In this document: piece after piece, positions 1 through 64,000 of the stretch | Layout of the letters: each line of letters begins with the position of its first letter | How positions within the stretch are numbered: position 1 is the first letter of the stretch | Source of the DNA: Eledone cirrhosa | Taxonomy: Eukaryota | Length of the DNA: 64,000 nucleotides | Direction of reading: 5' to 3' | Assembly (NCBI GenBank): GCA_964016885.1 | Contig: CAXHJY010001072.1 | Location: 14,500 to 78,499 of the forward strand | The notes under the pieces: generated by a model | What the model was told of the DNA's origin: nothing | The model's database searches: none | What the model saw: only the letters and a program-made list of their open reading frames with translations | Made by a program: the position numbers and the translations under genes

Positions 1-57
1 AAAGCAACTGGTGCGTGTGTTTCTTATTGGCAACATGACCCTCCCAAAGTATAACAA

Positions 58-58
<1 letters not shown>
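1..58 (+). mobile_element. 3' tail of a Penelope-like pseudo-LTR ending in a (TA)n tract (cut by window edge)
   Basis: Near-identical reverse complement of 63357-63413. Its terminal motif ATGACCCTCCC(N)AAGTATAACAAT also ends the PLE tails at 61673-61697 and 63031-63054. Confidence 0.6.
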
Positions 59-5500
<5,442 letters not shown>

Positions 5501-5625
5501 GTGAATATAGACATAGAATATTCGAAAATATTCTGTATGTTTATAATAAACATTTTGAAGACCTAATCGCTATAGAATAGAATACGTCACGTATTACAAT
5601 TAGATTCTCGATAAAAGCAAGGGAA

Positions 5626-5669
5626 GTAAATCTACGCGTTTCATTCTTATTAGAAATCGTCAGGACTAC
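5626..5669 (-). ncRNA. Minimal type I hammerhead ribozyme (further copies at 5937-5980, 6248-6291, 6631-6674)
   Basis: Minus strand: GTAGTC-CTGACGA-T TTCT AATA AGAA T-GAAA-CGCG-TA-GATTTAC. Core CUGANGA/GAAA/UH is intact; stem III is the palindrome ACGCGT. Confidence 0.82.
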
Positions 5670-6927
5670 ATATCCAGTGCTTTTATCGAGAATGACACAG
5701 CTAGAGACTTATAGAATACTTAGCTGTGTACAGGAACTGGTTTGAAAGAGCGGTTGCCGGTCCGGCAGAAATTAGAAATTGGAATAAATGCTCTGAAATA
5801 GCGATATATATGTGAATATAGACATAGAATATTCGAAAATATTCTGTATGTTTATAATAAACATTTTGAAGACCTAATCGCTATAGAATAGAATACGTCA
5901 CGTATTACAATTAGATTCTCGATAAAAGCAAGGGAAGTAAATCTACGCGTTTCATTCTTATTAGAAATCGTCAGGACTACATATCCAGTGCTTTTATCGA
6001 GAATGACACAGCTAGAGACTTATAGAATACTTAGCTGTGTACAGGAACTGGTTTGAAAGAGCGGTTGCCGGTCCGGCAGAAATTAGAAATTGGAATAAAT
6101 GCTCTGAAATAGCGATATATATGTGAATATAGACATAGAATATTCGAAAATATTCTGTATGTTTATAATAAACATTTTGAAGACCTAATCGCTATAGAAT
6201 AGAATACGTCACGTATTACAATTAGATTCTCGATAAAAGCAAGGGAAGTAAATCTACGCGTTTCATTCTTATTAGAAATCGTCAGGACTACATATCCAGT
6301 GCTTTTATCGAGAATGACACAGCTAGAGACTTATAGAATACTTAGCTGTGTACAGGAACTGGTTTGAAAGAGCGGTTGCCGGTCCGGCAGAAATTAGAAA
6401 TTGGAATAAATGCTCTGAATAAATGCTCTGAAATAAATGCTCTGAATAAATGCTCTGAAATAGCGATATATATGTGAATAAATGCTCTGAAATAGCGATA
6501 TATATGTGAATATAGACATAGAATATTCGAAAATATTCTGTATGTTTATAATAAACATTTTGAAGACCTAATCGCTATAGAATAGAATACGTCACGTATT
6601 ACAATTAGATTCTCGATAAAAGCAAGGGAAGTAAATCTACGCGTTTCATTCTTATTAGAAATCGTCAGGACTACATATCCAGTGCTTTTATCGAGAATGA
6701 CACAGCTAGAGACTTATAGAATACTTAGCTGTGTACAGGAACTGGTTTGAAAGAGCGGTTGCCGGTCCGGCAGAAATTAGAAATTAGAAATATCGCTATT
6801 TCAGAGCATTTATTCCAATTTCTAATTTCTGCCGGACCGGCAACCGCTCTTTCAAACCAGTTCCTGTACACAGCTAAGTATTCTATAAGTCTCTAGCTGT
6901 GTCATTCTCGATAAAAGCACTGGATAT

Positions 6928-6971
6928 GTAGTCCTGACGATTTCTAATAAGAATGAAACGCGTAGATTTAC
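6928..6971 (+). ncRNA. Minimal type I hammerhead ribozyme in the inverted unit
   Basis: gtagtc CTGACGA tttctaataagaat GAAA cgcg TA gatttac. Confidence 0.82.
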
Positions 6972-7130
6972 TTCCCTTGCTTTTATCGAGAATCTAATTG
7001 TAATACGTGACGTATTCTATTCTATAGCGATTAGGTCTTCAAAATGTTTATTATAAACATACAGAATATTTTCGAATATTCTATGTCTATATTCACATAT
7101 ATATCGCTATTTCAGAGCATTTATTCCAAT

Positions 7131-7218
7131 ATACATATATATATATACATATATATATATATCTATATACATATACATATATACATATACATATATATAT
7201 ACATATATATATATATAC

Positions 7219-7264
<46 letters not shown>

Positions 7265-7326
7265 CTATATACATATATATATCTATATACATATATATAT
7301 CTATATACATATATATATCTATATAC

Positions 7327-7373
<47 letters not shown>

Positions 7374-7616
7374 CATATACATATATATCTATATACATAT
7401 ACATATATACATATACATATATATATACATATATATATATACATATATATACATATATATATATACATATATATATATACATATATATATACACATATAT
7501 ATATATACATATATATATATACATATATATATATACATATATATATACATATATATATATACATATATATATATACATATATATATACATATATATATAT
7601 ACATATATATATATAC

Positions 7617-7647
<31 letters not shown>

Positions 7648-7776
7648 CATATATACATATATATACATATATATACATATATATATACATATATATATAC
7701 ATATATATATATATATGCATATATATATGCATATATATATACATATATACATATATGCATGCATATATATATCCAT

Positions 7777-7808
<32 letters not shown>

Positions 7809-7900
7809 GCATATATATATATACACACATATATATATATGCATATATATATATGCATATATATATACACATTCATATATATATGCATATATATATACAC

Positions 7901-7949
<49 letters not shown>

Positions 7950-8238
7950 GGCATATGTGTGTGTGTATAAACAGTAACACGTGTGTATATAGAGAAGATA
8001 ATGATATATGTGTAGCTAATGCGAAGTGACACTTAATAAACAAACCCCATCTTCAAATAAATGCATAACACATTATGTGATACAGGAGCGTGATTATATT
8101 TATATGCGTGTCCTCCTTTTAGCTACACATACATATATACACATGCACTCACACATGCACACATTCATAGATGTATACACGCCTTAATACGTGCATGTAT
8201 ACATACATGCATACAAATATAGAAACATACATATACAT

Positions 8239-8271
<33 letters not shown>

Positions 8272-8358
8272 CATTCATATAAGCATAAGCATACATTCGT
8301 ACATACATATATGCATACATACATTCAAACACATGCACGGAGAGAGAGAGAGAGAGAG

Positions 8359-8450
<92 letters not shown>
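7131..8450. repeat. (TA)n/TACA tract (7131-7950), then mixed CA and (GA)n (8340-8450)
   Basis: Direct inspection. Confidence 0.95.
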
Positions 8451-9707
8451 TGAAAGACATGTATACAGACATAGAAATAAACATATATACATGCCCCTAT
8501 GTTTTTTTACACGTGTGTGTGTATATATATATATGTCCTGGATCTTACGCTTCAATTTTCTCCTAGAGCAATCATAGAGCCACATAATCGTTGTATATCG
8601 AACTCTTTTGATATTAATGCTTGGTCGAGCAGTTTTTTTGTAAGTGTGTGAGCTATCTTTAGCGTTATCTCTTACCACTTTCATCCTATCCAACGCTGTA
8701 ATTTTATTTTTATTCTGGCCGTCTATTCTTTGGGAACTAATATTTTTGCTAGAATTTCAAGATCTCTACTGATGATCGTTATCTCTTGGCTTCACCATTT
8801 GCAGATGTTAATCAACGGTAAATGATGATATGAAATGGTACCATATAGGTCATGTAAAAACCTAGTGGTTATGTAAGTATAATACTTATTTTGTCTCTCT
8901 GTTTTTTTTTCCTTTAGCCTGATTATATTGTTCTATACAAACTATTAGATACTTAGTTTCCTATGGTGCTGGCAGTGTACAACGCTCTGAGGTTTTGGAC
9001 TTTATTATAGAGAGATTTGGCTGCTATTTCTAGCAAATTGATTACGGTGATAATCCCTCACAATAAATATATATTTCTGGAGCAGCTAGGGGAACTAGCA
9101 GCTACTGCTGTTGTTACTGTCGGTGTTTCTCTGATGTTACACTGACATTAGATACATTCAGTAGTGTTTTACTGTTAGAATCAGCCTGTATCATTTTACA
9201 AGAAAAGGGCTCACAGCCAAATATAACCGAAAGCAACCGGAAATGGGAGAATGACGTTGTATAAATGGTTACAAATTGCTTTCTTTTTTTTGTTCTATTT
9301 TCTGCCGATAATCATCATTTCAGGGGTTGTATCTTTGGTAGTATATATCAAAGAACAAAAGAATGTGTATGAAAGAAGGAGGATATACAGAATATATGAG
9401 ATTAATACGAGATCTTATAGCAAGGAATTGTAAGGAAATACTAAATATAGAAATCTTATAGAAGTGTGTTAATAGACCACAGCGAATACAGAAAGTTTGT
9501 ATACAGCAGACGCTGACGTACATAGAAGCGAACTAACGCTTGAAATCGGGATCAAAACCGGCGGCTCTCAAGACTCTATAGGAAAGTTTGGATTTATCTA
9601 AATTATTCAGAGTCCTAACGAAGTCAGATTTATTAACTATTCTCACTAAGATACATTGTATGAGGTTGGGAAGATTGTCTTTGATAGATATATGACACTG
9701 CCTATGA

Positions 9708-9893
9708 CAGGCATGTCAAACTGAGGGTCCCCCGAGGGTCACATGGGTCACACGTGTTGTCTGAGGGCCACACATGACAACTAATTGCACACATTACAAC
9801 TAATATTTTTTATCTTATATTACGCTCGCGCTGTAAAAACCTTTGTGCGGGCCGCAGGTGTGCTTGTAAAGGGCCGCATGTTTGACATGCTTG
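9708..9893. mobile_element. hAT (Charlie-like) MITE
   Basis: TIRs CAGGCATGTCAAAC / GTTTGACATGCTTG; 8-bp TSD gcctatga / gcctttga. Confidence 0.75.
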
Positions 9894-10660
9894 GCCTTTG
9901 ACATGCGCCAACCTTTTGACATGCACCTATGTTAAAATATAGAACTGTAGTGGTTTATTTATGGAATATTTGTGAATATTAATAGAACATTGTAAATATA
10001 GAAATACTAGTAGAAAATGTATTGTCAGAACCGTCTAAATGTGAAAGTGTTTCAGAATAGTGTTAATAGCACAGCTCTTGGTAACGAAGTTCATGCAATT
10101 TAATCTCTCTTTTCTTGATAAACCGGAGACTAAAAGCCAGACTGGGAACCTTCACCTTGTCACTTAACCTTTTCTTCTGATGTATCCGAGGCCACAAGCC
10201 AACCTAGGAGCCTTCACCTCATCTTTCAATATGCTAGAAATAGCAGCCATGTCGCTTGAAAAATCACATACCACCTACATATTTAAGACGCTAGGATGTG
10301 AATTTAAATAGATTTTTCTGCTATTTCTAGCTAGTTGAAAGACTACGTACTGTGCACATGCATTTGCTTGCGCGCAGTTTGTTACAGAAGGAATGAGAAA
10401 TATTAGCTGATTGTATGATGGTTTTAATTAAAGTCTACTGGTGAAACAACATACATATTCCATAAAGTTAACAGGCAGAAGAACTGTATCCATTACAGAT
10501 CGATATAAAGTAAATTCGAATCTTTGTATGGTTTGAACTCAGAATGCACAGAGATGTAGCTAAATACTATGAAGCATTTTCTTCATCGACCTCGAGATTC
10601 TCGCTTTCCCCACCCTGATTGTAAAACTAATAAGTTGAACCAAATATAGAGACTATACGT

Positions 10661-10955
10661 CAGTCGTGGGCAACCTGCGACCCGCGAAGCTTTCTGAATA
10701 GCTCGCCTAAGGCACCTAAGTGAAATCTTTCTGCTTTTTTTTTTACTCCAATTTTTCAGTCGTAATTTATCTTTCTATTATTTTTACGATCGAGGAAAAC
10801 AACGTGTACGAATTCTGAAGAAGCAAATAAAACAACCTGAGTTACAGCCCTTTTTTTAATGTGGGCACAAATGTAAATTAGTGATTGCGGCCCGCCTGAT
10901 GATCAGCCATATCTAATGCGGCCCGCTTCTCGAAAAAGGTTGCTATACGTGCCTG
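10661..10955. mobile_element. hAT MITE
   Basis: Left end CAGTCGTGGGCAACCT, internal GCGGCCCGC subterminal motifs, 8-bp TSD ctatacgt on both sides. Confidence 0.7.
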
Positions 10956-12229
10956 CTATACGTGGTGGCTCAACCTGCTAAAAATAATAACCATATTTCT
11001 ATTAATCTACACTTTACCCTTTTAAAACATTTACATAATGAACTTTATAAACACTAACGCTGTTAGTTATATATTTATAGCAGCTCATTTTATTGGGATT
11101 CTGCATCTTCAAAGAGGAAGGACACTTTGAATAATGTAGTTTTGAATACATTGTTTGAAAATAAGATGTAATGATCTTGGCAGGAAAACGTTTATCATAA
11201 AACCGCTTGATGAGAGCAGACTGGTGTCAAGCCCCTATAATAACTAATAATAAAAATGGGTAGAGGATAGGACAATAAAGAATGTAATTACTTTTGTCAG
11301 ACAGTGTGTAGCAATATACAATTATGAAATATTTGATTCAAACATAATCAATTGTAAATTTAATTACACCTCGAGATATGTCGCCGTTTGAGATCTCAAA
11401 CACGTTTAACTCTGTATTATTAATGAAAATGTTCAATCACAATAATGGTAGGTTGTATAAAAACAGGACGTAAGATTTTAACATTTTCAATAGAATATTT
11501 ATTAGATTTAGACATCAAAACATCGTTTTCTTAGAGTTCAATCAATTTAATATATAAACTACCAGTTGCTTTAAAGATTTTAATCAGGTGTGGATGAAAA
11601 GTTAGTTCTAGTGAGACCTTCCTTTCCTACATTCGAGGTCGATAAAACAAAAGTACCAGTCTTGTATTGGGGTCAATTCTTCCTCTATATCTCTTTCTCA
11701 CTTCTATTCTCTCACTTTCTCTATCCTCCTCTGGAAGAAATCTTCTTAAAATGTCCAAAGAACGCTTGTAAGCCACTACAGCGCCCCTACGAATTCATCG
11801 AAAAAAAAAATGAGACTTTGCTTTACAATATATGGAAGCCTCTCATTTTATACTTTTAGTTAGAAGACATAGAACTACTACGTTTTCAGTAATGTCACGT
11901 TACCCTCGGTTGCATGTTTGAATTCTCTTCATTGATAACCTATACTGGCTCAGGTAGGTCTTCAATTGAATATTCCAATATAATAATGAACGTATTTATT
12001 CTTAAATGCCGATAGCATTTTCGTAACATTTAAATAATTTTTTCAAATAATTTTCTCCTGACATTATATCACGCGAAAATGCAACAGAAGTTTTTGGGGA
12101 AATTCTGTCGATGTCACTGACCTGTTAAAGCTACCGAGGAGTATTACCAGTTCGAGATAAATGCTAATAATCAAAGAATTAATGAAACTACTCTCTGTCA
12201 TAAGAGCTGGGCTGCCTTACTTATTTCTG

Positions 12230-12530
12230 CCTCTAGGGGCAGAAATTTCAAAAACAATTCTTCCTTGTAAAATACCCTCATCAGCAAAATATATGGTTGC
12301 CAAATCATCACCACAACACCCAGCAAGAGCACCAATCAGTCACCCATCCCCTCCAGCTGTTGTGAAAACACCACCATCACCACCAACCTCTAGGGCAGAA
12401 ATTTAAAAGACAATTCTTCTTTGTAAAATACCCTCATCACCAAAATATATGGTTGCCAAATCACCACCAATAACAACAGCGTCAGTCAGTCAGATAGCCA
12501 GCCAGTCACCTATCCCCTCCAGCTGTAGTG
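12230..12530. repeat. Diverged ~157-bp tandem duplication, followed by (CAA/CAG)n at 12533-12600
   Basis: cctctagg(g)gcagaaattt...aaaataccctcatca..aaaatatatggttgccaaatca occurs at ~12230 and ~12387. Confidence 0.75.
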
Positions 12531-13488
12531 AAACAACAACAACAACAACAACAACAACAGTAGCAACAACAGCAACAGCAGCAGCAACAGTAGCAGTAAA
12601 CCAGGCAGCCTACTACTCAGCCTGTCGGTCAGCCAACATATTCTTCGCTGGCGTCACGAAAGACCTAGAAAAGATCTATCACGAAAACCATGTAAAGGAG
12701 GCCAGATCTATGGTAACATAAAAAGCACCACCAGGTCGCCCCCCCCCCCCCAGACTCTATCTGAAGTGATAGAACTACGCGCCTTCTATGTGTGACTTAG
12801 CGCACTATCTGCGCAAAATCACAGAGAGAAGAGCGTGTCGTGGAAGAAGACATTCAGAGGGTGTGTGTTTGTGCGCAAAATGCACATTTAATCAATGATG
12901 CCCCCGCAACTGGTGTAGCCAGTCGTTGGGGGTCACACTCAAAACTCTTTCGCAGTCAGCCGTCGCCACTGGCCTCTAATCTTCGTCATGCATGGAAGGG
13001 TCTCGGTGTTGTGACCAGTCCAGTCTTTCATGTTGTCAGACTAGGATTTCTTTGTCTGCTTCTTCTTCGCCCTCTCTCGACTGTGCCCTGCTGAAGGCCG
13101 GTTTTGGACAAGGAGTTGGGGCGGGATATATGACCTTGGCCATTAAAAGAAATTGATATAACTACTACTAACCACCGCCACCACCACCACTGCTGCTACC
13201 ACTATTACTGCTGCTGCTACCACCACAACCGTTGTCACTACTACTACATTTTCCCCATTTTGTCTGAAGCAGCTTGAGAGTTCACTATTGTACACTGTTT
13301 ACTTAATGACATCCAGAGTTCAGCAAGGATTGGTGTCATGTCAAGACTTTTAATTAAACTTTCACTCATGCTTGATGTGTTCCTCTTTCTCAATAACCGG
13401 GTAGAGAACAAAGAGAACACACGTAGCTACACACACACTGCGCACCATAAAACAATACAAAAACACGTTGAAAACACACACAATAATA

Positions 13489-13603
13489 ATGATTTCCGAT
13501 TTAGGCACAAGGCCAGCAATAACCCCACTGCATTACTGGTTATTTATTTTATCAACCCTGTAAGGATGAAATATAAAGTTAAACTCAGCGGGATTTAAAT
13601 TCA
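13489..13603 (-). mobile_element. tRNA-derived SINE family A, partial
   Basis: Matches the family copy at 36537-36720. Confidence 0.75.
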
Positions 13604-13915
13604 CTACATAAGCTAGTTATATATATTTACGTGTCCCAATAACTTTTTTTTAGTTATTGCTCGCACCAACCAGAGGTATAGCCAGTCACTCTCTCTCTCA
13701 GCTGGCCTCTTCCTCACACTTTCACTCACTCACTCTGCATGAAATCCTTTTCTCGCTCACATCTCAGCCTATTTTACGTGTCCCAATAACTTTCTTTAGT
13801 TATTGCTCGCACCAACCAGAGGTATATGATCTTTAAAGCGAAGAAATACCAATGAAGGTTGGAAGATCACTGATGAAGGACTAATTTTATTCATATATAT
13901 ATATATATATATATA

Positions 13916-14450
13916 TTTTTTTAAATTTATTTTGAAACTTTTTCATTATTTGCTAAACTTGATTATATATGTTCTGGCTCGTTAATTTATTAACCTGCCA
14001 TTGAACCACATTGGCATATGGTTGGACAATACATGTGTCCCTTAGCGCTTTGTGCGTGTAGGAACACATATCCTATTATTTCTATTCTCCTCTATGTTGA
14101 GAAAAAAATTTGGTCGTTCCGACTGCTGTTAGTGATAGTGGTGGTCGTTTGACCTACCCCCCTCTGCCTCTATCCTTACTTCGGCCCTTGAAAAAATTGA
14201 TTCCACTTCATTTACTCTCATCTCGGGAACAGTTTTGGATAGCGCTAGTTCGTAATTTAAATTCAAGAATTTTATATTCTTCGAATGAAAAGAACCTTCT
14301 GACGAGAATCTTTCTTTGCAACGAAGGCCGTATGGTCTCCGTTTATTTTTGAGATTCGAAACCGATTCGGTAAAGGTAACTATAGTAAGTAAAGTCAATT
14401 TTTTAAAATTTATTTTGAAACTTTTTCATTATTTGCTAAACCTGATTATA
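13916..14450 (+). mobile_element. ~483-bp HHR-bearing unit with ~52-bp direct terminal duplication, inserted in (TA)n
   Basis: tttttaaatttattttgaaactttttcattatttgctaaac.tgattata occurs at ~13916-13968 and ~14399-14450; HHR at 14294-14377. Confidence 0.75.
14294..14377 (+). ncRNA. Type I hammerhead ribozyme with long loop 2
   Basis: ACCTT-CTGACGA-GAATCT...AGATTC-GAAA-CCG ATT CGG-TA-AAGGT. All three stems are Watson-Crick; predicted cleavage after GUA (14372). Confidence 0.9.
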
Positions 14451-14494
14451 TATATATATATATTACTCTTTTACCTGTTCCACCCATCAGGCTA

Positions 14495-14664
14495 AAGCCA
14501 AACCGTTTCGACGGCTATTTCTGGACGTCCAGAAATAACCGTCGAAACGGCTTGAGCTCTGCCGCCGGGGTTAAACATTTTCATATTACCCACTCTACTA
14601 GCCTAAGTATTGAGTACTCTGGTGCGTTATGGCCCATCTGGTTCCTTACCACACTTCCTTAGTT
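14495..14664 (+). mobile_element. Hairpin-plus-tail short element (family H), partial
   Basis: Palindrome ccgtttcgacggctatttctggacgtccagaaataaccgtcgaaacgg, then tail ...ctggtgcgttatggcccatctggttccttaccac. Confidence 0.75.
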
Positions 14665-14887
14665 ATATATATATATATATGTGCTTGGTTATATATATGC
14701 TTAGTTTTATATATGCTTAGTTATATATATATATATATATGCTTAGTTTTATATATATATATATACTCGGTGGTCATGTCTACCAGCATATCAGGAAAAA
14801 ATTATACATTTTCTATGTATTTTATATAAGGAGGACATGTAAAGTTTTATGTATAACATAAAGCAAAACATCTTCGAAATATATATC

Positions 14888-15033
14888 ATTGTTTCTACTT
14901 TTGGCACTAGGCCAGCAATTACCCAGTGCATTACTGGTACTTTATTTTATCGACCCCGTAAGGATGAAAGGCAAAGGCCGTAACTCTATGCGTCAAAGCA
15001 TGACGTCCGACCCTCTACCGATACTGCCAATCC
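14888..15033 (-). mobile_element. SINE family A, internally deleted
   Basis: Matches 36537-36720. Confidence 0.75.
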
Positions 15034-15616
15034 ACCATCTTCGAAATATATATAATGAAATAGAGATGATATAAAGTATATATCTTACGTTTTGTTTTGT
15101 TTTGTTTTATTTTGTGTGCGTGTGTGCGTGTGCGTGTGCGTGTGCGTGTGTGTGTGTGTAAAAAATCTTATTTTAAGATATAGAGTGGGAGTTTCAAGAA
15201 GGATAATAGGGTTCACGACGTTATTTCACCCAAGCCTGCCTGTTTAATAGGTTTGGTTTCCGGTTTAAGGGAAAGTCAGCAGGTGTTTGTCATTTATCAA
15301 GATTATATTCTAAACAACTGCAGGGCATCGTAACAACATCCTTTTTACTTTAGCTAACTGTTGATTCATCATTTAGATTACATCATACAGACAACACTTC
15401 GTTTTTCCTTTTCGTTTGGTGAATGTTTCTGCTGCTGACACGATGTCAAGGTGAAGTAGGCTCGCGGGCGTTCTTGCCTGCCAGCCTGCCTGTGTATGTT
15501 TGTCAGCGTGGCTGTGGTGTTGTCCATATCTCTGTGTGTAGTTGTTTAAATGTGCTTGTGCGTCAGTGCGTGTGTGTGTGTGCATGCGTGGGTGATCATA
15601 TATATATATATATATA

Positions 15617-15809
15617 TAGGAAAAAGTGTGACCCCGACGACAGAGCTCAAGCCGTTTCGACGGCTATTCCTGGACAGAAATAGCCGTCGAAACGGCTTGA
15701 GCTCTGCCGTCGGGGTCACACTTTTTCCTATTTCCCACTCTACTACCCTAAGTATTGAGTACTCTGGTGCGTTATGGTCCATCTGGTTCCTTACCACAAT
15801 TCCTTTGTT
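15617..15809 (+). mobile_element. Hairpin-plus-tail element (family H), full length
   Basis: Near-perfect ~52-bp-arm hairpin at 15617-15730, then an ~80-bp unique tail; (TA)n on both sides. Confidence 0.8.
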
Positions 15810-15830
15810 ATATATATATATATATATATA

Positions 15831-16258
15831 TATAATAACTAGAGATTGATTAACATATAAAAATACATGAATAATCACAGGAGATAATTCAAGCTTGCGT
15901 GTAGACATGACCACCGAGTATATATATATATAAAACAAAGCGCATAGCTAGTTTCCTTTAAAAGTGATTAACATTCCTTGTATATATCCCATTAAAGAAA
16001 TATATTTCACCAATTAATCAGATGGCAAGTCACGGAAAGTGGATATTATTGGATTGTCAACAAGGAATTGATAATAAATCCAGCTATTCGAGCTTACAGG
16101 GCGAGATCAAATCTTCAACTATCCGTTACCACGTGTTGTTAATCACTTTTAAAGGTAAATATTGCCTAAACTAGTTATGCGCGGTTACACGCAAGCTTGA
16201 ATTATCTCCCGTGATTATTCATGTATTTTTATATGTTAATCAATCTCTAGTTATTATA
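15831..16258. mobile_element. Structured unit with 73-bp inverted terminal duplication; possible decayed HHR on minus strand
   Basis: 15831-15903 is the reverse complement of 16186-16258. Inner inverted pair at ~15941-15973 / ~16137-16181. Confidence 0.65.
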
Positions 16259-16692
16259 ATATGCTCAGATGTATTTATCTTTGAACTTAAATTCTCAGGA
16301 TTTATTGGCGCATGCTTTTTGTCATGACACCCATGATTTCGATTTAGATTAAATTCATTTAATTGATTTATCTTAATTTTGGACTTAGATATATATATAT
16401 ATATATATACAGATATATCTTCTCTTCTTAGCCGATTTCATCCTGGGCAGAATATATATATATATGCGTGTGTGTGTGTGTGTATGTATAGATATAGATG
16501 TGTGTGTGTGTGCGTGCATATATATATATACATACATACACGCATATGCCTAGTGAGAAGGGAGAGAGAACGAGAACGGGAAAGAGAAAAAGAAAGAGAA
16601 AGTTAGGTTCTAAATTGATTATGTTTGTGGGATTCTAAGATACTTTGAAATTATTCCCCACTGCCTTGCCCCACGTGGGTGCTGTCAGTAGC

Positions 16693-16751
<59 letters not shown>

Positions 16752-17079
16752 CAGTAGTTCTTTATTCCGAGCTAACCAAGTAGACATCCCATATTTTCCC
16801 CAGTGTATCTAGGAACACATTATGTAAAATATCTTGAATCTTCTCTTAAGATGCTATTGTGTAATTTAAGGGGGATTCGACTACTATTCATAGCAGATGA
16901 AGTAACTGAATAGAAGCTCCCCCGTTGGCTTGTAACATGAGTCCAGACTTGACTGAGCAGCCATACAACACTGACTAAAAATAAAATATTTTGCTAGCAA
17001 AGAAGCTATTTTTATATCAATATAGCTGATTCTTAATTAATAAAGCAAATCGGAATCAGTGATCCAAATATACCAGAAA

Positions 17080-17560
17080 AGAAGTACAAACTCGCTATCT
17101 TCAATTCGGTTTTCGTGCCAACTTCAACGTATGGTCATGAATCTTGGGTAATGACCGAAATAATACGATCGCGAATACAAGCGGCCGAAATGGAGTTCCT
17201 CCAAAGGGTCTTTGGAGTTACTCGATAGAGTGCATAACTCGGAGATCAGAGAGTCACACCAAGTAGAGCTGCTACTTCTCCGAATTGAGAGATCACAACT
17301 CCGATACTATGGGCATGTGGTTAGAATGTCTCAGGAAAGAATCACTGAACAGATTTTACGGGCAAAACCAACCAACAAGAGACCAGGAGTAGACCCTCAA
17401 GCAAGATGGTTGGATAACATCCATAAGCTTGCTGGGTCACGCTTGGGAATCCAGCCGAATCAGTTGGAGACGGTTGCTTCTGACGAGACTCGCTGAAAGA
17501 AGTGTTTGAAGAATCTGCCCCTACGGCCTTCTCAGAAATAAGTGAGTAAAGAAGAAGTCT
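17080..17560 (+). pseudogene. RTE-clade LINE 3' fragment
   Basis: Translates KLAIFNSVFVPTSTYGHESWVMTEIIRSRIQAAEMEFLQRV...LRIERSQLRYYGHVVRM; short gaa tail. Confidence 0.85.
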
Positions 17561-17779
17561 AAATTCTAACGGACTACAATGTAAGGTGCTACAAGGGTTC
17601 TTAATTTCAATGTATGAACTTCTGGAGTACCAGTTATGTACTTGTGTACACAGATATATTACACATCTATATTGTCCGTCAGAAATCAGTCGTGTGTGTG
17701 TGAATGTATGTGTATGCGTGTATATATACGTATGTACTAATATGTATACGTATGTATGAGTGTGTATATATATACATAC

Positions 17780-17844
<65 letters not shown>

Positions 17845-18059
17845 TATATATGATTGCAATCAAGCGTTTTATGTTGTCAGGAATTGATATACGGGGTTTC
17901 TGTATGTTTCTTACGTTGCCTGAGTTTTATGTAAAATAATATGAATGCAGTAAAAGTTGTTTTAGTGTAAAGATAAACGTCGAACATTCTTAGATATTTG
18001 GCGTGTGACCAACTGGTACACTCTTCTAATTCCGAGAGAGGGGTGGAGATGAGAGGGAG

Positions 18060-18230
18060 TGGTGGATAGAGAGAGATGGATAGGAAGATAGAAAGAAATG
18101 AGATAGATAGAGAGGGAGAGAGAGATGATAGAGAGAGAGGGGAGAGATGATAGATAGAGAGGGGGAGAGATGATAAATAGATAGAGAGAGAGAAAGAGGG
18201 GGAGAGAGATGATAGAGAGGGGGAGAGAGA

Positions 18231-18266
<36 letters not shown>

Positions 18267-18330
18267 GAGAGAGGAAGAGAGAGAGATGAAAGAGGGGAAG
18301 AGAGAGAGATGATAGGAAGAGAGAGAAGAA
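18060..18330. repeat. GA-rich low-complexity tract
   Basis: Direct inspection. Confidence 0.9.
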
Positions 18331-18825
18331 AGATTGTGATCGAAGCACGCCTGGCTCTAACAGACACACGCGTACATGCACTCACACCTATACACACACA
18401 CACACACATGTATATGGAAGAATTATGCTTGAACGCCTCGTTCTTGGAATTATAAGACGGATGCCTGAGGAAAATTCATAGTAATACCATCAGAACCAAC
18501 TCGGCTGTCAGTGATATGAACAGGCTGTTCAAATATTAGGGTGTACCAAAGATGTTTTTTATATTATTATTATTTAAAGTAGAGATAGAGATATGTCGAA
18601 GACAGTGCAATTATACAGTGTTTGAGGGTTACTCAGTATGTTCTCGATAATAATTAGCATACCACATCTCCAGGGACTGATATGGAAGAGCGACATTGTT
18701 GATGTATTTTACTGTTTTTTTGTAGAATATCTTCCATAGTTTGGGTAAATATTTGCGTATATATCGAAGGTGTTGTTGATATGTATTTTTAAGACACATA
18801 CACGTGCACACACTCTCTCTCTCTA

Positions 18826-18857
<32 letters not shown>

Positions 18858-18882
18858 TATATATATATATATATATATAATA

Positions 18883-18993
18883 ATAATTGTTTCTACTTTA
18901 GGCACAAGGCCAGCAATTACCCAGTGCATTACTGGTACTTTATTTTATCGACCCCGTAAGGATGAAAGGCAAAGTCAACCTCGGCGGGATTTG
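18883..18993 (-). mobile_element. SINE family A, lacking its head; abuts an HHR unit
   Basis: Matches 36537-36720 up to the B box. Confidence 0.8.
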
Positions 18994-19003
18994 ATAATAA
19001 TAA

Positions 19004-19487
19004 TAATAAAATAACAGGAGGCTGGACTTGTGTAAATCCTTGAAAGGTTTATTATACTATGATCATTTCAACGACCGGGTATAATATATACCTCTGTTAA
19101 GATATAGGTTATTTAGAATAACATTTTTCGCGGCAATTCCTAGCCTGATTGTAGTATGACATTAACGCTGACTTTTCTTCTTTTTTCTGTCTTTTTTTCT
19201 CTTTGACCGGGAGGTTAGTAGCACATTATAAGCTTTCGCCCCCTCACCAGATAGCCTTATATAGCCAGCACTTGAGGGCGACCGGCTAAAGAGGAAGATG
19301 CTAGATGGTTGGTCGTCCTCGGGTCTATGATTTTCAGCCCCATGGATTTTATCTGTTATATTCATTTATTATATTTCGAATACCTGATGATATCACCGGA
19401 TTCATACGGAACCCGGTCATTGAAATGATCATAGTATAATAAACCTTTCAAGGATTTACACAAGTCCAGCCTCCTGTTATTTTATTA
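19004..19487 (+). mobile_element. HHR-bearing unit with 77-bp inverted terminal duplication
   Basis: 19004-19080 is the reverse complement of 19411-19487. Confidence 0.8.
19380..19437 (+). ncRNA. Type I hammerhead ribozyme
   Basis: ATAC-CTGATGA-t atcACCGG...CCGGTcat t-GAAA-TGATCA (palindrome)-TA-GTAT. Confidence 0.8.
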
Positions 19488-19631
19488 TAATATTTAACTC
19501 CGTACTCGCACCACCAACTACACAAACGAAGACGGTTGAGCTGCTTTACGTTGAGTACTCTCCATATTATTACATCAAGATTGACCATACGGAATGACCA
19601 GCTCTATCCAGTGGTGAACCTTCAAACCTAA

Positions 19632-19680
<49 letters not shown>

Positions 19681-19683
<3 letters not shown>

Positions 19684-20936
19684 GGTGCGGACGGTATTTG
19701 AGGACAGATTTATGGTTTAAAAAAACGCTTATATAATAACAGAAGAAAACTGTATTCTTATATAAATAACAAACAAAGATAAATTTAATAATTTCATTCA
19801 ATAAAACCACCATAAACATCAATAACTGCCTCTACACGGGATCGAAATCGTTTGCAAGCTCGGACTAAGTGGCCCTTGTTCATATTGGACATGACTCGAA
19901 TTATCGCTGCTTTCAAAGAATCTTTTGTGCTATGGGGGCGTTCAGTGACATTTTTCTCAACGATGCTCCATACATAGTAATCCAGTGGATTGAGATCTGG
20001 AGAATTAGGAGGCCAAATGTTCGGGGTGATGTGATCATGAAAATTGTTAGCCATCCATTCTTGTCTCAATTGAGCCTTGTGTGATGGTGCAGAATCTTGT
20101 TGAAAGACATAAGGCCTTCCATTGCATACACTGTTAATCCAAGGCTTAACAACTTTATCCAGAACCTCAATATACGCAGCAGCATTCACCCTAAGGCTTT
20201 GTTGAAAAGGGTGAGGAGGCATCACATGTCCTTCATTGCTAACAACACCCAAAACCATGACACTTGCAGGAAATTTTGTGTGCATTACTCTTGGAACCTC
20301 AGAAGGGGCTGCACATAGCCATCTGTCATTTCTTCTGTTACTTTTGTGGTCGTGGTCAAAGTTTTTCTCATCTGAGAAAAACCAAATCACACCATCTTCT
20401 GATGAATTTTTAAGTTTGTTTAAAAGTCGTTTGGATCTGATTAAACGCTTTTTTTTTTCTTTTTTTCTGACATGAATCTATCTCTCCTCATCACGTAAGA
20501 TTTGTATCTGATGTCTTCATACACAACATTTCTGATTGTTTTTTCTGACACACTAAAATTTTTTGCAATTGACCTCATTGATTTTCCTGGATTGTCATCA
20601 ATGTTTTGTTTAACTTCCCGAATAAATTCAGGTGTCCTGATAGAATCAGAGCGTTTGGAATGTTTTTTACGTTTTGATACAGGTAATACGCTTCCATCTT
20701 ATTTCTCTAACTCACACCGAATCTTGTGGACAAAAGATCTTGCAACTTTCAGAAAACGAGAAATTTCTAAATCCCCATGCTTAGCCTCCAAAGCCACAAT
20801 CACAGCAGGCCTTTTCATTTCATTAGTAAGCATAGTTATTTTCATTGTTATTTTCTGAAATAGAAGTTCAATAAAAATTAGTCAAATAAAATAATGACTA
20901 AAAATGCATGTGTCCTCAAATACCGTCCGCACCCTG
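19681..20936 (-). mobile_element. Full-length Tc1/mariner DD37D (maT-type) transposon with decayed transposase
   Basis: 26-bp TIRs CAGGGTGCGGACGGTATTTGAGGACA at 19681-19706 and 20911-20936; inserted in TA repeats. Confidence 0.92.
19794..20845 (-). pseudogene. DD37D transposase; catalytic half open, N-terminal half has a stop codon and probable frameshift
   Basis: FSDEKNF...QQDSAPSH...SPDLNPLDY with 37 aa between D2 and D3. N-terminus reads MKITMLTNEMKRPAVIVAL...CELEK*. Confidence 0.88.
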
Positions 20937-20942
20937 TGTGTG

Positions 20943-21017
<75 letters not shown>

Positions 21018-21122
21018 AGTAGTAGAGCACTCAGTCCATGTGACGAGTTTGGTAAAAGTAGTTCCACAACAGTTAGTTCACCATACCAAGAACAAATATA
21101 TATATATATATATATATAAATA

Positions 21123-21200
21123 CAGGGTGTCCTCAAAGATGTATACATATAATTATTAGAATGCTGTTGAAGTGTGTGTACATTTTGGGGGGACACCCTG
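21123..21200. mobile_element. Tc1/mariner-type MITE
   Basis: TA-CAGGGTGTCC...GGACACCCTG-TA; relatives at 42819-42917 and 42979-43079. Confidence 0.8.
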
Positions 21201-21719
21201 TATGTGTGTTATGTATGTATGCTGAAGAGGAGATGGGATTCGCCAGATTTAAAGAAATTCCCTTGAAACGCCGTATGTCAATACGGCGCCCCTACGATCC
21301 CATCAGGAGTTATGGGACCAAATATACATATATAAGTATGAGTGTCGAATTGTGTTAGCTTAAAGTTAACTGCTTCAACACAGGTTTTTTGGTCGTAGGG
21401 CAATCGGTAGTGCAGCCGAACAGCATAGAGCAGCGGTGTGTATATCTGTCTGTCTATCTATCTAACTAACTCGGTAGATGGATAGATAGATATATAGATA
21501 TAGGACCTTACTATCATAAGGCCGTAGGTTCTATTTCCTGACTGGGTTGTGCGTTGTGTTCTTGAGCAAAACGCTTCAATAGACGCTGCTTTTCATTACA
21601 TGATAGGGACTCCTATCATTAAAACACCTTAGAAACATCAAAATAGGTACAACTTTGTATTAAGCCCGCTATACCTGTATAAGTGTAAACTGTAAATTCC
21701 ATTTTTTCCTCCATCTATA

Positions 21720-21892
21720 ATAATTGTTTCTACTTTTGGCATAAGGCCAGCAATTACCCAGTACATTACGGGTACTTTATTTTATCGACGCCGTAAGGAT
21801 GAAAGGCAAAGTTAACCTCGACGGGATTTGAACTCTGACCGTAAAGGGACATAACTATGTTGGAAAGCATGGTGTCCGACTCTCTACCGATA
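21720..21892 (-). mobile_element. SINE family A
   Basis: Matches 36537-36720. Confidence 0.8.
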
Positions 21893-22415
21893 TCCTCCAT
21901 CTATAATAATATCTATGTATCTCTACCATTTCTTTCGTCGATATTTTTATTTTGTCAATCGTTTTATGATATTTTGATAACTATTTTTTCTCACATTTCT
22001 ATAAAGCATATATAACAACGACTCAATGGCCACGGTGAAAAGTTAATATAGCGAAATCAGCCCCCATCATTGATAAATACTTATGATCAGGAAAGGTCAA
22101 ATGATTTGCTTTGTGTGTAACAACGCGTGGGAGGAAGTAACGTTTGTTAAGTTCCCTTCATTGTTATTATGTATTCCCTATGAAATGTGCGGATATCGTT
22201 TCGTTTCCCCTCCTTGATGTGACAAGTATCCTGGAGCAGGAAATGTTCAGTTATCAGCAAGGTCCAAATTACAAAAAGCAATGTTTTCACGTGATATGGG
22301 GCTAGTGGTCGACCTGCTAGAAATAAACCCCACCATTTTAGCAAGGGACTGAATCAATTGGATAATTTCAGGCCTGTCAAACACTCGATGAAGTATTCAT
22401 GTACTCTGGTGACAA

Positions 22416-22611
22416 TAGACTTGTCAACTCTCCCCATCCGATAGGGAGATCTCCCACTCACTTTCTGGTTGGTGAGAGAGGTCTTCGCTTGTGAAAATGG
22501 GTATAGCTTTCATTATGTAAAATCTACCCATTTTGCCTCGTTTCTTCCTGTTTTGGGGCACCCCTTTTCATGGTACTCCCCGTTTGGGTTTTTTAGAGGT
22601 TGGCAGGTCTG
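22416..22611. mobile_element. MITE with CAGACCTG(T/C)CAAC TIRs
   Basis: Homologous to 35948-36140; right end GTTGGCAGGTCTG. Confidence 0.7.
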
Positions 22612-22849
22612 TAATATAGTCCCTGATACGTATATAAGTTATAGAATTTTCATGGCCGGAATGAACAACTCTGCTTAATATCCTGCTCGGCTTGATATAA
22701 CGGTGACCATCCTGTCTGTTTGTGTATCTTGGCAATTTATCCTTCCTTCTCCAAGACGGTAAATTGTGATATAAAGTAATTAGGTGGCTATGTCTAGCAT
22801 GTCGAGCCTCCAACTGCAGGTTGATAGGGTATTCAAGTTCTTAGTTTGA

Positions 22850-23086
22850 GCCAGACACCTTATTTCACATTGCTCCAGGCCACTCAGCTGGCAAAAATGA
22901 GTTGTACTTGTAATTCAAAGGGGCCAGCCTTGTCACATTCTGTATCATACTGAATCTTCCTGGGAACTACGTTAAGGGTACGCCTGTCTGTGGAATGCTC
23001 AACCACTTGTACGTTAATTTCGCGAGCAGGCTGTTCCGTTGATCGGATCAATTAGAACACTCATCGTCGTAACCGACGGAGTGCCT
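22850..23086 (+). mobile_element. SINE family B-like body and 3' part
   Basis: gacaccttatttcacattgctcca resembles the core in 46757-46950 and 37270-37410. Confidence 0.55.
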
Positions 23087-23942
23087 TCCTTGTCATTATT
23101 CATGTTGCTGAGTTTCTTACTGCCTTTACATCCTTTGATAGTATTGTGGGTGTTGGTGCCAGTGCTGTAACTTTTCACTTTCTAATGCTGTTGGTGGCTT
23201 TCTTGTGGCTACAGTTGTGTTTAATCCCAGATCAGCGTTGATCTAGCAAACCTAGGATTACAAGGCGTTCCAAACATAAACATCGATCCTTTGTTTTTTT
23301 TCGATGACGGTAATATATTATTTGAGGGACGAATTGACTGCTGTTTCTAGCTGATCGTACAACTACAAAGAGTCTTTCTCTTGGACCGCTGCTACTGTTG
23401 TTATAGCTGATGATAATATCATTGTTGGTCTTGCTGTTTGTGATGTTTTTATCTTGTCCGGAAATATTATTTAGGTTTGCCTTTCATGAATAGCGATATA
23501 TAAACATCAGTTAAGTTCTGTTACGGGTAAAAACAGATGCATATTAACTGTGCATGTTTTATCATGTTCTACATCTTTGCAGTCTCTAACATCTCAGGAA
23601 AGGTTAGACCAGGAACAACACAGCATGTTACCTGCAACAACATAGAGCTGGGCAGCTTGATTTTCTTGACAACAAACGCCTACACATGGAATCTTTCAGT
23701 TTTCTCATAAAACATGATGATATCCATTTTTGGCAAGCCACGAAAGACTCCTATTTTATGGATAGAAGGAAATGAAATTTTACGGGGCCTATGACTTTCT
23801 GAAAAGTTAGTAATGGCATAAGTGAATTAGAGGGTATCTTTGCTTCCACCAAGAACGGAAATCGCAACAAGATCTCATAACACATTCTCAATAGCTTACA
23901 AAACGAGATCCTAATATATATTGTATATATATATATACAAAC

Positions 23943-24012
<70 letters not shown>

Positions 24013-24065
24013 TTATATGTATGTCTATGTATAGACTTACACACACACACTTTTATATGTGTATG

Positions 24066-24118
<53 letters not shown>

Positions 24119-24234
24119 ATGTGTGTAGTAATAATATATAAGCGAACAAAGAACCAGTGTTACATCATATATATATATATATATAAATATATATATATGT
24201 ATATATATATATATAAATAAATATATATTTATGT

Positions 24235-24635
24235 ATATATATACGATGTTAATAAATGGAAACTATATTTATAAAACCATATTTATTTCATTATACATAT
24301 TTCAGGGATACCACATTAAATTATGGTATGCCTTCATCAGACAAAATACAATATATTTTACAAATAGGTTTGACGTACCCTTCAAAATACAACCATTACT
24401 TTTGGAGACTGTCTGGATAGTGATTTGTTCATATAATAAGTCATAGTGTTAAGCACAATTAGAAAAAGACGGAGAGAAAGAAAGAGACAAGAACAAAGAC
24501 AGAGATAGAGAAAGAAAAGAGAAAGAAAACCTGGAGAAATATCGGAGAGAGAGAGAAAAGTATGGAGAAAAGAAAGAGATAGATAAAGATAGGAGGAAAT
24601 AAAAAAGAAAGAAAAGGAAGGAATAAGAAAAACAA
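24235..24635 (-). mobile_element. Solo pseudo-LTR of a subfamily related to the PLE at 30430-34987
   Basis: 24251-24351 aligns to 30527-30628 and is followed by a similar GA-rich segment; (TA)n on both sides. Confidence 0.75.
24286..24346 (-). ncRNA. Type I hammerhead motif in the solo pseudo-LTR
   Basis: TTTTGT-CTGATGA-AGGcATACCATaatttaATGTGGTATcCCT-GAAA-TATGTA-TA-ATGAAA. Confidence 0.72.
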
Positions 24636-24699
24636 TATATATATATAAATAAATATATTATATATATATATATAATTATATATATATATATATAAATAA

Positions 24700-24730
<31 letters not shown>

Positions 24731-24825
24731 TATATATATAAATAAATATATAAATATATATATAAATAAATATATATATATATATATATAAATAAATATA
24801 TATATATATATAAATAAATATATAT

Positions 24826-24856
<31 letters not shown>

Positions 24857-24941
24857 AATAAATATATATATATATATATAAATAAATATATATATATATA
24901 TAAATAAATATATATATAAATAAATATATATATATATATAA

Positions 24942-24992
<51 letters not shown>

Positions 24993-25139
24993 AATAAATA
25001 TATATATATATATATATAAATAAATATATATATATATATATATAAATAAATATATATATATATATATAAATAAATATATATATATATATATAAATAAATA
25101 TATATATATATAAATAAATATATATATATATATAAATAA

Positions 25140-25170
<31 letters not shown>

Positions 25171-25441
25171 TATATATATATATAAATAAATATATATATA
25201 TATATAAATAAATATATATATATATAAATAAATATATATATATATATAAATATATATATATATAAATATATATATATATAAATAAATAAATATATATATA
25301 TATAAATAAATAAATATATATATATAAATGAATAAATATATATATATATATAAATAAATATATATATATATATAAATAAATATATATATATATATAAATA
25401 AATATATATATATATATATAAATAAATATATATATATATAA

Positions 25442-25482
<41 letters not shown>

Positions 25483-25519
25483 TATATATATATATAAATA
25501 AATATATATATATATATAA

Positions 25520-25590
<71 letters not shown>

Positions 25591-25591
25591 A

Positions 25592-25636
<45 letters not shown>

Positions 25637-25673
25637 TATATATATATATAAATAAATATATATATATATATAA

Positions 25674-25708
<35 letters not shown>

Positions 25709-25995
25709 TATATATAAATATATATATATATATAAATATATATAAATATATAAATATATATATAAATATATATAAATATATATATATATATATAAATATA
25801 TATATAAATATATATAAATATATAAAAATATAAATATATATAAATATATATATATATATATAAATATATATAAATATATATAAATATATAAATATATATA
25901 AATATAAATCTATATAAATATATATATATATATATAAATATATATAAATATATATATATATATATAAATATATATAAATATATATATATATATAA

Positions 25996-26026
<31 letters not shown>

Positions 26027-26478
26027 AATATAAATATATATAAATATAAATATATATAAATATATATAAATATATATAAATATAAATATATATAAATATA
26101 AATATATATAAATATATATAAATATATATAAATATAAATATATATAAATATAAATATATATAAATATAAATATATATAAATATAAATATATATAAATATA
26201 AATATATATAAATATATAAATATATAAATATATATAAATATATATATATATAAATATATATATATATAAATATATATAAATATATAAATATATATAAATA
26301 TATATAAATATATATATATAAATATATATATAAATATATATATATAAATATAAATATATATATAAATATATATATATAAATATATATATAAATATATATA
26401 TAAATATATATATATAAATATATATATAAATATAAATATATATAAAAATATATATAAAAATATAAATATATATATATA

Positions 26479-26516
<38 letters not shown>

Positions 26517-26727
26517 AATATATATATATATAAATATATATATATATAAATATATATATAAATATATATATATATAAATATATATATATATAAATATATA
26601 TATAAATAAATATATATATAAATATATATATATATAAATATATATATAAATATATATATAAATATATATATATATAAATATATATATAAATATATATATA
26701 AATATATATAAATATATATATAAATAT

Positions 26728-26782
<55 letters not shown>

Positions 26783-26807
26783 AATATATATATATATAAA
26801 TATATAT
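24636..26807. repeat. (TA)n field with TAAA interruptions; similar tracts at 28070-28970 and 29376-30428
   Basis: Direct inspection. Confidence 0.97.
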
Positions 26808-26950
26808 GAAACGTGTAATTTACTACACAAAACGAAGGTTATAGAGAAAATTGAGGTTGGTAATGGCACATGGAATATATAAGAGACAGAATACTTTTTT
26901 GTGAAAAAACATATAATTTTATAAGGTAAGGAAATAATAAAGGGTATAAA

Positions 26951-26997
26951 AAATGACCGGTTTCGATGGGTCTGCAAAAGCCATCTTTTCAAATGTT
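26951..26997 (-). ncRNA. Degenerate HHR-like motif (PLE pseudo-LTR relic)
   Basis: TTGAAAA-GATGG cttttgcagac CCATC-GAAA-CCGG-TC; core deviates from CUGANGA and stem I is weak. Confidence 0.4.
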
Positions 26998-27349
26998 GAT
27001 TAATATTAAGAAAAATTAATAATAGGAAGAGTTAAAATTTGAGATTTGAAAATTCAAGTATAAAATTCATTGTGGGATTTCATAGTAGTTTTCATCTTGG
27101 TAGCAGCTCGTTGACTGCTTCTGGTAGTGAATGAGAAGTTATTTGGGGGTGTGGGTTATTTTATAAAGGTCAAATTTAGCAATGGCCAGATGGCCAGCTG
27201 CTGGTCAGTGAGGGGTGGAAGCAATATACATACATATATCTTCCTGTGCTCGGTAGGAGAGGGGAGATTGATAGAAAGGGATTTAGTGCACTTACACCTA
27301 TATATACACACATACCTTCATCCACACATACATACATATACATATACAT

Positions 27350-27380
<31 letters not shown>

Positions 27381-27457
27381 CATATACACACATACATACA
27401 CACACACATACATATACATACACACATACACACACATATATATGCACATACACACAC

Positions 27458-27488
<31 letters not shown>

Positions 27489-27520
27489 TATATATATACA
27501 CATACGCATACATCCAGATA

Positions 27521-27559
<39 letters not shown>

Positions 27560-28068
27560 GCACACAATACATACATCCACATGCACACACATACACACAC
27601 ACACACATATACACATACATACACCCACACACAGAGAAATGGCCTCCAAATATATATATATATACATACATACACATATATTGTTTCCATAATATAAGAA
27701 GTTAGGGCAGTGAAATTAAAATACAAGTCATTCTGATCACATTGAGTTCTTCATGTAGATTGGGCCCCGCAACCGACAGTGGTGAATTCTGTGTGCGCAT
27801 ATATATATAGATATATGTGTGTGCACGTGCAGGGTTTAACATGGATGTGTTGGTCACACAAAGGCATGGTCTGTCAACGAATAAACCTGATTCTACAGAA
27901 TTGGTCTCTGGTCTTTAATAGTAGTGATTCCGTGCGTATGTGTGTTTATATTTTATGACAATTCTATTGGGGTGATAACCCGTTTAGTTTTGGTTTAAAT
28001 TTTTTAAGGAATAGATTTTCTTTGTTTATTCTTTGTTGCTGTGTGAACGAATCTGAGCACTTGTAGAA

Positions 28069-28123
<55 letters not shown>

Positions 28124-28216
28124 AATATATATATATAAATATATATATATAAATATATATATCTATATATATATCTATATATATATAAATATATATATAA
28201 ATATATATATAAATAT

Positions 28217-28247
<31 letters not shown>

Positions 28248-28248
28248 A

Positions 28249-28281
<33 letters not shown>

Positions 28282-28516
28282 AATATATATATAAATATAT
28301 ATATAAATATATATATAAATATATATATATAAATATATATATATGTAAGTATGTATGTATACGTACATACATATATGTATACAGACGTACAGTAGCATGT
28401 ATATATATACATACAGGCACACATATATATATGCACGTATCAGTTTACCGAACATTTATTATATATATATAAATATATATATATATATAAAAATATATAT
28501 ATATATATAAAAATAT

Positions 28517-28549
<33 letters not shown>

Positions 28550-28576
28550 AAAATATATATATATATATAAAAATAT

Positions 28577-28713
<137 letters not shown>

Positions 28714-28714
28714 A

Positions 28715-28763
<49 letters not shown>

Positions 28764-28818
28764 AATATATATATATATAAATATATATATAAAAATATAT
28801 ATATATATATAAAAATAT

Positions 28819-28851
<33 letters not shown>

Positions 28852-28876
28852 AAAATATATATATATATAAAAATAT

Positions 28877-28967
<91 letters not shown>

Positions 28968-28970
28968 AAT

Positions 28971-29375
28971 ATAAAATATTAAACAAATAATGAACAAACA
29001 ATTCCTTATATTAAACAAAAAAAGTTCACTATTTAACGATCGTTTCTAGGGTATATATGTGTTATAATTGGTATGCATATTCAACAGATCTATGTACAAA
29101 ATTACAGTAATTTTGTACATAGATCTGCTGAATATGCATACCAATTATAACACATATATACCCTAGAAACGATCGTTAAATAGTGAACTTTTTTTGTTTA
29201 ATATAAGGAATTGTTTGTTCATTATTTGTTTAATATTTTATCTTGACTCTGTATACCGTTTATCTTTCACCGAAAGTGGATTTTCATTACATCTCTTCTT
29301 TCCATGATATCCGGAATACATTGAGTTCTTCATACGGATTGGACACTACCGTAAACTCTTGGTAGATTTATCTAC
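28971..29375 (-). mobile_element. Pseudo-LTR-like unit with a 135-bp-arm fold-back palindrome (28971-29241, centre 29106)
   Basis: Arms differ at about 1 position; 29235-29375 is homologous in inverse orientation to 43375-43515. Confidence 0.7.
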
Positions 29376-29406
<31 letters not shown>

Positions 29407-29465
29407 AATATATATATATATAAATATATATAAATATATAAATATATATAAATATATATAAATAT

Positions 29466-29560
<95 letters not shown>

Positions 29561-29563
29561 AAT

Positions 29564-29616
<53 letters not shown>

Positions 29617-29651
29617 AATATATAAATATATATATATAAATATATATATAA

Positions 29652-29684
<33 letters not shown>

Positions 29685-29697
29685 AATATATATATAA

Positions 29698-29728
<31 letters not shown>

Positions 29729-29832
29729 AATATATATATAAATATATATATAAATATATATATAAACATATATATAAATATATATATAATATATATAAAT
29801 ATATATATAAACATATATATAAATATATAAAT

Positions 29833-29865
<33 letters not shown>

Positions 29866-29927
29866 ATATATTTAAATATATATATATATAAATATAAATA
29901 TATATATATATTTAAATATATATATAA

Positions 29928-29972
<45 letters not shown>

Positions 29973-30034
29973 TATATATAAATATATAAAATATATAAAT
30001 ATATATATAAATATATATATAAATATATATATAA

Positions 30035-30067
<33 letters not shown>

Positions 30068-30160
30068 AATATATATATAAATATATAAATATATATATAT
30101 ATATATAAATATATATATAAATATATATATATAAATATATATATAAATATATATATATAA

Positions 30161-30191
<31 letters not shown>

Positions 30192-30278
30192 AATATATAT
30201 ATAAATATATATATAAATATATATATAAATATATATATAAATATATATATAAATATATATATATAAATATATAAATAT

Positions 30279-30309
<31 letters not shown>

Positions 30310-30338
30310 AATATATATATAAATATATATATATATAA

Positions 30339-30395
<57 letters not shown>

Positions 30396-30561
30396 AATAT
30401 ATATATATAAATATATATATATAAATATGTGGAAAGTTATATTTAAATTGTTGGGTTACAACGAGTAAATATTTATAACTGATATAAAAGCACTCAACAA
30501 GTATTTGGAGTATATTTACGATATTAAATAAATGGAAATTATATTTATAAAACCATATTTA

Positions 30562-30623
30562 TTTCATTATATATATTTCAGGGATATCATATTAAAAATA
30601 TGTTATGCCTTCTTCAGACAAAA
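30562..30623 (-). ncRNA. Type I hammerhead motif in 3' pseudo-LTR (identical copy at 34393-34454)
   Basis: TTTTGT-CTGAAGA-AGG...CCT-GAAA-TATATA-TA-ATGAAA. Confidence 0.72.
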
Positions 30624-30882
30624 TACAATATAAACAGTCTTATAAATAGATAGATTCGACATACCTTTCAACATCGACTTGCATTTGAAAAGTTGATTTG
30701 GTAGTAAAAATATTATGGACAGTTGTAAAAAGAAAGAAAGAAAGAAAGAAAGAAAGAAAAACGAAGAAAAAGAAGAAATGCATGCAACTAAATAGAGAGA
30801 GATAGAAAGATATATAGAGAAGAAATTCATGTAAAGAAACAGATAGAGATATATAGAGAGAGGAAAAAAAATAGAGGGAGAT

Positions 30883-30914
<32 letters not shown>

Positions 30915-31990
30915 AAATATAGAGAGATAGATATAGATAGAGATAGAGAGAAAGAAACTAGGTAGTTGAGCACCAGTTGAATGACGTATCAATGATACAT
31001 TTATTTATTTATTTATTTATTTATTTAGCTCTAGTAGAGAGAGATATATGTGGTTAGGAGAGTAAACAGCCGTTATATAGAGAGAAAAAAGAAAAATAAC
31101 CAGACATAAACGAGGCAGATTTAAAACACTATGTTTCATCAGCGCAGAAATATTAGTTCGTATAAAACAGGCATTATAATGTAAATATCAGTATTCATGA
31201 ATGAGACACGTATCTATAATGTGTGAAAAATAATGATCATATGTCTAGTTTAAAAATCCATAGGTCCACACCAGAGCCGAGATAAAATAGAAGGTTATCC
31301 CATATTCAATACTATAAACATGTGAATTTACGTGATCAACTCTGCAAATTCCTATTTCACACGAAAACATTCTCATTGTGCTATAAAAGTTCTAGTATAC
31401 ATATATGTGTACACACATATATATATAGAGTCTATATTAATTTTAACAATACTATTCTTGTCTTTACTCTACATGACCATCGTTCAAGCAGAGATAGAGA
31501 ACAGACACCAATACATTAATAAAATAATAAAAAGAAAAAAAAAATATCAGAAACAAAAAATAAATAAACAGAAAACTAAAAAATATTAAGAATAAAAATA
31601 TTAAAAATGTTAAAAAATATTAAAAAATATTAAAAAATAAAACATAGTATGCCCCGCAAATCCACCACAGAGATCAGCCCTTCAAAGTTAATCGACAATA
31701 TATTGCCAAGTTCATTATAAGCATCAGAATCAAAAGCAAACAAAACCAAAAATTATTTACCAAATCCTGTCTAGCAGAAAAACATTCCAAAAGTTTAGGA
31801 TACCCATTTGGTCTACAGATGTTCTTATATTTAATATAGAAGTTTATCTAGTGTAAAATTTATTCGATATATTTGGAGCTTCAGCTTTTAGGGTAGTTAA
31901 TTATTCATGAAGAATGTTTAAAATAAAAAAGAAGAAATCGAAAGATTTATCTGCGAGTTTCATAAATAATTACAAATCAAACTAAATAAA

Positions 31991-34215
31991 CTACATTTTA
32001 AATTTAAATTTATATTTAAAAGTTGAGTTCAATCTATGTCTGCAACAACTGAATAAATTTGTCCGTAAATTAAGGGAATTTTTAGATTTTAGTATAAAGA
32101 ATATCTCCTCCGCGCAGAGGTCACATGTCTCAGAGGATGAATTAAAAGGAATCCCTCTTGAGACTATATTCCAAGCCGTCGAATATCTAACGTTATCATG
32201 TCTAAGTTGCCAGAGTAACCCTGATAGTGCTGTTGAGGACTTTTTGCTTGGATCTGTGAAAGAATTCTTGTAGTTATTATAGCGAAGTTTAAATTCCGTC
32301 GATGTGGAACCAACGTAGTTAAAAGAATTAAAGTCCGTTTTAACATTACAGTTGTATATTATATTTTTAACTAAGCAATTGTTATTTAACGGACATTTAG
32401 ATCTATCTCTACAGTTACATTTGTTAACTTGGATATTATTTATGCTATTATCGGTATTTTGGCTAGGTTTTAAGTTCCTATTATTTATTCTATTAATATT
32501 TTGTGCTAAATTTTTGGTGGATGAGTAGGTTAATTTTATAGTATGTCTATTGAAAATTGAGTGATACCTATGTGTTCCAGGGAAGCGATTATCAAGAGCT
32601 TTAAAAAATAGTTTAGCGATGTGGGTTTTAATGTTTAGTGAGAAGGGGGGGGGGCAAACCATATTATATTCCTAGTTCTATTTCTTTTTTGGCTTTTGGA
32701 ATTATTGTGATGCTTTCTATTATAGTTGTTAAAGTTGTGGCCGTAATTAAAATAGTTGTTATTTTGTTTAGTTTGTCTATCATTATCTATGTACATAATT
32801 TTATCACTATATCCTGCTCTAGCTAACGCTTCATTGTAATATTGGGCTTTTTCGTCGAAAATCTTTTTATTAGATGAGATTCTAGAGATACGTTTTTGAA
32901 CAGAGTTTACTATAGTATTTTTAACAGATCTGGGGTGGTTAGAGTTAAAGCTGACATAGTTTAAGTTTTCATTCAACTTGTGAAATGGATAGTGAAGACA
33001 TGTGTTGAGATTTAATGTTACATCTAGGAAATTGACTATTCTATGGTTATTCTCAATTTCTATTTTTAGATTAAAGTAATTAAAAAATTGTGTAATTTGT
33101 TTTCTTTTTCTATTTAGTTCAGAGTTATTATTTTCAATAAGTAAAAGCATGTCATCTCTATATAAACCTCCGGTAGCACCGGGTATTTTTCTATGCAGCG
33201 AATTGATTAAAAGTAGGCCCACAAGGTCAGTTACCTGAGCTGAGTCGGATGATCCCATAGTAATGTCAAAATTGTTATCTCTATCTGCTCTGGTCCATAG
33301 TTGGTCATTAAATTCTATCAATGTTTTCCTAGCCGATAATATAATGTGCATTTCATTGCTAGTTAGGTCTGTATGTTTGAATGCGTAATTTAGTGCCTTA
33401 TTTAGTAGATTAGGGGTAATAGAAGAATAATAGTTAGCAATATCTAGTTGAATAAACTTATTATTATTGTTATATTTAATTTCTTTAAACCACTCAACAA
33501 CCTCTCCAGTTCCCTTCCACAAGCTCAAGTTAGGCAAACAATTCAAGTTTTTAATTTGCTGTATCACCCTGTCAAGAATGTTTTTGCTTAGTTTACCCAG
33601 GTCCGATTTTGATGGTGCAATCAATCTGACTGGCAAGTCATTTTCAAAATTTCTTTTGTGATCTTTCATATTGATCTTCGGTTTCCTGGGCACGAAAGGT
33701 TGTGTTCTGTTCTCAATTTCCAACTCATGCATTATACAAGATGCCTCAACATTCATTTTCTCAAGCTCGGCCTTATCTGCTACCTTGTACTTTTTCCTCA
33801 GTTCTTTCAGTATGAGGCCATTATACATGTCTTTTTGCACTCCATAGAGGTTGTTGGTCTTGTCAGATTTCACCAAGATCTTCTCAGTTTTCTCTAAGCT
33901 CTCAATATTATCTTTAATGCCTTTCAGATGTTCCTGGCCTTTGAAGTTTCTCTTGAATTTGACTCCTTGTATGATAGAAATTATATCGTTTTCAAAGTCA
34001 AATAAAAGTTTGTTGGGGGGTGGATTTCTTTTAGATTTGAAAACTTTGTCTAAGTCCGAGACATTTTCATTTATATTAGATTTATCAAAGTGGAATGCTC
34101 GCCACCTGATTCTCCTTATAAAAGAGTCAGATTTATCTATTAATTGTTTAATAAAGTCTTTGTTTCTAGGTAGAGGTATGTCTTTTAAAGAGGAAGTAAT
34201 CTTAAAGAATTCCAT
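31991..34215 (-). CDS. PLE reverse transcriptase + GIY-YIG endonuclease, ~740 aa if joined; single frameshift at the G10 run 32645-32654
   Basis: RT motifs QLDIANYYSSI, ITMGSSDSAQVTDLVG, YRDDML, VNFLDV. Junction IIWFAPP|FSLNIKT. Linker CNCRDRSKC (CxCx5C). Endonuclease motifs NIIY...YVGST...R...CDLCAEE...LN...CRH. Confidence 0.92.
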
Positions 34216-34704
34216 TTTTTCAGTTATAATATAAAGCGCTCAACAGTATTGGAGCAAGATACATGGAAAGTTATATTTAAATTGTTGGGTTACGAGTAAA
34301 TATTTATAACTGATATAAAAGCACTCAACAAGTATTTGGAGTATATTTACGATATTAAATAAATGGAAATTATATTTATAAAACCATATTTATTTCATTA
34401 TATATATTTCAGGGATATCATATTAAAAATATGTTATGCCTTCTTCAGACAAAATACAATATAAACAGTCTTATAAATAGATAGATTCGACATACCTTTC
34501 AACATTGACTTGCATTTGAAAAGTTGATTTGGTAGTAAAAATATTATGGACAGTTGTAAAAAGAAAGAAAGAAAGAAAGAAAGAAAAACGAAGAAAAAAA
34601 AGAAATGCATGCAACTAAATAGAGAGAGATAGAAAGATATATAGAGAAGAAATTCATGTAAAGAAACAGATAGAGATATATAGAGAGAGGAAAAAAAATA
34701 GAGG

Positions 34705-34761
<57 letters not shown>

Positions 34762-35015
34762 AAATATAGAGAGATAGATATAGATAGAGATAGAGAGAAA
34801 GAAACTAGGTAGTTGAGCACCAGTTGAATGACGTATCAATGATACATTTATTTATTTATTTATTTAGCTCTAGTATTAATGTAGAGAGAGAGATATGTGG
34901 TTAGGAGAGTAAACAGCCGTTATATAGAGAGAAAAAAGAAAAATAACCAGACATAAACGAGGCAGATTTAAAACACTATGTTTCATCTGCACTGATGAAA
35001 ACACTATGTTTCATC

Positions 35016-35738
35016 TGCAAACCACAGGTCACAGCTCAGCCAACATTCCTGTTATATATCGTTGTGCAAACCACAGGTCACAGCTGAGCCAACATTCCTG
35101 TTATATATCGTTGTGCAAACCACAGGTCACAGCTGAGCCAACATTCCTGTTATATAACATTGTGCAAACCACAGGTCACAGCTGAGCCAACATTCCTGTT
35201 ATATATCGTTGTGCAAACCACACGTCACACCTGAGCTAACATTCCTGTTACATCTCATTGTGCAAACCACAGGTCACAGCTGAGCCAACATTCCTGTTAT
35301 ATATCATTGTGCAAACCACAGGTCACAGCTGAGCCAACATTCCTGTTATATATCATTGTGCAAACCACAGGTCACAGCTGAGCCAACATTCCTGTTATAT
35401 ATCGTTGTGCAAACCACAGGTCACACCTGAGCCAACATTCCTGTTATATATCATTGTGCAAACCACAGGTCACAGCTGAGCCAACATTCCTGTTATATAT
35501 TATTGTGCAAACCACAGGTCACAGCTGAGCCAACATTCCTGTTATATATCGTTGTGCAAACCACAGGTCACACCTGAGCTAACATTCCTGTTACATCTCA
35601 TTGTGCAAACCACAGGTCACAGCTGAGCCAACATTCCTGTTATATATCATTGTGCAAACCACAGGTCACAGCTGAGCCAACATTCCTGTTATATATCGTT
35701 GTGCAAACCACAGGTCACAGCTGAGCCAACATTCCTGT
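35016..35738 (+). repeat. 49-bp minisatellite, ~14.8 copies, with a 7-mer (343-bp) higher-order repeat
   Basis: Unit tgcaaaccacaggtcacagctgagccaacattcctgttatatatc(g/a)ttg. The variant unit cacctgagctaac...ttacatctcattg recurs 343 bp apart. Confidence 0.93.
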
Positions 35739-35947
35739 CCAACGGCTCATTTCTTTACTTCAATTGGAAGGGTGCAATGTGAAGGAGATATGGTTATTAT
35801 TTCTAGCAGGGAGAGTAACTGTGTAGCGGCTTCCTTGTTATTTTGAGTCAATATCTACCAAAATGAGGTTTAGTGAATTGAATAAACTTAAGTGTATTGC
35901 TACTTATATTTATTTTATCGAATATAAAAAGATAACCTGTCAACATC

Positions 35948-36140
35948 AGACCTGTCAACTTTCCCCGCCCGACGGGGAGATCCCCACCCACTTTGGGGTG
36001 GATGACACATGTCTTCTCTTATGAAAATGGGTATAGCTTTCTTTATGTAAAATTTCCCCATTTTGCCTCATTTCTCCCAGTTTTGGGGCACCTTTTTTCA
36101 TGGCACTCCCCGTTTGTGTTTTTAGATTTTGGCAGGTCTG
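35948..36140. mobile_element. MITE with CAGACCTG(T/C)CAA TIRs
   Basis: cagacctgtcaa ... ttggcaggtctg; homologous to 22416-22611. Confidence 0.72.
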
Positions 36141-36536
36141 CTTCAGCCAAATCTCGATCACAGATTTTGCGGACTGGAAACCTGTTTTATTTTTCTATAG
36201 AGACCGCATCCACAAAAATCCATTTAAAACAACTTTTTCTAAATCTTATAAATGTTACCTTTATAAATTTGAACAATGTTGTAATTTGTTTCTACGGTAT
36301 CCGTTTATTGAATTAAAAATATGGTTTGCCAGTAAATTAAATTTACTTGCATGGCTTAAAGGCATACATGGTTATAGTTAAGACGTTTACTGTGCAAACA
36401 CAAGACTTCTGACTGTGATTACTGAATAGCACGTTCAATATGTGTCCTTTACTAAAGCTTCGGGTTCGACAAACAAAATAAATATTGTGTGTCTCCACAA
36501 TAAATACTCGTAGTCATTAAATTACTCAAAGGCGAT

Positions 36537-36720
36537 GGATTGCCAGTATCGGTAGAGGGTCGGACGCCATGCTTTGACGCATAGAGTTACGGCCCTTGCC
36601 ATTCTGAGTTCAAATCCCGCCGGGGTTAACTTTGCCTTTCATCCTTACAGGGTCGAAAAAATAAAGTACCAGTAATGTACTGAGTAATTGCTGGCCTTGT
36701 GCCAATAGTAGAAACAATTA
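36537..36720 (+). mobile_element. tRNA-derived SINE family A (reference copy)
   Basis: A-box-like TGCCAGTATCGG, B box GAGTTCAAATCC, central GCCTTTCATCCTTAC..GGGTCGA.AAAATAAAGTACC domain; at least 8 copies in the window. Confidence 0.85.
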
Positions 36721-37149
36721 AATTACTCATTCCACCACCTTATTGTTTCTTTGAATGATAATTTTCCCCATAGCGGTATATTCATTTCCGTCAAAGAATA
36801 ATTAATTAATTTAATAAAGGTGTATTCCTTAATTTATTCAGAGAAACAGAGTATAGCTTTATTCAGAGCTTCTATTCTAAGGAATAGATGGATATTGCGT
36901 AGCGAATATATCTTAATATGGAATATTTCACTGTTGAAGGTGGGTTCATGTTAATAGGGGGGAAACTAAAAATATGCTGATGTGAAAAGGAATTATTTTG
37001 GTAAAGCGTTTATAAACGGGGTCAGGAAGTTAGACACAATTCAGTGGCATAAAGAGGACAAATATGGAGTTGGATGGGTTTCTATAATTTTGGCAAAATC
37101 AGGGGGGAATGGCTGTCATAGTCTAATGTCTGTCTCAAGTCAGAAGGCC

Positions 37150-37410
37150 TGTTAGACTGGTGCTTATCCTGGTTTTGTGGCGAGACACGATTGAGAGGAC
37201 AAGAACCCCCCCCCCCCCCCCTGGACAGGACGCCAGTCCATCGCAGGGTTAAATCCTCAGTTATTGCTGGTACTTATTTTCAGCTGAGTATACTGGAGCA
37301 ACGTGAAATGAAATATTTTTCTCAAGAACACAACACGCAACCCAGCCCAGGAATCGAATCCACGACAATATGATCGCAAGTCCAACACCCTTACCACTAG
37401 GGCACGCGCT
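37150..37410 (-). mobile_element. tRNA-derived SINE with CORE-like domain
   Basis: Minus strand: tagtggtaagggtgttggacttgcgatc...ggattcgattcctgggctgggttgcgtgttgtgttcttgag. Confidence 0.7.
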
Positions 37411-37801
37411 TCTATAGAAGCTGTCATAGATGCGGTAAAAATGTTTAATATTTATAAAGTGTGAGCTAGCTTATCAAACAGATGAAACTTATTATTTTAC
37501 AAGCTGTCCAGAATATATGTGTTTGAACTAGATACACATTTCAGGGTGTGTTTAGAAGTACTGTGTCCGTGTGCTTGGTATAATACAGTAAGGAAAACAC
37601 TTTTTTTACTACAGAATATCTAATTGAATGACCTGTGGTTCTTGGCGTGTTACCCCAAATGTATTGTGCCTTGGTCCCAAGATCCATTTTTCACAACAAT
37701 CGGATTCATTTTGTAGTAAGTAAAGTACATTGGCATAAAACAAACCACTGTAAAACTGACGAGAGTTTTGTTGGTCGATTGTTTTCAGTATATTTCTTTA
37801 A

Positions 37802-38015
37802 CCCTTTAGCATTTACATTACTCTATATACTATTATATTTTCACGGTTAAGGCTTTACCTTACATAATTTTCTCACACCTCGTATCTGAGATTTTGATAT
37901 TATTCATTTTGAGAACAATACCTTAACATCAGAATGAGCAGCCGGAATCAGTCGGTTTGAACAGAAAGAGGTGAAAGAATTTTGGCCGGTTACAGCCGGT
38001 TTAAATGTTAAAGGG
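37802..38015. mobile_element. piggyBac-type MITE
   Basis: TTAA-CCCTTTAGCATTTA ... TAAATGTTAAAGGG-TTAA. Confidence 0.8.
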
Positions 38016-38189
38016 TTAAAGAAAAGAAACGTTAAATAAGATAGACTGGCGTTTTACCCAAAAGAGAGCGATCTCTTTATCTTGGGAAACAGATCCGTGA
38101 GTCCGTGAAACATATACATATAGACCAGGTCAGAACACAAAGGAACCAAACTCCCACTGTCACTGCCTCCGTCTCTCTGAGTAAATGGG

Positions 38190-38385
38190 AGCCAAAGCGC
38201 TGACCGCCCCGCGTCCCCGGCGGACAGAATAGAGAAGGTGGTTCCCAGGAGTATGGTGAGGAAGACACGCTGGAAGAGCTATTCTAGCTGGCGTGGCTCA
38301 CACCCGCGGGTAACCAACTCTGTGCCTATGGTGGTGAGTAGAAAGTTTTCCCTGGGGCCAAGGGCACCAGAAGTCTCCACTTAAT
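38190..38385 (-). pseudogene. Decayed CRE-like LINE endonuclease fragment
   Basis: Nucleotide similarity to 48780-48950 (gcctatggtggtgagta...cctggggcc...caccagaagtctccact). Confidence 0.65.
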
Positions 38386-38585
38386 ACTAGACCACAAAAA
38401 CTGAAGATAAGCACGTGCTCATGGGAACGTAGAGGTCCGTTAAGATCAATAATAAAAACATGGAGCAAGCAGTTATTCTCTGTCTTCATTTTAGATATTT
38501 GGAAAAATATTATCAAATGTTTTCTAATCGCAAAATTGTTTATCTTTTCTTCTTGCAAACCACACACTGTACACACACACACACA

Positions 38586-38658
<73 letters not shown>

Positions 38659-39418
38659 GTGCGCTATACACACACTCTCTCGTCCCTCTCTCTCTTGCGT
38701 GTGCTCTCCCTCTCCTCCTCGTTCCCCCTGTCTCCTCCATCTCTCTCTTAAAATATTTTCTTAACATACCGATAATATCATTCTTGTATTTTCAAAAGTA
38801 CGAAGCAGTTTTTTTCTCTTAAATCCAAACAAAGAAAGAATAAGTTTATAGCCATTGTTAAGTACTCGTAAATGTTTTCTATGTCCATTTTTTAACTTCA
38901 ATTTTATTTTAGAATATTAAAGTTATATAAATACTTTTGTTGGGTTGACTGAATTCATTGGGCTGACTTTGTTATATGGAAGATATAAGCAATAAAACAT
39001 TTAGATGAAAAAAATATGCAAATAAGAAAACATTAGAATACATTAGCTAGCAGAAACGAGTTAGGAATAACATTGTTATCGTGAAATTCTTTGTGATACC
39101 CCCCCCCCCCAAAAAAAAAAATGTTAAGTGGCGGGGGGCGGGTTAAGTAAAGAAATATGTTGTTTTTTTTTAAATATATGTTTAATTTATTTGGTACATA
39201 CATTTAAAAAAGATAGATTTAGATTTCTTTTTGAGAAAATTTAAACAATAAAAAATAGAAATGGGCTTGCAAATCAGAACATACAATGATACGATGTTGT
39301 TTAGGAGCTTTTCATTGTGTGAATAGTAGGAAGTGGTAGCAGTATATATTAATTTATTATATACATAACATATATGTTGTGCATGTATACATTAATTTGT
39401 GTTAATGAATTGTTTTCG

Positions 39419-39695
39419 CTTGGGGAATCAGCTGGATTAGTTGGAGACGGTTGCTTCTGACAGGACCCACTGTAAGGAGTGTTTGAGGATTCTGTCACTT
39501 GGGGAATCAGCTGGATTAGTTGGAGACGGTTGCTTCTGACAGGACCCACTGTAAGGAGTGTTTGAGGACTCTGTCACTTGGGGAATCAGCTGGATTAGTT
39601 GGAGACGGTTGCTTCTGACAGGACCCGCTGTAAGGAGTGTTTGAGGATTCTGCCCCGACGACCTTCTCAGGAATAAGTGGGCGAAGAAGAAGAAG
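39419..39695 (+). mobile_element. RTE 3' end with a 79-bp segment in tandem triplicate
   Basis: ttggggaatcagctggattagttggagacggttgcttctgac... x3; homologous to 17440-17557; gaa tail. Confidence 0.8.
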
Positions 39696-40499
39696 AGATA
39701 TACAATGATTTCTCTCCGGTGTGTTGACAGATATCTTAAATAGTTAGCTAGCTAAATAGATAGATAGATATGCGAGTGTGTGTGTGGTTTCTGTGAATAT
39801 GAGTCTGTGAGTGTATGTCTTTCGATTGTAGAAAGTTCAGCATAGACACAGTTCAATGAAGAAGAAGAATGAAGAAGAAGAATGAAGAAGAAGAACGAAG
39901 AAGAAGAACGAAGAAGAAGAACGAAGAAGAAGAACGAAGAAGAAGAAGAAGAATTGTTTTCGTCTTGTTAACGATATTGTTCACAAGCTTTTTGTGTGAA
40001 CAGCATTAAGCCGTGGCAGTATATATTATTTCATTACATATATAGCATATTTTGTGCATGTAAACATTAATTTGCGGTAATGAATTGTTTTCGTTTTTTA
40101 TTATCACTCATCAACGTTAATGAGTGCATGTAATTTGGAAATTAGGCAGTTATGAACCTCTTGAAAAAATGCCAGACGATGAGAAACAGCAAATATGAAG
40201 TTTTCGTGAGGCCCCTGAGACAGCTTATTTTGCTTCAGTAATGAGTGTTAGAGAAGATGGATAAAATCTGAAAATATTAGATTATGTCAGGAAAGATATT
40301 CTAGATGGGAGTGCTTTTGATAAAAAATGACTCGTGGATACCACACACACACACATACATACATACACACATACACATATATATATATAGTGTCAAAATA
40401 ATATTGTTATGTTTATCACGTGTGAAGCCCGATTCGCGATCAATCAGCTCAAGGTACAATCAGTAACGATCGTGCCTGGCTCTGGAAACGATACCTCAT

Positions 40500-41250
40500 C
40501 AAACTCTTTCTACATATACTTATGCATACATATGAAGGTGCAAAAGAGCTCTTGTCCTAGGTAGACATAGACGGTGCCACGATAAGGTGTTCATGCTACT
40601 CGTCAACACTCTGGACAGAGAGGGACACAAGGTATACCAAATACTGAAGAAACCAACACCGTCAATAAAATTTGTGGAAGAGGGAGAGAAGCCATCTACC
40701 ACAGTAAAAACTACATGCGGCTTACTACAAATGACCCAATCATAGGATATGAGGGTTGATCTGGGAGGTAGGTTGCAGTTCCCCCAGGTTGTTCAAACAT
40801 CCCTGAGGCCAGATATAGTGCTTTGGTCTGAAAAGATACTGATTGAACTCAGTCCCATGGGGAGTAGAGTGAACAGCGCCTTTTTGGTGAAAGGGTGCCA
40901 GATATCAAGAACTTGTACAGGAGTTTAGGTTGGCAGTGGGCTGCAGGGGATTCCCGGCTCACCCAGTATGGAGAATGCTCGTTGTCATTGAAATGACAGG
41001 GAAAAAGAAGAAGGCTGCAGTTCGCAGGAAGGGGGAAACAGTAAAAAGAGCCCCCTGGTGGCTTTAGGAGACGGAGAAAGGAAATAAGCTGAAACCGGGA
41101 GGCGAAGATGGGAAGTAAATTGGCCACCTCTGCTGACCCACCAGCAAGAGGGTGTTACGGTCAAGGGTCGACACCGTCTGATGCCATCAACACCTCCAAG
41201 TCAAGGCTATGTTTACCGAAGGTCAATGAATGCGAGGCATCTTCTTGAAG
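40500..41250 (+). pseudogene. Decayed restriction-like-endonuclease LINE 3' fragment (HERO/NeSL-like)
   Basis: Residual motifs HDKV and LRPDIVLWS...IEL; multiple frameshifts; ends at (TA)n. Confidence 0.6.
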
Positions 41251-41363
41251 ATATAATTATATATATATATGTTTGCACATACAAATGTGTGTGTATATAT
41301 ATATATATAGGTGTGTGTGTATATATATATATATATATATTTATATACACATACACACACACA

Positions 41364-41431
<68 letters not shown>

Positions 41432-41656
41432 ATGGAGGGGGTGTACATCAAAGATGGCATAATACTTGAAATACCAAAAGATTCCCATATGTCATCTTAC
41501 GAAATATGTGTAGACAGAAGATACATAAATGAGCGGATAACGCCTTATATGGACATACGACTGTGTATATACGAATCTTGAATTTATCATTAAACACTTC
41601 AAATTTATAATTAAAATTTCCTCACTTTCTCTATCCATCCATCCCCATATATATAT

Positions 41657-41708
<52 letters not shown>

Positions 41709-41720
41709 ACATATATATAC

Positions 41721-41860
41721 AGGTAAAATTCCGTTATAACGAATACCATTATAACGAATTTTTCAGTATAACTAAAAAATGTTTCAATCCCCAGCCACAC
41801 GCTCGATGTGTTAGGTCGATCTCGTTATAAAGAATTTTTCATTACAACGAATTATTTTTT
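41721..41860. mobile_element. pogo/Tigger-like MITE remnant
   Basis: TA-CAGGTAAAATTCCGTTATAACGAA start with repeated TTATAACGAA motifs. Confidence 0.5.
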
Positions 41861-41959
41861 ATATCCCGTTAATTCCGTATACATATACTGTTATATATTA
41901 CATTATATATATATATATAGGGGTATATACATATACAGTTATATATTAGTGTATGTATG

Positions 41960-42044
<85 letters not shown>

Positions 42045-42409
42045 TCAAACTCACATAATAAAATCTACGTCTCATTCTATAGTCTTTTTTATATCTGGCA
42101 ATAAAAAAGAACACACATATACACACACACACAATGATGAACAGATGATATCAATAAAATAAAAATAATACAAACATAGATAACAATATAAGGATAGGCA
42201 GCATCATGTTTTTCTCTGATAAATTAACCTGAATAGGGCGGAAGTCTCTGTTTGCCTCACATTTTTGTCCTTACTGTTTCCGGGATGTTCGTCCAACCAT
42301 TATTAGAGGAATCATCAAAGATAACACACGAATTAAGCGCATGTGCCACTGTATCTCTGTGTATTTTGGGTGTATCAGTATTGAAGTGAGCCTGTGCATA
42401 TATATACAC

Positions 42410-42454
<45 letters not shown>

Positions 42455-42818
42455 AGAACACGCACGCGTGCATGTGAGGTGTGTGTGTGTGTGAGAACAC
42501 GCACGCGTGCATGTGAGGTGAGTGTGTGTATCTATCTATCTAAATGAGGCAGTGACAGTGGAAATTTGGTTCTTCTGTGTTGGGACCTGGTGTATATATA
42601 TATATATATATTTCACGGACACACACTCATGCATGTGACCCTAACTATTTACAAGAGTTATCAACTCACTCAGCTAAATAACAACAAGCAACAGCTACAA
42701 CAGCAACTACAACAACAACAAGTACAACAACAACAACAGCAACTATCGTAAATGTTCATCAGATACGAACAGATAGCAAACAGGAGTAAATGGAAGTGTA
42801 ACTTTGGAAAAATAGCTA

Positions 42819-42916
42819 CAGGGTGTTCCTAAAATGTATATACACTTTGATTACATGTACAGACAATATCTATTAGAATACTGTTGTAGTGTGCATACAT
42901 ATTTTGGGACACTCTG

Positions 42917-42977
<61 letters not shown>

Positions 42978-43079
42978 TCTGGGTGTCCCCAAAAATGTAT
43001 ATACACTTTGATTACCTGTACAGGCAATATCTATTAGAATGCTGTTGTAGTGTGCATACATATTTTGTGGGACACCCTG
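42819..43079. mobile_element. Two tandem Tc1/mariner MITE copies separated by (TA)n
   Basis: 42819-42917 and 42979-43079; CAGGGTGT..C / GGGACACCCTG ends. Confidence 0.75.
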
Positions 43080-43193
43080 TATTTTTAGGGGAAAATGTAG
43101 GATACGGAGCCAAGACCTGTGACTGGAAAGCGAACTTCGTATTTCAGAAACATGACCAATGGTGTTTTATTATGGTTGATATCAGGGCAGTAT

Positions 43194-43317
43194 ATTGGCA
43201 GAATCGGTAGAGCGTCGGATACCATGCTTTGCAGCATAGAGTTATGGCCCTTTACGTTCTGCGTTCAAATCTCATCCGAGGTCAACTTTACCCTTCATCC
43301 ATTCGAGGTCGATAAAA
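43194..43317 (+). mobile_element. SINE family A, 3' truncated
   Basis: tggcagaatcggtagag...gttcaaatc...cttcatccattcgaggtcgataaa. Confidence 0.8.
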
Positions 43318-43326
43318 AAGTATATA

Positions 43327-43374
<48 letters not shown>

Positions 43375-43378
<4 letters not shown>

Positions 43379-43549
43379 GATAAATCTACCAAAAATTTAC
43401 GGTAGTGTCCAATCCGTATGAAGAACTCAATGTAATCCGGATATCATGAAAAGAGAAGATGCATTCAAAAACTATTTTCGGTGAAAATTAACGGAAAACA
43501 GAGTCAAGATAAATTAATAAAGTAATGAATAAACAAAGAAACAGTTCCT

Positions 43550-43550
<1 letters not shown>
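43375..43550 (+). mobile_element. Pseudo-LTR-like fragment between (TA)n tracts, same family as 28971-29375
   Basis: Inverse homology; variant HHR-like motif TCCGT-ATGAAGA-ACT...GGT-GAAA-AT-TA-ACGGA. Confidence 0.6.
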
Positions 43551-43618
<68 letters not shown>

Positions 43619-43621
43619 ATT

Positions 43622-43652
<31 letters not shown>

Positions 43653-43655
43653 ATT

Positions 43656-43700
<45 letters not shown>

Positions 43701-43703
43701 ATT

Positions 43704-43778
<75 letters not shown>

Positions 43779-43779
43779 T

Positions 43780-43810
<31 letters not shown>

Positions 43811-43945
43811 ATTTATATATATATATGTATATATATATATGTATATATATATATATGTATATATATATATGTATATATATATATGTATATATATATATGT
43901 ATATATATATATGTATATATATATCTATATATGTATGTATATATG

Positions 43946-43994
<49 letters not shown>

Positions 43995-44019
43995 GTATAT
44001 ATATATAGGAACGATCGAC

Positions 44020-44223
44020 TTTCGTCAAATCGGACCGAGGGAACAATGTTTCCGTTGGTCTTTCCAATTGCTAATACTATCTATCGGTCGCAACTCCAGG
44101 TAGAAGGAGCAACGTGAAATAAAGTGTCTTGCTCAAGGACATAACGCATCGCCTGGTCCAGGAAGCGAACTCACAACCTTACGATTGCGAATCCAATTCT
44201 CTAACCACTCAGCCACACGCCTT
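44020..44223 (-). mobile_element. tRNA/CORE-like SINE family B
   Basis: Reverse complement of 46757-46950 (gcgtggctgagtggttag...tccttgagcaagacactttatttc...ctcggtccgatttgacg). Confidence 0.8.
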
Positions 44224-44226
44224 CAC

Positions 44227-44292
<66 letters not shown>

Positions 44293-44352
44293 CATATATA
44301 TATATATAGAAAGATAAATAGGTAGATATGGTAGATATATATAAATAGGTAG

Positions 44353-44390
<38 letters not shown>

Positions 44391-44808
44391 CTATATATAG
44401 ATAGATATGTATGTATATATATTTGTGTGTATGTCTGTGTATACGGATACATTGGTAGATTAAGGATATAAATCGTTTGATTTACTGCCATATGTGATCC
44501 ATTAAGAGTTACTCAGAAGTAGTTAAAACTTCCTTTATACGATTAATTTCTCCCCTTGTTCTTCTCTTATCTGATAGCGTCAATGGGTTTTGTCGACCGG
44601 AGTCAAATAAACAGTAAATTCCGAAAGAATAATATGAAGATAAGCATACATGAAAACCACATTTCTCCCTCCTTGCTTGCTGCCATATTTATTATTTATT
44701 TTGTACTCTCTCATCTGCCTCTTTACTATAAATATATATATATATATATATATTTATTTATATATTTATATATATATATATATTTATCTATTTATTTATT
44801 TATATATG

Positions 44809-44891
<83 letters not shown>

Positions 44892-44979
44892 GTAATAACA
44901 AAAATAACGAAACAAACGGCACAGTACAGTACATGGAAGCAATATATTAGTATAACACTTGAAATAGCAGAAAGAGAGT

Positions 44980-45012
44980 CGTAACGTTTCGGATACTAGT
45001 CCTTCATCAGAG
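44980..45012 (-). ncRNA. Partial HHR-like core (PLE pseudo-LTR relic)
   Basis: CTGATGA-aGGActagtaTCC-GAAACG; no convincing stem I. Confidence 0.45.
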
Positions 45013-45247
45013 AAGATAGAGTTAGAAATAGAAGATAAATAAAAAGTAAAGAGTGGTGAGAAGGAAAGGGGAAAATGAGAAAAAATTTGTGGAGAAAAAA
45101 AATCACACAGAGAATAAATACCCGATGATATCTCGGCTGCAAATACTTTTGGGTCTCCAATAGTCGCTAAAGACATCGAAGTAACAGATGCTGGTGTTAA
45201 ATCGGGCGAAGGATTAAGTCTACTGCCCAAGTAAGCCCCACACACAC

Positions 45248-45282
<35 letters not shown>

Positions 45283-45333
45283 TCATATACACACACCTAT
45301 ATATAGCTAGATGAAATTCACACCTATATATAT

Positions 45334-45487
45334 GGCTATTTCTGGACAGTCCAGAAATTGCCGTCGAAACGGCTCGAGCTCTTTCGCCGGGGTCTTGAAC
45401 ATTTTTTCTATTACCCACTCTACTACCCTAAGTATTGAGCACTCTGGTGCGTTATGGTCAACCTGGTTCCTTACCACACTTCATTCG

Positions 45488-45490
<3 letters not shown>
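45334..45490 (+). mobile_element. Family H element, 5' truncated
   Basis: Same hairpin centre and tail as 15617-15809. Confidence 0.75.
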
Positions 45491-45520
<30 letters not shown>

Positions 45521-45793
45521 TACATACACATATATATATATATACATACATATACACACACCTATATATATCAGCAAGAATGAAGGGTTCATTCTAGTGA
45601 CATGGCTTTAAAAATGAGACTTGTTTGCATAATTAGAAACGAATCGAATGTTATTATTAATATTCGAAATTATCCCAGTGTATAAAGTACCAGTAATACA
45701 CTGGGATAATTGCTGGCCTTGTACCAAAAGTAGAAACAATTATTAATATTCGAAAAACTCAAACTACATTTAATATATATATAAATATAATAG

Positions 45794-46018
45794 TAATACA
45801 AGAATGAATGGTTAATCCTTCATTACGTTTATTGGTTGGTGAGGCGCGTTTCGCTACTGATCCTCTCATTCTGGCATTACCACTACAGAGGTCCGACGAG
45901 CTTTTGATTCCAGAGTCGGGTCAGATCGATACAGATCGAACCTTGAGCTGATCAGTAGCTAAACGTGCGTCACCAACCAATAAACGTAATGAAGAAGTAA
46001 CCATTCGTCCTTGTATTA
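45794..46018 (+). mobile_element. Unit with 69-bp inverted terminal duplication and degenerate HHR (45890-45974)
   Basis: 45794-45862 vs 45950-46018. Motif GGT-CCGACGA-GCT...AGC-TAAA-CGTGCG-TC-ACC; the inverted copy retains GAAA. Confidence 0.7.
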
Positions 46019-46138
46019 TAATATTACACACTGTCTAGCTCTACACCTCCATATTGACGTGAACCTAAACATCGAGTGCTCACCCGGGTGAGCCTACAGT
46101 AACTCCTCGTTACACTCTCTATATACTGTATATATATA

Positions 46139-46225
46139 TAGGAAAAAGTAAGACCCCGACGGCAGAGCTGAAGCCGTTTCGACGGTGCGATATGGTCCAT
46201 CTGGTTCCTTACCACAGTTCCTTCG

Positions 46226-46228
<3 letters not shown>
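46139..46228 (+). mobile_element. Family H element, internally deleted
   Basis: Left arm fused to the tail at cggtgcg. Confidence 0.75.
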
Positions 46229-46290
<62 letters not shown>

Positions 46291-46665
46291 CAGATACATA
46301 CATATCGAACATAGAGCTAGTAGCTTCAATTATATCGTGTATTTTGCTGTTTATTTATTTTCCTCATTTCGTGTCGAACCGTGAAGCAGCAGTAAAGCAC
46401 CAGTGTCATTCTACCAAATCGAATTCCTGGTGGAAATATAAACATTGCACTGATATATCTTGTTCATGTTCAGCGTTCCACTATTCTGTTCATTCAATTA
46501 ATACATGCGGTTTATAGTAAAACTATTTGAATTATGGGGAAAAAGAGAACTACGTAGTTAAACATCAGATCTTCACCATGGGTTGCCATATTCTCATTAC
46601 ATTAGAAACATATTCCTTAAGGTACATGCTGTTCAGAAAGAAACTTGGCCTGCTGTTGTTGTTGT

Positions 46666-46703
<38 letters not shown>

Positions 46704-46756
46704 ATGTATCTATGTGTATATATGTATCTATGTGTGTGTGTGTGTGTGTGTGTGAA

Positions 46757-46950
46757 GGTGCGTGGCTGAGTGGTTAGATTCGCAATCGTGAGGTTGTGAT
46801 TTCGATTCCCAGACCGGGCGATGCGGTATGTCCTTGAGCAAGACACTTTATTTTCCGTTGCTCCTTCTGCCTGGTGTTGCAACCGACAGATACCATTAGC
46901 AATTAGAAAGATGAACAGAAACATTGTTTCCTCGGTCCGATTTGACGAAT
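46757..46950 (+). mobile_element. SINE family B
   Basis: A box TGGCTGAGTGG, B-box-like TTCGATTCC, CORE-like tgtccttgagcaagacact. Confidence 0.8.
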
Positions 46951-47094
46951 AGAAGCTTTCGCCGTATTTACCAAAGAATTTTAGCCTGATTGTGGGGTTT
47001 AGAAACCTCTAAAAAATAGAAAAGGATGAGTATTGACAGACCCCTGTGCTACCATAACACTAACACATCCCAGGGTGATTATATATATATATAT

Positions 47095-47276
47095 GGGAAA
47101 AAGTATGACCCCGACGGCAGAGCTCAAGCCGACGGCTATTTGAGTCCAGAAATAGCCGAAACGGCTTGAGTTCTGCCGTCGGGGTCATACCTTTTCCTAT
47201 TACCCACACTACTACCCTAAGTATTGAGTACTCTGGTGCGTTATGGTCCATCTGGTTCCTTACCACATCTCCTTCG

Positions 47277-47279
<3 letters not shown>
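47095..47279 (+). mobile_element. Family H element
   Basis: Hairpin plus tail, in (TA)n. Confidence 0.8.
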
Positions 47280-47323
<44 letters not shown>

Positions 47324-48035
47324 TCCTGAAACATATTATGTTATGGTAGGAAAAGTTTTTCCGGCCTCCTTTTTTTCTGCTATCAGTCACATTCAGTCTC
47401 TCTGCACCCCAGCCCCACCAATGGCATTAACACTACCCTGTGGTGTTTTGATTTAATTTGTCACTTTCGATCAGTCATCATTGAATCTACTGACAACCAC
47501 CGGAAACCACTACAGGAAGATGACACCCCCATCATTGAGCGCAACGACATAGTGGAATACTTGCTTCCATGTATATTACTTTCACATTTACACATCCTTT
47601 TAAGTGTGGCTAGATGACTCTCTGGGCAGAGAGAAACTCCAAGTTTGTTTCTCTAGTAAAATACAATGCGTCAAAGCAGTGGCTTAAACTGCTACAAATA
47701 GCAACCAAATTCCTTTCAATCACACCCTTCCATCTAAAAACAAGAAGAACACATAGTAAATGTTGGTCTTAGACATAAAAAAGATGGAATAGTGACGGCT
47801 CGAATGTATTTCATCGTACGTCCAATCAGAGTTTAACTAAATTACCAATTCCTCTATATGTTGCTAAAAATGACTTGTTAAAAATAGCTGCCAAATCATT
47901 CTTGAATTTCAGTTTATATTCTGAAAAATAAATAACTTATTAGATAATGACGATTTTGTTAGAACATGGCAAGAAAAGGTTTGAGGGTGGTTGTTGCACT
48001 CGGAATATCCTTCATTATAGGTTTGTAGATCAGGT

Positions 48036-48191
48036 AGTGCCAGATTAACCAATGTGCTTAGGTGCGCTTAAGCACAGGGTGGGGGAAGCCTATCTTTCTG
48101 CCCCAAAAATGTTTTACGATGATTTTTTCAAATGTAAGGGGCATCATAACTTAACTTGCACAGGGCTCCATTTGTCCTAAATCCGGCACCG
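48036..48191. mobile_element. Short MITE remnant
   Basis: gtgccagatta ... taaatccggcac inverted ends. Confidence 0.5.
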
Positions 48192-48714
48192 AGATCGATG
48201 CTAAGCCAGTGACAACAACTAGCAAGGAATCAATATATGGCTACTCAGACTACTAGAAATTGCAGTCAAATTCCTCTCAAATTATGTTCTACCGTTTTAA
48301 AAAAGAAGGAATCCATTGAACAATGTAGACTTCAATGTTCAATGTTCGTGTGGGGGACAGTATAATCTTAGACAGAAGGCCTCTAATGACAGGGCTTAAC
48401 AACAACAACAACCACAACAACAACAAAAATCAACTGTGACGACCTCAACGATTAGGCTGGGAATTCAAATATTTTTAAGAAAAAAAGTTGCATAAAATAT
48501 CATTGAAAGTTCAATAAATAATTTCATTGTTTTATTTAAAATATTGAATAAAATGTGGTTTTCCTATATACGTGTGCTGCTGTTATATAAATAGTTGTGT
48601 CATTGAGTACAAGTCACGTATTGCCACTTAATAAGCAACTTTAAATATATGTTTAATTTACTATTATATATGATATTTGAAGGATGTGTGAACAACCAAA
48701 CACATCAGTAATTT

Positions 48715-49145
48715 ATTGAAGTTGTTGTCTTCCTGTTTCTTCTACAACAACTACAACGGTACGCGATGGGGCCCACCCACAGCCCCGGCGGACAGAATGG
48801 AGAAGGCGTTTCCCCGGAGGACGGCAAGGGAGACGCGCTGGAAAAGACACTCCAACTCGCGGGGCTTGCACCTGCGGCTGGCCAGCTCAGCGCCTATGGT
48901 GGTGAGTAAGGAGGTAGCCCTGGGGCCGAGGACACCAGAAGTCTCCACTGCCAGGGGTACGACCACAAACCTGTCGAAGAGCGACCGGTATTTGAGGAGT
49001 TTGGCCCCCTCAGCCCGACGTGCAGCAGAACCTGGGTCAGTCGCAGACTGCACCAGGTTGAGGCTGCAGAAAGTGTCGGTGCAAGTGGCATCCCAGACGA
49101 GGGGTTTGCCACCGCGGAACGGGAAGATGGTCATGCCATCTGACC
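48715..49145 (-). pseudogene. CRE-like non-LTR retrotransposon 3' fragment (restriction-like endonuclease)
   Basis: DGMTIFPFRGGKPLVWDATCTDT...AEGAKLLKY...PLAVETSGVLG...FQRVSLAVLRGNA; GC-rich, 5' truncated, frame open. Confidence 0.85.
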
Positions 49146-49365
49146 TTTTGCAAATTTCGACATTTTTTCCAAACCAAAATTGTCACGCTTTCTCTCAGCT
49201 CCATCGGAGCTAATTAGAGAAGAGACAACAACAAAGACGACGAGGAAATAACGATAGAATTTCTATGTAGGCGTTTGACGTGCTAGAAATAGCAAACAAA
49301 TCTCTGACAGTCATGAGAAAAACGACACATACATACATGTGTTTTAAAGCTAGGACTGAATAATA

Positions 49366-49550
49366 ATAATTGTTTCTACTTTTGGCACAAGGCCAGCAAT
49401 TATCCAGTGCATTACTGGTACTTTATTTTATCGACCCCGTAAGGATGAAAGGCAAAGTTAACCTCGGCGAGATTTGAACTCAGACAATAAAGGAATGTAA
49501 CTCTATGCTGCAAAGCATGGTGTCCGACTCTCTACCGATACTGCTAATCC
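49366..49550 (-). mobile_element. SINE family A, full length
   Basis: Matches 36537-36720. Confidence 0.85.
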
Positions 49551-50207
49551 AATGATTTCTACTGTAGGCACAATGAGAAGAAGAAGAAGAAGAAGAAGAA
49601 GAAGAAGAAGAAGAAGAAGAAGAAGAAGAAGAAGAAGAAAATTAACCGAAACCAGGATTTAAAGAAAAACGAAGAACGAAAATAAAAAATAAAAACGAAG
49701 AAAAGGAAGAACGAAGAAAAAGAAAAAGAAAAAGAAAAAGAAAAAGAAAAAGAAAAAAAGAAAAAAAGAAAAGGAAAAAGAAAAAGAAAAAGAAAAAAAG
49801 AAAAAGAAAAAAAGAAGAAGAAAAGAAGAAGACCACGACTACGACGAAGAAGAAAAAGACAAAGAATATGGTGGATGTAGTCAGTCCACAAGTGAGAGTG
49901 ACTTTTCAGATTAGCACGTAGCTGATAATGTCATATTCTGCTACACCCAATGACCTAGCTTTGCACCGAATAAGGTCGGCTGTTGCAAATACACAGTGTA
50001 TCAATAGCTTGTCTTTATCTTTTAATTGATGTGAACAGAAATACACACAGAGATAAACACAGATATTATATATACACACACACATAGAAGCATAGAATAT
50101 CAAACACAAGCTGTTGTGGTCACTAGTGTATGTGACTGTATGTACGTGTGTGTGTCTCTACACGTCTTATTTATTTATGAATAGATTCTGAATGCATGCA
50201 ACAGTGG

Positions 50208-50257
<50 letters not shown>

Positions 50258-50274
50258 TTATTGATTAGGCGATA

Positions 50275-50384
50275 CCCGCTGATGAAGTCGCATAAGCCGA
50301 TTGTGCATTGTTGCATAATATATGCAGACAGATGGTGCAGTGCACCTTACTGCTGCATTAGTGCTGCAGAAACTCGAGTCCGGG
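50275..50384 (+). ncRNA. Type I hammerhead motif with expanded domain II, in a ~275-bp unit between (TA)n tracts
   Basis: CCCG-CTGATGA-[83 nt]-GAAA-CTCGAG-TC-CGGG. Confidence 0.7.
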
Positions 50385-50719
50385 AACCTTATAGGCACCC
50401 GTTTTACGTGTGTTGTGTTGAGGCAAATAACTATGTGTATACTCTGGTAATGTATCTTACATTGCCCATTGAGTGCACTGAGATACAACCGGTATGGGCG
50501 TTGATAAATATGCTGGGTCCGTCAACCCTTATTATATATATATATATATTTAATACATTAACAGAGAAAGCTTTAAGCGATACTCTGACCAACTCCATCT
50601 CACTCTACAAACATTAGGATATACCTAAGTATAATCCCAATTAAGTGTTTGGGGTGCTAACTATATAGTATTCCGTGGATAGTTGGTTGTATTATTTTAT
50701 ATGAGACATAATTAAATAA

Positions 50720-50754
<35 letters not shown>

Positions 50755-50758
<4 letters not shown>

Positions 50759-50970
50759 AAAAGAGTCAGGACCCCGACGGCTGAGCTCCGGCCGTTTTGA
50801 CAGCTAGATCCGAACTAAATTACTGGTTTAGTTCGGATCCATCTGATGAAACGGCCGGAGCTCTGCAGTCGAGGTCCTGACTATTTTCCTATTACTCACT
50901 CTACTACTCTAAGTATCGAGTATCTGGTGCGTTATGGTCCACCTGGTTCCTTACCACAATTCTTTCGTTT
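50755..50970 (+). mobile_element. Family H element, divergent subfamily with longer hairpin
   Basis: ~68-bp arms; tail ...ctggtgcgttatggtccacctggttccttaccac. Confidence 0.75.
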
Positions 50971-50990
50971 TATATATATATATATATATA

Positions 50991-51863
<873 letters not shown>

Positions 51864-52029
51864 ACTTGTATATATATATATGTCTGTGTTTGTCTATGTG
51901 CGTGTGTGTCTAGAGTGAAGTGCCTTGCTGAAGGACATAACGTCCAGTGCATGAATCGAACCTACTTCCTTACAATCGTCAGACTAATAATCTAACAACT
52001 GAATGCAATATATTTATATATTCAAAATC

Positions 52030-52980
52030 GAAAAATAAGAGCCTTCTCACTGCTGTTGGAGGAAGCCTTCCCTTGCTGACCTCCACTATTTCCTATCTCT
52101 GGTCCTATTGGACCACGTGGGGTCGAGGTATCGAGTCAGATCATCACGCCATCTGGCCTTTGGCTACCCTCTGGTTCTTCTTCACTGTCTTTGTGTTCAT
52201 CCTGTCACTCTAATACTCTACCTGTTGTCTCTGAAAGGAGAGACATGACCAGTCTATCTATGTTTGCCATTTTTATGGTCTCAATTATGTCCTTCACGAC
52301 AGTTTGCTGTCGTATCTAGATGTTACTCTTCCTGTCACATGAGGTGATGCCGAGCATGATTCGCTCCATTCTATGTTGGGACACTGCAAGAGTCTATGCA
52401 GTAGTGGTGTTGTGTGCCAATGTCTCACTTCCAAAAATTATCATTGAAGAACCAAGGAGTGGGCCCAGCTTATATCACACTACTAAAGAATCTTCAAAAT
52501 GGTGTTACATCAACTCTCAGGTTACACCAAGATAGCAACTAGACCAAGTTAGAAAGAGGATCAAGACAATTCCTCGAGAATGTTTACATCCTGTTCACAA
52601 GACGTCATCATTAACAAAGTCAACTGAGAGAAAAAGAGTATCAAAATAGATGGTCAACTCCTACGCTACCTAGACTTAGCAGATGATATCATCCTAACAG
52701 CCCATATACCACAAGAATTGGAGGAGATGCTCAACGTTATTCACACGGTGAGCAAATCTGTGTGAAAACCAAGATCATGTTTAACAGCCACGCTAAACCA
52801 TCACCAGCTTATTGTAAATGGAAAGACCATTGAGGAAGTAGACAGTTATGTGTACCTCGGAAAGATATTTGCAACAGCTGGTGCCCTACGTCCGGAGGTC
52901 AGAAGAACATATGGACAATTTTATAACATCATTAGAAGTCCCGAGTCCACAATCGAAACCAAAAGAAAGCTGTTCAATGA
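52030..52980. pseudogene. RTE-like LINE fragments (minus ~52030-52430; plus ~52450-52980)
   Basis: Plus strand IDGQLLRYLDLADDIIL...[15 protein letters not shown]; heavily decayed. Confidence 0.65.
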
Positions 52981-53390
52981 TATATATATATACATATATA
53001 TATATATACATATATATACATATATATACACACATATATATATATATACATATATATACATATATATACACACATATATATATATCTATATATACATATA
53101 TATACACATATATATATATACACATATATATACACATATATATAAATATACACACATATATATACACATATATATATACACATATATATATACACATATA
53201 TATACACATATATATACACATATATATATATATATATACATATATATACATATATATACATATATATATACATATATATACATATACATATATATATACA
53301 TATATATATATACATATATATATATACATATATATACATATACATATATATATATATACCCACATGTATATATATATATATACTTTTTTA

Positions 53391-53690
53391 TTTTTATTTT
53401 ATAGAAGGAGCTTCTACAGGACTAGTACTGTTTCATTCAGATGAAATCTTCAAAAAGCACTCTGGCTAATTGACCACTCCCCAAAGAAAAAACGGCCTGT
53501 GCCATGTTGTGGTCCTGTGTATCTAAATACCATCCTACCCCCCAAAATCCCCCCCCCCCAGCCACCACCCCTCCCTTACCACTACCTAAATGTATAAATA
53601 CCAGAACTTAATATGACACCCAGCTTCCTGAAGATTTCATCTGAATGAAACAGTACTAGTCCTGTAGAAGCTCCTTCTATAAAATAAAAA
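53391..53690 (+). mobile_element. HHR unit with ~68-bp inverted duplication covering the ribozyme
   Basis: 53391-53458 is the reverse complement of ~53623-53690. Confidence 0.8.
53622..53672 (+). ncRNA. Type I hammerhead ribozyme
   Basis: AGCTTC-CTGAAGA-t TTC atct GAA t-GAAA-CAG tactagtc CTG-TA-GAAGCT. Confidence 0.85.
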
Positions 53691-53759
53691 AATTTTACTC
53701 TGCCATGTATTGAGTACCTTACTTACTGTGGTTATCCCCGACTCAACCCGGGACCTACG

Positions 53760-60930
<7,171 letters not shown>

Positions 60931-61216
60931 TATATATATTCATACAGACATGCACACACACACTGAAGCACGCGACTAAATTTTCTTGAACGTAAAACCC
61001 CGCCCATACAGTCAGTCCCCTCCCCACCAGTCCCCGCCCCACCGTTAACAAGGGAACTTATTGAAAGCTAATGGAAATCACGCATGTTTATAAATATTGA
61101 CACAGTGTCACCTTTTGTACACGCTTATGCACATAAGTATATATATGTGTGTGTGTGTGTGAGTAATGTGTAGAGTGTGGTTGTGTAATGTGTAGAGTGT
61201 GGTTGTGTGTGCATGC

Positions 61217-61264
<48 letters not shown>

Positions 61265-61672
61265 TGTATATCACAAATATACAATCATACCGATAGAAAG
61301 GACATTGGTGCACACACACACATACTCGCGTACACACACACACACACTCACACAGTACACGCGCACATACACACAAACACACATAGACACAGACATTTTC
61401 CACTTGGTTGTATTTATATTTCTTAACGCGATACTCCAATATATCATTTGGACTGCTTTACAGTCTCACCATTGGAATAGACTTCTTGAAAAGAACCAAA
61501 GACGAAGGAGAATCAATTCTACTTGACACGGTGTGTAGCAAATGTACTTTACAAGTTATACGAGCGTGAATGTATGTATGTATATATATTATACATATAT
61601 ATATTATATAAATATATATATATATATTTAGTTTAGCGAGGTTTTTTATATGAAATCGTGTGTCGAAACAAA

Positions 61673-63056
61673 TATTGTTATACTTAGGGAGGGTCATATT
61701 TGTGTAATATTGCCAGAATTAATAACAGAACACACTCACTGTTTGGTTGGTTTTCGCTTCTCGCTGTCTTTTATATCAACTTAATCGGTCCTCAATGTTG
61801 CCATTGACTGACCGACGGTCAAAAATAATACAGATACAATATAGACACAAACACATATATATAGTTTACATAATTTACATAAATCTTTCGTTGCACATCT
61901 GCAACATCGTCAGTGGTGTTATATTTTTTCCTCCTGCTGTGTTGTATGTCTACGCCATTTTTTATTCAGTCTGTCTATATATTTATTTATTTATTTGCTT
62001 GTTTGTTTATTTTATTTTGTCTTCTTTGCGCATGCGTTTGCGTGTGTGTATAGTGTTACGTTTGCTGTGTGACTAGTGTGTATAGTGTTGTGTCTGCTGG
62101 GTGACTAGTGTGTGTTTATGTGCTTGTTGTTATTGTGCTTGTGTATGTATTTATTTATCTTATTTTATTTTATTTTATTTACTTATTTATACTTCTCTTA
62201 GGTCAGTGTTGTTTGTTTGGGTGTTGTTGTTCCACTCATTCTTTCTGTTTAGCTTTGGTCTTCTAATTTCTATTTCACTGGCCTCTCTGATTTGCCTATC
62301 TGCTGGGTCATTCCTATGTTTAGATATTATTCTAATTTCTATGTTGTCTATGTTACCGTCATGTTGTTGTCTAGCATGTTCGTATAGTACTGACCCGTTT
62401 TTTCGTCCTTTTAGTTCCCCCAGTGTTGGTCTATCCTTTCACCTATGCTACGAGCTGTTTCGCCTATGTATGTATGTTGTCATGTTTCTGCAAGTACCCT
62501 CTGTACATCTTATGCTATAGACTACGTTTCTAGTTTTACAGTTTATCCGGGGGTTCACCTTACATATGATACATTTCCTATTGGTACAGTGGGTTTTCTT
62601 AAAGGGGTAGGTTTTGCTGATCAGGGACTTTATGGTGGTTCCTGGCTTTTCTACCACCTTTATTTTAAGTGGGTCTTTCTTGGGGCCTTTCTACACTGGT
62701 TAGCTAATTTCCCTCCAGGGGTGGCGTCCACAAACATGACACTCTGATATCTCTGGTTGTCGTACCATGATGTGGCCTTCCCTATCTTATGTCTAGCCCT
62801 ATCTAAGCTATTCCATGATTTGCTCCTGTATAATGGACAAATTCCTTTCATGTCCAGTTCTATGAGGGTCTTATACTTTTCCATGGCTCCCTCGTATACT
62901 CTGACTCTGTCTCTTTGGTTGTAGCCAGAGAACTGCATGCGGTTGATGAAGTGTTGGATGTGTCTTTCCATTTCTGTTGGGTCGCACATTGAGTGTGTTC
63001 TGTTATTAATTCTGGCAATATTACACAAATATGACCCTCCCCAAGTATAACAATAT
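61673..63056 (-). mobile_element. 5'-truncated Penelope-like element (thumb/linker + GIY-YIG, frameshifted) with inverted pseudo-LTR tail
   Basis: RMQFSGY...SVMFVDATPGGKLA...C..C..C...NVVY...YIGETARSIGER..QH...EHARQQH...RQIREA...LNRKNEW. 61673-61739 is inverted at 62990-63056. Confidence 0.87.
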
Positions 63057-63172
63057 ATATATTTATATATAATGACGTATTATCTTCGTTTTTTCCCATT
63101 CGTCTTCCTGTCTTCCCCCGGTTGCAACGTTTTTTGAAATATTCACTTCTGCGTTCACAGTTTGACTTTGTC

Positions 63173-63223
63173 AGTTTCAGAAGATCCCGTTAAGGGTGAA
63201 AGCAGCGATTCTTTGCTTAAACT
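63173..63223 (+). ncRNA. Hammerhead motif with one core substitution
   Basis: AGTTT-CAGAAGA-t CCC gttaa GGG t-GAAA-GCAG...TTGC-TT-AAACT. Confidence 0.6.
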
Positions 63224-63674
63224 TTAATCTGTTATTTTAATAAATATTTGCTCTACGGTTCTTATATATTTCATATATATTTATCCTTATCGAGCCCTCT
63301 TTGGATTTTAGTCTTCAAATTTATTATTATTACTATATATATAATATATATATATTATTGTTATCCTTTGGGAGGGTCATGTTGCCAATAGAAACACACG
63401 CACCAGTTGCTTTCACTCCAATTTATTATAAATTAAATTATAAATTAAATAATAAATTAAACAAATTTATAAATTTAAGAATTTACAAATTTTCGGTTGG
63501 TTGGTTGGTTGGTTCCAGCACCGGACGGTTGCTCATATATTGTCAAAGTTCTTTCGTCACACATTCTGTGACCTCTTCAGTGACTGGGGATTCTTTTCTT
63601 TGTTTTATTGTGCCTCTCCTTTGTTCTGTCCTACGCCTTCTTGTTTTTGTGTGAAATTTATAAATTCCTAAATT

Positions 63675-63741
<67 letters not shown>

Positions 63742-64000
63742 TTCTTTGTTTTGTACCTCTCCTTTGTTCTGTCCTATGCCATCTTCTACGCCAAATTCAG
63801 AAACGAAATATATATATTATATATATATATATAAATATATATATATACACAAATGGAAGTACAGCATATTCGAGGCCAGAGCCGCAGCTAAACCGACGAA
63901 TGCATTCAGAACTCGACAAGATATAAAACCTCAGAGTAATAACATACAGTTTAAAGGCCTTTGTAAATTGAAGATAGCGACCGCTAATTCAGCCGCGGGG

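Follow-up and report, generated by a model that had tools for sequence, protein, structure and literature searches.

How does a short ribozyme repeat come to lie in a genome as a head-to-tail array with one copy turned around? The question is raised by an array near the left end of the window, by which we mean the whole 64,000-nt stretch of Eledone cirrhosa DNA analysed here. An earlier sequence-only reading had proposed a hammerhead retrozyme or viroid-like circular RNA, written into the genome by rolling-circle reverse transcription. We find that the array belongs to a dispersed family of non-coding 311-nt hammerhead repeats and represents a single, very young insertion of it, and the ends, arms and internal variants of its relatives bear on how such insertions are made.

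Layout of the array

Four direct units and one inverted unit do lie within (TA)n DNA (Table 1), as had been described. They are not four clean direct units, however, since the third covers unit positions 1-301 only and a stutter splits it from the fourth. The units at 5497-5807 and 5808-6118 show no difference in sequence, and 6119-6419 is an exact match to unit positions 1-301, so that the left arm is made up of identical units throughout. In this arm the plus strand would be the cDNA sense and the minus strand the ribozyme RNA sense. The stutter likely arose by polymerase slippage on GAATA-like microhomology.

Table 1. Coordinates of the array and its flanks in the window.
Feature	Position	Strand	Details
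(TA)n-type microsatellite	57-5494	.	left flank and insertion target
Left arm	5495-6419	+	2.97 units; outer end in start zone A (unit 308-9)
Hammerhead 1	5604-5693	-	within perfect 16-bp stem 5604-5619/5678-5693; predicted cut 5633/5632
Hammerhead 1 core	5663-5657 and 5642-5633	-	
Hammerhead 2	5915-6004	-	identical unit; predicted cut 5944/5943
Hammerhead 3	6226-6315	-	predicted cut 6255/6254
Stutter	6420-6475	+	56 nt; unit 286-11, which lies between the two start sites, copied again in short pieces
Fourth direct unit	6476-6785	+	unit 286 to 284; minus-strand hammerhead 4, predicted cut 6638/6637
Central inversion junction	6786-6791	.	short extra AGAAAT-type repeat
Right inverted arm	6790-7130	-	341 nt; 1.1 units
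Hammerhead 5	6934-6940 and 6955-6964 (core)	+	in right arm; predicted cut 6964/6965
PLE-type tail	7096-7130	-	35 nt (unit 282 to 5); spans the interval from one start site to the other, with start site B (unit 282) outermost
(TA)n-type microsatellite	7131-7946	.	right flank

Hammerhead motif and RNA folding

On the minus strand of the direct units we read a type I hammerhead motif. The first half of its core is CUGACGA, with a 4-bp stem II that has a U.U at its base; the second half is GAAAC-GC-GUA, with a palindromic stem III, and the predicted cut falls at unit 137/136. The motif is present in all five window units, in agreement with the sequence-only reading, and the core was seen on one strand only of the unit. 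Because an Rfam search gave no hammerhead match and found no other ribozyme, the assignment rests on the motif together with covariation. Among six units from three families, 27 of the 72 predicted pairs carry double changes, and these are concentrated in the enclosing stem and in stems I and II. This covariation points to selection on the RNA fold, three lineages being a small sample.

The strong self-pairing proposed for the unit is borne out in nearly every part. The 16-bp stem that encloses the ribozyme is a perfect inverted repeat, and positions 5566-5573 and 5798-5805 are exact complements that could form an 8-bp long-range pair. Both appear in the circular minimum free energy (MFE) structure of the ribozyme strand, together with hairpins at 5513-5536, 5581-5595, 5695-5729 and 5755-5767; the one other hairpin that had been named, 5537-5553, is found in the sequence but does not stand as its own hairpin in that structure. 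Circular-mode folding, which had been suggested as a check, places the ribozyme strand below its shuffles (z -4.4), and with linear folding the z-score is -5.0, none of 100 shuffles being as good. The opposite strand folds equally well (z -5.6). With circular and with linear folding alike, the MFE structure is without the catalytic hammerhead fold.

Copies and related families

A DNA search of the 3.0-Gb genome from which the window comes returned at least 425 matches on many contigs. Genome-wide, the hammerhead core pattern occurs 15,136 times (reversed control, 0) and the exact ribozyme of the window 495 times, and stem II of the 311-nt family accompanies 100 of the 100 core matches listed. 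Two-armed loci, described below, hold a mean of ~9 units, from which the core count would correspond to roughly 1,600 insertions in the genome. The family is dispersed, with loci on many large contigs and with different flanks. From flank to flank the elements consist of unit sequence only, with no ORF in any of them. By its sequence features, namely a tandem non-coding unit, a hammerhead in each unit and many loci, we would place the family among the non-LTR retrozymes, and in this the earlier proposal of a retrozyme dispersed genome-wide is upheld. Its stated alternative, that the unit exists only as the pLTR of an autonomous Penelope-like element (PLE), was checked as well, and no ORF-bearing host element was seen at any locus examined.

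Two older sister families are 67-80% identical to the 311-nt unit. The core is kept in both, in one as a U3-A8 variant, and so is the stretch around unit 282-77. Older sister retrozymes were observed at L137:5382-5695, L142:7521-8165 and L049:2435-2870, where stems II and III differ, the start-site region is common to them and one of the two families has the U3-A8 core. A further sister-family array at L233 (G000:C14:23498600-23508599) has ~28 units arranged as a 12-unit higher-order repeat of shorter sub-repeats.

Two arms with fixed, unlike ends

Insertion ends were read in 92 regions, gathered as four sets. We defined zone A as unit 308-9, with most ends at 6, and zone B as unit 275-289, with most ends at 282. 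The first set, 17 loci found by similarity with the window included, held 16 two-armed loci, all 16 with zone A at one end and zone B at the other, and 1 one-armed locus adjoining a run of N. The second, 15 loci taken by hammerhead pattern in genome order, held 12 two-armed loci, 11 of them A+B and one (L128) with B plus an irregular end; 3 loci were one-armed, one of these cut by N. In the third set of 40 regions, chosen by their B junction, there were 37 two-armed loci, plus one more element within L182; every one of these, L173 with its 17-nt arm included, had A at the other end, and 3 regions were one-armed. The fourth, 20 regions chosen by an A junction for which no exact B partner was listed, gave 18 two-armed loci, all with B opposite, and 2 one-armed ones. 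Across the four sets, 83 of 84 two-armed loci are A+B, and neither AA nor BB occurs. In C1, with 100 B and 72 A junctions, each of the 42 junction pairs that converge within 15 kb joins an A to a B, a count that overlaps the loci read above and is not independent of them.

The expectation of permuted ends, which follows from the sequence-only reading, is thus contradicted by outer ends fixed at two sites. These lie 35 nt apart in the unit, 131 nt (~6) and 166 nt (~282) 3' of the predicted cut. Genome-wide, (TA)6 junctions number 956 at unit 282 and 681 at unit 6, against 0 at the cut site, and we have rejected a start at the 3' end of cleaved RNA on this count. Orientation is constant too: the ribozymes face outward in every case, and each arm can accordingly be read as a cDNA grown inward from its flank. 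The inner ends are scattered, and most joins between them show a short overlap or a small insertion; which of the two arms is longer varies. That one arm is a DNA copy of the other is unlikely, given that the ends differ and that either arm can be longer. L1-style twin priming, in which one arm ends at the start of the other, fits the window but not the scattered inner ends elsewhere.

The flanks are mostly pure (TA)n. As candidate target-site duplications, for which more than 4 bp is expected in non-LTR retrozymes that have one, direct repeats of 11-44 nt are present at L133, L135, L142 and L154, and the repetitiveness of the target could itself yield them. At L031:1952-2856, 27 nt of unique sequence lying outside the (TA)n are duplicated in inverted orientation on either side of the insertion.

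The combination of unlike, fixed ends with an inverted arm is the PLE integration signature, a feature that goes beyond what the sequence-only reading had seen.

Penelope-like elements and the search for a partner

PLE insertions are described as having an inverted 5'-truncated copy, a tail of 30-40 bp that is frequently confined to a single end, and (TA)n as a target (Craig et al. 2021, PMC8557442). For the Poseidon protein of Anolis it is reported that both strands of AT-rich DNA are cut and extended in vitro, that two internal start sites bound the tail, and that hammerhead cleavage is dispensable there, uncut RNA being the main template (Frangieh et al. 2024, PMC11167929). In the 311-nt family we likewise find an inverted 5'-truncated copy, a one-sided 35-nt tail and an internal start. 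By analogy, a PLE enzyme is the likely writer of these retrozyme insertions.

The genome has 10,598 GIY-YIG candidates, of which 150 were scored and 50 loci read, and it contains RT plus GIY-YIG ORFs of 930-1,026 aa. Four ORF-bearing PLEs (L080, L083, L092 and L095) have the same inverted, one-tailed layout in (TA)n, and several genomic PLEs carry a hammerhead ~70-215 nt before their ends. The PLE families of L078, L080, L083, L092 and L095 differ in tail length (~28, 38 and 65 nt), and their hammerhead cores are variants, U3-A8 among them. An autonomous PLE with the 282-77 module was seen in 0 of the 50 GIY-YIG loci, and 9 one-armed or odd loci read for chimeras gave no partner PLE. One ORF-linked PLE family has ~70% similarity to the 311-nt unit over 80 nt around the hammerhead; it is older, with copies 94-97% identical, and its follow-up yielded no partner.

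The window itself holds further repeats. A near full-length PLE-type element at 31991-34239 (minus strand) has an RT frame of 534 aa and, across a frameshift, another of 226 aa in which a cysteine linker and an endonuclease-like end can be seen; it has direct terminal repeats, at ~30427-30950 and 34240-34700, ends in (TA)n and shows no sequence match to the 311-nt unit. At 53395-53760 lies a short, inverted and truncated 3' end of another hammerhead family, also ending in (TA)n, with its core near 53629 and a U.U at the base of stem II, kin to the ORF-linked PLE family in L083 and L270. Short PLE-like 3' fragments in (TA)n are found at 26808-27030 and 28981-29370, the second being a palindromic pair with a one-sided extension. 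Two near-identical elements of ~450 bp (55556-56010 and 57860-58310) sit inside a large (TA)n tract, and a related copy is located upstream of the ORF in L079. There are tandem repeats at 35016-35738 (period 49, 14.8 copies) and 39419-39652 (period 79, 3 copies), and a 227-aa frame at 19794-20477 (minus strand) that resembles a fragment of a mariner-type DDD transposase.

A common template for both arms

Among the 49 fully overlapping two-armed loci of sets 2-4, the majority haplotype is the same in both arms at 46. There are 25 haplotypes in these 49 loci, for which chance concordance would be 7.7%, and 18 haplotypes were seen once, each in both arms, though they may not be private genome-wide. 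The exceptions are L156, whose discordant arms differ in register, L159, where one base differs in a 1.2-unit arm, and L181, discussed below.

For the cut-site, inner-end and mosaic counts, five inner-rearranged loci were set aside, the window among them. The cut site at 136/137 is unchanged in 805 of 807 passes, and both changed passes are in L147. Inner ends within 131-142 number 3 of 150 against 5.8 expected, and run-off at a cleaved 5' end was not seen. In the same locus set arms reach 22.9 units, and several have no variant unit. The unscarred cut site and the haplotype concordance together make cut linear templates and end-to-end jumping unlikely. Both arms thus read one RNA molecule, which is likely circular. 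Scars of A-to-I editing were looked for and the idea dropped, since the 35 variants found locus-wide in 60 loci include 8 T>C against 7 A>G (p 0.61); singleton variants, 20 A>G and 9 T>C, are too weak to use.

Internal variants bear further on the template. In L181 two units of one haplotype are followed by another, with the same switch in both arms, and in L164 and L192 a variant in the first copy only is common to both arms. We accepted these three loci as in-register mosaics; other apparent sharing was mostly a miscount of locus-wide variants in 310-nt units. The mosaics strengthen the claim of one molecule read by both arms, and they imply that the template there had at least two different units, which rules out a monomer circle at these loci. 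Elsewhere, two variants in L147 recur at 7-unit spacing, and variant units in one 44-unit arm recur irregularly; these patterns, and the 12-unit higher-order repeat of L233, could come from oligomeric circles or from satellite-like turnover and duplication of DNA. The earlier idea of a rolling-circle reverse transcript remains the favoured reading, but with a mixed multimer as template at three loci.

Proposed mechanism and its alternatives

We consider it probable that the two mirror arms are written by a borrowed PLE RT-endonuclease. Starting at both ends of a (TA)n break, it would copy one RNA, and this RNA would probably be a circle made by the ribozyme. Arrays would be transcribed on the hammerhead strand. 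To judge from other animals, weak hammerheads with palindromic stem III may cut as dimers, and the cleavage products, mostly monomers and sometimes oligomers, may be ligated into circles. A PLE protein would bind the conserved module at unit 282-77 and nick both (TA)n strands. One strand would then be primed at unit ~6 and the other at ~282, the positions at which the ends are observed. Both cDNAs cross the cut site over several unit lengths, most simply by running round a circle, and the two truncated cDNAs would finally be joined mid-element at the short microhomologies seen at the junctions. The more specific version, in which both break ends are primed on one ribozyme-made circle, always one at each site, by a PLE enzyme that has two active sites and copies the circle lap after lap, we regard as evenly poised. 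If true, double rolling-circle target-primed reverse transcription would have left its record in these arrays, and PLE tails, inversions and tandems would be explained by one mechanism.

The most serious alternative, which we hold to be unlikely although it deserves real weight, keeps the same PLE double priming and takes as template a donor array transcribed into long linear RNA that stays uncut, with the hammerhead minor in copying and with array length and uniformity arising from DNA-level duplication and conversion. The mosaics that L164, L181 and L192 carry in register in their two arms are what such a transcript would give, as are long arrays with recurring variant units; uncut RNA is the main Poseidon template in vitro (PMC11167929), and an unscarred cut site is equally expected. 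Circles are favoured over it because truncation at the 5' end would shorten linear copies, and so the arrays, in each round, and because the 25 internally uniform haplotypes in 49 loci would need repeated bottlenecks of one unit. A linear transcript should also hand donor singletons to both arms, whereas shared singletons are found in 3 loci, and 65 variant calls in the stretches covered by both arms are unshared (a count that includes alignment noise and later mutations). Covariation of the ribozyme and its enclosing stem across families speaks against a minor role for the hammerhead.

Far less probable is an RT whose templates are cleaved linear monomers or oligomers and which, on reaching the 5' end of one, jumps to the 3' end of another. 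The switch interval in L181 does include the cut site. Against this, the passes across that site are almost all scarless, inner ends are not piled up there, no insertion starts at the cut 3' end, and jumps among 25 haplotypes should mix units, yet the arms are uniform. We regard jumping as largely refuted.

We give similarly little credence to a viroid-like RNA that replicates from RNA to RNA and occasionally integrates. Strong folding of both strands and the many haplotypes would suit it, but the hammerhead core was seen on one strand only, where viroid-like RNAs usually have ribozymes in both polarities, the fold is branched, PLE-type ends are found at every locus, and RT errors and bottlenecks account for the diversity. 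With no second ribozyme from Rfam either, the viroid-like label of the sequence-only reading is left unsupported. Least credible of all is an assembly artefact, or a satellite that spreads at the DNA level through fold-back duplications. In its favour, the window is on a small 78-kb contig, the copies are identical and fold-back chimeras occur in sequencing. Against it, many large contigs carry loci, each with flanks of its own; the two arms stop at unlike fixed sites, which is impossible by fold-back; either arm can be longer; and the outward orientation of the ribozymes is fixed.

Comparison with known systems

The copying of a ribozyme-made circle by a PLE enzyme, the reading we prefer, has precedents as a proposal. 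Metazoan non-LTR retrozymes were defined by Cervera and de la Peña (2020, PMC7229834), with circles in coral, mussel and axolotl detected by northern blot and PLE-driven copying of the circles proposed. The same proposal had been made for PLE tandems by these authors in 2014, together with a description of opposite-strand hammerhead pairs 100-700 bp apart (PMC4209133), and the PLE-circle model is repeated in a 2020 review (PMC7761336). More recently retrozymes were linked to pLTRs by phylogeny, and 8 of 9 Xenopus retrozyme dimers were without cleavage in vitro (Li, Clavereau and Pollet 2026, 10.64898/2026.07.22.740005). The 311-nt family resembles the metazoan retrozymes of these reports (PMC7229834, 10.64898/2026.07.22.740005) in its non-coding tandem unit of 150-450 nt, low GC, a type I hammerhead in each unit, strong self-pairing, thousands of copies and PLEs in the same genome, and the axolotl Amex2 motif is described with the same U.U mismatch at the base of helix II. 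It is unlike them, as far as the published text describes them, in its two-armed inversion, its fixed unlike ends and the haplotype common to both arms. PLE mobilisation and the copying of circles are proposed there without insertion-level evidence. The motif is also like described hammerheads with a short palindromic helix III that are predicted to act as dimers, with a U3-A8 variant in a sister family; it is unlike them in its 2-nt palindromic loop 3 (GAAAC-GC-GUA), in having no G10.1-C11.1 pair and in forming ORF-less multimers.

With EN+ PLEs (PMC8557442, PMC11167929) the family has in common the inverted 5'-truncated copy, a one-sided tail of 30-40 bp, a (TA)n or AT-rich target, two internal starts 3' of the hammerhead cut and extension of both strands. 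Unlike them it has no ORF, and each arm is a multimer of a short unit. The use of one start site per strand, near-absolute in the 311-nt family, also differs from Poseidon in vitro, for which the two strands are reported not to differ in start site (PMC11167929). MRC1 and other non-autonomous Chlamys elements (PMC8557442) have 3' ends like those of their autonomous partners; no such partner was found for the 311-nt family among the 50 GIY-YIG loci, and most Chlamys, as they are described there, are without canonical hammerheads, in which this family differs.

Within the main texts covered by our literature search, no two-armed retrozyme array with fixed unlike ends and a shared template was found. 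How animal retrozymes spread, and why PLE insertions combine tandems, an inverted copy and a one-sided tail, are questions which that literature leaves open. More than 1,000 young insertions with internal markers now tie a retrozyme to PLE chemistry, both arms having the same template, and a 311-nt substrate with two known start sites offers a direct test of circle versus linear template. For genome writing, too, a module by which a PLE is made to insert multimers into (TA)n could be of interest. What the present analysis adds is the counts, the cut-site control and the mosaic loci.
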